Shown piece by piece: positions 1 through 64,000 of a DNA stretch of 64,000 nt. Where the stretch lies: the sequence record DRR723986_4803; one strand, given 5' to 3'. Numbering within the stretch: the stretch's first letter is position 1; every line of letters starts with the position of its first letter. A program made the position numbers and the translations under genes. Below the pieces are notes generated by a model that had not been told where the DNA came from, did not search any database, and saw nothing but the letters and a program-made list of their open reading frames with translations.

Positions 1-478
1 CAACGCAGATCATCTGGTGGCATCGGCGGGCCGCGTATCGTTCCAGTCGCCGGAACGCTTCGCGGGACACAGCATTCTGGTATTCATGGAACGGTGCCCC
101 GTGAACCGTATGGATCACCGCAGGGACTTTGCACTTCCATGCAGCTAGACGTCCCAGGAATCCACCTTTCGCGCTGTGCGTGTGGACGACGTCTGGTTCA
201 AACTCTTTGATGCGATCAATCAGGCTGCGGTAGGCTTTCCAGTCGTCCAGTGGTCGAATGGCGCGTTGAAGGCTGGGGATTTCGTCAACGCGGAGCCCCC
301 CTGCCCTGCCCTGGCTAAGCAGCTTTCCTTCTGGTCCGGTCGTTGGCCCAGTAACAAGAACCACGTCATCGCCGTATTGATCACGCAAGTCCAGACAGTT
401 GTAGAGCGTGTTTTCCTGTGCACCACCGATGATCATTCGCGTGATGACATGCATGACTCGCAACCGCTGATGGCTCAT
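1..478 (-). CDS. Glycosyltransferase family 4 (GT-B) protein, N-terminal part; runs off the window start
   Basis: Not in the ORF track. Manual translation from ATG 478 (TGATG overlap with the truA stop) gives MSHQRLRVMHVITRMIIGGAQENTL...FEPDVVHTHSAKGGFLGRLAAW...VIHTVHG, which are typical GT4 N-terminal motifs. Confidence 0.88.
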   Translation of the reverse strand, partial: MSHQRLRVMHVITRMIIGGAQENTLYNCLDLRDQYGDDVVLVTGPTTGPEGKLLSQGRAGGLRVDEIPSLQRAIRPLDDWKAYRSLIDRIKEFEPDVVHTHSAKGGFLGRLAAWKCKVPAVIHTVHGAPFHEYQNAVSREAFRRLERYAARRCHQMICV

Positions 479-1332
479 CAGAACAAGACCTCCTGCAAGA
501 AGAGCCCTTGTGGCGGGGCGGCTGCACCGGCCACCTCGCGATCGCGGGCGGCCAAAATCTCGTCAATCCAAGCTGGGCTCTTGCGGCCAACTGAAATCTG
601 GATGAGCGTACCGACGATGTTACGCACCATGTTGTAAAGAAACCCGTCGGCTTCAATATCGAATTGATACATCGTTCCATCCATGTGCGGCCGCGAGGTC
701 ACATCGAGCGACCGGACATGGCGAACCGTACTGCTCCTGGGGCTTCCCACGGATTGGAAACTGTAGAAGTCGTGCTTCCCAACCACTCGTCTGGCAGCGT
801 CCAGCAAGAGGTCTTGGTTCACCAGTTGTTTCACCCACCAGTGCGTGCCAGCGCCAATTGGGTCAGCCTTCCGCGAGCAATAGGCAAAGTAGCGATAACG
901 TTTGCCATGGTTGTCGCGCAGTGGATTAAAGTCCAGGGGCACTTCGACAGCATCCCGACAAACCACATCGCTTGGCAAGTGGGTGTTCAGGGCTAGAGGG
1001 AGTCGATCCGCGGGCGCGTTCCATTTGCTCGTGCGGAACATGGCCGCTTGCCCCAGAGCATGCACCCCTGAATCCGTGCGGCTGCTCGAGTAAACTACAA
1101 TCGAATCGATCGAAAGCAAGCTAGCCACCGAATTTTCGACGGCCTCTTGAACGGTCGGCAGATTTAGCTGCCGCTGCCACCCGCAGTAGTTCGCTCCGTT
1201 GTAAGCGAGCGTTAGGCGAAATGCTCGTTCGCTACTTCCTGCGCCGCCTCTGCCTGCATTCTCACGCTCTGCATCTACGTCGGCTTCGACTTCTGGTGCT
1301 GAAACCGGAGCCTCTGATTCAGGCCTACTCAC
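478..1332 (-). CDS. truA: tRNA pseudouridine(38-40) synthase TruA
   Basis: LAYNGANYCGWQRQ, SRTDSGVHALGQ (catalytic Asp), FLYNMVRNIVG, APPQGLFL. Confidence 0.96.
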   Translation of the reverse strand: MSRPESEAPVSAPEVEADVDAERENAGRGGAGSSERAFRLTLAYNGANYCGWQRQLNLPTVQEAVENSVASLLSIDSIVVYSSSRTDSGVHALGQAAMFRTSKWNAPADRLPLALNTHLPSDVVCRDAVEVPLDFNPLRDNHGKRYRYFAYCSRKADPIGAGTHWWVKQLVNQDLLLDAARRVVGKHDFYSFQSVGSPRSSTVRHVRSLDVTSRPHMDGTMYQFDIEADGFLYNMVRNIVGTLIQISVGRKSPAWIDEILAARDREVAGAAAPPQGLFLQEVLF

Positions 1333-2345
1333 TTTGCAGCCACAGAACTTTCAGCCAGCAGCTTGCCAATCTGCACCGCGTTTGTCGCCGCACCTTTTCG
1401 CAAGTTGTCACTTACGCACCAGAAGCTAATGCCGGTTGGAACGTTCAGGTCACGACGCACCCGACCCACAAACACATCGGGCTTGTCCGCCGAATTGCGA
1501 GGCATAGGGTACGATTGGCTACTAAGGTCATCTACCAAAGTAACCCCGTCCGCTTCGGCAAGAACTCGACGAATCTCTTCCAGTTCGAGTGGCGTTTCAG
1601 TCTCGCAGTAGATTGATTCGCTGTGCCCGATCAGAACCGGAACACGAACGCAGGTTGCATTGATCTCGATGGAATCGTCACCGAAGATTTTATGCGTCTC
1701 CCGAACCATTTTGATTTCTTCGGACGTGAAGCCAGCTTCCTTCTCTGAGCCGATCTGTGGGATCAGGTTCATTGCGATGTCATGCTGGAAGATCGATGCA
1801 CTCCCCTGCTCTCCCGCTAAGAGCTTTCGGGTGTTGCCAACGGTCTCCTCGTTTGCCGCTAGTCCGGCACCGCTGACGGCTTGGTAGGTGCTGACGATGA
1901 TGCGCTTCAGCCCAGCCGCCTTCTTTAGTGGGGCGAGTGCGACAACCATCTGAGTCGTACTGCAGTTGGGGCTGGCGATAATCCCCTTATGCTGCTTCAC
2001 TTCATCGCCATTGACTTCAGGGATGACCAGTGGCACGTCATCCTTCATTCGGTAAAAGGCGGATTCGTCAACAACGACCGCCCCACGCTCAACGGCCCAG
2101 GGAACAAACTCGGCGGCAACTTCATCGGGTGTGCTGGCGATGACGACATCGACACCGTCAAAGGCCTCGGCGGTGAGCAATTCGACTTCGTGCTGTTTGC
2201 CCTGAAACTCGATCTTGGAACCAGCCGAGCGAGCGGAGGCCAGCAGTTTGATATTCTGAAACGGCAGGCCTTGCTTGGTGATTTCGTCCAGCACAATGGT
2301 GCCGACCGCACCCGTAGCTCCGACAACAGCCAATGTATTGATCAC
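1329..2345 (-). CDS. asd: Aspartate-semialdehyde dehydrogenase
   Basis: VVGATGAVG, IASPNCST, CVRVPVLIGHSE, DNLRKGAATNAVQI. Start moved to GTG 2345, which follows a GAGGG Shine-Dalgarno. Confidence 0.97.
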   Translation of the reverse strand: MINTLAVVGATGAVGTIVLDEITKQGLPFQNIKLLASARSAGSKIEFQGKQHEVELLTAEAFDGVDVVIASTPDEVAAEFVPWAVERGAVVVDESAFYRMKDDVPLVIPEVNGDEVKQHKGIIASPNCSTTQMVVALAPLKKAAGLKRIIVSTYQAVSGAGLAANEETVGNTRKLLAGEQGSASIFQHDIAMNLIPQIGSEKEAGFTSEEIKMVRETHKIFGDDSIEINATCVRVPVLIGHSESIYCETETPLELEEIRRVLAEADGVTLVDDLSSQSYPMPRNSADKPDVFVGRVRRDLNVPTGISFWCVSDNLRKGAATNAVQIGKLLAESSVAAK

Positions 2346-2712
2346 GGTTGAATCCCTCTTCGGGCCCCTGGATTTTGGCCCACGCACGAACGTTATTTGT
2401 CACTTGAGCCGAACACCACCGTGGAAGCGGCCTTGGATCCCGAAAAATGAGAACATTCGAGAAAGTCGGCTGACTTGGAATACTAGCAGACAATGCCCAA
2501 AACGGAAGACATGACCTAGGTGCAAGCACCAAAGGCCGCCTGGATTTCGAGCTCAATTGCTCAGTCCGAGTGTGATCGCAGTCAGGAAAAACCGCCTCAA
2601 CGCTAAGCCCAGACACTGTTGTCGTCCGATTTGTTCGCCGCGTCGATGAAGTGAATCCGCAGCGGGCAAACGAAGAGACAGAGAGACAGCGCTAGCTCAA
2701 ACGAAGCATTTG

Positions 2713-2748
2713 CTCGACACGCCAACTCGACACGCCAACTCGACACGC
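2713..2748. repeat. Short tandem repeat, 13-bp unit CTCGACACGCCAA, about 2.8 copies
   Basis: Copies at 2713-2725 and 2726-2738, plus a partial copy at 2739-2748; intergenic. Confidence 0.85.
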
Positions 2749-2762
2749 TGGCTCGGCACAAG

Positions 2763-3950
2763 CTAGCGGCTGAGGCTTTCCGGTGGAGTGGCTGCCAAGT
2801 TGAGCGGCGGTAGGTACATGTGCGTTTCGTCTTCAAATTCGTGCCCGCCAGCTCCGGGCGTCAAGAATACCTGAGGATCGACCTCTTGGAGTAGCTTCGG
2901 GTTGTGCCATTCAGTTGTCGCCTGCATGGCTTCGTCGACACCTTCGATTTCGGTCGATGCTCGAGAGTAGGAAACTCGATGCAACCAGAATGGAAAGGCG
3001 GCGTCGTTGGTTGCCACAACCGCTTCCACATTGGTTGGAATCAAAGTCGAGTGACTGTTGCCGAACATCTGCTCGTCCACCGGCGCAAGTCCGCGCACTG
3101 CTTGCGGCTCCAAAGCCAGAGTACCGAGCAGTCGCCACGCCGGTTGGCCTTCAGCGGTCGTTTCGGAAACACTGTGCCAAGTGAACTTCTGACACAGTGA
3201 ACGAAGGACTTCGCTTTGCCCTCCGATCGCACGATGCAGTAAGTCAACTTTGTTGTAGATCGTTCGGTTGTTCAAGCCATTTTGCGCAAGCCGCGATCGG
3301 ACCTGGCTAAGATCTACTTCTGAGTAGCGTCGGATGCCGTGAATTTCTTCCATCGTCAGCAGGCGCTGCCCATCGCCAACTTGCAGCAGTGAGTTGAGTT
3401 GTTCGCGTGAAGAGAATTGCAAAGAGTATCGCAGCAAACCAAGTCGCTTGCCTCCACGCAAGTAGTGCCCTACCCCGACCGATTTCTTGCCCGCGATGCT
3501 AATCGTTTGTCGTACGTCACTCTGCGCTGGCTGTTTTGCATAGACGCTTTCATGCAAGCAGCGGAACAGGATCGCAAAGGCTACATCACTTTGGCTCTCG
3601 TCTTTGCTGTCCGACGAAGAGCTGGCGCTGGTCTGTGCTGGAGAGCCAGCCGTCCGTGCAGCCGCGGGGGGGGAGAATCCAGCGTTTGCCGGCGCGTCTA
3701 TTGATGGCGCGCTTGCTAATGGAGTGTTCGTTGACAGCGGGCTACTCGATGGTGCGTTGTCGCCGAACGAAGGGTTCGATTCGCTAGCTGATATTTGCCC
3801 GCTGGCTGGTGCCGATGAAGCCACGAGTATTCCAGCCGCCAACGCTAGCAAAGCCAATGCAGGCAATTGCACCCAGGCATCAATCTGGCTTCGTCGGTGC
3901 CAGTAGCACCGATTGTTCTTGGCATTCGCGTTGGGCAATCTTCGCCACAT
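2763..3950 (-). CDS. Exported hypothetical protein, possibly LolA-like fold
   Basis: Hydrophobic signal segment, S/A/P-rich linker, then a beta-rich domain with LLQVGDGQRLL and a C-terminal EVDPQVFLTP, reminiscent of LolA-type carriers. Start uncertain. Confidence 0.6.
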   Translation of the reverse strand: MWRRLPNANAKNNRCYWHRRSQIDAWVQLPALALLALAAGILVASSAPASGQISASESNPSFGDNAPSSSPLSTNTPLASAPSIDAPANAGFSPPAAARTAGSPAQTSASSSSDSKDESQSDVAFAILFRCLHESVYAKQPAQSDVRQTISIAGKKSVGVGHYLRGGKRLGLLRYSLQFSSREQLNSLLQVGDGQRLLTMEEIHGIRRYSEVDLSQVRSRLAQNGLNNRTIYNKVDLLHRAIGGQSEVLRSLCQKFTWHSVSETTAEGQPAWRLLGTLALEPQAVRGLAPVDEQMFGNSHSTLIPTNVEAVVATNDAAFPFWLHRVSYSRASTEIEGVDEAMQATTEWHNPKLLQEVDPQVFLTPGAGGHEFEDETHMYLPPLNLAATPPESLSR

Positions 3951-4321
3951 AGTCCGGTTGTGCGGGATTTGTCAAAGAAAACAGTGATTCAACGCCGAAA
4001 GTAAAGGCACGGGGAATGTTCGCCCGGGTGCAATGCATGAATTTCAGCTTTCACGGCTGAACATCGAGCACTCACAGGCAGACGTTTTCCTACGAACCTG
4101 CGGCTGCTGTTAGCTCACCAAACAGGATTGTTGGCCTCAAACCGGCGATTCTAGGTGCAAGCTGGCAGACGCGTCCAGGCGAATTGGCGCACCCGTAACC
4201 TGCGCTGCGAACCATCTGCAGACTGCTGTCAGTGGCCGCGAATTAGACACTCACTCAGGATCGTTTCGAAAGCGACAGTACGCGACCTTTCCCAAGTACT
4301 GTCAACATTAGGGGGTTTAGC

Positions 4322-5494
4322 ATGAAAATGCGTGTTTTCCTTACGCTAGCCGTAGTAGCCGCAGGCTGCTTCACCGGCTGCACCACGGTGCGTCACAACA
4401 CGCCGCCTGCACAGCGACTTCTTGAACCAGGTCCGGGCGTTGGTGGCCCTGGACCAGGGGTTCTTGGACCTGGCGTAGCCGGGCCAGCCGCTGGCGTTGT
4501 ACCTGCTTCTGCGATGGGCGGCATGTCCGGCGGTTGCATGGACTGCGGTCCTGGTGGAGCGGTTACCGCTGGCGGCATGATGATGCCTGGAGCGGGAGCC
4601 AATGTACAAGTGCTGTTCAATCGTCCAGAGGGCATGCAGCTCTACTACGACGTCGTCGGAGATGGCTCCTTCGGTAGCGAACCACTTTATGTCCCCGGCC
4701 GACTTGAGTTCCCTCAAGGTGGCATCTACCGCATGAAGCTGACCAACATCCAAGGTCGCGAAGGCGTAGAGCTTTACCCAACTGTCGAAGTTGCCAACGG
4801 CAATCCTCGCACAGCGGCTTACCTAGCTCACAACGCGATTCCGGTTCAATTCACCGTTGATGACTTCGAACAAGTGCTTTCGGGCAACTTCGTCACCAAA
4901 GTGATTTACCTTCCCGATCCAGAATTCCAAGGCGATGCACTTGTAGGTGTTGACGTCCTGGTTAGCAACCGCCTCGAACCAGGCCTCGATCCAATCATCG
5001 AAGCCGACCGTCGCGGTTCAATCCTGGCAATCGTCCGCTTGGGTAACAAGGACGTAGAAATGTCCGGAGCTGGCATGGGCGGTGTCGCCGCGATGGCTGG
5101 CATGGGCATGATGTGTGGTCCTGACGGCTGTGGTCCTGGTGGAGTTCCCGCTTCACTTCCTGGTTACGTCGCCGGAGTTACCGCTCCTCAATACGGAATG
5201 ACAATGTCTGGAACGCCAATTGGTCTTCCAGGTCCACCACACATTCCACTCGGATCGCCAGCCGGTTTGAAGAAGCACACGATGCGCAACCGCACTCACA
5301 TGCACATGCCTGACCCTGTTCAGCACATGCGAGTCAACGTGCGTCAAACACCTGGCCAGAGCTACCCTGCTCCAGTCAACCGAGTTCGCATCCACGAACG
5401 CAACGTACACCCCGGTGTACCAATAGGAGCTCCAGGGCACGCACGCGGTAGCCAGAGCATCCCAGCTCAAGAAGCAGCCTACTGCCCAGAATAG
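4322..5494 (+). CDS. Hypothetical lipoprotein with Gly/Met/Cys-rich flanks; paralog of 5921..6769
   Basis: Lipobox-like AAGC/FTGC, AGGGGG Shine-Dalgarno, core domain shared with the next gene. Confidence 0.8.
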   Translation: MKMRVFLTLAVVAAGCFTGCTTVRHNTPPAQRLLEPGPGVGGPGPGVLGPGVAGPAAGVVPASAMGGMSGGCMDCGPGGAVTAGGMMMPGAGANVQVLFNRPEGMQLYYDVVGDGSFGSEPLYVPGRLEFPQGGIYRMKLTNIQGREGVELYPTVEVANGNPRTAAYLAHNAIPVQFTVDDFEQVLSGNFVTKVIYLPDPEFQGDALVGVDVLVSNRLEPGLDPIIEADRRGSILAIVRLGNKDVEMSGAGMGGVAAMAGMGMMCGPDGCGPGGVPASLPGYVAGVTAPQYGMTMSGTPIGLPGPPHIPLGSPAGLKKHTMRNRTHMHMPDPVQHMRVNVRQTPGQSYPAPVNRVRIHERNVHPGVPIGAPGHARGSQSIPAQEAAYCPE

Positions 5495-5726
5495 GCAGTT
5501 GGCGGGAAGACGAATCAGGCACCTATGCCTGACAAACAGTCCCAGCTCGGCTGACACGACGTTGGCCCAGCAGAACTGAACGATGACTAGCGTTTGCTCG
5601 CTAGAACCAGCAATCGAGCCAGCCAGCTCGATTGCCAAGACCGAGCTCAAGCAGGTGTTGCCGAAGAATTCGAGCGCTTCGACAGCAATCCTTGATGCTC
5701 TACCAAATGTTACGTGAATGAGTGAT

Positions 5727-5765
5727 GCGGTCGTGGACGACATTGGCCGTTCCGCGACCGCTTTT
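5727..5765 (+). terminator. Putative intrinsic terminator or stem-loop between the two paralogs
   Basis: GCGGTCGTGGA (5727-5737) pairs with TCCGCGACCGC (5751-5761), followed by TTTTATT. Confidence 0.5.
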
Positions 5766-5920
5766 ATTCATTTCGATTTGGTTGGCAATTCCCTGGCGAT
5801 CAGACACTTCGCCGCACCTCACATCGACCACAAGTCTCCCGGGCGACCACAGGCCACTGTGCGAACCGCAGGCTTTGGGCCGACAACTAGGCGACTGCCA
5901 CGTAGACTGGATCCAGAGCG

Positions 5921-6769
5921 ATGTTTAAAACTTTGAGACCAAGTCAAACGACACACTCCGTAGTGCGGTCGCTGCTCCCAGTCATATTATTGACCGCCCT
6001 GCCCTGCTCCGCAGTTCTCGGGCAGAAGCGCAGTCTCAACCCAAACGTAAACTACCTACTCGACGCCAACGGCCCGCCGGGCTACGTCGCCAGTGCTCAA
6101 GCAGCACGAAGCATGCCCGGTGTCGGCACCTTTCAGCCCGTCGCTATCAACGGCCCCAAGGGCCTGAAGGTCGCGCTCGCACGTGACGGCTTCTTCCTAG
6201 ACAATATCGATGCACCGGTAACCACCGCCATGATGGTCGGCGCAACGTACCGGTTCCGTATTGCAAACATTCCATTCAAACCCGGTGTTGAGCTCTTTCC
6301 AACGGTGGAAATCATCGACCGATTGCATGCTCCAGCGGGCCGCGAACACCGCTTCCCTATCCCGGTTGAGATCACCCGAGATGACGTGGAACTGGCCATG
6401 CGAGGAGCCTTGGTGACTCGAGTCATCTACCTCGAAGACAGCGAACTCGCTTCACCGGTCAGCTACCCAGCCGGACAACGTCCTTCGGTTACGGTCGCAG
6501 CAAACGAGAACGCTCTTCAACGAGCCGATCAAATGGGACGGCCAGTCGCGATCCTACGACTGGGGTCCAAGGTTCCATCGGCCGGAGCTTTTGACATGAA
6601 CGGTTTCCTGTACGGCTGTCCGCCTTGGTCTCCGTTGGCTCCCGTCCCGACCCGGCAACAATTGGTTCAAGAGAACGGTTGGCCAGAAATTGCACCGGTT
6701 GTTCCTGCCGAGAAGATTTACAACGAAACGCCGGCTGCCGATGAGCCGCGTGCGACCGAGTCCTGGTAA
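5921..6769 (+). CDS. Exported hypothetical protein; paralog of 4322..5494
   Basis: Signal peptide. YRFRIANIPFKPGVELFPTVEI...IPVEITRDDVELAMRGALVTRVIYLED...ADQMGRPVAILRLGSK aligns by eye with the upstream gene. Confidence 0.8.
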   Translation: MFKTLRPSQTTHSVVRSLLPVILLTALPCSAVLGQKRSLNPNVNYLLDANGPPGYVASAQAARSMPGVGTFQPVAINGPKGLKVALARDGFFLDNIDAPVTTAMMVGATYRFRIANIPFKPGVELFPTVEIIDRLHAPAGREHRFPIPVEITRDDVELAMRGALVTRVIYLEDSELASPVSYPAGQRPSVTVAANENALQRADQMGRPVAILRLGSKVPSAGAFDMNGFLYGCPPWSPLAPVPTRQQLVQENGWPEIAPVVPAEKIYNETPAADEPRATESW

Positions 6770-6867
6770 GTAGCCACGCCAAGTTTTTCCAAACGATGCA
6801 GTTTCAATGTAGGTGGAGCAATGCCGCCTGCCTCCGGACTCAGCAAGTGCCAAGAAACAACAGACTC

Positions 6868-8184
6868 ATGGCAGATAAAGCCAAGGCGAAAACGATGCGA
6901 GCAATTGCAAAACAATCAGCGGACACCACACGCTATGCTTTGGTGGCTCTCGCCCTAGTCGCAGGCACTTCCGTCGGTTGCTCGACGCTCGGGGGGCGAA
7001 ATGCAAATCAAGCGTCAAGCTTAGCCGCTCGACATCAATCGCAGGCATCGCAGCAGCCGGAATTCCCGATGCCACCGCAGACTCCGCAACAAACCGCTCA
7101 AGCCTCCGCGCCGCAGAGTGGTGTTGTCACTGCCAGCTTTGGACAACGTGTCGGTGGGCAGCGAAACGGTGGTCATGCAATGGCATGCCAGTCGTGTCGG
7201 ACGAGTGATGCTGCCTGTTCCACTGGAAGCTGTAGTTGTGGAACTGATACCGGCTGTGCACCTAGCCCAGCACCACGACGCGATGCACAGGAATACATTT
7301 TTGATGGCGGCGATCAACAACCCGTAGTCATCGTGAAAGAAGATTGGACAGAAGCTGGTTTGGACCCAACCGATACGGTCGCCTACTACGAGACCGATGG
7401 TGGGCAGGTGTGCGCCAAACCCAGCAACCGCGTGCCGATCTACGCACCGCGTTTTGGCACGGTACGACAGATTCGCGGCTTGCACTCATCGGAGCTAGCA
7501 GTCGGTACTGAACGAGTCTTTGCACCGCTGTCGCCGATCCCGTTGGAAGAGTCCTTGCTTGTATCCAACCTAGCTCAACCACTTGCACCCCATGGAGAAG
7601 CTCAAGTCAATCAACTTGACGCGTTTCAGGAGAACCAAGGTGGCGTGCCTCTCGAAAAGACAGTCGGTTGGCGAATCATGGCCGACGCCGAAGTGCCTCA
7701 CGAGATGGTCGATTGGTACCGACTGGAAGTCTTCCGCGATGTAGAGCTGCTTGCGATCGGACGTATTCTGCAAGGATCGCGCGAATGGTACTCACCCGAG
7801 TCACTGGGGGTGATGATCAAGGGCGAGAATATTGCACAGACTCGCGAAGCCAAGTTTGCAAAAGAAGTTTACTTGTACGAGGCAGAGGACAAGTGCTCGT
7901 TGCGAATTGTCAAAGCCGCATCGCACACGATTGCTGACTCCGGCGATACGATTCGTTTCACGATTCGGTTTGACAATATTGGTCCAAGGCCGGTTCACAA
8001 GGCGGTCATTCTCGACAACCTTTCACCACGTCTCGAGTACATCGCTGGCAGCCAGCAATGCACCCTCGACGCAGGATTCGAAGAAACGCCCAACGATGTT
8101 GGATCAAGCAAGCTGAAGTGGGCCATTGATGAGATTCCATCCATGACCGGCGGCGTCATCAGCTTCGATTGCATCGTTCGCTAG
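6868..8184 (+). CDS. Cys-rich lipoprotein with C-terminal DUF11 domain
   Basis: Lipobox SVGC, Cys cluster CQSC...CSTGSCSC...C, C-terminal LRIVKAASHTIADSGDTIRFTIRFDNIG...ILDNLSPRLEYIAGS (DUF11 pattern). Start could be 6868 or 6895. Confidence 0.8.
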   Translation: MADKAKAKTMRAIAKQSADTTRYALVALALVAGTSVGCSTLGGRNANQASSLAARHQSQASQQPEFPMPPQTPQQTAQASAPQSGVVTASFGQRVGGQRNGGHAMACQSCRTSDAACSTGSCSCGTDTGCAPSPAPRRDAQEYIFDGGDQQPVVIVKEDWTEAGLDPTDTVAYYETDGGQVCAKPSNRVPIYAPRFGTVRQIRGLHSSELAVGTERVFAPLSPIPLEESLLVSNLAQPLAPHGEAQVNQLDAFQENQGGVPLEKTVGWRIMADAEVPHEMVDWYRLEVFRDVELLAIGRILQGSREWYSPESLGVMIKGENIAQTREAKFAKEVYLYEAEDKCSLRIVKAASHTIADSGDTIRFTIRFDNIGPRPVHKAVILDNLSPRLEYIAGSQQCTLDAGFEETPNDVGSSKLKWAIDEIPSMTGGVISFDCIVR

Positions 8185-8282
8185 CAGCTTTATTGCTTGA
8201 AGCTGCCAACTGCGACGCGGGCGTTACTGCCGACCACCTGATCGGCAGACGTCGGATTTACCGATCCATCTAGCCCCGAGTT

Positions 8283-8759
8283 CTATTTACTCGACAAAGC
8301 AAAATCGATCGTGTTTTCGGTTTCGGCTACTGTCTCAAGAAGCGTCGTCTTCGCGTTGTACTTCGCTGGAATGTCTGCCTTCTTTTTACGTTCCGCTTTC
8401 GCGTAATCGCTAGCTGGACCGCCTGAAGCCATTGCTTCGTAGGCAGCGCTATCAGAGCTCTGGTAGGCTTCCTCCTCTTCAGAACTGGCATTGTCCACGA
8501 CGGTTACACGAGTAATTGAGACCCTGTAGCTTCCAGACGGTACGCCTTTCCCTTTAATGCAGGTAAGCTCGTACTTTCCGTTAGCGTCTGTCGTGGCCGT
8601 TGCAGTGATTCCACCCTCGGCTTCAGGTGCAAACGCCACCAACAAACCTTCTTGTGGCTTATCATCCAGTGTGACCGTGCCGCTCACAGGGTAGAGAGCA
8701 ACGCCTCCGCATCCGGTCAAGGCTGTTAAACATAGTCCCATCAACAAAATGACTTTCAT
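8283..8759 (-). CDS. Small lipoprotein with carboxypeptidase-regulatory-like (Ig/transthyretin-like) domain; typical DUF1559 partner
   Basis: MKVILLMGLCLTALTGCGG lipobox, PVSGTVTLDDKP, ATTDANGKYEL, IPAKYN...NTIDFAL. GAGGTG Shine-Dalgarno before ATG 8759. Confidence 0.85.
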   Translation of the reverse strand: MKVILLMGLCLTALTGCGGVALYPVSGTVTLDDKPQEGLLVAFAPEAEGGITATATTDANGKYELTCIKGKGVPSGSYRVSITRVTVVDNASSEEEEAYQSSDSAAYEAMASGGPASDYAKAERKKKADIPAKYNAKTTLLETVAETENTIDFALSSK

Positions 8760-8802
8760 CAACCCACCTCTAAAGTTCAGTGTGAATGTACTAGTTGAGA
8801 TC

Positions 8803-8836
8803 AAAAAAAACAGCCTAGCATACAATGCTAGGCTGT
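8803..8836 (-). terminator. Rho-independent terminator after the DUF1559 gene
   Basis: Perfect 12-bp stem ACAGCCTAGCAT/ATGCTAGGCTGT (8810-8836) followed on the minus strand by a T run. Confidence 0.88.
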
Positions 8837-8860
8837 GTGGATCATCTGGATAGGTGCAGA

Positions 8861-9961
8861 TTACTGTTCAATGCTGACAGCTTCACCGCCAGAAGCACTT
8901 CCGAGTGAACCCCAAACACCGTAATCGGATGGCCCCGCTGGATTTGCAAGACTGTTAGCGAGCTGATTACCAGTGTCGATGCTCTGCGAAATGAATTGAA
9001 CCGATCCGTCTGCCATTCCGACTTGGACTCCGCCGGTGTGGTAACTCGATGCGGCTCCCATGTCTTCGTTGCCATCCACACCGCCCCAGTGACACGAGGG
9101 ACCGTTCGGAGCAACCATAGTAGCGAAGCCTACAAAATAAGGTCGCCCGTCCCAAGCACGACCACCCGTAGGCCGGAATTGTGCCCGCACATCCCCTGTG
9201 AGTCGTCGAGGATTGGTTGGGTCAAGTCGAGCCAGGCAAGCGGCTGGATTCCAGTCTCGCATGTTTAACGCGACGCCACCAAGAACATCACGTGCATCAC
9301 CACCGGCGACTCGCTCACTAATCGCGATGGTATTGGACGTACCGTCGGTGATACCTCCGATGCTAAGCCAACGGTTGCGTTGAAAGATACCACGATTCGA
9401 CCTGTTTCCACCCCATTGCGGTGTAAAATGGTTTTGATGGTAATCATCACCAACACACACCTTGTAGTTCAAAAGGCATGGGCTTTCAGCAAGGTTTGTT
9501 GGTGGTGGGTCAGAAGGGCAAACGAATGTTGCAATACTTACCTGCCAATTCAGAGCAGCCCACGCGCGTTCCTCGTCGTTCGCGAAGTGACCGGGACTGT
9601 TTGCCCATGGGCTTGGCAAACCGGGGCCCGATGGACGAGCAAATGCTTGATGAGCGTTGTACAGATTACCTTGCTCAATAAACGGCAGAATCTGCATGGT
9701 ATAACTGAATGGAAAATTACCACGGCCAATACCTGGTGCGCCATTTACTCCGACGTAGCCTAGCGCTGGGAAACGCTTGTACGCAGACTCATAGTTGTGC
9801 ATCGACAAACTTATTTGTTTGACGTTGTTAGAGCACTGCATTCTCCTCGCTGCCTCACGCGCAGCTTGGACTGCTGGCAAGAGTAGTCCAACGAGTATGC
9901 CAATTATGGCAATGACCACCAACAACTCGACCAGTGTAAACCCAGTCATTCTTCGCTTCAT
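8861..9961 (-). CDS. DUF1559 family prepilin-type (N-methylation) protein with H-X9-DG motif
   Basis: G|FTLVELLVVIAIIGILVGLLLPAVQAAREAARRMQCSNN; HTGGVQVGMADGSV. Confidence 0.95.
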   Translation of the reverse strand: MKRRMTGFTLVELLVVIAIIGILVGLLLPAVQAAREAARRMQCSNNVKQISLSMHNYESAYKRFPALGYVGVNGAPGIGRGNFPFSYTMQILPFIEQGNLYNAHQAFARPSGPGLPSPWANSPGHFANDEERAWAALNWQVSIATFVCPSDPPPTNLAESPCLLNYKVCVGDDYHQNHFTPQWGGNRSNRGIFQRNRWLSIGGITDGTSNTIAISERVAGGDARDVLGGVALNMRDWNPAACLARLDPTNPRRLTGDVRAQFRPTGGRAWDGRPYFVGFATMVAPNGPSCHWGGVDGNEDMGAASSYHTGGVQVGMADGSVQFISQSIDTGNQLANSLANPAGPSDYGVWGSLGSASGGEAVSIEQ

Positions 9962-10070
9962 GAGAATCCCCTCCAGACAGAATTAAGCTAACGATGATTA
10001 ATCGAATCTAAAATCTTAAGCTTTCGGACACACCGCTGTCCAGATTTTGTGGGGCAGAAAGCGCCTGTAA

Positions 10071-10757
10071 TCAAGAATTATCGGTCTCGATCTTCGTTTT
10101 TCGGGGGCGAAGCTGAAACAACCCACCGAGTGGCGGAAGGGTCGCCAGTCCAAGCAATATCGTAAGGCGATTGACAGAATGCGTCGGAAATACTGCATTT
10201 CGGCTTTCAATTGGGGAAATCACACCGGAAAGAAGGCAGTAGACAACGACAGCGAGCAAGCCGCCCAATACCGCCCCTGAAACGGCGGCTCCCATGTCAC
10301 GAAGCACGCTACCAGCGGATGCAACTGCGACAGCACATGAAATGCAAATCGGCAGCGAGATAGCGCTCCACCTGCCAAACCAGTAAAGCATGGCGTCCCG
10401 CGGAAACGGTACGTTAGCGTCGTAGACGTGGCCGAGTAACGCTCCAAGGGCACCACCGCCGAAGCCGATTAGCAGTCCCAAACCTCCAGCCAAAGCTGCC
10501 GACTTTAGCGTTGCTCTAGGGTTGCCGGCTAGCCCTCCTGCCAACCCAATAAGTGCGCCAGCAAGTCCGAAACTCAACAAGTCGACTTTGAACTTTGACG
10601 ACTCTAGTTCATTCGTCTGTTCTTCAGTAACCTCCAGAGAAGTCTTGGCTTCTTCTGAAGCAAAAAAATCAGACTGGTAAAAGGAGTTCAGGAGTAGCCA
10701 GCTTGTGCAGCCAGCCGCTAAGCCCAGCAGCAAAACAATCGTTGCGCGAGTCATCAT
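10071..10757 (-). CDS. Gly-rich multi-pass membrane protein
   Basis: About 6 hydrophobic segments; co-oriented within the cluster. Confidence 0.75.
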   Translation of the reverse strand: MMTRATIVLLLGLAAGCTSWLLLNSFYQSDFFASEEAKTSLEVTEEQTNELESSKFKVDLLSFGLAGALIGLAGGLAGNPRATLKSAALAGGLGLLIGFGGGALGALLGHVYDANVPFPRDAMLYWFGRWSAISLPICISCAVAVASAGSVLRDMGAAVSGAVLGGLLAVVVYCLLSGVISPIESRNAVFPTHSVNRLTILLGLATLPPLGGLFQLRPRKTKIETDNS

Positions 10758-10828
10758 CTAACAGTTCCAGCAAAGCAAATACTTTGGACACACAGAGCGC
10801 AGGAGATTAGCCAAATCGTCTGCAAAGG

Positions 10829-12529
10829 TCAATCAGCAGTAATCTTTGCTCCAGTTCCGCGCTGAAGCGTAGAGCGGCTATTCTTCAGTGTTGAAAATGA
10901 CTCCTGAACGCCGTCGGGCCATGTTATCTCAATATTGATTTTCTCTGGTGCGTTACTTACTCCAAAGTGAAGCCGTGTGCCCCAGTAACTTTGGTAGCCG
11001 CGCCCGCTTACTAGCCAACGCGTTTGCGAACCATCAGAGATTTGCACCCTAGCTCCTATTGCAAATCTGTTCATGCCCGCCTGGCGTGGTTCCAACTGAA
11101 TCCAATCACCGCCGTTCAGTTCATTTCGAATCAACGATGGAGGCTCTCCAGAATCGACGATCAAGATATCGAGATCACCGTCGTTATCAAAATCTTCACA
11201 CGCAATTCCGCGGCTTGATGCTATCTTGTTCAAACCGTCTCCGGCTTGAATCGCAACATCCTTAAATCCGTCCGGTGTATTTCTAAGGACGTAATTCTTG
11301 AGTTTTTTCGTCGTTCGATCATCGATTTGTTCAACACGATCGAAGTGGCCACACGCTACGAAGAGGTCCTCCATTCTATCGTGGTCGAAATCAGCGAATG
11401 CGGTGCCCCAGCTAACATGTGGAAAGAGCTGGTTTGGTATTCGGGCCGTTGACGTCGCATCTTCAAAGAGGCCGCCCGAAAGATTCCGATAAAGAACTGG
11501 CATCTCGCCTTGGTAGTTTGTCACGAAAAGATCCGGTAGCCCATCGCGATCAAAGTCTCCAATATCGACCCCCATGCTTGAATTCGCCTTGCCGGCAAAA
11601 TCGTAGGCCAACCCGGAAAGTATGCCGGTTTCCGAAAAGAGTCCAGTGCCGTCGTTTTCGAACAGAAAGTTTGGTTGTCCATCATTGCAAACGTATACGT
11701 CGCAGTCTGAGTCCCCGTCAAAGTCTGCGCAGATTAAACCCATGCCCGGACCGGCGATCGAACCGATGCCAGCACGTGAACTTACGTCGGTGAACTGGCC
11801 GTCGCCGTCATTTCGATAGAGAGTGTCAGGAACTGGCTGGTAATACTGCGGCCCCGCTTGAAAACGGATCCCCTTTATGACGATGGGAACATGGTTTTCG
11901 AAATTGAAGTCTACGTAGTTCGCGACATAGAGATCGAGATCGTTGTCCCCGTCCATATCGAAGAATCCAACACCGGCTCCAACTTTGTTGCCGTTGCCGA
12001 CTCCGGCTTGTGTTGTCACGTCCTCGAATGTTCGATTCCCCTTATTTCGATAGAGCTTGTTTTCTCCAAAGTTGTTGACATACAAGTCTAAGTTGCCATC
12101 GCCGTCGTAGTCAGCAACACCAACACCTAGAGAATAGCCAGTGTCACCAACACCTGCTTCTTCGGTGACGTCAACAAACTTCCAGTTGCCCAGGTTCCTG
12201 TAAAGGCGATTTGACGTGGCAGGACCATCGTTTCCTTCGAGCGGGCTGCCGTTGAGAAAGTAGATGTCGATGTTGCCGTCGTTGTCGTAATCGAATGTCG
12301 CCACACCGGCCGACATGCCTTCAACGATGTATTCCATTCCACTTCCACCAGTCGTGTGGACGAAGTCGATGCCGCTTGAATTGACCACTTCAGTGAATTT
12401 GATTTGTCGGTTGCTGGAGCCATCGTCTTCGGCGTGGCTTTGCCCGTTCCCTACAAGAATGGGAGGCAGCATTCCGAAAAAGAATGCCAGGTGGCGAGTG
12501 GACCACGCAATTCGTTCTTGATAGTTCAT
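10829..12529 (-). CDS. CRTAC1-family FG-GAP beta-propeller with ASPIC/UnbV C-terminus
   Basis: Repeated DxDxDGxxDI/L motifs; C-terminal SGRGYQSYWGTRLHFG; signal peptide. Confidence 0.92.
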   Translation of the reverse strand: MNYQERIAWSTRHLAFFFGMLPPILVGNGQSHAEDDGSSNRQIKFTEVVNSSGIDFVHTTGGSGMEYIVEGMSAGVATFDYDNDGNIDIYFLNGSPLEGNDGPATSNRLYRNLGNWKFVDVTEEAGVGDTGYSLGVGVADYDGDGNLDLYVNNFGENKLYRNKGNRTFEDVTTQAGVGNGNKVGAGVGFFDMDGDNDLDLYVANYVDFNFENHVPIVIKGIRFQAGPQYYQPVPDTLYRNDGDGQFTDVSSRAGIGSIAGPGMGLICADFDGDSDCDVYVCNDGQPNFLFENDGTGLFSETGILSGLAYDFAGKANSSMGVDIGDFDRDGLPDLFVTNYQGEMPVLYRNLSGGLFEDATSTARIPNQLFPHVSWGTAFADFDHDRMEDLFVACGHFDRVEQIDDRTTKKLKNYVLRNTPDGFKDVAIQAGDGLNKIASSRGIACEDFDNDGDLDILIVDSGEPPSLIRNELNGGDWIQLEPRQAGMNRFAIGARVQISDGSQTRWLVSGRGYQSYWGTRLHFGVSNAPEKINIEITWPDGVQESFSTLKNSRSTLQRGTGAKITAD

Positions 12530-12572
12530 TGTTGGTGTTTTGGTGCTTTTGAGTGTAGTGTTGGCAGCACGC

Positions 12573-13952
12573 TTACTTCATTTTGCTTGCTTCATTATCA
12601 GCCCTTAGTGCATCTTTCTCACGTCCGGCCAGTCGAAACACTCGCGCCAGTAATCGAAAACCTTGGCCACTTGGCTTTAGACGCACTGCCCGCTCGGCGT
12701 ACCATATGGCTTTCTCTGGTTCGCCGACCTCTGAGAGAAAGTCTGCCATCGCAGCGTATCCAGTTACCGTCATTGGCGACATGCTGATTGCCTGCTTGAT
12801 TGCTGCTTCTGCTTCGGCATGCAACTCTGCGGCAGATGCTGTTTTGGCCAACCTTAGGTAGTGCATCAAATTGAGAGGTGCGATTTGCTTCAGTCGCCTG
12901 CGAATCACAAGCTCGTTGTGAAGCCGACCGCTACGTTGATACAAGGTCCCAAGACTCAGGCATGCGTTTTCATTCTTCGGGTCCAGGGCGAGCACTCGCA
13001 GGAGCAAGTGTTCCGCCGCGACAACTCTTCCACGTTCGCTGTAGAGTTCGGCGGCTTCACGCAGAGTCGCTATGCAGACTCGTCGAGCTTCCGCCTCGGA
13101 AAGAACACTGTAGCGTTCACTAGTTGACAGTTTGGTCTCCTGAAACCCTTGGTAAAGTTCTAAGGCTTGTTGAGCTTCATCTTGCTTGCGATTCCTGATC
13201 AATGCGTTGAACAGTGCAAAGTAGCAAGCTTTGTTGTGGACGCCCAGTTCCACGGCGTTGGAAAGGCTTTGTTCCGCTTCGACTGACTTTCCAAGCTTCA
13301 GTTGGGCTTGGCCAAGGATAAACCATAACGGTCCGTTTTCCGGCGAGCTCTTAAGGGTCGATTGGGCAATCTCGACGGCACGCTCCGCATCTCCCGCAGC
13401 AACCAAAGCGATTCCCAAATGATGGGCAAGATCTTCCCCATTCATACCTTGCTGACGGGCTTGATCAAGTGTTTCCACCGCGAGGGATGCGTCTCCGCGA
13501 TCCAAGGCTATAGCTGCCAGATTGACGTAGTATTCGCTTTGCTTTGGGCTGAGTTCAATACAACGTGTCCAAAGTTCCAGCGCCTTGCCCGAATTGTGAA
13601 TCTGCGCTTGAAGGAGCGCGGCGACGTGCAAGCTTCTTGCATCATCCGGAAATGCGTCTAGGAGCTCGTTTACCGTAAACTCAGCCTCAGCTTCCAACGC
13701 ATCCTTGCTTGCTGGGCTTGCCGCGACAGGCAAGAGGATGGTCGCGAGGGACGAAGTTGTTGCGACAGGACGCTCTGGGCGGGCGTCCTGTCCTGCAGTT
13801 TTTTCGATGGCGATATCTGCGTCGGCCGTTGATTCTGCACCACGCAAGGTAGTTTGTTGTCGGATGCTAAGCAAATACCCAGTATACCCTAAGCAAGAAA
13901 CGAGCATGACAATGATCGCTACGCTCAAGAGTGTTCCAATTGTCTTGGTCAT
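12573..13952 (-). CDS. Membrane-anchored tetratricopeptide repeat protein
   Basis: N-terminal TM helix and many TPR-like repeats. ATG 13952 overlaps the upstream stop (ATGA). Confidence 0.85.
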   Translation of the reverse strand: MTKTIGTLLSVAIIVMLVSCLGYTGYLLSIRQQTTLRGAESTADADIAIEKTAGQDARPERPVATTSSLATILLPVAASPASKDALEAEAEFTVNELLDAFPDDARSLHVAALLQAQIHNSGKALELWTRCIELSPKQSEYYVNLAAIALDRGDASLAVETLDQARQQGMNGEDLAHHLGIALVAAGDAERAVEIAQSTLKSSPENGPLWFILGQAQLKLGKSVEAEQSLSNAVELGVHNKACYFALFNALIRNRKQDEAQQALELYQGFQETKLSTSERYSVLSEAEARRVCIATLREAAELYSERGRVVAAEHLLLRVLALDPKNENACLSLGTLYQRSGRLHNELVIRRRLKQIAPLNLMHYLRLAKTASAAELHAEAEAAIKQAISMSPMTVTGYAAMADFLSEVGEPEKAIWYAERAVRLKPSGQGFRLLARVFRLAGREKDALRADNEASKMK

Positions 13953-15670
13953 GGTTTCTCCTCGCCGCTTCCTTGCACAATCACAACTTCGCGATTCACA
14001 CTGAACACCTCTGTGTGCTGGAGATCTCCTGTACCCCAATCAACGACAATTAGAGCCGACGCGTTGGCAGTTTCGGCGTCGCTTCTTAGGGGAATGCCAA
14101 AATGCAAAACGTTGCCATAGTGGCTTTGGTAGCCGCGTCCGGCGTGTACTTCTGCAACTTGCTCTGCACCCGCGAACCGCAACGTCACTCTTGCGCCTAT
14201 TCCTTGCCGATTTGCTGTTTGCCCGACAAGTCGCACCGTTAACCAGGAGCTGTCGACGTCAGTTGCGTTGGCAAGTAAGGTTGGAGCGGCGTTGGCGTTC
14301 TGTACGACGATGTCGACTAGCCCATCGCCGTTGAGGTCGTCAAACGCTGCTCCTCTACTACTTTGAATCGGGGCCGATACCATATTCGAATCGATGGTAG
14401 CAAACTTTCCGTTGCCATTGTTCTCAAGCAAAAAGTCCTTAACTTTCACGGACGTCGAGTCGTCAATATGGTGGATGTTGTCCATGAAATGACCACACGC
14501 TATGTAGAGATCACGGTCACCATCGTTGTCAAAATCTGCAGCACCCACGCCCCAATTGACATGTGCGAAGAGCGAAGTGTCGACTCTCGAGCGATTCGAT
14601 TCGTCGGTGAAAATGCCAGTGCCCGAGTTACGATAGACTACAGGCATCTCTTGCTGGTAGGTTGTCGAAATAATGTCGATCAGGCCATCATTGTCGATGT
14701 CGCTACAGTCGACTCCCATATTGCCGTTGGTCTTGCCATGACGATCGTAAGCCAAGCCGCTAAGCAAGCCTTCTTCCGTGAACAATCCTGTACCGTCATT
14801 AATCAGGGCAAAATTGGGAAAGCTGTCGTTGGCAACAAACAGGTCGACGTCCCTGTCCCCGTCTATGTCGGTCGCGATTACTCCCATGCCTGTGCCAAGG
14901 TTTTCGTCTAGGCCACATATCCTAGACACATCATCGTACGTACCATCGCCATTATTGCGAAACAGATTGTCAGTCGCAGGAGGGTAGTCTCTCGGCCCGG
15001 GGTGGAATTGATGTCCACCAATCATGCGAACTTTGTGCTCACTCAGTGAGAATTCTTGATAGTTCGCACAGTAAAGGTCCAAATCGCCGTCGGTATCCAT
15101 ATCGAAGAAGACAGCGCCAGCCCCGAATCGGTCGCCGGCTGCGACCCCAATACACTTCGCCGCTTCGGTAAATGTGCCATCGCCGTTGTTGACATAGAAA
15201 ACGTTGGGGCCATAGTTGGTGACGTAGATATCTTCATCACCATCGTTGTCGAAATCCGCGGCGGTGACACCGAGACCGAATCCAGGGTCACCCACGCCAG
15301 CAAGAGATGTAACGTCCTGAAACCGGAGACCGTCCAAGTTTCTGTATAGTTTATTCTCTAGCGCACTCTCATTTGAGGCTTGAGTGGATAGCCTTCTTCC
15401 GTTCACAAAATAGATGTCTTTGAGACCGTCACCATCAAAGTCGAGTGTGGCTATACCCCCAGTCATCGCTTCGACAACGAAACGATCTCCAGATCCTCCA
15501 TCAGAATGGACAAAGTCGATGCCAGAAGAATTACTTCGATCAACAAAATGGATCGGTGAACTGCTCTGGGGCAATTCTTGTCCACAAGCCGCGTTCAAGA
15601 TGATCAACAGGAGTGGCATGGCATTGCCCGCCCCCTGGCAATATTTTCTCGCAAGAACAAGTGCTGTCAT
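13949..15670 (-). CDS. CRTAC1-family FG-GAP beta-propeller with ASPIC/UnbV C-terminus
   Basis: DFDGDG/DFDNDG repeats; AGRGYQSHYGNVLHFG; ATGA coupling at both ends. Confidence 0.92.
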   Translation of the reverse strand: MTALVLARKYCQGAGNAMPLLLIILNAACGQELPQSSSPIHFVDRSNSSGIDFVHSDGGSGDRFVVEAMTGGIATLDFDGDGLKDIYFVNGRRLSTQASNESALENKLYRNLDGLRFQDVTSLAGVGDPGFGLGVTAADFDNDGDEDIYVTNYGPNVFYVNNGDGTFTEAAKCIGVAAGDRFGAGAVFFDMDTDGDLDLYCANYQEFSLSEHKVRMIGGHQFHPGPRDYPPATDNLFRNNGDGTYDDVSRICGLDENLGTGMGVIATDIDGDRDVDLFVANDSFPNFALINDGTGLFTEEGLLSGLAYDRHGKTNGNMGVDCSDIDNDGLIDIISTTYQQEMPVVYRNSGTGIFTDESNRSRVDTSLFAHVNWGVGAADFDNDGDRDLYIACGHFMDNIHHIDDSTSVKVKDFLLENNGNGKFATIDSNMVSAPIQSSRGAAFDDLNGDGLVDIVVQNANAAPTLLANATDVDSSWLTVRLVGQTANRQGIGARVTLRFAGAEQVAEVHAGRGYQSHYGNVLHFGIPLRSDAETANASALIVVDWGTGDLQHTEVFSVNREVVIVQGSGEEKP

Positions 15671-17358
15671 CGGATCGCTGACTGGATAATTGTGATTACG
15701 TGACCTTTCAGAAGTCCTGCTTCAAGAATCTCCTCCGCAGACAACGTCTCGGTTTTTCCACCAGGCCAAACGATCGATATCGAATCTTGTGAGCCGCTGC
15801 CGAACCCAGGTTTCATCCCTAATCCGAAATGGAGCGTGTTGCCGAAATGGCTTTGGTAGCCGCGACCACATCGGATCTCCGCAAAGTGTTCCTGATTGCC
15901 AGTTGTCAGCACCACCTTCGCGCCAATGGCGTTGCGATTTGACGACACCCCGACCAGCCTAACCTTCAGAGACTTACCAGCGGGTTCACTGGTATTTGAG
16001 AGGTATTGGACGCCGCTATCACAATTTATAATCAAAACGTCGAGATCGCCATCTATATCGAAGTCTTCCAATGCTATTCCTCGGCTACTTCGTGGAGGCC
16101 CCGTATCGGCCAAAGCTGATAGGGAAACATCCGCGAAACGCCCTTGCCGCTGCTCCATCACCGCATTTGCAACGTCGAATGCAGTGCGCGTACCAATTGC
16201 ATCGACGTTCTTCAAGAAATGTCCATTTGCCACGATGAGGTCCACATCGCCATCGCAATCAAGATCACCCCAGCCCAGCCCCCAACTAACGTGCGGCTGC
16301 ATCGGACGCCCCGCTTGTCGCAGTGCGGTTGTGTCACGAAATCCCCAATCTACGTGGGATTCGAAAAGGGTTGGGATCTGGCCCTGGTAGTTTGTCACTA
16401 GCAGGTCCGATATACGATCTTCGTTGAGGTCGGCAGCGTCTACGCCCATACTTCCAGCCTCGATACCGCTTGTGTCATAGGCTACACCAGACAAGACTGC
16501 ATCCTCAGTCAGCCTGCCTGACCCGTCATTGCGATATAGTGCATCGGCGGTCCCGTCGCAGCATACAAAGACATCAGAATCTCCATCCATATCGAAGTCC
16601 CCGCACGTCACTCCCATACTCGGAAGAGCCGTTTCAGCGAGACCGCTCACATCACTCCAGTCAGCAAATGTGCCATCGCCCATGTTGCGAAACAGGGTAT
16701 CGGAAACTGCAGGGAAGTCCTTCGGTCCGGGCGGAAATGGGTAAGCTCTCGAAGAAATCTCTTGGAAATCCTCGGTGGTAAACGCGACATAGTTTCCACT
16801 GTAGATATCGAGATCGCCATCGTTGTCGATATCAAGAAACGCGCATCCCGCTCCAAACTTCTCACCGTCGCCCACTTGAGCGATCGAAGTCACATCGGAG
16901 AAAGTGCCGTCGCCATTGTTGTGCAGGAGTCTATTTGCTCCAAAGTTATTCAAGTAAATGTCTTGAAAACCATCGTTGTCAAAATCGGCTGCGGCCATTC
17001 CCAGCGCAAAGTCAGGGGTCTCGGCCAGAGCACTCTTGCTGACTTCATTCCAACGCATGCCAACCTGATTCTGATAGAGCCTATTCCTGCCAACCTGGTC
17101 GGGAGACAGTGCGTTGCCATTGGGGAGATAGCAGTCCCAGCGACCGTCATTGTCAAAGTCGATTGTTGTAAGGCCAGCCGTCATGAGCTGAGGGAGATGC
17201 TGTTTGCTCAAGTCGCCAACGCTATGCCGGTGAGCCAAACCTGTGGATTGTGTTTTGTCTTCAAAGCGAATCTGGCCGGAAGCGTAGGGAGAAGTGAAGA
17301 ACGTCAATGCAGCCAACGCTATTGTGTGGTTGAAAACAGACGCAATTCTTTTTTTCAC
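15667..17358 (-). CDS. CRTAC1-family FG-GAP beta-propeller with ASPIC/UnbV C-terminus
   Basis: DFDNDG repeats; CGRGYQSHFGNTLHFG. Probable start GTG 17358 gives the signal peptide MKKRIASV...ASG. Confidence 0.92.
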   Translation of the reverse strand: MKKRIASVFNHTIALAALTFFTSPYASGQIRFEDKTQSTGLAHRHSVGDLSKQHLPQLMTAGLTTIDFDNDGRWDCYLPNGNALSPDQVGRNRLYQNQVGMRWNEVSKSALAETPDFALGMAAADFDNDGFQDIYLNNFGANRLLHNNGDGTFSDVTSIAQVGDGEKFGAGCAFLDIDNDGDLDIYSGNYVAFTTEDFQEISSRAYPFPPGPKDFPAVSDTLFRNMGDGTFADWSDVSGLAETALPSMGVTCGDFDMDGDSDVFVCCDGTADALYRNDGSGRLTEDAVLSGVAYDTSGIEAGSMGVDAADLNEDRISDLLVTNYQGQIPTLFESHVDWGFRDTTALRQAGRPMQPHVSWGLGWGDLDCDGDVDLIVANGHFLKNVDAIGTRTAFDVANAVMEQRQGRFADVSLSALADTGPPRSSRGIALEDFDIDGDLDVLIINCDSGVQYLSNTSEPAGKSLKVRLVGVSSNRNAIGAKVVLTTGNQEHFAEIRCGRGYQSHFGNTLHFGLGMKPGFGSGSQDSISIVWPGGKTETLSAEEILEAGLLKGHVITIIQSAIR

Positions 17359-17398
17359 AATCGATTCTTCCTGATGCCAAGTTCCGAACCACCTCAAT

Positions 17399-18787
17399 TT
17401 ACTGACCAGTCTGGGCGTTGGCGAGCCTTTCTAGCTCAGTCGCCTGCAGTTCAGCAGCCGCTGCAGAGTCGTTGTCGCCAGCAGCTTTGTACACATTGGC
17501 AAGCAGCCGAAAAGAATTGGCGGATCTATCGCGCTCAACGACCAATACGGCCAGTTGGCGTGCACGCTCCGTGTCTCCCTCCGCCAGCGCCAACTGAGCC
17601 AGAGCGGTTTGTGACAGCACGCCATCGCGATCAACCTTTGTGCCCTTCTCAAGCATGAGCTTCGCGTAGTCGAAGGCTCCAACATTTAACGCAACACTTG
17701 CTAAGTTGCAGTAATTCAAGACATTGTTGGGTTGGATCTCAACGAGATGCTGGTGGAGGCCTAGGGCGTCTTTGGGGCGATCTAGCTTTCTAAGAACAGA
17801 GGAAAGTGACATGAAAGACTCGCCGCCAGTTGGCAGTACCTCGATCGAACGTCGAAGCATACGCTCAGCTTTTTCTAGTTGACCAGCGTTTTCTGCTACC
17901 GCTGCTGCGGACAGATAGGCTTGTTGGCCGATCTCGCGGAGCGCGCTTTCGTAGCTGTCTTGAAACTTGGCTTGCTCAAATCCGGCTTGCCTTTTCTTTA
18001 GCTTTTCCAGTGCGTCGCGTACTGCGACCGCCTGCTCCCGTTTGTTCTGCCGTACCAACGCGAGACTAAGTTGAACCGCCGCTTGTTCGCTCATTGGATA
18101 TAACTCGAGTGTCCGTGTTGAGACCGACTCAGCTTTTGCGAATTCTTGCATCTGATTGAGTACACGCGACAGTGCCAGCATCAACCTCTCGTCCGCTGCA
18201 AATTTGTTAATTGCTTGACTAAGGACTTCGCTCGACTTGGAAAGCTGCCCTAAATTCTCATGCGCGGTCGCAAGTTCTAACGCCAATTCTGTGGAGTCCA
18301 GCCCTTGAGCCTTCGCGGCCGTCAAAATCGCGATAGCTTCTTCTTCTCGGCCACTCTGGTTGAGCAATTGAGCCAGGCCTGCATAAGGACCAGGTGCGGT
18401 GGGGTTGAGAGCTAGGCAAGCCCGCCAGGCTGCTTCCGCTTGTTCCATACTCTTGAGTTCAGCGAAGATTCTTGCAGCGAAATGGTAAGCCCCAGGGTCA
18501 CCTTCGAAATCAGCTATTAAGCTGGTTGCAAGATCGGTAAGCTCTTCTTTGAACACCCCAGTTTCGATACTCACCGGTTCAGTTGGGAATGCAAGCCGCT
18601 TCTTGGATGAAGCAATGATTTGTTCGGTTTCCGCCATGCTTAGTTGGCGAGTTTCTGATGTGGCAACTTCCTGAATGCTATTTTCGTCCGCTGTCTCGTC
18701 ATTAGGCGTCAACCAGACGACAATCGAAACGATCGCAATTGATACAATCAGGCAGCCGATCAGTATCGATTTCGAAGGCATAATCAT
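17399..18787 (-). CDS. Membrane-anchored tetratricopeptide repeat protein
   Basis: N-terminal TM helix and TPR repeats; same architecture as 12573..13952. Start uncertain (18781, 18787 or 18820). Confidence 0.85.
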   Translation of the reverse strand: MIMPSKSILIGCLIVSIAIVSIVVWLTPNDETADENSIQEVATSETRQLSMAETEQIIASSKKRLAFPTEPVSIETGVFKEELTDLATSLIADFEGDPGAYHFAARIFAELKSMEQAEAAWRACLALNPTAPGPYAGLAQLLNQSGREEEAIAILTAAKAQGLDSTELALELATAHENLGQLSKSSEVLSQAINKFAADERLMLALSRVLNQMQEFAKAESVSTRTLELYPMSEQAAVQLSLALVRQNKREQAVAVRDALEKLKKRQAGFEQAKFQDSYESALREIGQQAYLSAAAVAENAGQLEKAERMLRRSIEVLPTGGESFMSLSSVLRKLDRPKDALGLHQHLVEIQPNNVLNYCNLASVALNVGAFDYAKLMLEKGTKVDRDGVLSQTALAQLALAEGDTERARQLAVLVVERDRSANSFRLLANVYKAAGDNDSAAAAELQATELERLANAQTGQ

Positions 18788-18960
18788 GAGTCCAAGCAAA
18801 ATGGGGCGAGGTTCGAGCACGCGGCGAACATGTCATTCTAAATTGCCTCCACGGCTTAGTCGAGAAGCAGGCCTTGGGGGCAAACGCGATATACTCTTTC
18901 ATCGTCTTCGCGTTGAAGCGGTAGGGCTTTACGATTGGTGGCTAGACAAAGGACACAGAC

Positions 18961-19161
18961 GTGCAACAAATAAAACTGTTCAAGGGTGTTGAAAGTGAGA
19001 TGGAAGACCTGGAAAAACAAGTCAACGATTGGTTGACTAGCAGTGGTGCCAAAATCATCAGTGTGGCTGGCAATATTTCGCCGCAAACTCAACATCCAAA
19101 CACGCTCGATTCATTTCCAACCTCAGATATCCTGATCGTTATTACCTACGAGGCGAAGTAG
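18961..19161 (+). CDS. Small hypothetical protein (66 aa), Cse60/DUF2758-like pattern
   Basis: AAGGA Shine-Dalgarno and GTG start; stop overlaps the next start; QIKLF...DLEKQVNDWL...II...ILIVITYE. Confidence 0.65.
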   Translation: MQQIKLFKGVESEMEDLEKQVNDWLTSSGAKIISVAGNISPQTQHPNTLDSFPTSDILIVITYEAK

Positions 19162-19979
19162 TGGCGCGTGAACCGGTTCGATTACTAGTGCTTGGTGCAC
19201 ACCCCGATGATGCGGAAATCTTTGCCGGCGGTTTAGTTGTTCGGCACGCTAGGCTAGGAGCGAAGGTGCGAATCGTCTCAGTGACCGATGGACGCTCGGG
19301 GCATCATGAGGTTTTACCTGAGGAACTGGTTGGCGTCCGCCGTCGGGAAGCGGCAGAGGCCGGAGCGAGTATCGGCGCGGATTATGTGACTTGGGACTTC
19401 GCGGATGGATCGCTCTTTCCAACGCTCGACGTGCGCGAAGCAATCATTCGAGAGATCCGCCGATTCCGACCCGACTTGGTGTTAACGCATCGACCGTGTG
19501 ACTACCACCCAGATCATCGCGCAGTTGGTGTTGCGGTACAAGACGCTTCGTACATGGTGACGGTGCCAAGCGTGTGCAACGACGTGCCCGCTCTTCGCCG
19601 CGATCCGGTTGTGGCCTACATGACGGACACTTTTACTCGGCCCAATCGCCTACGAGCCGACGTGGTGGTCAATATCGCCGATGAGTTCGACTCGGTGGTC
19701 GGCATGCTTAGTTGTCACAAGTCGCAAGTGTTTCAATGGTTGCCCTATCACGACGGTGTCTTAGAAGATGTCCCGTCTGATCCAGAGCAACGAATTGATT
19801 GGCTGCGTGGTTGGATGGACCGCTTCATGACGCAGCGTGCGGAGTTCTTCTCGCAGGAACTAGCGCAGCGAGGAGTTGAGATGGAATCGCCGGTCCGGAT
19901 CGAGGCCTTCGAAATCAGCGAGTACGCTCGGCAGCCAGAATCTCAAGAACGTTCGCTACTGTTCCCTGAGGGGATTTAG
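19161..19979 (+). CDS. PIG-L family N-acetylglucosaminyl deacetylase
   Basis: GAHPDDAEI, PDLVLTH...DYHPDH, CHKSQ. Confidence 0.92.
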   Translation: MAREPVRLLVLGAHPDDAEIFAGGLVVRHARLGAKVRIVSVTDGRSGHHEVLPEELVGVRRREAAEAGASIGADYVTWDFADGSLFPTLDVREAIIREIRRFRPDLVLTHRPCDYHPDHRAVGVAVQDASYMVTVPSVCNDVPALRRDPVVAYMTDTFTRPNRLRADVVVNIADEFDSVVGMLSCHKSQVFQWLPYHDGVLEDVPSDPEQRIDWLRGWMDRFMTQRAEFFSQELAQRGVEMESPVRIEAFEISEYARQPESQERSLLFPEGI

Positions 19980-20211
19980 TCGGGCTCTAGACTATTACTC
20001 CTGCTACTACGCCAGCTCTTTGCTTGGGATTAACCCTTCAAAGGCGGGGGAAATCAGCGTTCTTTGGGGCTAACCAGGCTGTCAGTGGGTTTTCGGGGCT
20101 GATGTTTCACGCAGCTACTCAGCGGCTACAATGGAGAGACGGCCGCAGGGAAGTTGCCGCCCACCCTCCCAGGGAAGTTCTGCAAATCCCCGAAGATATT
20201 GAGCAAACGCG

Positions 20212-22692
20212 ATGCGATTCGCTTCGTTTACCTGCACTCTACTAGTCCCCCTGCTTTGTGCAGCATCTTTCGCCTTCTACCCAGTAGTCGGTTTCGCTGC
20301 TGATGAGTCCGAGAAGGATTCAGCGAACGAAAGCCCCAGCAGCGAAGACAACGACGTGCTGGCAGGGCATTCATTCCATGGCGAAGCGTTCAACGAGGGG
20401 CCTCGGCAGGCTGCCTACTTTATGCCGGGATTGGAAGGAGTCGAATTTCCAGCCTCGACCGACAGCGACACCGTCCAACGCTTCATCAATCAAGGAGTCG
20501 CACAGCTACACGGGTTCTGGTACTACGAAGCTGAACGTTCCTTCCGACAGGCCTCAACGATTGATCCCGATTGTGCGATCTGTTATTGGGGTATGGCTCT
20601 CGCCAACGTTGAAAATCGAGAGAGAGCACGTGAGTTCATCGCGACGGCCGTCGACAAAAAGGAAGGTGCTACCCGCCGCGAGCAAATGTACATTGATGCT
20701 GCCGCGAAAGCGTTCCGTGATAAGGACGATAAGGGCAAGTCCATCAGCAAGAAAGATCGAGCACAGGGGTACACCAAAGACCTTGAAGAGATTGTGACTG
20801 AATTCCCTGACGACATTGAAGCCAAGGCTTTCTTGGGGCTGCAACTTTGGCAGAACTCGCGGTCCGGACTTCCAATCGTTAGTCACGTCGCTGTTGACTC
20901 AGTTCTACAGGATGTCTTCGACGCCAAGCCGATGCACCCGGCTCATCACTATCGCATTCATCTGTGGGATCGCGTTAAGGCGCAGAATGCGGTGAAGAGC
21001 GCCGCTCTGTGCGGACAGAGTCTACCGGCGATCGCGCACATGTGGCACATGCCCGGCCATATTTACTCCAAACTGCATCGCTACAACGAAGCCGTTTGGC
21101 AACAGGAGGCATCCGCCCGAGTCGACCACGCTCACATGATGCGAGATCGGGTGCTGCCAGATCAAATTCACAACTTCGCTCACAATAACGAATGGCTGAT
21201 CCGAAACCTGGTCAAGCTGGGGCGAGTCGACGATGCCCTGGCCTTGGCCAAGAACATGCTCGAGCTACCTCGGCATCCGAAATACAACACGTTGAGCAAG
21301 CGTGGGAGTGCCAAGTACGGTCGAGAACGACTTGTTCTCACTCTCAAAACGTATCGGCTTTGGGACGAGCTGCTGAGTCTGGCGGAAACGGATTACTTCC
21401 CGCAGACAGGCGATGAGAAACTGGATCTGGAGCGATTGGAGTTGATGGCAGTTGCTCAAGTGGCTCTCGGGCGTGATGGAACGGCCCAAGCCGAGCTGCT
21501 GGCCCTTCAAGCCGAGGAAAAACATGAACTGGAAGGCTTAGAGGCTACTCTGAAAAAGCTGAAGGAAGAGGCGAAATCGGCCGATTCGAAAGACGCCCCT
21601 GCCAAGGAAGGAACCGACGAGCCCACAGAAGAAGCTGGTGACGATTCCGAGGAGGGCATCGCTGAGCAGTGCGAAGAGGCCGAAGAGGGGAGCGAAGAGA
21701 GCAGCAAGGTTGATCCAAAGAAGGCTGCAGCGAATCGCAAGCGGCAAATCAAGGAAACCGGCGATAAGATTGCGTCGCTGAAATCCAATGCGAAACGAAT
21801 TTCACGTACGGTCGCTTCGGTTGAAACGATGCAGCTTGCTGCATCGGGAGAATACAAAGAGGCCCTGCGGAAGTGGCGATCGTCAAACCTGAAAGACGAA
21901 TTGCTTAAGGCAGAGTGGATTGCCGCGTCAGGGGATGTCGACGATGCAATCAAGCAAATTGACAAGCAAATCGACCGCTTGCCCAACGAAGTGCTACCTA
22001 TTGCCTGCAAAGCCTGGGTGCAGAGTACTTATCTAGACAATGAATCTTCACTGGATACGTTTGCGTCACTTCGCAAGCAAGCATCGGCGGCAGACCTTGA
22101 AACGCCCTTGTTGGCGAGGTTGTCCGAGCTAGCACAGAAAGCCGGAGTTGGTTCTGCGTGGGCTGAGGCAATGGAGATGCCGGCCGACTTTGGTCAGCGT
22201 CCTCCACTAGATGAGCTGGGGCCATTCCGTTGGCGTCCGTATCTGGCTCCCGACTTCAAGGCGCTTAGCAAAGATGGAAAGCCCTTTACGAAGGATTCCA
22301 TCGAGGGCAAGCCGACTTTGATGATCTTTTACCTCGGCTTTGGATGTTTACACTGCGTCGAGCAGTTGCACGCCTTCTCGCCTCGAATCGACGATTTCCG
22401 AAATGCAGGGATCGACATCGTCGCAGTTAGTACCGAGTCCGTTGAGTCGTTGAACAAGGGGCTTTCCTCGTTCGGCAAGACTTTGGAGATTCCCCTTCAT
22501 TCCGATGAGTCGCTTAGCTCATTCAAGCGTTATCGCTGCTACGACGACTTTGAGCAGCAGCCGCTTCACGGCACCTACTTGATCGATGCGAGTGGCCGTG
22601 TCCTTTGGCAGGATATTAGCTACGAGCCGTTCATGGACGTTGACTTTGCACTCAAGGAAGCAAAGCGACAACTAAACTTGCACGCAAAGTAG
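20212..22692 (+). CDS. Exported TPR-like protein with C-terminal redoxin (AhpC/TSA-like) domain
   Basis: Signal peptide; His-rich helical domain (HPAHHYRIH, AHMWHMPGHIY); acidic linker; FYLGFGCLHC and HGTYLIDASG. Confidence 0.85.
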   Translation: MRFASFTCTLLVPLLCAASFAFYPVVGFAADESEKDSANESPSSEDNDVLAGHSFHGEAFNEGPRQAAYFMPGLEGVEFPASTDSDTVQRFINQGVAQLHGFWYYEAERSFRQASTIDPDCAICYWGMALANVENRERAREFIATAVDKKEGATRREQMYIDAAAKAFRDKDDKGKSISKKDRAQGYTKDLEEIVTEFPDDIEAKAFLGLQLWQNSRSGLPIVSHVAVDSVLQDVFDAKPMHPAHHYRIHLWDRVKAQNAVKSAALCGQSLPAIAHMWHMPGHIYSKLHRYNEAVWQQEASARVDHAHMMRDRVLPDQIHNFAHNNEWLIRNLVKLGRVDDALALAKNMLELPRHPKYNTLSKRGSAKYGRERLVLTLKTYRLWDELLSLAETDYFPQTGDEKLDLERLELMAVAQVALGRDGTAQAELLALQAEEKHELEGLEATLKKLKEEAKSADSKDAPAKEGTDEPTEEAGDDSEEGIAEQCEEAEEGSEESSKVDPKKAAANRKRQIKETGDKIASLKSNAKRISRTVASVETMQLAASGEYKEALRKWRSSNLKDELLKAEWIAASGDVDDAIKQIDKQIDRLPNEVLPIACKAWVQSTYLDNESSLDTFASLRKQASAADLETPLLARLSELAQKAGVGSAWAEAMEMPADFGQRPPLDELGPFRWRPYLAPDFKALSKDGKPFTKDSIEGKPTLMIFYLGFGCLHCVEQLHAFSPRIDDFRNAGIDIVAVSTESVESLNKGLSSFGKTLEIPLHSDESLSSFKRYRCYDDFEQQPLHGTYLIDASGRVLWQDISYEPFMDVDFALKEAKRQLNLHAK

Positions 22693-22701
22693 ACTTAGCC
22701 G

Positions 22702-23883
22702 CTACGAGTGCTTGGGTGCAACTGTTGCGTACAAATCCAAGTCCGCTCGTCCCCCGATAACACCGAATAGCTGACGGATTTCGTCAAACATTTGCGGCGA
22801 CCAAGCCTGGTAACGTTTCGCCTTGGAGCCTAATACGTAGTAGTGCGGCTCACTGGTTACCGTGTCGGTCAAAGGCGCCGTATCCATGCAAACTGTAAAC
22901 GCTTGGTCCGACTGACGCTCAGATAAATGCAGTAGCGAATCACAGACAATCGGTAGAGTTTCTTCGGCTGACGTTCGGACTTGCAAGTCCAACTGGCCCG
23001 AATCAGTTTGAACCACATGCTCGATCCCCCAGGCCGGCAGTGCTACGACAGGGAGTTCGCCGAGCTGGATCAGACGATTCGCTTCTTCGATAACCTCACG
23101 AATCGCTTGCGGCAACTCGTCAGCAATTCTCAGTCCCTGATCCACAGTCTTGCGCGGAAGCAGCCAAGTCAGTTTTGTTTGTGGGTGGGCTTTTGCGACG
23201 TGATGAATCTGTGTCGCAGCCAAACACGCTTCAGCCGACGCACCGACAAGCACAGTGTGAGTGCCCGCGAATTCACTCGTGTTACCCTCAACGGCAAGCT
23301 TGGGTGGCAGGTTGGTCAGCGAAATGGCAGACTCGTCCTGACAAGCCAGGCCGCCACCGGGAGCCAGCCCGCTACGGAACGGATTGCCACTGGCGTCGAT
23401 GACAATGTCAAACAACTGAGAATGCCAGCCACGTTTCTGCGACTGAACCGAAACTCGAAATTCCTGTTCGGACCGCTGCTCCGTCGTGGTGGTGGAGCCC
23501 TGGGGAGAGAAACGCGAAATCGAATTCACGTGCGACTGGATATTGATACTGTCATAGACCAGATCAGTCTTGGCCAACGGAAGCAAGTACTGCTCCAGAT
23601 ACTGTCCGTAAGTAACCGCAGAATCGAGAGGCAGCTCACAGGGGTTCTCTTGCGCTTCCAACGCAGCTCGCCCAAGTGGTGTCGTTACTTGTCCAGCCGG
23701 GGCCGGCATGGTTACGTTTGTCCACGGAATCAGTGAGGTAGCCACGCGCCTGCGGGAGTATATCTCGACCGAATACCCAAGAAACCTGGCATAGAGTGCG
23801 GCCTCTATTGCATACGGTCCCGCGCCAATGATGGCGATGGTTGCTGGAGTATCGATTTCCGTGTCCCAAGGTATTTCTGTCAT
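22702..23883 (-). CDS. FAD/NAD(P)-binding oxidoreductase-like protein
   Basis: IAIIGAGPYAIEAA Rossmann motif, DIVIDASG, second degenerate VLVGAS motif. Confidence 0.7.
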   Translation of the reverse strand: MTEIPWDTEIDTPATIAIIGAGPYAIEAALYARFLGYSVEIYSRRRVATSLIPWTNVTMPAPAGQVTTPLGRAALEAQENPCELPLDSAVTYGQYLEQYLLPLAKTDLVYDSINIQSHVNSISRFSPQGSTTTTEQRSEQEFRVSVQSQKRGWHSQLFDIVIDASGNPFRSGLAPGGGLACQDESAISLTNLPPKLAVEGNTSEFAGTHTVLVGASAEACLAATQIHHVAKAHPQTKLTWLLPRKTVDQGLRIADELPQAIREVIEEANRLIQLGELPVVALPAWGIEHVVQTDSGQLDLQVRTSAEETLPIVCDSLLHLSERQSDQAFTVCMDTAPLTDTVTSEPHYYVLGSKAKRYQAWSPQMFDEIRQLFGVIGGRADLDLYATVAPKHS

Positions 23884-23999
23884 TTCGGTGAAGTCTATTG
23901 CTTTGCAAAGTAGTTGATGTTGATCTATTCGTTTCGGTGGCAACCTGGTCAAAGTCCGCCTGTTGAACCGCCCAGCCGAGGCCCATCTAGCAGGCTTAC

Positions 24000-25193
24000 C
24001 TAGTCAAGGCGGTACAGCAGGAACTTCAGGTATCGCAACTCTGGCATTGCTGCCGGCGTGGGGTGGTCACTTGGAAGTCCACGTGCGCTGAGCAGCGTCG
24101 GCAACCGTCGCGCCGCGCCGATACCTTCCAGGCAAATTTCTTCAAAGGTCGACTGGTCGATGTGGCTGGAACAGGAGGCTAATGCGACGTAGCCTTCCCG
24201 CCGCGTAGCCTTGGCAGACATCTGGGCCAGTTTTCTGTAGGCAGCCAATGCATTTGCCTTGGCTCTCTCACTTGGCGCAAACGAAGGGGGATCGCAGATG
24301 ACCAAATCCCATTGCTGGCCCTGGCGACTTGCGTCCGCTAGGAAATCCAAACAATCCCCTTTAACGCCATTGTGCACCTGTTCAGGTAGCTCGTTGAGTT
24401 TCCAAAGTTCCTCACTGGCCGCAATTGCCGGGCCCGCGATATCGACACTCGTTACACTAGTCGCACCGCCAGCTCCGGCCGCGATTGAGAAACCGCCATT
24501 GAAACTGTAAAGATTCAAGACGGAAAGGCCACTGGCCAAGCGCCGGACAAGCTCGCGGTTGTCTCGCTGATCAAGGAAGAAACCTGTTTTCTGACCGTGT
24601 AGAACATCGGCAACGAAATGGAGGCCGTTCTCAAGGAATCGTACCTCGGGAGCCGACAACTGCCCACGCAGCACCTCCCCTGCCCTGCCCCGACCGCGAA
24701 AACGCCGGACGACGCTCGTGGCGACCTTCTTCTCGACTAGCCAGTCTGCGATGCCGACTGCATCGTAGAACGCCTCCGGCGCACCACCGTCTAGTTTGAT
24801 AACCGCTGTTTCGTTGTAGACGTCAATGATCAACCCCGGTAATTGGTCACCTTCGCCGGCGATGAGTCGGTAACCAGTGGTAGAGGTGTCGAAGGCGCGT
24901 TGTCGCAAGCCCACGGCCCTCGACAAGCACGCGTCAATCCAATGGTCGTCAAGCTCGAAGGGCGGCTTCGTGCGACAAATCCGAAGCGGCAACGGGTGGT
25001 CTGGATCGTACAAACCGCTTGCGATGATGTCATTTTGCTTGTGGTCCAATAACATAGCTCTGCTACCGGAGGGCGCTCGTGAAATCTCAACCGATCTTGG
25101 AAAGAGCCAAGCGTGTCCGCGTTTGATTTGACGCGTTAGATTCTTACTGAGTCGAACCGTTTTGACGGGCCCGTTGACTTTGTGCAATGGCAT
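24000..25193 (-). CDS. RlmI-like class I SAM-dependent rRNA methyltransferase
   Basis: N-terminal PUA-like domain, YRLIAGEGDQLPGLIID, GQKTGFFLDQRDNR, VICDPPSF, YLK. Confidence 0.88.
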   Translation of the reverse strand: MPLHKVNGPVKTVRLSKNLTRQIKRGHAWLFPRSVEISRAPSGSRAMLLDHKQNDIIASGLYDPDHPLPLRICRTKPPFELDDHWIDACLSRAVGLRQRAFDTSTTGYRLIAGEGDQLPGLIIDVYNETAVIKLDGGAPEAFYDAVGIADWLVEKKVATSVVRRFRGRGRAGEVLRGQLSAPEVRFLENGLHFVADVLHGQKTGFFLDQRDNRELVRRLASGLSVLNLYSFNGGFSIAAGAGGATSVTSVDIAGPAIAASEELWKLNELPEQVHNGVKGDCLDFLADASRQGQQWDLVICDPPSFAPSERAKANALAAYRKLAQMSAKATRREGYVALASCSSHIDQSTFEEICLEGIGAARRLPTLLSARGLPSDHPTPAAMPELRYLKFLLYRLD

Positions 25194-25263
25194 GAGTTTC
25201 TTCGGCTTTGCGTTGGAGGCGATCCCGGTTAAACCTGGCCGTCTCCGTAGCGCCGCCAGAGAG

Positions 25264-26349
25264 TCAGCCGAGCAACTGGATCGACAGGAACACGCCAGCG
25301 ATCAAGACAAGAGGTATCAGGATGGCGAGCGCGACGCGCCACGGAGAAACCGGTTTGGCACCGTAGATCTTCCCAGTTTGCCCGTTGATGATAAAGCGAA
25401 AGGCCTTTCCCCTGTAGTGGTAGCGCCAAATGTAGACAGGCAACAGGACTAAATCCGTGCCGGTGACTTGGATGTTCGTACTGGAAGACAGGTCGCGTTG
25501 GCTGTCCCCAGGCATGAAACGGCGAATGGCCACCGCTTGTTGACTGCGGTAATGAGCTTGCCCCTTTTGCAGTGCGTCCGCTTCTGCGACGTTGGGCTCC
25601 TCTACGGGCCAGCCTGCGACTTTCTCAGGCGTGTAACGGACGACGGCAGTCAGAACGAACGGGCTCACCGAAGCAACTTCGCGTTCGGTCAGGCCGCGTG
25701 TCGCTGGGATCAAGTGGCCGAATTTATAGCTGCTGAAATCTCCCTCTAAAGGGAACCACTCTGTTTCTCGGATGCGCCGAGTCCGCTGGACGGTTTTTCC
25801 TTTTGAATCGCGAGTTGTATAAGTCTCCATTCGGTACCAATGCTCACCAATTTTGGCCCTCCAGCGACTCTCCGCAACGGCGGAAAAATGCCAGAACGGA
25901 ACATAAACACCTTGCCGCATCTCCGTCCTAGCTCGACGACGCAGGTCCCCAGGGCAGAACCAGCCTCGTTTGAGTAGCCAATTGGCGAATAGCTCGCTGG
26001 CTCGATTTTGAGAGATGGCAAAACCGACAACGAACTCTGGACGCCGCCCAGTGCCCGGCGCAAGCTCGATGACTATGGCTGTCTCGCAGAATGGGCACGT
26101 CATACTCCGAGAAACCTGGTGCCCAGAAATCAACGCACCGCAGCGACTGCACTCGACAGAACCATCGGCCAAAGCTGGCTCTAGCCCGGCGGCGTCTGAG
26201 CCTTGGCTTGATGAACGAGTTGCGTGATTAGCCGGAGGTTTCTGGGGAGCCGACTGAGGAGCTCCACAGGCACTGCAGAACGATTCATCCGACTGAACCG
26301 GTGAACCGCACGCCTCACAAGCTAGCAGTGGTGCATTGCTGTCGCGCAT
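25264..26349 (-). CDS. Zinc-ribbon domain protein with C-terminal membrane anchor
   Basis: Four CxxC motifs, GVYVPFW, LLPVYIWRYHYRGKAFRFIINGQTGKIYG, C-terminal TM helix. Confidence 0.8.
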   Translation of the reverse strand: MRDSNAPLLACEACGSPVQSDESFCSACGAPQSAPQKPPANHATRSSSQGSDAAGLEPALADGSVECSRCGALISGHQVSRSMTCPFCETAIVIELAPGTGRRPEFVVGFAISQNRASELFANWLLKRGWFCPGDLRRRARTEMRQGVYVPFWHFSAVAESRWRAKIGEHWYRMETYTTRDSKGKTVQRTRRIRETEWFPLEGDFSSYKFGHLIPATRGLTEREVASVSPFVLTAVVRYTPEKVAGWPVEEPNVAEADALQKGQAHYRSQQAVAIRRFMPGDSQRDLSSSTNIQVTGTDLVLLPVYIWRYHYRGKAFRFIINGQTGKIYGAKPVSPWRVALAILIPLVLIAGVFLSIQLLG

Positions 26350-26356
26350 CGCTTAC

Positions 26357-28051
26357 TCACCCAAACTCCGGCTGCATTCGCGCGCAAGCCTCTGTCACTT
26401 TGGCAAATTCGCTCTTGGCAAATTGCTCATCTAGATACTGTACTTCGATCAAGTGGTTTGCTGGTCCTGCCGCTGCTGTATCAACGTGCAAAGTGGCCAT
26501 GGCCCAACGGCGATCGAAGAAGCTTTGCGAGAAGTCAACCGTTTGAACTCGATCGAGGAATGTGACGCTTAGCTTCTTATTAAACACACCACTTTGAAAC
26601 GCAATGCCCCAATCTGGACGACTGTACTTCCTGGAGGCAGCACGCTTAGTGGCGATCCAAACAAAAAATGGCAGGACGACTATGCCGGCGATCGGGCCCC
26701 AAGGACGCTGCGCGGCCAAACCAATAAGCCCAACGAGCAGGCTGGCGATTAAGCCAAGCCGAATCATTCTACTGCGTGCTCGGGGCGAAAGCGGGTGCCA
26801 AAACAGCCGGTCTGGATCCCAGTCTATTGAAGGCCTTAGGCTACTTAGCAGTTCATATGCTTGTTGTGCAGGGATTACCGGAATGAACCACCGGCGCGAC
26901 ACAGTGCTCGAAGCATCCTCGCTTGAATTACCACCTCCCCCGGCGGTTTCAATTCGCACCGATGCTAGGCCGAAGGGACGCAGCAAGAGCGGGCGATGGA
27001 TACTGATGAACTGAATTCGCCGGCGTGGAACCGTTGCGCTGACCTTGGTAAACATTCCACATGATATACGTAGGTCGTCGCCGCTTAACACCAGCTTGTA
27101 ACCGTAGAATCGCAGCAGATACCATGCGATGCCAAGGGCACGCAATAGCCCAAGTGCGGTTATCGCAAGTAGTGCCAACTGCACATAGCCGGGCAACTGG
27201 GCAACGCTCGCTGGGATGAAACCATTGAAATCTGCCGTCGCGTTTCGCCAGTCTCTCCAGTTGACGCGATCCTCCCAGCCCGACTGGAAAAAGTACCCCA
27301 GTACAACGCCGAGTAGTACCATTCCTCGGTTGCTTGCTAGTCCAGCGATGATCAGCAAATTTGGAGGAATCGCCCAGAGGAGTCGTCCGGCGTCTTCGGC
27401 ATCCGTGTCCGCGGTTGAAACAACCTGTGAAGCTTCCCGTTCGCCGGTAGCGGCAACCGAGCCTACCCCGAAGTCACCTTGCTCAGCAGATGCAGGCCGA
27501 GTCGATGGTCCTGAATTGGCGGTTTTTACCGCCGCGCGAAGCTGATCGACTTGTTGCATCGTAATGACGCGTAGTGTTGCTTCGGGCTTGTCGCCGGAGG
27601 CAGTTTCGATGTTGACTACCGCGACACGGAACAATCGGTGGAGTGGGTTTTGGACGTAGTCGATGTTTTGAATGCGCCGAATCGGCACGCTGCGGACGCG
27701 CCGGAACAGCAACCCTTCAGTAACAACAAAGTCAGCATCTTCGATTCGGTACCTGAGCGTCAGGAATCGGACGAGATTTACAACTGCAGCGATAGCAACC
27801 GCAACGATCGCGACGTAGACGCCCCAAAAATTACCGCTGGCAATCCCAGCCAACCCAAAGAACGCAGGTAGAACAAACTGGCGGATCTGAGCGAGTGCCT
27901 CGAATACGATACTTGACGGATGCAGATAACCCTCTGGCAGCAAGCTTTCTGGCGGTCGCCCACTCTCTGCTTCTGTGTCCACGGTCGTTGCAACGATTGG
28001 TGGCATGGCTGGATCTATGCCACCCAACTGTTCGTCTTCACTGTTGGTCAT
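26357..28051 (-). CDS. YdbT-like membrane protein with three bacterial PH (bPH_2) domains
   Basis: Three TM-pair plus PH units (IRRIQNIDYVQNPLHRLF...IETAS; RRRIQFISI...IETAG; DRVQTVDFSQ...VDTAA). Confidence 0.88.
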   Translation of the reverse strand: MTNSEDEQLGGIDPAMPPIVATTVDTEAESGRPPESLLPEGYLHPSSIVFEALAQIRQFVLPAFFGLAGIASGNFWGVYVAIVAVAIAAVVNLVRFLTLRYRIEDADFVVTEGLLFRRVRSVPIRRIQNIDYVQNPLHRLFRVAVVNIETASGDKPEATLRVITMQQVDQLRAAVKTANSGPSTRPASAEQGDFGVGSVAATGEREASQVVSTADTDAEDAGRLLWAIPPNLLIIAGLASNRGMVLLGVVLGYFFQSGWEDRVNWRDWRNATADFNGFIPASVAQLPGYVQLALLAITALGLLRALGIAWYLLRFYGYKLVLSGDDLRISCGMFTKVSATVPRRRIQFISIHRPLLLRPFGLASVRIETAGGGGNSSEDASSTVSRRWFIPVIPAQQAYELLSSLRPSIDWDPDRLFWHPLSPRARSRMIRLGLIASLLVGLIGLAAQRPWGPIAGIVVLPFFVWIATKRAASRKYSRPDWGIAFQSGVFNKKLSVTFLDRVQTVDFSQSFFDRRWAMATLHVDTAAAGPANHLIEVQYLDEQFAKSEFAKVTEACARMQPEFG

Positions 28052-28697
28052 CCTGCATTTCCTTCTGCATGATGAGCATGTCGCGAATCCGAAGCGCTAC
28101 TTCGTGATCCAATCCATCGAGTTCAATCGATGCGTTCTTGGTTCCAGCGGTATGGATCGTCAATTTCCCCAGTCGCTTCCATCTCTGCAGCGGCCCCTGC
28201 CCTACATCGACATGCTGCACTCTGGCGGCAGGAATCGCCAGGCGGTGCTTCCATACTACACCGCGATGAATCAGGAAGCCTTTGTCGCTGAATTGCCAGC
28301 GAGTATTGTTGTAAACCAACTTCGGAAACACATGGGCAAAAAAGAAGAAGATGCTAGCCAATAGCAACCAGCCCGCTAAGACAGCCAGGACGACCCACCA
28401 CCGACCGTTCTTGGCAAGCAGAAAGATAGGGCTCGTCGATGGAATGACGATCGCCAAGATTACAATGGCAACGATGTAACCGACCAAGCGTTCGACAAAA
28501 ACGAACTGCTCGCTCAGGGGACGCATCGAACCAGCCTCTTCCAAAGTTTCAGAAGATGGCGGCGGTAGTTCTCCGGGTGAGGTGTCCTCCGGGATCTCAG
28601 GCTCCCCCTGGAAGTTTGAGTCGTTGGAATCTGTCGTGTTCAATGGATTGTTTGACCGGTTAGGCCACCCTGATTTGTCGCAATTGCTTTCTGCCAA
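28038..28697 (-). CDS. YdbS-like membrane protein with one bacterial PH (bPH_2) domain
   Basis: Two TM helices, then IPAARVQHVDVGQGPLQR...LTIHTAG. Confidence 0.9.
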   Translation of the reverse strand: MAESNCDKSGWPNRSNNPLNTTDSNDSNFQGEPEIPEDTSPGELPPPSSETLEEAGSMRPLSEQFVFVERLVGYIVAIVILAIVIPSTSPIFLLAKNGRWWVVLAVLAGWLLLASIFFFFAHVFPKLVYNNTRWQFSDKGFLIHRGVVWKHRLAIPAARVQHVDVGQGPLQRWKRLGKLTIHTAGTKNASIELDGLDHEVALRIRDMLIMQKEMQDDQQ

Positions 28698-28831
28698 GGT
28701 CCGCGTTGAAAAGCCGTCAACGCGCGGTGCTGCAGACTACACCGGATACTATACTGCTAACACCCCCGCTACCCATTGCAGCCTGTCCATAAGCGGGAAG
28801 CAATTTGTCTATTCCAGGAGCCTAGTTGCCA

Positions 28832-29341
28832 ATGTCCGAGCCTCAATTTCGCGTGAATCTTCAGAAAGAGCAACTAGTCTTTAGCGCAGCGCATTTCATC
28901 ACTTTCGCTGGCGACATCTGCGAGTGCATTCACGGTCACAACTACGGCGTTAAAGCGGAAGTGTGCGGACCGCTGGATGAGAACGAGTACGTTATCGACT
29001 TCATAGCATTTCGCGATACGCTCGCCGATATTGTAAAGCTGCTGGACCATCATGTCATTTTGCCAACTGAGCATAGCATGATCAGTGTTGCAGATGCCTC
29101 CTACGATGAAGCTGAGTGTGAGGAAATCGTTGTCAAGTTTCAGAAGAAAAGATGGGTATTCCCGAAGGAAGACTGCATGTTAATGCCCATCGTCAATACG
29201 ACTGCTGAACGCATTGCTTGGTGGATCGCTGGCGAACTGAAGTCTCGCATGAAACCGACCGTCGGCGATCGCATTGAGACGCTAGAGGTCGCCGTTGACG
29301 AAAATAATGGTCAGTGGGGCATATGCAAAGTCGATTGGTAG
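28832..29341 (+). CDS. 6-pyruvoyl-tetrahydropterin synthase / QueD family protein
   Basis: FSAAHF, CECIHGHNY, LDH, NTTAE. Confidence 0.88.
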   Translation: MSEPQFRVNLQKEQLVFSAAHFITFAGDICECIHGHNYGVKAEVCGPLDENEYVIDFIAFRDTLADIVKLLDHHVILPTEHSMISVADASYDEAECEEIVVKFQKKRWVFPKEDCMLMPIVNTTAERIAWWIAGELKSRMKPTVGDRIETLEVAVDENNGQWGICKVDW

Positions 29342-29563
29342 TACCGGCGGCAGGCGAATTGCCGTCGACTTGAGCGCCGCCAGTTGTGCTACTTAGGTTG
29401 TCAAAATCGACATAACCGTTCCCCATGTGGCGATTGGAGTCGCTTGGATGGACAATTGCCCGGGTAAGTTCGAATTGAAAATTCGGCGTGACGATAACTT
29501 CTAGGTCTGATGTTGTGGCCGAATGGTCCAGCCCTTACCCAATAGAAGTTCGCCGAGGTACAC

Positions 29564-30583
29564 GTGTCGACTCCTGTCTCTCCAGCAATGACTCCAGGTA
29601 TTCGCAAGGCTGCGATCCTGCTGATGAGCCTGGAAGAGGAAGATGCGGCCAAACTGCTTGCAGGTTTGCCACGAAGATACGTTGAGACGGTTTCGATTGC
29701 GATCGCTCAACTGGATACCGTTTCCGGTAGCGAGCAAGAAAACATCATACAGGAGTTCATTCGCAGTCGGCCAAGTGCTATTGGCCCGAACTCGGGCGGT
29801 TTAGACAAAGCGAAGAACCTTGTAAAGAAGGCGCTTGGCAGCGATGCTGGAGACACGTTAAGCGTCTTGCAGCAAACGCTTGAAGCATTGCCATTTGGGT
29901 TCTTACACAAAGCGGATCCCCAGAACATCCTTTCGTTCTTGATCGACGAGCATCCGCAAACAATCGCCATGGTGCTCAGTAACATTCCAGCAGCCGTAGC
30001 TGCGGGAGTGCTTAATGGCTTGGCTGCAGAAAAGCAGCTTGAAGTCATTCAGCGAATTGCTGAAATGGGTCAAACGAGCCCCGATGCCATCGATGAAGTA
30101 GAAAATGCTTTGACGACACGCATGGCGCTATTCATGACTCAAGCTTACCAGAACACTGGCGGTGTGCCTGCAGTTGCCGAAATGTTGAATGTTACAGATC
30201 GGTCTACCGAGCGAACCATTCTGGAAGGACTCGGAAAACAACGGCCTGAACTGGTGGACGAGATTCGCCGCCTGATGTTTGTTTTCGAGGATCTCATCAA
30301 GTTTGGAGACAAGGACATCCAGACCGTTCTCAAGAGTGTCGAGAACAGCCAGTGGGCCATGTCACTCAAAGGTGCCAGCCAGCCGTTGCAGGACAAGATT
30401 CTCGGCAACATGTCCCAGCGAGCTGCAGATATGCTTCGCGAAGAAATGGAGTTCCTCGGCAAAGTCAAACTCAGCGAGGTCGAGGCGATGCAGCAGCAGA
30501 TCGTCGATATCGTTCGAACTCTGGAAGACTCCGGTCAAGTTACCCGCCCTTCCGGCGACCAGGAAGAAGAATTCGTTTCGTAA
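29564..30583 (+). CDS. fliG: Flagellar motor switch protein FliG
   Basis: GIRKAAILLMSL, EHPQTIA, GG motif, MFVFEDL, NMSQRAADML. Confidence 0.96.
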   Translation: MSTPVSPAMTPGIRKAAILLMSLEEEDAAKLLAGLPRRYVETVSIAIAQLDTVSGSEQENIIQEFIRSRPSAIGPNSGGLDKAKNLVKKALGSDAGDTLSVLQQTLEALPFGFLHKADPQNILSFLIDEHPQTIAMVLSNIPAAVAAGVLNGLAAEKQLEVIQRIAEMGQTSPDAIDEVENALTTRMALFMTQAYQNTGGVPAVAEMLNVTDRSTERTILEGLGKQRPELVDEIRRLMFVFEDLIKFGDKDIQTVLKSVENSQWAMSLKGASQPLQDKILGNMSQRAADMLREEMEFLGKVKLSEVEAMQQQIVDIVRTLEDSGQVTRPSGDQEEEFVS

Positions 30584-30634
30584 TAAGTGGTTTTACAGCG
30601 AATTGCAGCAGTGTTCCCTTGGGGATGCTGCACA

Positions 30635-31987
30635 TCAATCGGCGTCGATTGCCTGGGCAATGCTCTCAAAAACGCTGCTCCACTGGCCCATCTTTGTTTG
30701 GCGATGCAGGCGAATCGACGAGTACCACGGCGAATCGTCGCGATCTAATAGCCAGCGCCAATCCGGAACGCTATTCAATGCGACGTGCGTCTTAACACCA
30801 ATCGCACCGGCAACATGAGCGATGGCCGTGTCGCTGGTGACCACTGCATCCATGCATTGCATGATGGCGGCGGTGTCCATGAAAGCGCCATGCTTCTTGT
30901 CCAGCGTGCCTGAGAACGTCGTGATTGGTCGCCCTGTCCATTGGTCCGTTTGTTCTGCGCCGAATCCCGTCTGGAAACTGAACAAGTCAACCTGCTCGAG
31001 CCGGTCCAGCGGCAAGAACTCAGCGAGTGGAACACTTCGGAAGATATCCGCTTGATGGTCTGGATTTCCTTGCCAGGCGATTCCAATCCGCTTCCGTTTC
31101 GTTTCCCCCAACCGTTCACGCCAGTACGAAAGCAATCCATCGTCAGGTGCAAGATAGCCGTCGGCGGTTGGAATTGTGGTCGCGTCAACGTTCAAGACGT
31201 CTGCCACATCCAGCAGTGATGCTTGGTAATCGAATCTTCCCTCCAGTCTTGCGTTGTTGGCATGAACTGGGCCGATTTCCGGTGAAGCCTGCAGTAACGG
31301 AATCAGTGGTGGCTGGCAAAACACGAGTGTGTCCGCGCCTTGCGCTCTTAGCAGTTTGGCGAATCGCACAAAGTTGATGGTGTCGCCCAGTCCCTGCTCA
31401 GCCGTTAGTAGGATTCGTTTACCCGCGAGTTCCTGGCCCGTCCAGACAGGAATTTGATTCGTTGGCCGGTTGAGATCACCGACCTTCCATCGCCACCGGT
31501 ATTCTTCCCAACCGACCTTGAAATCCCCTTGTAGCAGACAGATTACCCCCATGTTCCGGTGCAGTTCCGCTTCATCAGGCTTGATCTTAAGGGCTTGTCG
31601 GTAATATTCGGCCCCTCTGTCCAGGGAGCCTGTCCACACGTGTAGGGTTCCGCGGTTCTTGTAGGCATTCAGGTAGTCAGGCGTCAGCTTGAGCGCTTTT
31701 TCGAAGCAGGAGTCGGCGCGTTCAATGTCACCGGTGTATCGAAGGGTGTTTCCCAGATTGTTGAGCGCGACGGGAAAATTGGGCTGAAGCTTGAGGGCCT
31801 GCTCGTAAACCTGGACGGCTTCCTGAAATCGCTTCTGATCGTGCAGTGCAATTCCCAGGTAACACCAACCTGCCGCCGAGCGACCATCCGTGCTTAGCGC
31901 TTGTCGATAGAGACGCTCGGCTGTGACGAAGTCTCGAGACTGGTGGATTTGCCAACCGCGTTTCAAGAGTTGTTCAGGTGTTTCCAT
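30635..31987 (-). CDS. TPR-containing glycosyltransferase (GT9-like C-terminus)
   Basis: N-terminal TPRs; GWEEYRWR, EQGLGDTINFVRF, IGIAWQG, DTAIAHVAGAIG, DWRW...SPWY. Confidence 0.88.
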   Translation of the reverse strand: METPEQLLKRGWQIHQSRDFVTAERLYRQALSTDGRSAAGWCYLGIALHDQKRFQEAVQVYEQALKLQPNFPVALNNLGNTLRYTGDIERADSCFEKALKLTPDYLNAYKNRGTLHVWTGSLDRGAEYYRQALKIKPDEAELHRNMGVICLLQGDFKVGWEEYRWRWKVGDLNRPTNQIPVWTGQELAGKRILLTAEQGLGDTINFVRFAKLLRAQGADTLVFCQPPLIPLLQASPEIGPVHANNARLEGRFDYQASLLDVADVLNVDATTIPTADGYLAPDDGLLSYWRERLGETKRKRIGIAWQGNPDHQADIFRSVPLAEFLPLDRLEQVDLFSFQTGFGAEQTDQWTGRPITTFSGTLDKKHGAFMDTAAIMQCMDAVVTSDTAIAHVAGAIGVKTHVALNSVPDWRWLLDRDDSPWYSSIRLHRQTKMGQWSSVFESIAQAIDAD

Positions 31988-32108
31988 AAGGAGTCAGCCA
32001 GTGAGGCTGGAATCGAGAAGGGTTACTTGGTGGAGGTAACGCGTTGGACAGCCGAGTCAGCTAAGCATCAATGGAAACGCGAAAAGCAGAACAGCGGCAA
32101 CTGAAATG

Positions 32109-32147
32109 AAAAAGCCCCAAGTCAATCATTGTGGTTGACTTGGGGCT
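32109..32147 (-). terminator. Rho-independent terminator of the sigma factor gene
   Basis: 13-bp perfect stem AGCCCCAAGTCAA/TTGACTTGGGGCT (32113-32147) followed by a T run on the minus strand. Confidence 0.88.
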
Positions 32148-32196
32148 GTAGTTTGTCAGTCGAAAGTGACTGCCGACTGAATTGCTCAGCAAGGAC

Positions 32197-33774
32197 TTAG
32201 TCGAGGAAGCCAACGAGATCTTGGCTGCGGCTAGGCTGCTGAAGTTTCCGAACGGCTTTCGCTTCAATTTGTCGAATACGCTCACGCGTGACTTTGAAGA
32301 TATGTCCCACTTCTTCAAGCGTGTAGCTGTAGCCATCACCGAGCCCATAACGAAGCTTGATGATTTCACGCTCTCGGTAGCTGAGAGTCTTCAAGACGTG
32401 CGTGATGCGGTCCCGAAGCATTTCTTGACCGGCCCCAATTGCAGGGCTTTCGGCCGTCCCATCGGGGAGAAGATCGCCGAACTGGCTGTCCTCACTGTTT
32501 CCGACTGGACGGTCAAGACTGATCGGATAGCGGCTCATCGCAAGGACTCGGCGAGCTTCTTCGATCGTCGTTTCGGCCCTTCGAGCGGTTTCCTCCAGGG
32601 TTGGTTCGCGACCAAGCTCCTGTAGCAACTGCCGAGAAACGTTTCGAACTCGGGACATGGTTTCAACCATGTGAACCGGGATTCGGATCGTTCGGCTTTG
32701 ATCGGCAACGGCACGTGTAATGGCCTGGCGAATCCACCAGGTTGCGTACGTGCAGAATTTGAATCCGCGTCGATACTCGAACTTATCAACCGCACGCATC
32801 AGGCCAGCATTTCCCTCTTGGATCAAATCCAAGAAGCTCAGGCCACGATTGCGATACTTCTTCGCGATCGAAACAACCAAACGAAGGTTACCCTCGGAGA
32901 GTTCTTTCTTCGCTTTCTGGTAATCGTTGAAGACTCGGCGGACCATGTCAACGCGATTTCGCAGGCTCGTCGGAGTCTCTTGAGCAGCAATGAGCAGCTC
33001 ACGATACTCTTTGAGAAGTTCATCACGCTGCGCGGCAGAAGCGTAGTCTCCTTCCAGGCGATCAATCTCGCCACGAAGTTCGTCGATTCGGCGACTAAAC
33101 TTCATCAGGTCTACGATTCTGGGTTCAAGTCGCTGTGTACGCAGTCCAAGTTCCTCGACCAAGCGAACAGCCTTGCGGCGTCGGCGGGCAAGTTCAGACC
33201 AGGCTTCACGGCGTTTTTCAACGGGCTCAGATCGGCTAAGTGCGATTCGGTAATCTCTTGCATTTCGGCGCAAGAGTACGTCGAGCGTTTTGAGGTTGTG
33301 AGGCAGTCGACCGAGGATCTGTTCTTTTTCCAAGCGATCCGTGACGGAAACTTGGACAGTTCGGTCAAACGGCAATTCGCCCGTGTGGACCCTCTTCAGG
33401 ATCTTATAGGCGTACTGCATCACATAGTCACACTCGAGGAGCTTTGTCCGGAAACGACGGCGCGTTACTTCAATAGCTTTCGCAAGGCGAATCTCTTCAT
33501 CTCGGGTGAGGAGAGGGATTTCGCCCATTTGCGTCAAATACATGCGCACGGGATCGTCGGACCAAGTTTCCGCTTCTTCTTCAGCGGCAGCAAGCAGCTC
33601 CTCGTCACTTTCAAGCTGAACTTCACCCTCGGCAGCAAGACCGTCGTCTTCAGGAGCAGCAGTCGTTGAAGAAGAATCATCTTCCTCAATTGGCAACTTC
33701 TGAAAAGTCTCTATGTCTTCGTGCGCCGCACGCGGGGTGTCGTCGTCGAATTCGTCCAGCAATACATCGAACAA
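32197..33774 (-). CDS. rpoD: RNA polymerase sigma-70 factor, RpoD/SigA type
   Basis: Region 1.2 DPVRMYL, region 2 [29 protein letters not shown], region 4 [13 protein letters not shown] start follows AGGAG. It could be one of several group-1/2 paralogs. Confidence 0.88.
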
Positions 33775-34659
33775 GGCGATACTCCTAATGTTGCCAAAAT
33801 GACAAAGTTGCTTTGTCGAGTAGGCGTTCTATCAGCGGGAGATTAGAGCGTGTCTTGCCTTGGCAAAATTATCTTCAGCCAATGGAGTTCACCCCAAAGT
33901 CTACCACCTGACTGACGGTTAACCGCCAAGCCTACGGCAAATTGTAAAAGGTTGCGATTAGGCAAAGTTGACCAGCATCCAAATGCCCGATGAATTCCGC
34001 ACTGATGTAAAAGCAGGCTGAAAAAATCAATAGCGATGCGCGGAACAAGCTAAGGCACGCACGGACAACCGGTCTCCTCCGTTGAAGGCTTGTACAATTC
34101 GTCTCTGCGGCAAATCATTGGATGCTCTGCAGTAGCGCGATCTTGCACTCAGTTTTCAACGTAAACCTCTAGACTTGGACCAATTCACTTCGGCGACATC
34201 GACTATCGCGAATAGCCGTGGAGCGCCAATGATTGGTCTCGGCCGCCAGTATTTCGCTGGCGAGGACGGTTAGCAGAACCTAACCTTGGAACGAAGCCAT
34301 ATAGTGAGAAATCACCCCACGGTCACTTTCGGACCGTGCATGCCCTGGCTTGCTTTTTCCATTTACCCCGTGTTCACTGTTTTTGTTTTCGGGTTGAGAC
34401 CAGCTCTAAAGAACGGCTCAGCCACTTTGAACGTAAACAGAAACTACCGACCCAAGCCGCTTGACTCCTTCCACGCGGAGAGGCACAGAATACGAGTTGA
34501 TTCCCCCCCGCATGTCTGTTCACACAATTTTAACTCGACAGACCTTCGGGTCCAGGGTCGATTTTCAGCAAGTGCAATTTACATGAGGCCCACTGGGACT
34601 CATGCTAACAAGTACGAAATTCACCATTCAGCCCAGACTGCCTAGACCTTCACGTTGCC

Positions 34660-35229
34660 ATGCAATACCTACTTAAATGTGCCAGTTGTCAGGCTCAGCA
34701 CACTGTAACCGCTTCCCAGTCTGGTTCGAGCTTCACTTGCAGTTGCGGAGCAGAAGTAGCTGTTCCCACCCTTCGGGGGCTCCGAGAACTCCCCATTGCT
34801 GGCGATAAGCCGTCAGAAATCGAAATCAGCGATGCGAAGAAGAGCGTTTGGCTAGGTTGGCGCGGCCCAGCGATTGCATTGGCCGCGACCGGTTGCGTGA
34901 TTGCAGGCGCCTACGCATGCTGGTTCTTGCTGCAACTTCAGTTGATTGATACCTCGCATACAACCGAGCGAGAAATTGCTGCGAGCTTCGAGCTGTTCGA
35001 TCTTATGACGCCCGAGGATCTCAGTGAGGTTTGGGCAAGCCATGCAAGTGTTGGCTTACGCGAGCAGAGTGTGCCGGAATTCGAAATTCTTCGGCGGTAT
35101 GCTCTTGCCAGAAAATATCTAGCTCTGATCAACGGAAGCATCGCGGCGGTTTGTGCTTTGATCGCAGCCGGAATCTGGCTTTCCGCGTCTCGCGCCAAGA
35201 AACGCCTCGCCAAAACGGTCGCAGGTTAA
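34660..35229 (+). CDS. Hypothetical membrane protein with N-terminal zinc ribbon
   Basis: CASC...CSCG...VPTLRGLREL; two TM segments. Confidence 0.72.
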   Translation: MQYLLKCASCQAQHTVTASQSGSSFTCSCGAEVAVPTLRGLRELPIAGDKPSEIEISDAKKSVWLGWRGPAIALAATGCVIAGAYACWFLLQLQLIDTSHTTEREIAASFELFDLMTPEDLSEVWASHASVGLREQSVPEFEILRRYALARKYLALINGSIAAVCALIAAGIWLSASRAKKRLAKTVAG

Positions 35230-35253
35230 TTGCGTCGCCCGTAGTAAGGACGG

Positions 35254-36036
35254 CTACCGATTTCGGAGGATGACAACGATATCTTCCGTTTCGGCATCCA
35301 TTTCCGCTGGCTTGTCGACGTCGTACCGGAAGTCGAAGAACTCCAACGTCTCCCACGCAGGCACAGATTGGAGCAATGATTTGAACTGCTTGAGCGTGTA
35401 CGACCGCAACTGTAGGACATCGCTGATTCGGAACGACTCGGTTGGCTTGTAAACATCGAAGCGAATTCCGAATCGCTCCAGACGCTTGCGTTTGTTCTTC
35501 TCTATCGGCCACATGTAGGTGTTGATCTGGAGTTGGCCGCGTCGGGCCGTCCAGCCTTCTTCATCAGTGGCGATGCCTTCTGTCGGTGTTAGATGAAGCC
35601 CGAGAATGTAAATTCCCCCAGGGCGAACACAGCGGGACATGCACTCTAGATGCGCGACGGCAGATTTCTCGTCCTGCAGATGCCGGAAACTATTGATCGT
35701 ATTGAAGGCCGCGTCGTAGGGCTTGGAGACTGAAAAGTCGGACATGTCACCGACCTCCGCCCTGCCCTTCAGTCCGAAACGTTCCAGGCGAGCGTTGCAG
35801 AACTCGATCGCTTTTTCGTTGAGGTCATTCCCGCCGACTGTGTAACCCTTCTTACCGAAGCGGTAGATCAGCCGACCAGTGCCGCAGGCTGGCTCGAAGA
35901 GCCGTTTTGTCTTGCCGCCTGCCACGAAACGAGTGCAACAATCTGACACAAATCGCATCTCGGCAGCGGTATCGCTTCCGAAGACGAGATCGTAGTATGA
36001 CGGAAAATCGTAAATGCTAGCTGTTGTGGTTTCCAT
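35254..36036 (-). CDS. Class I SAM-dependent methyltransferase
   Basis: FEPACGTGRL motif I, GDMSDF, RPGGIYI. Confidence 0.92.
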   Translation of the reverse strand: METTTASIYDFPSYYDLVFGSDTAAEMRFVSDCCTRFVAGGKTKRLFEPACGTGRLIYRFGKKGYTVGGNDLNEKAIEFCNARLERFGLKGRAEVGDMSDFSVSKPYDAAFNTINSFRHLQDEKSAVAHLECMSRCVRPGGIYILGLHLTPTEGIATDEEGWTARRGQLQINTYMWPIEKNKRKRLERFGIRFDVYKPTESFRISDVLQLRSYTLKQFKSLLQSVPAWETLEFFDFRYDVDKPAEMDAETEDIVVILRNR

Positions 36037-36109
36037 AGCTGAGCATGTTCCAGCAGTGGCAATGTGGCGTCAAGTAGACGCTGCGATTCAATCGAAGGAT
36101 AATGACAAC

Positions 36110-36661
36110 ATGGAGTCTTTTGCAACAAGTAGCATCGACAGTCTGAGCGATGAACAAGTTCTCAGAACTCGCGACACGGTACTAGAGCAGGTTGGCTGGG
36201 CGCGCCGCTATACCCTCCAACTGCTTGAAAGTGTGCCACACGAAAAGTGGTACGAAACCCCGCCGCAACACCACTCCAATATTGCTTGGCAGGTTGGACA
36301 CTTGGCTGTCTCGCAGTATGGCTTGATGTTGTTTCGGCAATTTGGGCGGCAACCGGGCGACTTGGAGCTGATGCCGGGCTGGCTCCGCAAGAAGTTCGGC
36401 CGCGGCACAACCCCTGCTACTTCGGCCGACGGCATGCCCACACCAGCCGAGTTGCTGGAAAGCCTAGAGCGGATTCATCAGGCAGCACACGAAAAGGTCA
36501 CGGAACTGACGGCGACTCTTTTGCGCGAATCAACGGACATGCCGTACACGACATATCCGAACAAGCTGGGAGCATACATGTTCTGCCCCATTCACGAATC
36601 TCTTCATGCTGGGCAAATCGGGATACTTCGCCGAGGCCTCGGGCTTGATCCGATTAGGTAG
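36110..36661 (+). CDS. DinB/YfiT family protein
   Basis: NIAWQVGHL and HESLHAGQI His triad; start placed at ATG 36110. Confidence 0.88.
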   Translation: MESFATSSIDSLSDEQVLRTRDTVLEQVGWARRYTLQLLESVPHEKWYETPPQHHSNIAWQVGHLAVSQYGLMLFRQFGRQPGDLELMPGWLRKKFGRGTTPATSADGMPTPAELLESLERIHQAAHEKVTELTATLLRESTDMPYTTYPNKLGAYMFCPIHESLHAGQIGILRRGLGLDPIR

Positions 36662-36830
36662 TGAATTGTCCCCGTTCGCGGTCAGAAGCTTGCCGTTCGG
36701 GGCTAGGCGAATCTCGGTACAATGCGAGACTATTGTGCCGTCAAGATTTCTGATCGGCCAACGAATGGAACAGAAGTAGCTGATCTCTTTAGCGCCTAGT
36801 CATGAATCAATTGAAAAGGATAGAACCCAA

Positions 36831-37088
36831 GTGTTGAGCAAACTCAAAATAGGCACGTTGGCGGTTCTTGTGGTCCTTGCCTTAATCATCATGTTCCAGA
36901 ACTGGAGCAGCATCGAAGTGAGGTTGCTGTTCGTGAAAGTCGAAATGCCTCAAGCGGTCTTCTTCTTGGGGACGCTGGTTCTGGGATTTGTCATTGGTTT
37001 GACGACCAGTGCGATTTGGAAGATGCAATCACTGCGGGCAAAGAGCAAGAAAAACGCGGCGGTAAAAAGCGGCGAAACAACAGCGTGA
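36831..37088 (+). CDS. LapA (DUF1049)-family small membrane protein
   Basis: TM-FQN-beta segment-MP-TM-basic tail pattern. Confidence 0.8.
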   Translation: MLSKLKIGTLAVLVVLALIIMFQNWSSIEVRLLFVKVEMPQAVFFLGTLVLGFVIGLTTSAIWKMQSLRAKSKKNAAVKSGETTA

Positions 37089-37149
37089 TCGGCCAAGGTA
37101 GCCCAATATCTGCTGAAATATGAAACCGATGGCAAGAGGGAGGCCTGGT

Positions 37150-38130
37150 GTGGATTTTGTTGCAATCGACTTCGAAACGGCCAATCACTCTGCCAGTAGC
37201 GCTTGTCAATTGGCCGCCGTGCGTTGCCAAGGCGGGCGGTTGGTCGATGAAAAGTCCTGGTTGATCAAGCCCAAGCAACGTTACTTCGCTCCGCAGAACA
37301 TTTCGATCCACGGTATTCGCCCTGAACACGTGCGAACAGCCCCGACCATGCAGGCCATTTGGCCTGAATTGCAAGAGTGGTTGAGCGGTTCTGTCGTGAT
37401 CGCTCACAACGCTCGGTTCGACATCGGCGTGCTCTGGGCCAGTCTCGAAGCCTGGAGCATTCGATGCAATGATCTGCAATTCCACTGTACCAGGTTGCTT
37501 GCGAAACACGCTTGGCCGGGTCGGGCTCGTTATGGCCTCAAGCCGCTTGGAAACTGGCTGGGAATTCACTTCAAGCACCACGATGCACTCGAGGATGCTC
37601 GATGCTGTGCGGAGATTGCTCTCCATGTGGCCAGGCAGTCCGGGCACCACACGCTTGAAGAACTCGAAGATGCCTTTGAAATGAAACCCGGCCAGCTCAA
37701 AGCCGGGAAAGTAACTAGTCCCAAGTCGCGGAAGTCCTCTGGCGGCCCGAGCGGCGTGCGTATTGCCGACCGTTTCGGTATGCCTCGGCAGCAGACAAGG
37801 AATGCAAAACGCTTGGATTCAACGACGATTCTCACCGCCAGTGACCGGTCGAATCTCCCTTTGTCCGGCAAGCACATCATTCTGCTAGGTGAGATTGGCG
37901 GCATGAGCCGTGAAGAATCGATCGCCTTGGTCGAAACACTGGGCGGGACTCTAGAGGAATCAATCAGCTCAGAAACCGACTACGTGGTTGCATGCAGTGT
38001 TCCGCTTGGTGAAGCAAAGGACCTGCTGGCATCGGTCGTCGGTGAACTTGGAAATGCAAAAGCGAGAGTCCTCAGCCAGCGGCAGTTTCGAGCTCTTTTG
38101 CCGGCGGGAAAAACCGCTACAAATTGGTAA
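37150..38130 (+). CDS. DEDDh 3'-5' exonuclease (Pol III epsilon-like) with C-terminal BRCT-like domain
   Basis: DFETAN, AHNARFD, HHDALEDA; LSGKHIILLG...SREESIALVETLGG...TDYVV. GTG 37150 follows GGGAGG. Confidence 0.88.
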   Translation: MDFVAIDFETANHSASSACQLAAVRCQGGRLVDEKSWLIKPKQRYFAPQNISIHGIRPEHVRTAPTMQAIWPELQEWLSGSVVIAHNARFDIGVLWASLEAWSIRCNDLQFHCTRLLAKHAWPGRARYGLKPLGNWLGIHFKHHDALEDARCCAEIALHVARQSGHHTLEELEDAFEMKPGQLKAGKVTSPKSRKSSGGPSGVRIADRFGMPRQQTRNAKRLDSTTILTASDRSNLPLSGKHIILLGEIGGMSREESIALVETLGGTLEESISSETDYVVACSVPLGEAKDLLASVVGELGNAKARVLSQRQFRALLPAGKTATNW

Positions 38131-38194
38131 GGATGCCAGTTCGTTAGCGTCCACCCTTTTTCGAACACTAACTCCATCAACATAAGAGACAATC

Positions 38195-38719
38195 GTGGGA
38201 AGCACTGGAAAGATAATTGCTACAGCAGCAACGATGGGCCTGAACTATGCAGAGCGACTGTTGAACGACATTCCCGAAGACCGGTTTGCTCGATCTGCGG
38301 CTCCGGGTGGTGGAATCATTGAAGCCAATCACCCTGCCTTCATCATCGGGCACCTAAGCCTCTATCCAGACAAGGTTGCCGAGCACTTGGGCGCATCTCG
38401 CGACGCGACGCGACCGTCGTCGGCCTTCGAGGAGGTATTCTCGAAGACGGCGAAGTGTAAAGACGATGCCAGTGGAGAGCTCTATCCATCGAAGAGTGAA
38501 ATCTGCGACTTCTTTCGGCAAGCCTATCCCGCGGCCATTGAAGCGCTGCACGCAGCCAGCGACGAGACGCTCGCGGCGGCCAATCCGGTTGATTCACCAA
38601 TGGCAAAGACGCTCGACACGCTGGGTGGAATGCTGAACTTCTACATGACCAGCCACGTGATGGTGCATTTGGGCCAGCTAAGCACATGGCGGCGAATGGA
38701 AGGGCTTCCGCCAGCTTAG
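38195..38719 (+). CDS. DinB/YfiT family protein
   Basis: NHPAFIIGHL and HVMVHLGQLSTWRR. Confidence 0.85.
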   Translation: MGSTGKIIATAATMGLNYAERLLNDIPEDRFARSAAPGGGIIEANHPAFIIGHLSLYPDKVAEHLGASRDATRPSSAFEEVFSKTAKCKDDASGELYPSKSEICDFFRQAYPAAIEALHAASDETLAAANPVDSPMAKTLDTLGGMLNFYMTSHVMVHLGQLSTWRRMEGLPPA

Positions 38720-38742
38720 CAATTGCCTGCGTCGAATGCCGT

Positions 38743-39054
38743 TCAGGACACGTGCTTTGAAGTCAGAATCAAGTTCGACCGCCAAGCATCGTCGGTGATC
38801 TCATCCAGAGTCGCCCAGTCACACTGGTCGCCGTAAAGGTCGGCTTTGCAGATTGGACAGGTTGGAGAATCGGAGTCTGCATAGATTCGCTCTTCGGATT
38901 CCGTGCTTGGCTCCGTCCAAATCGCGTCGCATTCGTCGCACAGTGCAAAGAAATGCGTCGTTCCATCGCCAGTGCATCTGCGAACGCGACACATGCCGCT
39001 TTCGCATACTGGGCAGATCCCAATGTGAATCCAACTATCTATAGGTTGGGGCAT
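38743..39054 (-). CDS. Small acidic Cys-rich (zinc-ribbon-like) hypothetical protein
   Basis: CPVC, CDEC, CPIC; GGAG Shine-Dalgarno; starts 23 bp after the upstream stop. Confidence 0.72.
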   Translation of the reverse strand: MPQPIDSWIHIGICPVCESGMCRVRRCTGDGTTHFFALCDECDAIWTEPSTESEERIYADSDSPTCPICKADLYGDQCDWATLDEITDDAWRSNLILTSKHVS

Positions 39055-39077
39055 CGTTGTATCTCCGGCGGTGTGTT

Positions 39078-39884
39078 CTAGCGAATCGGGTACGCAGTAA
39101 TGATCTTGGATTTTTCCATGATCATTCGAACCGTCTGGCTCTTCGGTTTTCCGGAACGCGCGCCATCGCGCCCTCCGACGTATCCAATCGTTTTTCCAAG
39201 CCGGACGTCGTAGCGTGTGCGTGAACCCTGGTCGACCGTTTTGACGTTCCTTGCCTTAGACTTGACTGCCTCGTAAGCTTCGTCGAGCCAAACAACTACT
39301 TTCGACATATCGCCATCAAAAACACCGTGGATGGGCCTGGCGGGATCGTCTTTGGTGTGCTTCGCGATATGGTCCAGGCGGTGCCTATCGGGACCAGAGT
39401 ACGGCGTGTAGAGGATGCCGGCGGGTGACATGTACGCGCCCCGCCCAGCGTCCTTCAGCAAACCATATTTGAGATTCTCCCCGGATCGGGAATCGTTCCC
39501 AGACGCCTTGCTGCTCGACTGCTGCGTCGAGCCACCTTGAGATCGCGCCGGACTGTCTTGCGATTTGGAATCGCCAGCCGACCTCCTGTCGCCGGAGGAT
39601 GCACCTTGATTGATCGAGGAGGAATCGGATGATTGGTCGTTCGAAGGATTCCTGCGGTTTTGCGTTGCCAGATCCGCATTGGCACGATCCTTGGCCTCAG
39701 CCGTTTCCGCCGGGATCTGTTCCTGCGCTTGGTCAGGAGACAGGATGGATGCAACCGAAGGAAGCTTGAGCCCCAACCGTTTGTTAAGCGTCGGCTGTAA
39801 GAATCCGTATAAGACCAAACCGACGACGAGTGCAATTAGCCACTTCGTGGGCAGTCTAGCAGCCCCATTCTTGGGTGAATTCAA
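39078..39884 (-). CDS. Membrane-anchored hypothetical protein with toxin/nuclease-like C-terminal domain
   Basis: N-terminal TM helix, S/Q/D-rich linker, C-terminal HRLDHIAKH...HGVF...IITAYP. Confidence 0.7.
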   Translation of the reverse strand: MNSPKNGAARLPTKWLIALVVGLVLYGFLQPTLNKRLGLKLPSVASILSPDQAQEQIPAETAEAKDRANADLATQNRRNPSNDQSSDSSSINQGASSGDRRSAGDSKSQDSPARSQGGSTQQSSSKASGNDSRSGENLKYGLLKDAGRGAYMSPAGILYTPYSGPDRHRLDHIAKHTKDDPARPIHGVFDGDMSKVVVWLDEAYEAVKSKARNVKTVDQGSRTRYDVRLGKTIGYVGGRDGARSGKPKSQTVRMIMEKSKIITAYPIR

Positions 39885-40201
39885 TGGTGAGCCCTTTCAA
39901 CATCATGAATGCAAACCACGCAGCCCATTCGGCGGCGAGGCCGCATTGTACATCGAGAAAGTTGGTAGCGCATCAGGGACTAGTGCAGAGTCAGCAAATC
40001 AGAAGTCGGAACCTGAATCCGGAGAGTGCTTCCCATTCACCCGGTGAAGCGTGGGCGTGGCACGCTGTGAAACTAAGCCTCGCGAACCAATAGTCACAGG
40101 ATAGATGGAGTTGCACCTGGAATCACGCACCATTATGCGTCAGCCTAGACGCTGCTCGTGCTGGGCTGCTCGCCGAACAACCCGGCACAACAGTTTTCGG
40201 A

Positions 40202-41638
40202 TTAGCGAATCGCCAGAAGCAAACGGCTAGGTGCTTCCAGGTACGCGATAACGTCATTCAGGAATCGTGCTGCTGCTCCGCCGTCAACGAGCCTGTGGTC
40301 GTACGAAAGACTCAACGGCATCATTTGACGGGCTTCAATCGAGTCGTCTTCCATCACAACAGGCAGTTTCCGAGTTCGGCCAACAAGCAGAATGGCAACT
40401 TCCGGAACATTGACAATTGGTGTGGAGTAGGTGCCGCCGATGGCTCCAAGATTGCTAATTGTGAACGTGCCGCCGCGGAGTTCGTTGACGCCAAAGTCGC
40501 CATTGCGAACTCGGGCTGCCAGGTCACCCAGGGCTTTGGCGATTTCAGGAATGCTCAGTGAATCTGCGTGGCGGATGTTTGGAACCACAAGCCCGCGATC
40601 GGTATCCACTGCAATCCCGAGGTTCACGTAGTCGCGATAAACGATTTGATCGTTGTCGGTATCAATCACCGCATTCAGCGATGGGTTCTGCCGAAGTGCC
40701 GTCGCGACTGCTTTGATCAAGAATGGCATCGTCGTAAGCTTGATGCCCTGCGATGCGTAGTCATCTTTGCTTGATTTGCGAAACGCTTCTAGGTCGGTAA
40801 CGTCGGCATCATCGAAGTTCGTTACACGCGGCACAGTGCTCCAGGACTTGTGCATTTGCGCGGCGATTGTCTTGCGAATCTTGCTTAGACGTTCAACGCG
40901 GACCGGTCCATACTCGTCCTGTGCTGGATCGCCTGGCAGGCTCGGATCAACGACGGCTGGAGCTGCAGCGGCGGCAGGCTGTCCGGCAGCAGCCGGTGCA
41001 ATCATTCCGGTCGGCGCGGCTTTGGCGGAAACCTCTCGAACCGAACGAAGAATATCATCGCGAGTGATGCGTCCACCCTCGCCGGTGCCGCCGACAGTGG
41101 AAATATCAACGCCAACTTCGCGAGCGAATCGACGAACCGACGGGCTTGCTGCAACCTCACCACCTGCGGCCGGTGCAACTGGTTCAACAGGTGCGGGAGC
41201 AGCGGATGCGGAAGGTGCTACTGGTTGTGGTGCTGGTGCGGCTGGTTGGGGTGCTGCAGGTGCCGGTGTTGCAACTGGCGCAGGAGGCGGCGTGGTCGCT
41301 GCAGGTTCAGGCTTTGGTTCTGTGGCGGGTGCAGGTTCTGGTTCAGCAGGTGCCGCCTCGGCAGGCTCGGCAGGAGCTGGCGCCGGAGCAGCGCTTGCAC
41401 CGGAGGCTTCGAGCTGCAAGATGACGTCGCCGATGGCGATTGTCTGACCAGCAGAAACGAGCAGCTTGGTGATCTTTCCTGCTTCTGGGCTTGGGACCGT
41501 GATGGTCGCCTTGTCCGTTTCCAGTTCGAGAAGTCCCTGTTCTTTGGTGACTTCCTCACCCTCAGCGACAAACAACTCCAATACGTCGCCGGACTCGATA
41601 CCATCACCAAGTTCAGGAAGTTTTACGTCGATCGCCAT
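40202..41638 (-). CDS. aceF: Pyruvate dehydrogenase E2, dihydrolipoamide acetyltransferase
   Basis: Single lipoyl domain (ETDKA), A/P-rich linker, E3-binding ASPSVRRFARE, catalytic DHRLVDG. Confidence 0.93.
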   Translation of the reverse strand: MAIDVKLPELGDGIESGDVLELFVAEGEEVTKEQGLLELETDKATITVPSPEAGKITKLLVSAGQTIAIGDVILQLEASGASAAPAPAPAEPAEAAPAEPEPAPATEPKPEPAATTPPPAPVATPAPAAPQPAAPAPQPVAPSASAAPAPVEPVAPAAGGEVAASPSVRRFAREVGVDISTVGGTGEGGRITRDDILRSVREVSAKAAPTGMIAPAAAGQPAAAAAPAVVDPSLPGDPAQDEYGPVRVERLSKIRKTIAAQMHKSWSTVPRVTNFDDADVTDLEAFRKSSKDDYASQGIKLTTMPFLIKAVATALRQNPSLNAVIDTDNDQIVYRDYVNLGIAVDTDRGLVVPNIRHADSLSIPEIAKALGDLAARVRNGDFGVNELRGGTFTISNLGAIGGTYSTPIVNVPEVAILLVGRTRKLPVVMEDDSIEARQMMPLSLSYDHRLVDGGAAARFLNDVIAYLEAPSRLLLAIR

Positions 41639-41716
41639 GAGAAAACTCTATCTAAATGGTTGTGTACTTTTGTTCTTGACTCAATTTGGATCACAGAGCT
41701 GCCCGTTTCGGAGCTT

Positions 41717-44440
41717 CTAAGCGTAAAGCGGGTTTGCTTTCTCTGGATCGTAGTCGAGTTCCTTGATCGCTTTCGCGACATCGGTTGGCTTCAGTGTGCC
41801 AGCAGCGCTCAAGCGTGAAAGAGCGGCAAGCGTGACGGATTCCGCATCCACTTCGAAGTGGCGTCGGAGGGCGTCGCGGGTCTCGCTTCGGCCCATTCCG
41901 TCGGTTCCTAGCACGAAGTAGTCACCTGGAATGTACCGCTGCAGTTGCTCGGGAAGCGCCCGCACGTGATCGCTGGCTGCGATGAACGGACCTTCAACAC
42001 CGTCCAAGACCTGTTCGATGTAACTCTTCTTGGGTTTCTCGGTTGGGTGCAGGAAGTTCCAACGCTCGCACGTCTGAGCATCGCGACGCAATTGCGTGTA
42101 ACTTGTCACGCTCCATACATCGCTGGCAATCTTGTACCGCTCCGCAAGGATTTCTTGTGCCTTGAGAGTGCTACGGAGGATTGGGCCGGTTCCGAACAAT
42201 TGAACGCGACCAACCGCTCCTTTAACCTCTTGGCTCTTCAGTTTGTAAATGCCCTTTACGATGCCTTCCTCAGCACCCTCGGGCAGACCAGGCATTTCGT
42301 AGTTCTCGTTCTCTACCGAAATGTAGTAGATCGCGGTTTCGCCATCTTCGTAGAGTCGCTTGAGGCCATCCAAAATGATGACGGTTGTCTCGTAAGCAAA
42401 CGCTGGGTCGTAGGCGCGGACAAGCGGGAATGCAATCGCGTTGAGCTGGCTATGACCGTCTTGGTGCTGGAGGCCTTCTCCGTTGAGGGTCGTTCGTCCA
42501 CTCGTACCGCCGAGCAGAAAGCCCTTGGCTCGCATATCGCTCGCGGCCCAGATCAAATCGCCGACGCGTTGGAAGCCAAACATCGAGTAATAGATGTAGA
42601 ACGGAATCATGTTCACGCCGTGAGTAGCGTAAGCCGTTCCAGCCGCGTTAAAACTCGACATGGAGCCAGCTTCGGTGATTCCTTCTTCAAGGATTTGACC
42701 GTCGCGAGCTTCCTTGTAGTAGGCGAGTACATTCGAGTCGACTGGTTCGTAGAGCTGTCCTGCGTGGGCATAAATGCCAACTTCGCGGAACATGCCTTCC
42801 ATACCAAATGTACGCGATTCGTCGGGTACGATGGGCACGACGTACTTGCCGATCTTCTTGTCCTTGCACAGACGCGACAGCAATCGCACGAAACCCATGG
42901 TTGTACTGATCTCTTTTCCACCAGAATCAGCGGTGAACTTGGAGTATTCAGCGAGCGTTGGAACCTCGGTTGTTGGCTGCTCAGTCGGTCGACTCGGAGC
43001 TGGGCCTCCTAGTGCGGCGCGACGTTCTTTGAGGTACTTCATCTCCAAGCTGGTTTCTGGCGGCTTGTAGAATGGTGCCTTAGCGACTTCTTCATCGCTA
43101 ATCGGAATGCCAAACCGGCTTCGGAATTCCAACAGCTCTTGTTCGTTGAGCTTCTTTTGGTTGTGAGCGACGTTTCTGCCTTCGCCAGCTTCACCCAGGC
43201 CGTAGCCCTTGATCGTCTTGGCGAGAATTACAGTCGGTTGGCCCTTGTGTTCAACGGCGGCTTGGTACGCAGCAAAGACCTTCTCAGGATCGTGTCCGCC
43301 GCGACGCAGGCCTTCAAGTTTTTCATCGGAGTAGTTGGCGACGAGCTCGGCCACGTCGGGGTACTTGCCAAAGAAGTGTTCTCGGATGTAAGCACCTGTC
43401 ATGCCAGTGTATTTCTGGTACTGGCCGTCGACGACTTCGCCCATTCGCTTGACGAGATTGCCGGTCTCGTCTTTCTCAAGTAGCGGATCGAGGTCACTGC
43501 CCCAGACGACTTTGATGACATTCCAGCCCGAGCCGCGGAAGACGGCTTCGAGTTCTTGGATGATCTTGCTGTTGCCGCGAACCGGACCATCTAGTCGTTG
43601 GAGGTTGCAGTTAACGACGAAGGTCAGGTTTTCTAGGCGTTCGCGTGCAGCCAAGTGCAATGCACCGAGCGTTTCAGGTTCATCGCATTCACCATCGCCA
43701 AGGAACGCCCACACGCGTTGATTGGAGGTGTCCTTGATGCCGCGATCTCGCAAATACTCGTTGAATCGGGCTTGGTAGATCGCCATGATGGGGCCCAGTC
43801 CCATCGAAACTGTTGGGAATTCCCAGAAGTTGGGCATCAGCCATGGGTGTGGGTAACTGCTCAAGCCGCCTTCAGGTTGAAGCTCGCGACGGAAATTCTC
43901 GAGATTCTCAATACTCAGCCGGCCCTCAAGGAACGCTCGAGAGTACATTCCCGGTGAAGCGTGTCCTTGGTAGTAGATAATGTCGCCGTCGTAACCACTC
44001 TCGCCGCGACCTTGGAAGAAGTGGTTGAAGCCTACTTCGTAAAGAGTTGCACTGGAGGCAAACGTACTGATGTGGCCGCCGATGCCTTCGTTTTTCTTGT
44101 TCGCTCGCTGAACCATCGCCATGGCGTTCCAGCGAATGATGCTCTTAATGCGGCGTTCCAGCTCACGATTACCCGGATAAGCAGGTTGCTTGTGAACGGG
44201 GATTGTGTTGATGTAGGGAGTATTGACCTCGAGCGGGACATCGACGCCTTCACTGCGAGCGCGAGTGTCCAGCGCTTTGAGCAGGTACTTAACTCGCTCG
44301 GGCCCCTTGCTTTTGAGCACGTAGTCCAGTGAGCTGAGCCATTCCTGGGTTTCGGCAGGATCTACATCTGGACCGACCGGGATTTGGCCACTTGCGAGTA
44401 CAGCGTCTTCTTTATCGTTCAAGATCTTTGCCTCTGACAT
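41717..44440 (-). CDS. aceE: Pyruvate dehydrogenase E1, homodimeric type
   Basis: GGHIST, SSYPHP, TVSMGLGP, GDGECDEPE, GEGLQHQDG. Confidence 0.97.
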   Translation of the reverse strand: MSEAKILNDKEDAVLASGQIPVGPDVDPAETQEWLSSLDYVLKSKGPERVKYLLKALDTRARSEGVDVPLEVNTPYINTIPVHKQPAYPGNRELERRIKSIIRWNAMAMVQRANKKNEGIGGHISTFASSATLYEVGFNHFFQGRGESGYDGDIIYYQGHASPGMYSRAFLEGRLSIENLENFRRELQPEGGLSSYPHPWLMPNFWEFPTVSMGLGPIMAIYQARFNEYLRDRGIKDTSNQRVWAFLGDGECDEPETLGALHLAARERLENLTFVVNCNLQRLDGPVRGNSKIIQELEAVFRGSGWNVIKVVWGSDLDPLLEKDETGNLVKRMGEVVDGQYQKYTGMTGAYIREHFFGKYPDVAELVANYSDEKLEGLRRGGHDPEKVFAAYQAAVEHKGQPTVILAKTIKGYGLGEAGEGRNVAHNQKKLNEQELLEFRSRFGIPISDEEVAKAPFYKPPETSLEMKYLKERRAALGGPAPSRPTEQPTTEVPTLAEYSKFTADSGGKEISTTMGFVRLLSRLCKDKKIGKYVVPIVPDESRTFGMEGMFREVGIYAHAGQLYEPVDSNVLAYYKEARDGQILEEGITEAGSMSSFNAAGTAYATHGVNMIPFYIYYSMFGFQRVGDLIWAASDMRAKGFLLGGTSGRTTLNGEGLQHQDGHSQLNAIAFPLVRAYDPAFAYETTVIILDGLKRLYEDGETAIYYISVENENYEMPGLPEGAEEGIVKGIYKLKSQEVKGAVGRVQLFGTGPILRSTLKAQEILAERYKIASDVWSVTSYTQLRRDAQTCERWNFLHPTEKPKKSYIEQVLDGVEGPFIAASDHVRALPEQLQRYIPGDYFVLGTDGMGRSETRDALRRHFEVDAESVTLAALSRLSAAGTLKPTDVAKAIKELDYDPEKANPLYA

Positions 44441-44638
44441 CGATGCACTCTTACTTGCTGAGGAACGAGCTGATCTGTTGTTTGATTCAGGTTCAGCTCG
44501 AATAGCGGGAAGATATTGCTTTGTTCTTTACTGTGGTGAGATTCTGTACGAAATAAATCGCCCATCCAAGCCATCTTTTCACCTGCCCACCTTGGAAACT
44601 GGGCAAAGTCGGCCCGTCGGGTGTGCGCATGTACACCA

Positions 44639-45670
44639 TTATGGCTCAATTACCACCTTCATGGCACCCGGCTCACCTGCATAAAGTCGGGCAAACCAAT
44701 CTGGTCCATCCTCCAAGCTGGAGGTAGCCGTGATTAGTGGTTCGACCTTGATATCTCCCCTTCGGAGATACTCTATGCACTCTGGGTACTCACCGTTGGA
44801 CGCACAACTGCCGTAAACTGAAATTTCTCGTGTCACGACGGCCTGGAGCGGAAATTCAACATCTGGGGCAAGGTTCCCAACCAGTGTGACGGCTCCGCCT
44901 TTTCGCGTTGCGTCCACGGCGGTTCGCACCGTTGGCGTGGCCCCGACGACCTCAATGGCGACATCGGCACCTCGGCCACCAGTTAGATTTTGGACCTCTT
45001 TGACGACATCGCAGTTCTTCGGGTTGAAGACGTGGTCAGCGCCGAGCGTTTTGGCTGTCGCGAGCTTGGCGTCTTCCAAGTCGACGGCGATCACCGTTGA
45101 TGCTCCGGCCAAGCGAATAGCTTGGACGACGAGCAGGCCAATCATGCCGCTTCCGACAACTACGGCGGTGTCGCCAAGCTTAACCGTCGATCGATTGGCT
45201 GCGTGCACTGCGATGGAAACAGCTTCGATCAGTGCTGCGTGCCGAAACGAAAGCTCGTCAGGCAACTGGTAGCAGATGTTCTGTGGGACAACAACATACT
45301 CGGCGAACGCGCCATTACGTCGGAACTCTTGGCAGGACACTCCGAGAACCTGGCGATTCTCGCACAGGTTGATTGAACCAGCCGCGCAATAACTGCACTT
45401 TCCACAACTAACCGTTGAATCAAAAGTGACTTTGTCGCCTTCCGCGAACGCGTCGACATTGCTCCCGACCTTCGCAACCGTGCCGGCCGCTTCATGGCCC
45501 ATCACTAGCGGAGGGATTCGACGACCGCTGGAACCGTCCCAGCCATGAACGTCACTTCCGCAAATACCGCACGCTTTGACCTGCACAAGGATGTCGTCAG
45601 GGCCGACTTCGGGCATCGGCACGTCGACAACATCGAGTTTCTTGTACTCGGTTAGGAGCATCGCCTTCAT
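44639..45670 (-). CDS. Zn-dependent alcohol/polyol dehydrogenase (MDR family)
   Basis: CGICGSD, GHE, CGKCSYC...C, GSGMIG. Confidence 0.92.
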   Translation of the reverse strand: MKAMLLTEYKKLDVVDVPMPEVGPDDILVQVKACGICGSDVHGWDGSSGRRIPPLVMGHEAAGTVAKVGSNVDAFAEGDKVTFDSTVSCGKCSYCAAGSINLCENRQVLGVSCQEFRRNGAFAEYVVVPQNICYQLPDELSFRHAALIEAVSIAVHAANRSTVKLGDTAVVVGSGMIGLLVVQAIRLAGASTVIAVDLEDAKLATAKTLGADHVFNPKNCDVVKEVQNLTGGRGADVAIEVVGATPTVRTAVDATRKGGAVTLVGNLAPDVEFPLQAVVTREISVYGSCASNGEYPECIEYLRRGDIKVEPLITATSSLEDGPDWFARLYAGEPGAMKVVIEP

Positions 45671-45712
45671 AAGTATTCTCGCAATCTTGTGCTATCGCTT
45701 CGCGAGCAACCT

Positions 45713-47137
45713 CTAGTGTTTTTTCGGTTTGTAAATCTCGGTTGCTGTTCCGAAATGCACCTCACCGGCGTTCATCAGCGTTTCGCTGAGGGTTGGGTGA
45801 GGGTGAATCGACTCAGTCAGATCGCGGACTTCGCAGCCCATCTCGATCGCTAGCACCGCTTCAGCAATCAGTTCGCCAGCACCTGCGCCAACAATCCCAC
45901 ACCCGAGGACTCGGTGAGTCTCAGGGTCGACCAGCCACTTCGTTAGCCCTTCGGTACGTCCAAGTGCTTGAGCTCGTCCGCTGGCAGCCCATGGGTAGGA
46001 TTCGATCGAAACCTTCCGGCCTGTCGCCTTGGCTTCGTCTGCGGTTAGACCGGCCCAGGCAATCTCCGGATCAGTGAAGACGACCGCCGGGATAGCCGCT
46101 TTGTCAAACGCGACCGGTTCACCGAGCCAAGCCTCAACCGCAATTTTGCCTTCATGCGATGCCTTGTGGGCTAGCATGGGTTCGCCGGCGACATCGCCGA
46201 TTGCGAAGATGTGTGGATCGGCAGTTCTTTGTTGGGCGTCGCAGATGGCAAATCCGCGTTGGTCTAGCTGCACAGCGGTGTTCTCAAGACCGATATCGCG
46301 GCTGACCGGTCTTCGCCCGACGCTAACCAGCACTCGGTCGAACCGCTCATGCCCATACTTGCCGGGCCCTTCGAAGGTTACCTCGATCTGCGAATCGACT
46401 TCCGCGACAGAACCGACCTTTGTATTGAGGTGAATTCGGTTCTCGAAAAGCTTCTGCATTCGCTTTTGTAGCGGCTTGACCAGATCGCGGTCGGCACCCA
46501 TCAGCAGTCCGTCGGTGAGTTCAACGACGGAGACTTTTGTGCCAAGGTTGGCGTAGACAGAGCCCATCTCCAGGCCGATATAACCGCCGCCAATGACGAG
46601 CATTGATTCAGGAACATCAGCCAGCTCCAGAGCGCCGGTCGAATCCATGACTCGGTCGCTACCGATATTGAAATTCGGTGGCATCGCTGGAACACTACCG
46701 GTCGCCAGAATGCAGTGATTGAAAGTAAGGCGTCCACCTTCGGGGATCGACTCATGATCACCGTCTAGCTTGAGGGTGGTGCTATTTTCGAAAGACCCGC
46801 GAGCCTGGATGACGGTGACGTTTCGCCGCTTCGCTAGCTGGGCTAGGCCGCCGGTCAGATTGGAGATGACCTTTTCTTTACGGGCACGCACTTTGTCGAT
46901 GTCGATCTTCGGCGCAGCATATTCAACGCCCCAGTCCTCTCGCATCTCGTCAACTTCGGAGATAACGCGAGCGACGTGCAGCAAGGCCTTCGACGGGATG
47001 CAGCCCCTAAGCAGGCAGGTCCCGCCCAATCTCGGGTCTGCTTCAACAATGGTGACTTCCTTGCCTTCGTCCGCGGCCAAGAATGCGGCTGCGTATCCAC
47101 CTGGGCCACCGCCCAGCACTACCAAGTCAGTATGCAT
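45713..47137 (-). CDS. lpdA: Dihydrolipoamide dehydrogenase (E3)
   Basis: GGGPGGY, GGTCLLRGCIPSK, GGGYIGLE, HPHPTLSE; start ATG 47137. Confidence 0.96.
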   Translation of the reverse strand: MHTDLVVLGGGPGGYAAAFLAADEGKEVTIVEADPRLGGTCLLRGCIPSKALLHVARVISEVDEMREDWGVEYAAPKIDIDKVRARKEKVISNLTGGLAQLAKRRNVTVIQARGSFENSTTLKLDGDHESIPEGGRLTFNHCILATGSVPAMPPNFNIGSDRVMDSTGALELADVPESMLVIGGGYIGLEMGSVYANLGTKVSVVELTDGLLMGADRDLVKPLQKRMQKLFENRIHLNTKVGSVAEVDSQIEVTFEGPGKYGHERFDRVLVSVGRRPVSRDIGLENTAVQLDQRGFAICDAQQRTADPHIFAIGDVAGEPMLAHKASHEGKIAVEAWLGEPVAFDKAAIPAVVFTDPEIAWAGLTADEAKATGRKVSIESYPWAASGRAQALGRTEGLTKWLVDPETHRVLGCGIVGAGAGELIAEAVLAIEMGCEVRDLTESIHPHPTLSETLMNAGEVHFGTATEIYKPKKH

Positions 47138-47316
47138 AATCAGTAGACGCCTATCAGGTGCCGATGCGAGTATCGCAAAAGCGTTCTCGCTGAAACCAAG
47201 ACTGCCGGATTGCACGAGCTCTGCGTGAGCAAGCCATCCGGCCCCTGGGACGACGACCTACCACGCGGCAAATCGTCGGACTTAAGAAGCTTAGTCGCCA
47301 GACGACCGTTCGTCTG

Positions 47317-47925
47317 TTATCGCGACAAGAATTCGACGACGATGTTGCCGTCAACTGGAAGACTGATGTCGTTCGCAGTTGGAACGCTCAGTACCGTTGC
47401 CTTGAATTCTTCGGAATCGAAGGACAACCAATCCAGTGGTTGTGGAGGATTGTTGGCAATTACGCCGCGGTAAAGATTCTTCAGGTTTTCGCGACCGCGA
47501 AGTTCGATTTCGTCACCAGCACGGACAATGAAGCCGGGCTTGTTGACCTTCACGCCGTTGACGCGGAAGTGGCCGTGGACGATTCCCTGCCGAGCTTGAG
47601 GGCGAGTTTTCGTGAAACCAGCGCGACGAACAACGTTGTCCAACCGACGCTCGCACATCAGGAGCAGGTTTTCCGCTGTGTTGCCTTTGGCCCCAGTCGC
47701 CTTTGCGAAGTAGATCCGAAGCTGACGTTCGCCAAGACCGTAGTAGTGCTTGATCTTCTGCTTCTCGGAAAGTGCCGTTCCGTAGTTACTCGTGCGGCGA
47801 CCGCGTGGGTGCATGCCTGGAGGCGTATCGCGTCGTTCGAGTGCTCGCGATGCTCCTGAGCTTTCGTAAACCAACATGCTCAATCGACGGTTTACACGTG
47901 CTTTTGGTCCGGTGTACCTAGCCAT
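47317..47925 (-). CDS. rpsD: 30S ribosomal protein S4 (uS4), no zinc-ribbon Cys
   Basis: MARYTGP, EKQK, ERRLDNVV, ARQGIVHGH, IVVEFLSR; AAGGAG Shine-Dalgarno. Confidence 0.97.
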   Translation of the reverse strand: MARYTGPKARVNRRLSMLVYESSGASRALERRDTPPGMHPRGRRTSNYGTALSEKQKIKHYYGLGERQLRIYFAKATGAKGNTAENLLLMCERRLDNVVRRAGFTKTRPQARQGIVHGHFRVNGVKVNKPGFIVRAGDEIELRGRENLKNLYRGVIANNPPQPLDWLSFDSEEFKATVLSVPTANDISLPVDGNIVVEFLSR

Positions 47926-47970
47926 TATGGCTCCTTACAAGCAGAAAATGTTACTAACGGTCCTTTCATT

Positions 47971-48034
47971 CGCCTTGCGGCGGGCCTAATCCCGAATTCA
48001 GCCCCGCAGTACGTTCTGCGAGGTGGGTTAAGCC
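47971..48034 (-). promoter_or_regulatory. Structured 5' leader of rpsD (candidate ribosomal-protein leader)
   Basis: Nested stems GGCTTAACCC/GGGATTAGGCC and CCTCGCAG/CTGCGGGG, followed by a CGCC-GCAA-GGCG GNRA hairpin. Confidence 0.5.
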
Positions 48035-48477
48035 TATTTCTGATTTCGCCGGTCACTCACTTTGACTGTTCACAAAGGAGCCTCGACCGAAACGAGCCCG
48101 ACAGTATCGGTGAAATGGGGTGGCTGAACAAGGTCTAAAACGTCGACAGATGTCACTTAGCAACCGACGCCATCCTACGCCTCCCTGACTGCAAGCCGGT
48201 CGTTCAGCCGCAGTAGAACAGAAGTATCGACGAACTGGCCCACCCGGCTGAGGCTTCAGTGGTGAAAAGCTCGGGCGACTCAGCACATAAATCCCACTTG
48301 GGCTGGCGGTTATTCTGGCGGATATCACAATGCGCACTTCAAAACGGCAAGGCGACAATAGGCCTGGGCCATCCGCATGGAGTTAGCTTGTTCAGCATCG
48401 CGCCAAGCTCGGACTCCGCTTGCGTTCCCTCGGCACTTCGCCGAAACCAATCAGATTAACTTCGCAAAGTTCAATTA

Positions 48478-50298
48478 ATGCGCCGAAGTGACCTTCGAAA
48501 TATCGTCATCATCGCTCACGTCGACCACGGAAAGACATCGCTCGTCGATTGCTTGCTGAAGCAGAGTGGGCAATTCCGTCAGTCACAGCTCCAGGGAACC
48601 CAAATCCTTGACAGCAATGACATCGAAAGAGAACGTGGGATCACGATCCTCAGCAAGAATATTGCCCTGCCGTACAAAGATGTAAAGATCAACATCATCG
48701 ACACGCCAGGTCACGCGGACTTTGGCGGCGAAGTCGAGCGCGTGGTCCGCATGGCCGACGGGGCTCTGGTCCTCATGGACGCCGCAGAAGGTCCCATGCC
48801 ACAAACTCGCTTCGTGCTTGCCAAAGCGATGGAAGCGGGCGTAAAGCCCATCGTTGTCATCAACAAGATCGACCGACCCGACGCCCGCTCCAATGAGGTC
48901 GTTGACGAAGCGCTCGAGCTGTTGCTTGACCTGGGTGGCGAAGAATACCTGGACGACTTTACGTACATTTTCACATCGGCAAAAGAAGGCTACGCAACCT
49001 TCGATCCGGAAGTTCGCACCGATTCGATGCAGCCACTGATGGATCTGATGCTAGAGAAGATCCCCGGCCCCGACGTTGAGCCTGATGCTCCGCTACAACT
49101 GCTGGTAACCAATTTGGATTGGTCGGAGTACGTTGGAAGAATTGCCGTCGGCCGCGTTCAGGCCGGTGTTATGAAGACAGGACAATCCGTTGACGTTGCC
49201 AAGATCGACGGAGTAAATGCCGCCAAAATCAATCAGGTCTCAACCTTTGATAAACTTGGACGAACCGATGTCGAAGTGGCGACTGCGGGCGACATCGCCG
49301 CCATTGTAGGTATCGAAGATGTCGATATCGGTGATTCCATTTGCGAACGCGGCAACGTGCGTGCATTGCCGCGACTGACGGTTGACGAACCAACGCTGGA
49401 AATGATCTTCAGCGTGAACAGTTCGCCATTTGCTGGTAGGGAAGGAAAGTTCGTCACCACTCGCCAGATTCGTTCTCGACTCGAAAAAGAGCTTGAACGA
49501 AACGTTGCACTGCGAATGTCTCCTGTCGAAGGCGCTGAAGCGTACGCGGTTCGTGGGCGAGGCGTACTTCACCTATCGGTCCTGATCGAAACGATGCGTC
49601 GCGAAGGGTTCGAGCTGTCGGTTGGCAAGCCCCGAGTCATTATGAAGGAAATTGACGGCAAGAAACACGAGCCCTTCGAGACGCTCAATGTTGAGGTCCC
49701 AGAGGACAAGGTCGGCCCCGTGATGGAGTTGGTCGGGCACCGAAGAGGCAATCTCGACGAGATGGTCCCTCGTGGTTCCTACACACTGCTCAAATTTGAA
49801 ATCCCAGCCCGAGGATTAATCGGTCTCCGCACGCGACTGCTCAATGCAACCCAGGGAACGGCGATCATCCACCACCGATACTGTGGTTATCGCCCAGTCG
49901 AGGGTGAGGTTCCAGGTCGTGCCAATGGGGTTCTGGTTTCCATGGTCACTGGCAAGGCTGTCCCGTTCGCACTCTTCGGTCTGCAGGATCGCAGCGAGCT
50001 GTTTGTTGCACCGAGTGATGAGATCTACGAGGGGATGATTGTTGGCGAGAACGCTCGCGACAATGACATGACCGTGAATCCGTGTCGCGAAAAGAAGCTG
50101 ACAAACATTCGCGCTGCAGGCAGTGACGACAACGTCATTCTCAAGCCGCCACGCAAGCTCTTCCTGGAAGCGGCACTGGAATATATCGAAGAAGACGAAT
50201 TGGTTGAGGTTACGCCTGAGTCCATTCGTCTTCGGAAGATGAGTCTCCGTGAATCCGACCGCCGCCGGCAAGGGCGAGCGGCCGCAAGTGCGAAGTAG
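48478..50298 (+). CDS. typA: Translational GTPase TypA/BipA
   Basis: AHVDHGKT, RERGITI, DTPGHADFGGEVER, GRGVLHL, EVTPESIRLRK. Confidence 0.97.
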   Translation: MRRSDLRNIVIIAHVDHGKTSLVDCLLKQSGQFRQSQLQGTQILDSNDIERERGITILSKNIALPYKDVKINIIDTPGHADFGGEVERVVRMADGALVLMDAAEGPMPQTRFVLAKAMEAGVKPIVVINKIDRPDARSNEVVDEALELLLDLGGEEYLDDFTYIFTSAKEGYATFDPEVRTDSMQPLMDLMLEKIPGPDVEPDAPLQLLVTNLDWSEYVGRIAVGRVQAGVMKTGQSVDVAKIDGVNAAKINQVSTFDKLGRTDVEVATAGDIAAIVGIEDVDIGDSICERGNVRALPRLTVDEPTLEMIFSVNSSPFAGREGKFVTTRQIRSRLEKELERNVALRMSPVEGAEAYAVRGRGVLHLSVLIETMRREGFELSVGKPRVIMKEIDGKKHEPFETLNVEVPEDKVGPVMELVGHRRGNLDEMVPRGSYTLLKFEIPARGLIGLRTRLLNATQGTAIIHHRYCGYRPVEGEVPGRANGVLVSMVTGKAVPFALFGLQDRSELFVAPSDEIYEGMIVGENARDNDMTVNPCREKKLTNIRAAGSDDNVILKPPRKLFLEAALEYIEEDELVEVTPESIRLRKMSLRESDRRRQGRAAASAK

Positions 50299-50301
50299 CC
50301 A

Positions 50302-51579
50302 CTAGCAATCGAAGATGGTCTCGACATTGCCCCGAAGCACCTGTGTGCCAACGGCAATGGCACGCATTTCGCTCCATCCCATGTCCTGGACAAAGTGCCC
50401 AGCGAGCACACGCGCGAGGCAACGTTTGTACATCGCAAACTTCGGTTGTGCGAATTCAAGTTTGTACATGTCGCTGTAGTAGCCAATCACCTTGTTGCGG
50501 GGCACCGCTTCCATCCGATGGTGCAAATCGCGTGTGATGATCGATGGTGTGTTGCTATACCACCAATGTCCGTTGCAGACGACGTTTGGGAAAATCCAAG
50601 CGTAGCTCACCAGTTCCTGGTTCGTAACGCTTGCGAGCACCGAAATCGGGAACGTCACATCTGGGAACGCGTTGAACAGTTCGCGGTACTGGATCAACGA
50701 CACCCGACTGTCGTACAGGTCTTGCCCTTGGAAAACGCCGTCTGGATAAACGGACCGATTGACACCGATCATCAAGTCAAACGGCAGCTTCCTCGCTTGG
50801 CAGTTGGTTGCTAGGTTCCAAAATACCCAGCAACTCAGCTCGGCTAAGTCATCGTTGCTTTCGTTGCCTGCGAGCACTTTCGAAAGAGCCGCTTCGGCCA
50901 CTGCATCGGAAACATTGTGCGGTGCAAAGTCCGGTGGAAGGCTGATGGCACATGCCTTGGCGTTGTTCGCGCAGAAGTGCTCGAATAATTGCCCCAGGGC
51001 CTGGCCAAGTGCTGCCAAGCTTGTAACGCTGGTGCCAGTGCATTTCTCAAGCCGCTCACGAACCTCAGGCTTGCGGAAGTGGAAAACCAAATCGTCAGTT
51101 CGCAGGCATGGGATGTATCGCGAAGTGTCGAAGCCGGCGAGCGCATCATCAAAGTCGTTGGTCAAGAATACCGCTTCGAGCTTAGACAGCTTCAAGACCT
51201 CGTCTTCCCAGTCCGCAGAATCCAGCTTTGCCTGTGCCGCATCATAAAACGCTTCCCAGTTGCTCGTGTCGAGTTGCTCGAGCTCAACACCAAAGAGCTC
51301 CTTGCCAGCTTCGAGCAACCAGCTCAGTTGAACCGTGTTGCTCAGTGGCCCCAGCCCTTCGACGAGCCGACCAACTTTTTCTTTGGGCGACAGATTCGGG
51401 TCTTCGATCGCTGACTTCGGCATTCCCGCCGAGTGCGCTAGCTCCGTGTAGTAGTGATAGCCCAAGATATCAGCCAACGTTTCGCTTGCGGGCGAATGTG
51501 GATTGATGTGGGTGTGCGGATCAATCAGGACTAGCGAATTGAGTTCATCAAAGATTCGTTTTTCAAGTGCTTCAGACAT
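50302..51579 (-). CDS. Amidohydrolase-superfamily protein, uronate isomerase (UxaC)-like
   Basis: IDPHTH metal motif, GYHYYTEL, TND, GHWWY, YYSD. Confidence 0.72.
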   Translation of the reverse strand: MSEALEKRIFDELNSLVLIDPHTHINPHSPASETLADILGYHYYTELAHSAGMPKSAIEDPNLSPKEKVGRLVEGLGPLSNTVQLSWLLEAGKELFGVELEQLDTSNWEAFYDAAQAKLDSADWEDEVLKLSKLEAVFLTNDFDDALAGFDTSRYIPCLRTDDLVFHFRKPEVRERLEKCTGTSVTSLAALGQALGQLFEHFCANNAKACAISLPPDFAPHNVSDAVAEAALSKVLAGNESNDDLAELSCWVFWNLATNCQARKLPFDLMIGVNRSVYPDGVFQGQDLYDSRVSLIQYRELFNAFPDVTFPISVLASVTNQELVSYAWIFPNVVCNGHWWYSNTPSIITRDLHHRMEAVPRNKVIGYYSDMYKLEFAQPKFAMYKRCLARVLAGHFVQDMGWSEMRAIAVGTQVLRGNVETIFDC

Positions 51580-51872
51580 GCCAGAAACCGATTCAAATTT
51601 GGGACTTCTCCGTCGCTGCGGTGGCCACTAAAGTCTCACCCAACGATCGGCAATACTACTAACTGGCCTAGAGTCTAGCCGATAATGCTTAGATGTCGCC
51701 CCCGCAGGCACTCGCACAGTAGCAGCTAAGCGCCCATAATCCTAAGGGCAAGTTGCGGATGCAGTTTAGTGACTGTTCAAACGGCCGTGTGTGCACTGGC
51801 TCGCTTAACCAGTGTGTACTTGCCCGAGTAAGTCGAAGCCCCTGGACGCAGCCAACTTCTCAGGATCACCGA

Positions 51873-52667
51873 ATGACCGAACTCCCCCTAGGACTTGAAG
51901 AGCTTGAAGAAAACGGTTGCACGTTTGTCCGTGGAGTAATCGATGCTGCCGGCCTGCGAGCAGCATCGATGGAAATTGATTCGCTGCTTAATTCTTCATT
52001 GCCTGGGGTGCTGAAGAGTCGCGACATCGGTTACGGCGTCCGCAATCTTCTCGAGCACTGGCCTGCGTCGGTGGATCTGATCCAGCAGTCCCCTGCCCTG
52101 GTTGAATTGATCAGAGCCGTTATGGGAAGCGGCGTGGGCGTTGTTCGCGGGTTGCTCTTTGACAAACCGCCGGAACGCAGTTGGACGCTGCCGTGGCATC
52201 GTGACCGGACGATTGCCGTTGAGCAAACTCAGGCAACTTTACCTGATGGATTCCGGTCTCCGACGAAGAAGGCGGGTATCCTGCATTTGAATGCGCCAAG
52301 CGACTTCCTTGCCCGGATGCTGACGCTTCGGTTCTCGATTGACCCAATGACCAGTCAGAACGGTCAGCTCAGCGTTATGCCTGGCTCGCACAGTACTGGA
52401 CTAAACGAAGACATCGATTTGGAGGCGTCCAAAACAGAGCCAGTTGATGAATCGGCCAGCAGTATTCGTACTGTTGCGGGCGCGAAACGGGTGCATTCAG
52501 TCACCTGCGACGCGGGCGATGTATTCGTCATGCGCCCACTGCTCGCCCACTGCAGCAGTAAATCGAATGAGAACACGACACTTCGCCGACGAGTAATCCA
52601 CCTTGAACTCGCTCCCCTAGCCCTTGTCCCTACCCCGCTCAAGTGGCACAGCTTCATCCCGATCTAA
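51873..52667 (+). CDS. Phytanoyl-CoA dioxygenase (PhyH) family Fe/2OG enzyme
   Basis: FDKPP, PWHRD, NG.L.VMPGSH, GDVFVMRPLLAH.S, RRVIHLE. Confidence 0.88.
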   Translation: MTELPLGLEELEENGCTFVRGVIDAAGLRAASMEIDSLLNSSLPGVLKSRDIGYGVRNLLEHWPASVDLIQQSPALVELIRAVMGSGVGVVRGLLFDKPPERSWTLPWHRDRTIAVEQTQATLPDGFRSPTKKAGILHLNAPSDFLARMLTLRFSIDPMTSQNGQLSVMPGSHSTGLNEDIDLEASKTEPVDESASSIRTVAGAKRVHSVTCDAGDVFVMRPLLAHCSSKSNENTTLRRRVIHLELAPLALVPTPLKWHSFIPI

Positions 52668-52879
52668 GCAACGCTATCTTGCTAACCGTAGAGCTTTTAC
52701 CCGCCATTGCTGCTTCAGTCATTTCTTCCCATCCATCTCCGCCGCGATTCGACAATATTCTTCGCCATAGGAATCGCTGACGGACGCGATAACTTGCTTG
52801 TTAATTAAGCAAAGAAGTGCATCAGGATGATCGATTGATTGAGGGGGACTGGATAACTTGACGCTTGCAGCGTCCTGCG

Positions 52880-53740
52880 TCATTTCGAGTCGTCAGAGTG
52901 CAGAGCAGGATACTTGGTCATCATGGCGGACCGATCGCGTAGGCTAAGTTTCGCAAGATACGCCTGGGTCGACTCGCCCTGTTTTAATCGCCCAATTGCT
53001 TGCCAGTAGAATTCGAGTTGTGACCGCGTTAGGCTCCGTTTGGCAGTCATCTCCAGTCGCGAAAGTTTGCGGCTTGAGATGACTTCAAATCGCCCCTTTT
53101 CTTTCAGGGTTGCCTGGATCTTCGATTCAATCTCATCAACCCATTTTCTGAACAGGCTCCTTTGTTTATCACTCAACTCCATCGTTCTGGCAACGAGGTC
53201 TAGGTCGGCAAATCGGAATTGGTCACACTTGATCAGGTAAAGAACAAGAGCCTTGCTTTGTTTCGGCAGTAAGATCTCCTCGATGTCATCACTGAGTTGC
53301 GACTCAGACACTTCTTCTCGTGACGCATACGTCGCGAGGGCCTTTGTGATCTTCTTTTCTTTCGAGGTTTTCGCATCGTCTGCGCAAACGCGAAAGGAAT
53401 GCACTGCTTCCGCCTCCGCCTCAGTTCTTGCCGCCGCTCGCTTTTTTAGCGATTGCCGAACCAGCCTTTTCTGCTCCTGCGTAAGGCCAAGCTGTTCGGC
53501 TAGGTTTGGCGAACGATCCCAGTAGTCCGCAATCGAAAAAGTCCTTGCATCGGACAATCGACCAGCAACGGAATGATCATAGCCCTCCACCCTTCGGAAA
53601 ATCTCGGAGGTCTCCTCCGGTGGAACCGGTGTCGAACCGTGCTCGAGTGCATCCTGCTGGGGTGCCTCTTGGGCCTGCGCAAGTGCAGGCATGCAAGAAG
53701 TAAGCGCCAGAGTGAGAAACGCGAAAAACTTATTGACCAT
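52880..53740 (-). CDS. Exported helical protein with LTxxQ-like motifs (Spy/CpxP-like)
   Basis: Signal peptide ending ALA/QA after a GGAGG Shine-Dalgarno; LGLTQEQK, LLPKQ, MELSDKQR, LTRSQ. Confidence 0.65.
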   Translation of the reverse strand: MVNKFFAFLTLALTSCMPALAQAQEAPQQDALEHGSTPVPPEETSEIFRRVEGYDHSVAGRLSDARTFSIADYWDRSPNLAEQLGLTQEQKRLVRQSLKKRAAARTEAEAEAVHSFRVCADDAKTSKEKKITKALATYASREEVSESQLSDDIEEILLPKQSKALVLYLIKCDQFRFADLDLVARTMELSDKQRSLFRKWVDEIESKIQATLKEKGRFEVISSRKLSRLEMTAKRSLTRSQLEFYWQAIGRLKQGESTQAYLAKLSLRDRSAMMTKYPALHSDDSK

Positions 53741-54061
53741 CGTAGCTGCCTCCTGCACCGGGATACGGATTGCCTGCACCGACGTCGATTTAACATCATG
53801 GATGACCGGAGTATATCTCGCCCCCTCCTTGGAGGTCAACCGGTCGGGGAACCGCTGAGGTGGGTAGCATGGACATCAGACTGAAGGTGAAATGGCCGCG
53901 ACTCGTCTTCAACGAATCTGAAAGGGAGATGCGGTTCCTGGAGCAAGACATTTTGCCACGCTGGTGCTGGGAGTTGCATGAGCCAGCTCGTCGCTAGTTG
54001 AGGCAAATACTTCCGCGGCAGCGGTTGCAACTGCCGCAGAAGTTGAAGGATGACGGCGTTG

Positions 54062-56692
54062 CTATTCGATCCCGAACGTCTCGCCACCAGAACGTGTTAT
54101 CAGAGCATCCCAGATTTTCTGGTCGATGTTGTTTGACAGGAATCGCACAGAACCGTCCGCCATGGCAACGATGATGCCGGGATCCGATGCACGGGATGTT
54201 CCCAAGCGCGGCAAGTCAGCAGTGTCGGACAGATCCGTTGGCTGAGTCCAGGGGACGACCTTGGTTGTTTCGGCCAACATAATTGTACTGGCTAGACCAT
54301 CAGTGAAGTCGCGGAACTTAGGCTCCCGATCGCCACTCATTGTCAGCCCACCATCTTCCGAAACAATCGCCTGATATGGAGTGGTCGTCGTTCCTGAAGT
54401 GCCCGCGATTGCGAAGACTTGTGGCATCTTATTGAGTACTCGAAGGTTGAGTTCGCTATCCCACGGCTGATCCTTACGATACTGCTGGTACAAATCGGCG
54501 TGCTCAAGGAATGGCAGCAATTCGACTCGCCAACTGCGTTTCTCGCCTGAGTCTCGATCCGTCACAACAGCCGGTGGAAGGTGACCATAGGCATCATGGT
54601 AATTGTGAAAGGCGAGCATCAATTGCTTCATGTTGTTCATCGACTGCGTTCTCCGTGCAGCAGTTCTTGCTGAGGAGATGGCCGGAACTGCCAAACCAAT
54701 CATCGGATACGCTGCATCGGATAGCTCTGCGGAGATGCTTACTTGGTCCGCTGTGGAATTGATTTCAAGGCTGTCCAATAGCTCCGTTCCCGCTTTGGCT
54801 GCCGCTGCGGCCATGACCATTTGAGTTGGATTGCTGTTCAGTTCTCCGGTTGCCTTCGACATGCTGTCGAGATAGTTGCGGCCTAGGAACTTCAGTGCTG
54901 TGAGCGTTTCAGAGACCTTCTTCGGATCCGTCGAGTCCATTTGAGCTGAAATAGTCAGGCTATCCGAGAGTGTAACACCTGCCGATAGGATGCTTACATC
55001 CATCCACAGCGGTGCGAATGCCATGGCGGGGCCTTGGTCACCAACTCGCTGGGCAAAGGATTGCATCCAGGCCGTCTTGCTGGCCATGCGGACGTGTGAG
55101 TCGCCATTGCGAGCCAGCATTCCTTCGAGTTCGTCGTCGCCACCACCAATTCCGAGCAGTTCAAGCACTTCTTCGCTCTGGTGAAATGCCAGAGTGTGGG
55201 AGTCTAGCAATCTTACCTGCGGCCGCTGCTGGAAGGATTCCTGGCTGCGAATGATCACCAAAGGTTCTGCGGCTGCATGCCCTCGACTGGGCGAAAGCAT
55301 CACGATAGCGATATCAGTAATAGAGTCCTTTTTGAGTTTGTAGCCGTGAACATCAAACTGCTCTGGGAGATCTGCCTGCTTTAGGATTGCTTGAATTCCC
55401 TCGGTGGCCATTGCTGGCTGAACATCAACGCAGACGACGGCTTCCCAAAGACCCGCTGGTATGTAGCTTGCAACGGTCGGCTGGTCGGCTTGGCCTTCAG
55501 CAGCGTTTTCCCCAGATCTAAGTGTTTCCTGAGCGACGAGCGTGTGAGGCCGCAGGCCGGTCGATAGCGTGGCTACGGCAACCAGCAGCAATGCGGCGAA
55601 AGCGGAATAACACCGATTGAGCGTTGGCCCGGTTTTGGGCAAATTTCTTAACATCTCTAACCTCCTAACAAACATGCGCCGGGGAGGCAAAAAGGCTTGG
55701 CACGGCCCCGGAGTCCGTACCTTGGGTTGTCGCAAAGCTAGACCAGCCAAGATCTCGACATAACGTTGATGACCACCAACGGTTTGAGCGGCCAGTGCAT
55801 CGGCGGCTAGTTCTTGATCGAGCCGCAATCTTTGCAATACGATGTGAGCGAGTGGGTGATAGAAGTTGATAGCGACCGCCAATTGGCCGACCGCGGTCGA
55901 CGCAAAGTCTCGCCGCTTTACATGGGCTAGCTCGTGAGCCAGAACAGCGCGGCGTTCCTCGTCGGTCCAGGATCTCCAGCCCTGGGGCAACAGCAACAGT
56001 GGGCGTCGCCATCCGACAATGGCTGCTGAACCAAGAGAGCTCGTTTCCGCAGTTTCAACGTGTGGTTTGATTCCCAGTTCGCTCCTGAATTCTTCGAGGT
56101 CGCTGGCAAGTTCGTCGCAAGCGATCGGTACAGCGGAACTTCGGAGCTTCCGAATCTGCCAATAGCCAGCCAGCAATCGAGCGATACCGAATGCAACACA
56201 AAGGCTTGCGGCGAAAAGGAGCACAGAGCCGGTGATTCCCCAATGCCGAGGCGGGGCGTCTGCGGTGCTTTCACTTGATGGAGCGGCATCACTGGTTGGT
56301 GTCACGCGGTTGACGAACAACTCGGATGCGTACACTGAGACTTGCTGCCAGGATGTGAGGTCGCCCTGCCCTGCTCCGGCAGTTTCGACTGCAGCGGCAG
56401 GAGCGTCGGCGGGCAAGACTGCAGTTGGCGACGGGGGAGCCTGCATAAGCTGGCCCCAGCTCCACCCTTCAATAGGGCCAACTCCGGACATCAGAACGAT
56501 AGATGCCGGAACCAGCGCCATCAGTAGTAGTCCCAAGAGTGAGATCCTGACGCGAGCTGCTGGTGTGATCGTTCGGGCGAGAATGACCAGCATGTAAGCA
56601 GCGATAGCGATAACGGAAGCTTGCACCAGAACCCATGAGAGCTGCAGGGTGTCGGGTATGCTAGACAGCCATTGCGTGATATTTCCTACCAT
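54062..56692 (-). CDS. M56/BlaR1-family metallopeptidase fused to C-terminal DUF1559 domain
   Basis: TM segments, HELAH zincin motif, ELAAD; C-terminal PAISSARTAARRTQSMNNMKQLMLAFHNYHD...FTDGLASTIML...MADGSVRFL. Confidence 0.92.
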   Translation of the reverse strand: MVGNITQWLSSIPDTLQLSWVLVQASVIAIAAYMLVILARTITPAARVRISLLGLLLMALVPASIVLMSGVGPIEGWSWGQLMQAPPSPTAVLPADAPAAAVETAGAGQGDLTSWQQVSVYASELFVNRVTPTSDAAPSSESTADAPPRHWGITGSVLLFAASLCVAFGIARLLAGYWQIRKLRSSAVPIACDELASDLEEFRSELGIKPHVETAETSSLGSAAIVGWRRPLLLLPQGWRSWTDEERRAVLAHELAHVKRRDFASTAVGQLAVAINFYHPLAHIVLQRLRLDQELAADALAAQTVGGHQRYVEILAGLALRQPKVRTPGPCQAFLPPRRMFVRRLEMLRNLPKTGPTLNRCYSAFAALLLVAVATLSTGLRPHTLVAQETLRSGENAAEGQADQPTVASYIPAGLWEAVVCVDVQPAMATEGIQAILKQADLPEQFDVHGYKLKKDSITDIAIVMLSPSRGHAAAEPLVIIRSQESFQQRPQVRLLDSHTLAFHQSEEVLELLGIGGGDDELEGMLARNGDSHVRMASKTAWMQSFAQRVGDQGPAMAFAPLWMDVSILSAGVTLSDSLTISAQMDSTDPKKVSETLTALKFLGRNYLDSMSKATGELNSNPTQMVMAAAAAKAGTELLDSLEINSTADQVSISAELSDAAYPMIGLAVPAISSARTAARRTQSMNNMKQLMLAFHNYHDAYGHLPPAVVTDRDSGEKRSWRVELLPFLEHADLYQQYRKDQPWDSELNLRVLNKMPQVFAIAGTSGTTTTPYQAIVSEDGGLTMSGDREPKFRDFTDGLASTIMLAETTKVVPWTQPTDLSDTADLPRLGTSRASDPGIIVAMADGSVRFLSNNIDQKIWDALITRSGGETFGIE

Positions 56693-56704
56693 GTTCGGCC
56701 CCTT

Positions 56705-57109
56705 CTACTTCTTCGGTTTCGACTTGTTGGAATTCTGGACCAAGGCCTGCAAGCGGCGGCGTTCGCGGGTCGTCATCTCTTCGTCTTCCATCAAGCGTTG
56801 CAGAAGTGCTTCGGCCGAACCGCCAAACACTTTGTGCATTAGATCTTTCAGGAGCCGGCCAGATACTTCTTGGTGAGTCCGCGTTGGTTTGAACTCATGA
56901 GGACGTCGCTCGGTTGTCTGCTCGAGGAATCCCTTCTCAACCAAGATGCGGACGAGTGTTGCAACGGTTGTGTAAGCGAGCTCGCGATTTTCATCGGTCA
57001 ATTCGGACTGGACATCGGCAATCGTTATCGTGTTGTCAGGACGCTGCCAGAAGACCTGCATGATCTCCAGCTCGCGTTCTGTCAGCTCAGTCGCTTTGGG
57101 TCGAGCCAT
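56705..57109 (-). CDS. BlaI/MecI/CopY family transcriptional repressor
   Basis: LTERELEIMQVFW, LAYTTVATLVRILVEKGFL, KVFGGS; directly upstream of the M56 gene. Confidence 0.95.
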   Translation of the reverse strand: MARPKATELTERELEIMQVFWQRPDNTITIADVQSELTDENRELAYTTVATLVRILVEKGFLEQTTERRPHEFKPTRTHQEVSGRLLKDLMHKVFGGSAEALLQRLMEDEEMTTRERRRLQALVQNSNKSKPKK

Positions 57110-57126
57110 AGTGGATTCGCTCCAAG

Positions 57127-57205
57127 TTTGGTTTCTTAGTAATGCTGCTTTGGTTTTTTAGTAGTTTTGCGTTGCGATTGCAAGCGGTTTTATTAAAAAA
57201 CCAAA
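57127..57205. promoter_or_regulatory. Putative BlaI operator: three copies of TTTGGTTTYTTARTA
   Basis: Direct copies at 57127-57141 and 57149-57163, inverted copy at 57191-57205; they flank a TTGCAA-N17-TAAAAA promoter-like sequence on the minus strand. Confidence 0.7.
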
Positions 57206-57478
57206 GAAATGCTGTGGTCGTCCTCCAAGCAGCCCAAACGCTCACCCTCCAGTAAGCCCGGGACGCCCGCACACTTTGCACGTGCGAATCCGCCCAGCTT
57301 GCGTGCGTAGGCGCGGCGTTACTCCCGGCGTTCGAGGTTTTTCACACGGGCAATCCTCGGCACGCCCTTTGCTGATTGCATTTACGTGGACGAGCAGTGT
57401 GGTGGTCCGCGCGTCGGCAGTGTCTCGAGGCGGTGCGTGGTCCGTGAATCTTTGGTGTTTTATTAGGCGAGAGAGAAG

Positions 57479-58573
57479 ATGTCAGCAACAGAAACACAGA
57501 TGGCTCCTAACAAAGTGATGTCTCACGAGATCCACTGCTCTTACTTCTCTCAAGAAGACTTGCTCGGGGCGGGCTGCTTAGACCTAAATTTGGCAATGGA
57601 TGCAGCGGCGCGTTCGATTCGACTTTTCGAAGAGGGTGACATAATCTTTCCGGAGAAGATTGTGCAGATCTTCAACGACGAAACTCAGGAGCGAATCAAT
57701 TGCCTGCCCGCGACCTTTAAGAGTGACAAAATCTGTGGCGTGAAATGGGTTTCGGTATTTCCGCCCAATCCAGCCAAGTTTGGTATTCAGAATCTTTCCG
57801 CGGTCATGATTCTCTCCGAAATTCAGCATGGGTTGCCAATCGCAATTATGGAGGGAACACTTTGCTCGAACATGCGAGTTGGCGCGATGGGAGGTTTGGC
57901 AGCCAAGCACCTTGCCAACCCCGATTCGCGACGTATCGGATTTATTGGCGCAGGCGAACAAGCTAAGATGCACTTAATTGCAATGAAGACAGCGTTGCCG
58001 TCCCTTGAGGAATGTTGTATCGGTGCCAAGACCGAAGCTGAGGAGCAGGAGTTTGTTGAGCAGATGCAACCGGTGATTCCCGAGCTAAGTTTTTCGACCG
58101 CTGGCACTGACTTGTCCAAAGCGGCAATCGACTCGGACGTCATTGTCACGGCGACGAGCGCTCAAGCTCCGCTGCTAAAGGCGGCTTGGGTGAAACCTGG
58201 TGCTTTCTACAGCCACGTTGGTGGATGGGAAGATGAATTTGAGGTTGCGAAGTTGTGCGACAAGATCGTTTGTGATGACTGGGAAACGGTCAAACACAGA
58301 ACACAAACTTTGAGCCGCATGTATAAAGCGGGCGAGTTGTCGGACGCAGACATCCACGCAAATCTGTCCGAGATTCTCCTGGGCAACAAACCTGGACGCG
58401 AGTCGCCCACGGAGCGTACATATTTCAACGCTGTCGGATTGGCCTACACTGATGTTGGTATTGCCTATGCAATGTACCAACGAGCTCGCGAGGCAGGCCT
58501 GGGCCAGGAATTGAAGATCCAAAATGAAATGATCTTCGAGCACAAGAGCCTCAAGGACTGGGCTCGCATTTAG
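57479..58573 (+). CDS. Ornithine cyclodeaminase / mu-crystallin family protein
   Basis: RINCLPA, GVKWVSVFPPNP, GFIGAGEQA, DVIVTATSA, FNAVGLAYTDV. Confidence 0.9.
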   Translation: MSATETQMAPNKVMSHEIHCSYFSQEDLLGAGCLDLNLAMDAAARSIRLFEEGDIIFPEKIVQIFNDETQERINCLPATFKSDKICGVKWVSVFPPNPAKFGIQNLSAVMILSEIQHGLPIAIMEGTLCSNMRVGAMGGLAAKHLANPDSRRIGFIGAGEQAKMHLIAMKTALPSLEECCIGAKTEAEEQEFVEQMQPVIPELSFSTAGTDLSKAAIDSDVIVTATSAQAPLLKAAWVKPGAFYSHVGGWEDEFEVAKLCDKIVCDDWETVKHRTQTLSRMYKAGELSDADIHANLSEILLGNKPGRESPTERTYFNAVGLAYTDVGIAYAMYQRAREAGLGQELKIQNEMIFEHKSLKDWARI

Positions 58574-59127
58574 GCGAATTGCCGTCACTGTCGAATTGCT
58601 GTCCCTGGGGAGGCACCGTTCCAAATGATACTGCTCAGTGTCAGTGAAGGGGCGCGAAAAGCGTTGCTAGCTTTACGGCGCGTGCTCAACGTCCGAAGCT
58701 GCGCCTGAGAATTCTCTTGCCGCTCAAGTCCAGGCGGTGCCCCCCTGCTCCGTTTTGATTCTCCACGCACTGTAATTCCGGCGCTACGCTATTGAGCGGA
58801 TTCTGCGTTCGTCGACGCTGGTTTTGGGGCCTACTTGTGTGAGCGCGGTCCATTTAGGAATTGCGGACCCCGTGCCTATCAACGGCATTCGACGCGCGCT
58901 CCGGGCCGTCGGTCTATTGGCCCTTTGGCTTGGGACACTCGGGATTCCTTTGGCGAAGCGGGTGTTTTGGCTGCCGTGGCGTCCTTTTCGTGTTTTCGCG
59001 ACCACCGTAGAATGCGCCTCGAAAGCTGGCGCGAGTGTGCAGGAGCAGGTGGCCGAGGGGCTGTCATCAAGCTTGCGAGCTGCTTTGTGGTTGCTCCGCC
59101 GAGCAAGTTCTACCGAAAGAGGATTCC

Positions 59128-60219
59128 GTGAACGAACGCAAATTCAATTTTTCTGCAGGTCCCGCCGTTCTTCCGGTACCGGTACTGGAGCAGATTCGCG
59201 ATGAGATGCTGTGCCTGCCAGGAGCAAATGCTTCGGTAATGGAGCTGTCGCATCGCAGTAAGCAGTTCGTTGCCATCCAGAACGATGCGAAAGAACGCCT
59301 AACACGACTGCTGGGCGTTGGCGATGACCATGAAGTGCTCTTCCTGCAGGGCGGCTCGCGACTTCAATTCTCGATGATCCCGATGAACCTGCTTCGCGGA
59401 AGTAATGCTCCAGCGCAGTACATCCTTACCGGTTCGTGGGGAAAGAACGCTAAAAGTGAGGCCGAGAAAGAGGGCGAAGTAGAAGTCGTCTATGACGCCG
59501 CTGATACCAATTACGACCGAATCCCTGACTTGGGCGATTTGCCGCTTTCCGACGAAGCTGCGTATGTCCATTTGACGATCAACGAGACCATTCAAGGCGT
59601 GCAGTTTCATGGGGATCCGACGACCGCAGCCCCGCTTGTAAGTGATTGTTCGAGCGATTTTCTGCATCGCCCCGTCGATATTAGCAAGTACGGCTTGCTG
59701 TACGCCTGTGCACAAAAGAACGCTGGGCCGGCTGGTGTGACGGTTGTTGTGATCCGTAAGGATCTCTTGTCACGCAGTCAGGATAGCTTGCCGGGTTATT
59801 TGAACTACAACAGCCACGTCTCGGCTGATTCGATGTGGAACACACCGCCGACGTTTGCTGTCTACGTCTTAGGTTTGGTTGCCAAGTGGATTGAAGAGAC
59901 GATGGGCGGTCTTGATCAACTGCACCAGCTCAACAAGCAAAAAGCGGCTCTGCTCTACGCGGCTGTCGACAAGAATCCGAACATGTTTATCGGCCACGCT
60001 CAGCCGGCAAATCGGTCGTTGATGAACGTAACATTCCGGCTCCCTAGCGATGACCTCCAAGCGAAGTTCTTGGCTGGGGCCGATGAAGCTGGAATGGAAA
60101 CTCTCAAGGGGCATAGAAGTGTGGGCGGTATTCGTGCCAGCATTTACAACGCCATGCCGCTGGAGGGTGTAGAGGCCCTGGCGTCCTTTATGGATGATTT
60201 TGCGTCAACAAACGGCTAA
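59128..60219 (+). CDS. serC: Phosphoserine aminotransferase
   Basis: FNFSAGPAVLP, SVMELSHRS, ACAQKNAGPAG (PLP Lys), NTPP, KGHRSVGGIRASIYNAMP; GTG 59128 follows GAGG. Confidence 0.97.
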   Translation: MNERKFNFSAGPAVLPVPVLEQIRDEMLCLPGANASVMELSHRSKQFVAIQNDAKERLTRLLGVGDDHEVLFLQGGSRLQFSMIPMNLLRGSNAPAQYILTGSWGKNAKSEAEKEGEVEVVYDAADTNYDRIPDLGDLPLSDEAAYVHLTINETIQGVQFHGDPTTAAPLVSDCSSDFLHRPVDISKYGLLYACAQKNAGPAGVTVVVIRKDLLSRSQDSLPGYLNYNSHVSADSMWNTPPTFAVYVLGLVAKWIEETMGGLDQLHQLNKQKAALLYAAVDKNPNMFIGHAQPANRSLMNVTFRLPSDDLQAKFLAGADEAGMETLKGHRSVGGIRASIYNAMPLEGVEALASFMDDFASTNG

Positions 60220-60314
60220 CGTAATTCGTTCGCTGCTGCAGGATGTCTGCGGTAGAAAAAACACTGCAACTATTTCAACAACAGTTCCCGCTTCCCGGCG
60301 AAGGCACTTGAACA

Positions 60315-61946
60315 ATGGCAAAATTCCGTATCGGTGTACTCGACCCAATTGCTGAAGAAGGCATTGAACTGCTTACAGCCGAGTCCGATTTTGAGTTTGA
60401 GAAACGCGTTGGTCTCAAGGGTGACGATCTCAAAGCTGCGCTCACCGAGTTCGACGGCGTTATCATTCGGTCTGGAGTCAAGATTACCGCTGAGTCGCTG
60501 GAAGGCAACAAGCGTCTGAAGGCCATTGTTCGCGCGGGCGTCGGAACGGACAACATTGATAAAGAAGCAGCCACTCGGCTGGGCATCGTGGTGATGAATA
60601 CGCCGGCTGGAAATACGCTTTCCACCGCTGAGCACGCGTTTGCCCTGATGATGGCCCTCTCGCGCAACATCGCTCCCGCCTATCAAAGTCTTTGCGGCGG
60701 AAAATGGGACCGGAAGTCCTACATGGGCACTCAGTTGGCGGACAAGACCCTCGGTGTGGTTGGTTTTGGCCGGATCGGTCGCGAAGTCGCCCTGCGTGGA
60801 TTGGCTTTTCGGATGCGAGTCATCGCGTTCGATCCATTTCTAACCGATGAACAAGCAACCAAGCTCGGCGTTCAAAAGGCAGCTACGGTTGCAGAGATGT
60901 TGCCGGAAGTTGATTATCTGAGCGTTCATACGCCGCTGACCAGTGAAACCAAGCACTTGGTTGGCATGGATCAGCTTGAACAGCTCAAGCAGGGCGTTCG
61001 TCTTATCAATTGCGCGCGAGGCGGCATTTACGACGAAGCGGCTTTGGCGGCTGGCTTGGATTCAGGCAAGATCGCTGGTGTGGCGTTGGACGTGTTCGAA
61101 ACAGAGCCCTGCACCGACAGTCCGTTGTTTGGCAAGCCTGGCGTGGTCTGCACGCCACACCTGGGCGCAAGTACCGACGAAGCTCAGACGCAGGTTGCCG
61201 TAGAAGGGATTCACCTGCTGATCAACTTCTTCAAATCTGGTGAGATCCGGCACAGCGTCAATGTCGCCGCACTGGATCCGAAGACACTCGAGTCGGTTCG
61301 CAGCTATTTAGATGTCGCCTATCGATTGGGCCTGTTTGTTAGCCAGTGGCACGGCGGCAGCGTTGCTTCTTGCACATTGAACTATCGTGGGGAAGTCGCT
61401 GGCAAGGATACCAAGCTACTCACAAACGCTTTCTGCGCAGGTCTGCTTGAGCGAGCTCTGGAAGAAGACGTCAACATCATCAATGCAGAAGTCCTGTTGC
61501 GTGAACGCGGCATTGAGCTCAACGAGATCCGTAGCCCTGACAAGGGTGCTTTTAGTTCATCGATCACTGCGGAAGTTAGCGGCGACGACAAAACGATGAA
61601 GGCCGCGGGGACCGTTTTCGGACATGATATGCCTCGACTCGTGATGCTCAACGATCATCGTCTAGAGGCTTACATCGATGGTAACCTACTGATATTCACA
61701 CACCAGGATGTGCCTGGGATTATCGGGAAAGTTGGAACGACATTTGGGGCTCACGGCGTGAATATTGCCCAGATGGCCGTCGGCCGCGCAATCGGAGACG
61801 AAGGCGGGCACGCGGTTGGAGTCTTGAACCTAGACAGTGCTGCCCCGCAATCTGCCATCGATGAATTGTTGGCAATCGATGGAGTTGAATCGGTTCAACC
61901 CATTGAACTGCCGTCGGTTGGCTCACTGCCAACTTGGTTGCAGTAA
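60315..61946 (+). CDS. serA: D-3-phosphoglycerate dehydrogenase (long form with ASB and ACT domains)
   Basis: RAGVGTDNID, GFGRIG, INCARGG, TPHLGAST.EAQ, C-terminal DVPGIIG...NIAQM. Confidence 0.96.
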   Translation: MAKFRIGVLDPIAEEGIELLTAESDFEFEKRVGLKGDDLKAALTEFDGVIIRSGVKITAESLEGNKRLKAIVRAGVGTDNIDKEAATRLGIVVMNTPAGNTLSTAEHAFALMMALSRNIAPAYQSLCGGKWDRKSYMGTQLADKTLGVVGFGRIGREVALRGLAFRMRVIAFDPFLTDEQATKLGVQKAATVAEMLPEVDYLSVHTPLTSETKHLVGMDQLEQLKQGVRLINCARGGIYDEAALAAGLDSGKIAGVALDVFETEPCTDSPLFGKPGVVCTPHLGASTDEAQTQVAVEGIHLLINFFKSGEIRHSVNVAALDPKTLESVRSYLDVAYRLGLFVSQWHGGSVASCTLNYRGEVAGKDTKLLTNAFCAGLLERALEEDVNIINAEVLLRERGIELNEIRSPDKGAFSSSITAEVSGDDKTMKAAGTVFGHDMPRLVMLNDHRLEAYIDGNLLIFTHQDVPGIIGKVGTTFGAHGVNIAQMAVGRAIGDEGGHAVGVLNLDSAAPQSAIDELLAIDGVESVQPIELPSVGSLPTWLQ

Positions 61947-62064
61947 AATCGAAGCAGCGGTGCCCCTTACCGCCGTTGTGGCGCGTTTCATTTGGCGGAT
62001 GATACCAAGAGCTTCTGCTTGTGGTTTAAGCAACTTTAAATTCTGCGATTAGGAGCTTGCTAAG

Positions 62065-63003
62065 GTGAATCACCGACTTGGAATTTGCACGCCACTATCT
62101 ACCGCAATTTTGCTTGCTGGTTATGTCGTTCTTTCGGCAGGGACGCAAGTAACGGCTCAGGAAGAAAGTGTTGTTCTCCCTGGGGCGGAACTGGAATTGG
62201 TCGCCGATGGTTACAAGTTTACAGAAGGCCCTGCGGTCGATTCACAGGGCGTCGTGTACTTTACCGACCAACCCAATGATCGCATCCTCCGCTGCGACCT
62301 CGATGGCAACGTGACGACGTGGATGCAGCCTGCCGGGCGAAGCAACGGATTGTTTTTTGCGCCCGATGGTCAGTTGATTGCCTGTGCCGACGGCAACAAC
62401 GAACTCTGGTCCATTGATCCGAAATCCAAGAAGCAAACTGTCTTGCTCAGCGGCTTCGAAGACAAGCGTTTCAATGGTCCAAATGACGCGTGGGTAAACA
62501 GCGACGGCACCATTTACTTTACGGATCCCTACTACAAGCGACCGTATTGGAAGCACGAAGACGATGCCCCCAAGTTGCCGAGGCAGGTCTACCGATATTC
62601 ACCTCGTGCAAAATCGGTAGTTGTTGCGGCATCGGATTTCAAGCAACCCAACGGAATCGTTGGAGATGCCGAATCGGGATTGATCTATGTCGCCGACATC
62701 GGTGACAAGAAGACGTATCGGTTCAAGCTTTCGGAGGCGGGTAATCTGGAGGACCGGAAGCTGTTCTGCAAAATGGGCTCCGACGGGATGACTTTGGACA
62801 GCGAAGGGAATTTGTATCTTACGGGTAAGGGCGTGACCGTTTTCAACTCTGGCGGGAAGCAGATTGGACAAATCGATGTTCCCGAGGGCTGGACAGCGAA
62901 TGTCTGCATCGGAGGTCCGCAGGCCGATTTCTTGTACATTACAGCCAGCGATTCGCTTTACCGAATTCGTTTGAAGAATTCGGCTGTGGGCGTAGGGAAG
63001 TAG
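62065..63003 (+). CDS. SMP-30/gluconolactonase family protein, exported
   Basis: Signal peptide, FTEGP, SNGL, NGPND, QPNGI, SDGMTLD. Confidence 0.92.
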   Translation: MNHRLGICTPLSTAILLAGYVVLSAGTQVTAQEESVVLPGAELELVADGYKFTEGPAVDSQGVVYFTDQPNDRILRCDLDGNVTTWMQPAGRSNGLFFAPDGQLIACADGNNELWSIDPKSKKQTVLLSGFEDKRFNGPNDAWVNSDGTIYFTDPYYKRPYWKHEDDAPKLPRQVYRYSPRAKSVVVAASDFKQPNGIVGDAESGLIYVADIGDKKTYRFKLSEAGNLEDRKLFCKMGSDGMTLDSEGNLYLTGKGVTVFNSGGKQIGQIDVPEGWTANVCIGGPQADFLYITASDSLYRIRLKNSAVGVGK

Positions 63004-63047
63004 TTGCCAGGCAACGGCAGGCTGGTTGATTCTGTGAGGTAGCAGCC

Positions 63048-64000
63048 GTGGTCCAGACTTATCAGCGATGCGAAGTTTGCAATTGCTATTTGGACCACGA
63101 AGATCTCTTCTGCTCCAACTGCGGTGTCGAGAATCCACACGCTGATCGGCTGCTTCGAGAGCAGTTGGATGTTCAGGCCATAGATTCGCAGGTAACGTTT
63201 GATTGTGAGTCCTGCGGAGCAAGTATGGCTTACGACGCCGAGGTCTCCGCGCTCGCTTGTCCGTATTGTGGAACGCAGGCTGAGATCAAAAAGGAGAAGC
63301 AGCCTGGGCTTGCCGCCCGATGTGTTGCGTTCCAAGTTTCCTCTGAAGAAGCCCAGAGGATATTCGATCGCTGGTTAGGACGCGGATTCTGGCGTCCCAA
63401 CAATCTTCGAAAAGCGGTCCGCATTGGTCAGCAACGCGGCGTGCTGGTTCCCTACTGGGTGTTTTCTGCAAAGACTGACACGCGTTGGACGGCTGATGTG
63501 TCGCCTGCTCCGCCGGGATCACGAGGAGACTGGCAGCCCGCATTCGGGCGTCGATCGAGTAGCTACACAGGCATTCTTGTCGGCGGCAGCAATGTGTTAA
63601 CCGAAGATGAGACCGCAAGTCTGTGTCCGTACGATCTAACCCGTGCTCTGCCACCTGGCGAATCAGGAACTCCTAGTGGTGGCGATTCGCCAGGTGTTCA
63701 TACGCTTGGGGCCAACGCAGGCGAGGGGGTTGTACGGGAGCAATTCCGAGTCGCCAGAAAGATGGCTAGACCCAAGGCACATGCCCATTTTCATCGCCGC
63801 GAACTGACGGCATGCAGGTCAGAGGCCGGCCGCCGCAGCCGGAATGTGCGGATCAACATGGAGATCAACTCAATGCACGGGGAGCCCTGGTTGTTACCGG
63901 TCTGGATCGTGGCGTATCAATACAAGTCGACGACGCACCGTGTGCTGATCAACGGTCAGAGTGGCAAAGTGACGGGCTCGGCACCTTTGTCGGTAATGAA
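63048..64000 (+). CDS. Zinc-ribbon domain protein, paralog of 25264..26349; runs off the window end
   Basis: Not in the ORF track. Manual translation from GTG 63048 (GAGG Shine-Dalgarno) is open to 64000: CEVC..CSNC..CESC..CPYC, GVLVPYWVF, LLPVWIVAYQYK...LINGQSGKVTG. Confidence 0.85.
   Translation, partial: MVQTYQRCEVCNCYLDHEDLFCSNCGVENPHADRLLREQLDVQAIDSQVTFDCESCGASMAYDAEVSALACPYCGTQAEIKKEKQPGLAARCVAFQVSSEEAQRIFDRWLGRGFWRPNNLRKAVRIGQQRGVLVPYWVFSAKTDTRWTADVSPAPPGSRGDWQPAFGRRSSSYTGILVGGSNVLTEDETASLCPYDLTRALPPGESGTPSGGDSPGVHTLGANAGEGVVREQFRVARKMARPKAHAHFHRRELTACRSEAGRRSRNVRINMEINSMHGEPWLLPVWIVAYQYKSTTHRVLINGQSGKVTGSAPLSVM

Follow-up and report, generated by a model that had tools for sequence, protein, structure and literature searches.

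The 64,000-nucleotide stretch of DNA analysed here (the window; sequence record DRR723986_4803) carries a module of four genes, g0 to g3, which is found across the class Planctomycetia, once per genome, and codes for four exported proteins. In our judgement, there is about an even chance that these proteins act together in the periplasm/outer-membrane region. The module fits no described system, no published description of it was found in the literature, and the core domain shared by g1 and g2 is itself undescribed.

Gene arrangement and distribution

A previous reading of the sequence alone had proposed a three-gene unit, and the open reading frames that it named are all present on the plus strand: g1 (4322..5494), coding for a predicted lipoprotein of 390 aa; g2 (5921..6769), coding for a predicted secreted protein of 282 aa, which is paralogous to g1 and has a type I signal peptide and a conserved ..LYGCPPW.. 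tail; and g3 (6796..8184), an ORF of 462 aa in which the likely gene, again for a predicted lipoprotein, is 6895..8184. These three genes are indeed syntenic, but the unit is larger than was proposed, and both a conserved divergent gene and a terminator-like element between g1 and g2-g3 had been missed. The divergent gene, g0 (2763..3950, minus strand), codes for an exported protein of 395 aa, possibly with a LolA/LolB-type fold, and is separated from the g1 ORF by a gap (3951..4321) that presumably holds both promoters. In this intergenic region, a single weak sigma-70-like site was observed, on the minus strand and not above the expectation from shuffles, and there was no Rfam match.

Synteny was assessed in the best 80 loci of 325 confirmed relatives, with counts for g1 to g3 taken only at loci with room. 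There, g2 lies downstream of g1 in the same orientation in 72/72 loci, and g3 downstream of g2 in 63/63. The g0 family was found upstream and divergent at 68 of the 80 loci by clustering and, by direct tblastn, at 31 of the 66 loci with room, and g0 does not adjoin g1 in either of the two distant fused-form genomes inspected. The module is wider than one order and near-universal in the class, the core domain being present in 199/201 genomes of the order and in 199/201 genomes of Planctomycetia (all genomes in both samples at least 90% complete); in a phylum-wide sample, it was found in 26 of 401 genomes. In the complete genomes, the core occurs exactly twice and in adjacent copies (4/4), and the copies are also adjacent in 5/5 distant genomes.

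In at least 32 of the 201 class genomes, g2 and g3 lie in one uninterrupted frame; such fusions account for three cluster representatives and are found at 3/4 distant loci. For instance, in genome G633 g1 is followed by a single 620-aa ORF spanning g2 and g3. Since they form a single polypeptide in these genomes, g2 and g3 very probably work as one unit, and g3 would be the second half of g2 rather than a polymer anchor in its own right.

Between g1 and this pair, 230 nt 3′ of the g1 stop codon, lies the terminator-like element (5724..5768, plus strand), composed of a hairpin (5724-5764) and a T-run (5762-5768). A 76-nt segment folds with -32.4 kcal/mol, a dG of -12 or lower is reached by 51 of 76 g1-g2 spacers vs 26% of 380 shuffles, and an alignment of nine sequences contains 14 pairs, of which 3 show changes in both partners. 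By these folding and alignment results, the hairpin with its T-run is a conserved terminator-like element. In the arrangement that we propose, g1 would be a transcription unit of its own, probably ending at this element, with g2-g3 on the same strand and g0 divergent.

The core domain shared by g1 and g2

The paralogy of g1 and g2, already claimed by the sequence-only reading, holds: BLASTP aligns them with 33% identity over 170 residues (E 4e-18), and profile-profile comparison (hhalign, alignment A1 vs A2) gives a probability of 99.4% and an E of 4.9e-21 over 152 columns, a relationship that is far beyond chance. The core comprises residues 95-245 of g1 (4604..5056, plus strand; the g1-type copy) and residues 66-218 of g2 (6116..6574, plus strand; the g2-type copy), both identified by hhalign, the core alignment A5 and a tree. 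The same reading could not assign it to a named family, and neither g1 nor g2 matches Pfam or NCBIfam; in addition, none of the g1 homologs (more than 4503) or of the 1325 g2 homologs has a name. The unnamed beta-sandwich family defined by A5 has 1990 representatives at E<=0.001 in an exhaustive search, with near-invariant positions (g1 numbering) P102, F117, R137, E156, G188, T192, V194, A228, G232 and A236.

The core is predicted to be a beta-sandwich of ~150 residues (in the AF2 model of g2, pLDDT is 69 overall and near 90 in the core). Its best structural neighbours are pilin and adhesin Ig-like/CnaB, CBM20 and transthyretin-like sandwiches, such as 3qdh FimA (Z 5.0, the best), 8bdw CnaB2 (Z 4.9) and 2z0b CBM20 (Z 4.7), but these scores are tied and in the range of a common arrangement, there is no sequence relation to any of them, and no sign of assembly by a sortase or usher. 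A Foldseek search with the core returned no match at E<=0.001. The core maps to no enzyme fold (best Z 5.0), and the modelled core is a generic beta-sandwich with weak, tied structural matches. In the tree, g1-type and g2-type cores split with support 100/99, distant and fused copies group as expected with one type or the other, and the g1 core of the window lies within a slowly evolving g1-type clade; the duplication predates the divergence of the sampled class lineages.

Copies of the core are also found in larger proteins. A Ser/Thr kinase has one on the extracytoplasmic side, behind its single TM helix; two M56 (BlaR1-type) proteins have it in their C-terminal part; a caspase/FGE-sulfatase protein has it following a signal peptide; and, in one architecture, TPR repeats are followed by four copies in tandem. 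In the tree, the 7 multidomain copies are all of g1-type origin. Because kinases and M56 sensors use it too, as their periplasmic portion, the core looks, from its architectures, like a binding module and not a fibre subunit. PASTA is an example of an extracytoplasmic binding module on bacterial Ser/Thr kinases. The core resembles the modules of kinases and BlaR1-type sensors in its position, after the single TM helix or at the C-terminus, but its fold and sequence differ from theirs, and it occurs mainly in the two stand-alone proteins of the module.

In g1, an invariant N-terminal Gly/Pro motif is followed by a Gly/Met-rich linker, the core, a second Gly/Met-rich linker, a C-block (residues 280-360; 5159..5401, plus strand) and a tail ending in YCPE. 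Mean identity to the g1 of the window is 90% in the N-terminal motif, 82% in the core, 76% in the C-block, and 32% and 50% in the linkers, and the conservation of g1 is about that of the housekeeping gene asd (71-79% vs 71-77% identity, 4 loci). Met reaches 11.5% and 14.1% in the linkers vs 1.2% in the core. The Pro/His-rich C-block (Pro 16.8%, His 6.3%, no Cys) is strongly conserved within the order, with invariant His positions, and is missing from g1 in two distant genomes of other orders of the class.

Export signals, g3 and the possible carrier g0

Export or lipoprotein signals had been seen on all three plus-strand genes, and reading of the sequences and of the homolog alignments agrees with this. 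g1 has a lipobox-type ..TGC with Cys20, kept in 23/27 homologs; the hydrophobic N-terminus of g2 ends in a conserved A-x-A-Q, Q35 being invariant in 31 sequences; and g3 has ..SVGC with Cys62 (nt 6979), kept in 28/29 homologs. The true start of g3 is most likely Met34 of the ORF (nt 6895; Met25, nt 6868, is the alternative), as the homolog alignment places it there.

As had been noticed, g3 ends in DUF11: PF01345 matches residues 369-424 with 25.1 bits vs a cut-off of 24.6 (E 2.4e-5), and TIGR01451 matches with 36.5 bits (cut-off 24). This C-terminal region (residues 365-462; 7888..8181, plus strand) is modelled by AF2 as an all-beta, Ig-like sandwich with a pLDDT of about 90, and compares to the Ig-like sandwiches of adhesins and pilins with VIA-align Z of 7-8.4 and to the CLIPPER adhesin domain 9ifr with Z 7.8 and 18% identity. 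It is a single matched stretch and not a repeat array, and no DUF11 was matched in g1 or g2 (Pfam). A second conserved part of g3, the ‘EYIFDGGD...NRVPIYAPRFG.VR’ block (residues 166-228; 7291..7479, plus strand), consists of invariant alignment columns and is retained in fused g2-g3 proteins; AF2 confidence in it is moderate, up to about 87.

g0 has no Pfam or NCBIfam match, and the HMMs of the LolA clan (LolA, LolB, DUF1571, DUF2092, MucB_RseB) match neither g0 nor any of its 24 aligned homologs (0/24); DUF2092 matches in genomes G001 and G456 sit elsewhere than at g0. Language-model matches of g0 are to DUF2092 in 24 of 30 cases, and also to DUF1571, MucB_RseB and LolA (score 0.91, with only 128 shared features), and hhalign gives a co-linear alignment with DUF2092 over 148 columns (37% probability, E 3.5e-4). 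With DUF1571, hhalign finds no relation (0.3% probability). From these signals, g0 appears weakly LolA/LolB-like. Its export and its position beside two predicted lipoprotein genes are further likenesses to this clan, but g0 is not adjacent in the two distant genomes mentioned above, and a carrier would explain a single gene out of the four. None of the 4 complete relatives gave a canonical LolA match, which makes a divergent carrier plausible. Against g0 in this role, DUF1571 proteins, which are alternative LolA-like carriers, are present in 25/26 genomes of the order.

Cysteines, competing explanations and the proposed role

The sequence-only reading combined the Cys clusters and DUF11 into an envelope layer or fibre resembling that of OmcB, with g1 as the major subunit, g2 as the minor one and g3 as the anchor, all linked by intermolecular disulfides. 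OmcB is a cysteine-rich protein of the chlamydial outer-membrane complex, with DUF11 repeats, and belongs to the envelope of members of the PVC group. The comparison stands in part, as g3 is exported and has both DUF11 and conserved Cys positions, but the single DUF11 stretch is not an array, an OmcB-type N-terminal domain is lacking, g1 and g2 have no OmcB counterpart, and none of the three proteins matches the chlamydial OMP families of Pfam at E<=1. The Cys clusters are present as described, and Cys occurs in most g1 homologs (at least one in the first linker in 24/27 and in the tail in 22/27); in g1, however, they lie in the variable linkers, where two or more Cys are found in 17/27 homologs (first linker) and 13/27 (second), and there is no conserved Cys in the core or C-block of the 27 homologs. 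The single Cys of g2 is kept in 25/31 sequences, but is Ser in several genomes that retain the C-terminal Cys of g1, and the conserved Cys of g1 and g2 do not co-vary. In g3, the cluster (residues 131-154; 7186..7257, plus strand) forms the terminal part of a variable linker and keeps C131 in 28/29 homologs, C146 in 26/29 and C154 in 27/29, its remaining Cys being variable; the conserved non-lipid Cys of g3 (Cys content 2.8%) are six, an even count that is consistent with internal pairs, and the fused protein of G633 lacks the cluster altogether. The export of all three proteins, the low-Z similarity of the beta-sandwiches to pilin and adhesin domains and a terminator 3′ of g1, which would permit an excess of this protein, would suit such a polymer. 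Nevertheless, the Cys pattern, the g2-g3 fusion and the modular use of the core argue against it, and we regard a disulfide-linked layer as not supported and very unlikely. Planctomycetes also have the cysteine-rich YTV proteins in their cell walls (Hieu 2008 and Mahajan 2020, as cited in PMC8567305); as characterised in that citing text, they share with g1-g3 export, the presence of Cys and restriction to planctomycetes, but g1-g3 have 0 YTV motifs and no YTV domain match (Pfam).

Other functions may be considered for proteins of this kind. In other bacteria, wall-binding modules sit on kinases and M56-type sensors, the same positions in which the core is found, and the module is single-copy, occurs in nearly all genomes of the class and, in g1, is as conserved as asd; these features would be expected of a Planctomycetia-specific outer-membrane tether, in which g1 and g3, anchored in the outer membrane, hold the peptidoglycan through their beta-sandwiches or the C-block. 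In the same direction, a passage of Witwinowski et al. (10.1101/2021.05.31.446380) states that no known outer-membrane tethering system was detected in Planctomycetes. A tether is, however, quite unlikely, as the module proteins have no known peptidoglycan-binding domain (Pfam, NCBIfam), g1-g3 show no match to the OmpA family, and their C-termini (..YCPE, ..TESW and ..CIVR) do not end in Lys as in Lpp; furthermore, OmpA-type peptidoglycan-binding domains occur elsewhere in 4/4 complete relatives (2-3 per genome), so a tethering gap in these relatives is not certain. The extracytoplasmic copies of the core in the Ser/Thr kinase, the two M56 proteins and the caspase/FGE-sulfatase protein, together with the g1-type origin of 7/7 multidomain copies, could instead indicate that g1 and g2/g3 share a ligand with these sensors and serve as co-receptors or ligand buffers in envelope signalling. 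We find this similarly unlikely: the multidomain proteins are sporadic and most genomes have exactly two core matches, neighbour clustering revealed no conserved regulator gene beside the module, and the tandem arrays joined to TPR repeats would suit a spacing or scaffolding module as well as a sensor. Finally, the Met-rich linkers, the invariant His of the C-block and the frequent Cys in linkers and tail might bind periplasmic metal ions, for instance copper, but the linker sequences themselves are unconserved, the module persists in distant orders where g1 has no C-block, no known metal-binding family is matched (Pfam, NCBIfam), and no conserved metal-resistance or transport gene was found nearby by neighbour clustering, which leaves metal handling hardly credible.

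In the explanation that we prefer, of four exported proteins acting together, g1 would be a lipoprotein and g2 a soluble secreted protein, with one copy of the core each. g2 and g3 would most likely form a predicted non-covalent complex, in which the lipid-anchored g3 holds g2, and g1 and g2/g3 would serve as membrane-tethered scaffold or binding proteins. Their flexible Gly/Pro/Met-rich tethers might let the beta-sandwiches reach a common envelope component, be it a glycan, the wall or a partner protein, while g0, probably a LolA/LolB-type half-barrel, would protect the acyl chains of both lipoproteins, g1 and g3, on the way to their membrane. The module would not be a disulfide-linked polymer. 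A more specific version, which we consider unlikely, is that g0 is the missing lipoprotein carrier and that g1 and g2/g3 are its conserved clients, linking the outer membrane with the wall or a further layer of the envelope. If this were true, Planctomycetia would solve a basic envelope task without the canonical parts, and the module would be an envelope-organising system of a new kind, with an undescribed domain as its building block.

Gene arrangement and distribution

The module comprises g1 (4322..5494, 390 aa), g2 (5921..6769, 282 aa) and g3 (6796..8184, 462 aa), all on the plus strand, together with g0 (2763..3950, minus strand, 395 aa), an ORF that is divergent from g1 and upstream of it. 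The sequence-only reading had treated the three plus-strand genes as one module, and their synteny was borne out in a sample of 80 loci (one genome per species, the best 80 of 325 confirmed relatives): g1 was followed by g2 on the same strand in 72/72 loci with room, and g2 by g3 in 63/63. When flanking ORFs were clustered, the divergent g0 was the sole further conserved gene (68 loci), and no conserved gene was detected downstream of g3 across the 80 loci; direct tblastn recovered g0 in 31 of the 66 loci with room.

Beyond g0, truA and asd are found at 478..2387 (minus strand) of the window, and the same arrangement is observed in the closest relatives (L001, L002, L003 and L005). In these, g1 is conserved like asd, with identities of 71-79% vs 71-77%. 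Past g3, the window contains a small lipoprotein gene (8283..8825, minus strand), whose product resembles CarboxypepD_reg only weakly (26.5 bits, short of the cut-off), adjoined by a gene for a DUF1559/N-methylation-motif protein (8861..9961, minus strand); these two genes are not conserved alongside the module. Further downstream, the minus strand encodes a pair of paralogous secreted proteins (10829..12529 and 13949..15670), each ~570 aa long and bearing FG-GAP_3 repeats plus an UnbV_ASPIC domain, and a TPR protein (12573..14039) lies between them.

The distribution of the module was followed through the core, the domain of ~150 residues common to g1 and g2. Exactly two copies, adjacent to each other, are present in each of four complete genomes. 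The core profile matched 26/401 genomes of a phylum sample, which was evidently stratified and whose positive genomes reappear in the class sample, and 199/201 genomes of an order sample. Among genomes of the class Planctomycetia that are at least 90% complete, 199/201 were matched as well, mostly with exactly two matches each, after which the idea of an order-specific signature was dropped. As both core matches were also adjacent in 5/5 distant genomes, the module is, on the evidence of these profile matches, class-wide. A full planctomycete module, with 56% identity to g1, was also found on a contig filed under a Nitrosopumilus MAG (L045), an archaeal assignment that is probably a binning error. 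In a 16.5-Mb genome (G765, contig 10, 2608722..2609181), the second core copy is split into frames of 207 and 144 aa, which may reflect a frameshift or a broken gene.

Within the module, a strong hairpin with a T-run behind it (5724-5768, plus strand) is located ~230 nt past the g1 stop codon. A simple terminator scan missed it because its loop is too long, and Rfam gave no match at E<=1 between positions 2500 and 8600 of the window. Comparable hairpins with a dG <= -12 kcal/mol occur in 51/76 g1-g2 spacers vs 26% of 380 shuffles, and the stem is preserved in nine close sequences, with three pairs altered on both sides. Since this conserved hairpin and T-run follow g1, the gene is predicted to be, probably, a transcription unit apart from g2-g3.

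Exported proteins, gene fusion and cysteines

g1 and g2 are 33% identical across 170 residues (BLASTP, E 4e-18), and profile-profile comparison of their families gave a probability of 99.4% over 152 columns; judged from these alignments, they are paralogs. A core of this type was ruled out for g3, with hhalign probabilities of only 0.3% and 2.8%. It had been proposed that all three genes carry export or lipoprotein signals and that g3 ends in DUF11, and both points hold. Read from the sequence, the predicted lipobox cysteines are Cys20 in g1 (kept in 23/27 homologs) and Cys62 in g3 (28/29), whereas g2 has a predicted type I signal with a conserved A-x-A-Q at its end. The start of g3 is probably Met34 of the ORF (nt 6895), because homologs align so, and its C-terminal end is one DUF11 domain (PF01345, 25.1 bits with a cut-off of 24.6; TIGR01451, 36.5 with a cut-off of 24). 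At E<=0.001, there are >4503 relatives of g1, 1325 of g2 and, among 8000 candidates scored, 412 of g3, all of them unnamed. No sequence relation to solved structures was found for g1 or g0, and searches with g3 returned chance-level matches only; in the ESM Atlas, g1 matched only unnamed planctomycete clusters. A literature search, with subscription-only papers outside its coverage, found no published description of the module genes.

An exhaustive profile search for the core (1990 representatives at E<=0.001) also retrieved proteins of ~650 aa whose N-terminal half resembles g2 and whose C-terminal half resembles g3. In the genomic DNA of G633, g1 is followed by a single ORF of 620 aa that has the g2 signal peptide and core, an 'EYIFDGGD' block and DUF11, and is devoid of the lipobox and Cys cluster of g3. 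The second gene is fused likewise in 3/4 distant class genomes. With the fused protein as query, a single uninterrupted frame spanning g2 and g3 was found in at least 32/201 class genomes, and in 12 further ones long frames matched the first two-thirds of the query. The fusion was found in 0/67 loci of close relatives and within the order in only 1/201 genomes. It is thus very probable, from gene structure, that g2 and g3 work as one unit. In two distant fused-form genomes g0 is not adjacent to g1, and the g1 of these genomes is without its C-block.

Conservation along g1 alternates sharply between segments in an alignment of 27 homologs, with mean identities to the window protein of 90% for the N-terminal Gly/Pro motif, 32% for linker 1, 82% for the core, 50% for linker 2 and 76% for the Pro/His-rich C-block. 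The two linkers are 27-28% Gly and contain 11.5% and 14.1% Met vs 1.2% in the core. The Cys clusters that the sequence-only reading had located in low-complexity segments are present as quoted and, for g1, fall inside its two linkers, but they are variable among the 27 homologs: linker 1 has at least two Cys in 17/27 and linker 2 in 13/27. The core and the C-block have essentially no Cys. In g3, six non-lipid Cys are conserved (C131, C146, C154, C206, C367 and C459), an even number that would be consistent with internal disulfides.

The g1 tail has a conserved ending of the 'YCPP(E/Q)' type (5477..5491; Cys in 21/27), which resembles the 'LYGCPPW' motif of g2 (6605..6625; Cys in 25/31). An intermolecular disulfide between the two was considered and dropped, as no co-variation was seen; the pattern used found the g2 motif in a minority of loci. 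The Cys pattern, the failed g1-g2 co-variation test and the g2-g3 fusion all leave the proposed disulfide-linked layer or fibre unsupported.

The core domain

g0, g1 and g2 have no Pfam or NCBIfam family match, so the domain shared by g1 and g2 does fall outside named families, as had been suspected. Nor did it turn out to be an enzyme fold, an outcome that had been allowed for: the AF2 model of g2 (pLDDT 69 overall, ~90 in the core) is a beta-sandwich with no Foldseek match in the PDB at E<=0.001. A wide structural search with the core gave low, tied scores, the best being a pilin CnaB-type domain (Z 5.0), followed by CBM20 and transthyretin-like domains. As modelled, the core is no enzyme fold and has no known family to which it could be assigned.

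In a tree of 45 core domains, two clades are separated with 100/99 support. One is made up of the g2 cores (15) together with the second-gene cores of the distant genomes (four of four); the other contains the g1 cores (15), the four first-gene cores from distant genomes and every one of the seven multidomain copies. Because the distant cores sort into g1-type and g2-type clades, the tree places the core duplication before the split of the sampled lineages. The g1-type core evolves much slower than the g2-type.

In these bacteria, the core is also found in a Ser/Thr kinase, where it follows the only TM helix; in BlaR1-type M56 proteins, where it belongs to the C-terminal part; and behind a signal peptide between caspase and FGE-sulfatase domains. 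Additionally, two to four tandem g1-type cores follow long TPR arrays in proteins of 1021-1316 aa (L081, 1744..5694, minus strand; P0363, P0369, P0399 and P0445); the L081 protein, from its listed start, has no evident signal peptide. In P0415 (622 aa), the core (468-617) accompanies a secretin N-domain (251-312), an architecture that may point to a connection with secretion or pilus machinery. As the core recurs in such varied multidomain architectures, it acts like a putative extracytoplasmic binding or spacer module.

A proposed role in the envelope

The best-supported reading is that of an envelope module found throughout the class and made up of exported proteins, in which g1 and the g2/g3 unit would be membrane-tethered and their beta-sandwich modules would bind one common envelope component. 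g0 would probably be a LolA-like helper serving the two lipoproteins, g1 and g3. Its conserved pattern is reminiscent of LolA-type proteins, and its language-model matches (score 0.91, with a low shared-feature count) were DUF2092 in 24/30 cases and also DUF1571, MucB_RseB and LolA. The relation to DUF2092 profiles is co-linear and weak (37%, E 3.5e-4), no HMM of the LolA clan matches, and a relation to DUF1571, whose proteins are common in the order (25/26 genomes), was rejected by profile comparison. Canonical LolA was found in 0/4 complete relatives and LolCE-like permeases in 4/4, all below the curated cut-off.

It is attractive to see the module as an outer-membrane tether specific to Planctomycetia, because no known tether was detected in Planctomycetes by a published survey (Witwinowski et al., 10.1101/2021.05.31.446380); this idea is weakened by the presence of OmpA-type wall-binding domains in 4/4 relatives. 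Metal handling and a sensory co-receptor role are possible too. The Cys-rich wall proteins known from planctomycetes are the YTV proteins (PMC8567305), and the module proteins are not of that type.

The module, whose four genes all encode exported proteins, occurs as a single copy in nearly all genomes of the class and includes a domain without a name. As such, it offers a concrete, testable entry point into the poorly understood planctomycete envelope. The g2-g3 fusion points to a protein pair to co-purify, and the occurrence of the core in kinases and sensors suggests a common ligand whose identification would be worthwhile. With ~2000 representatives, the core family deserves a name in domain databases; even if the module were a minor accessory, a new domain family would still have been cleanly defined, along with its architectures.
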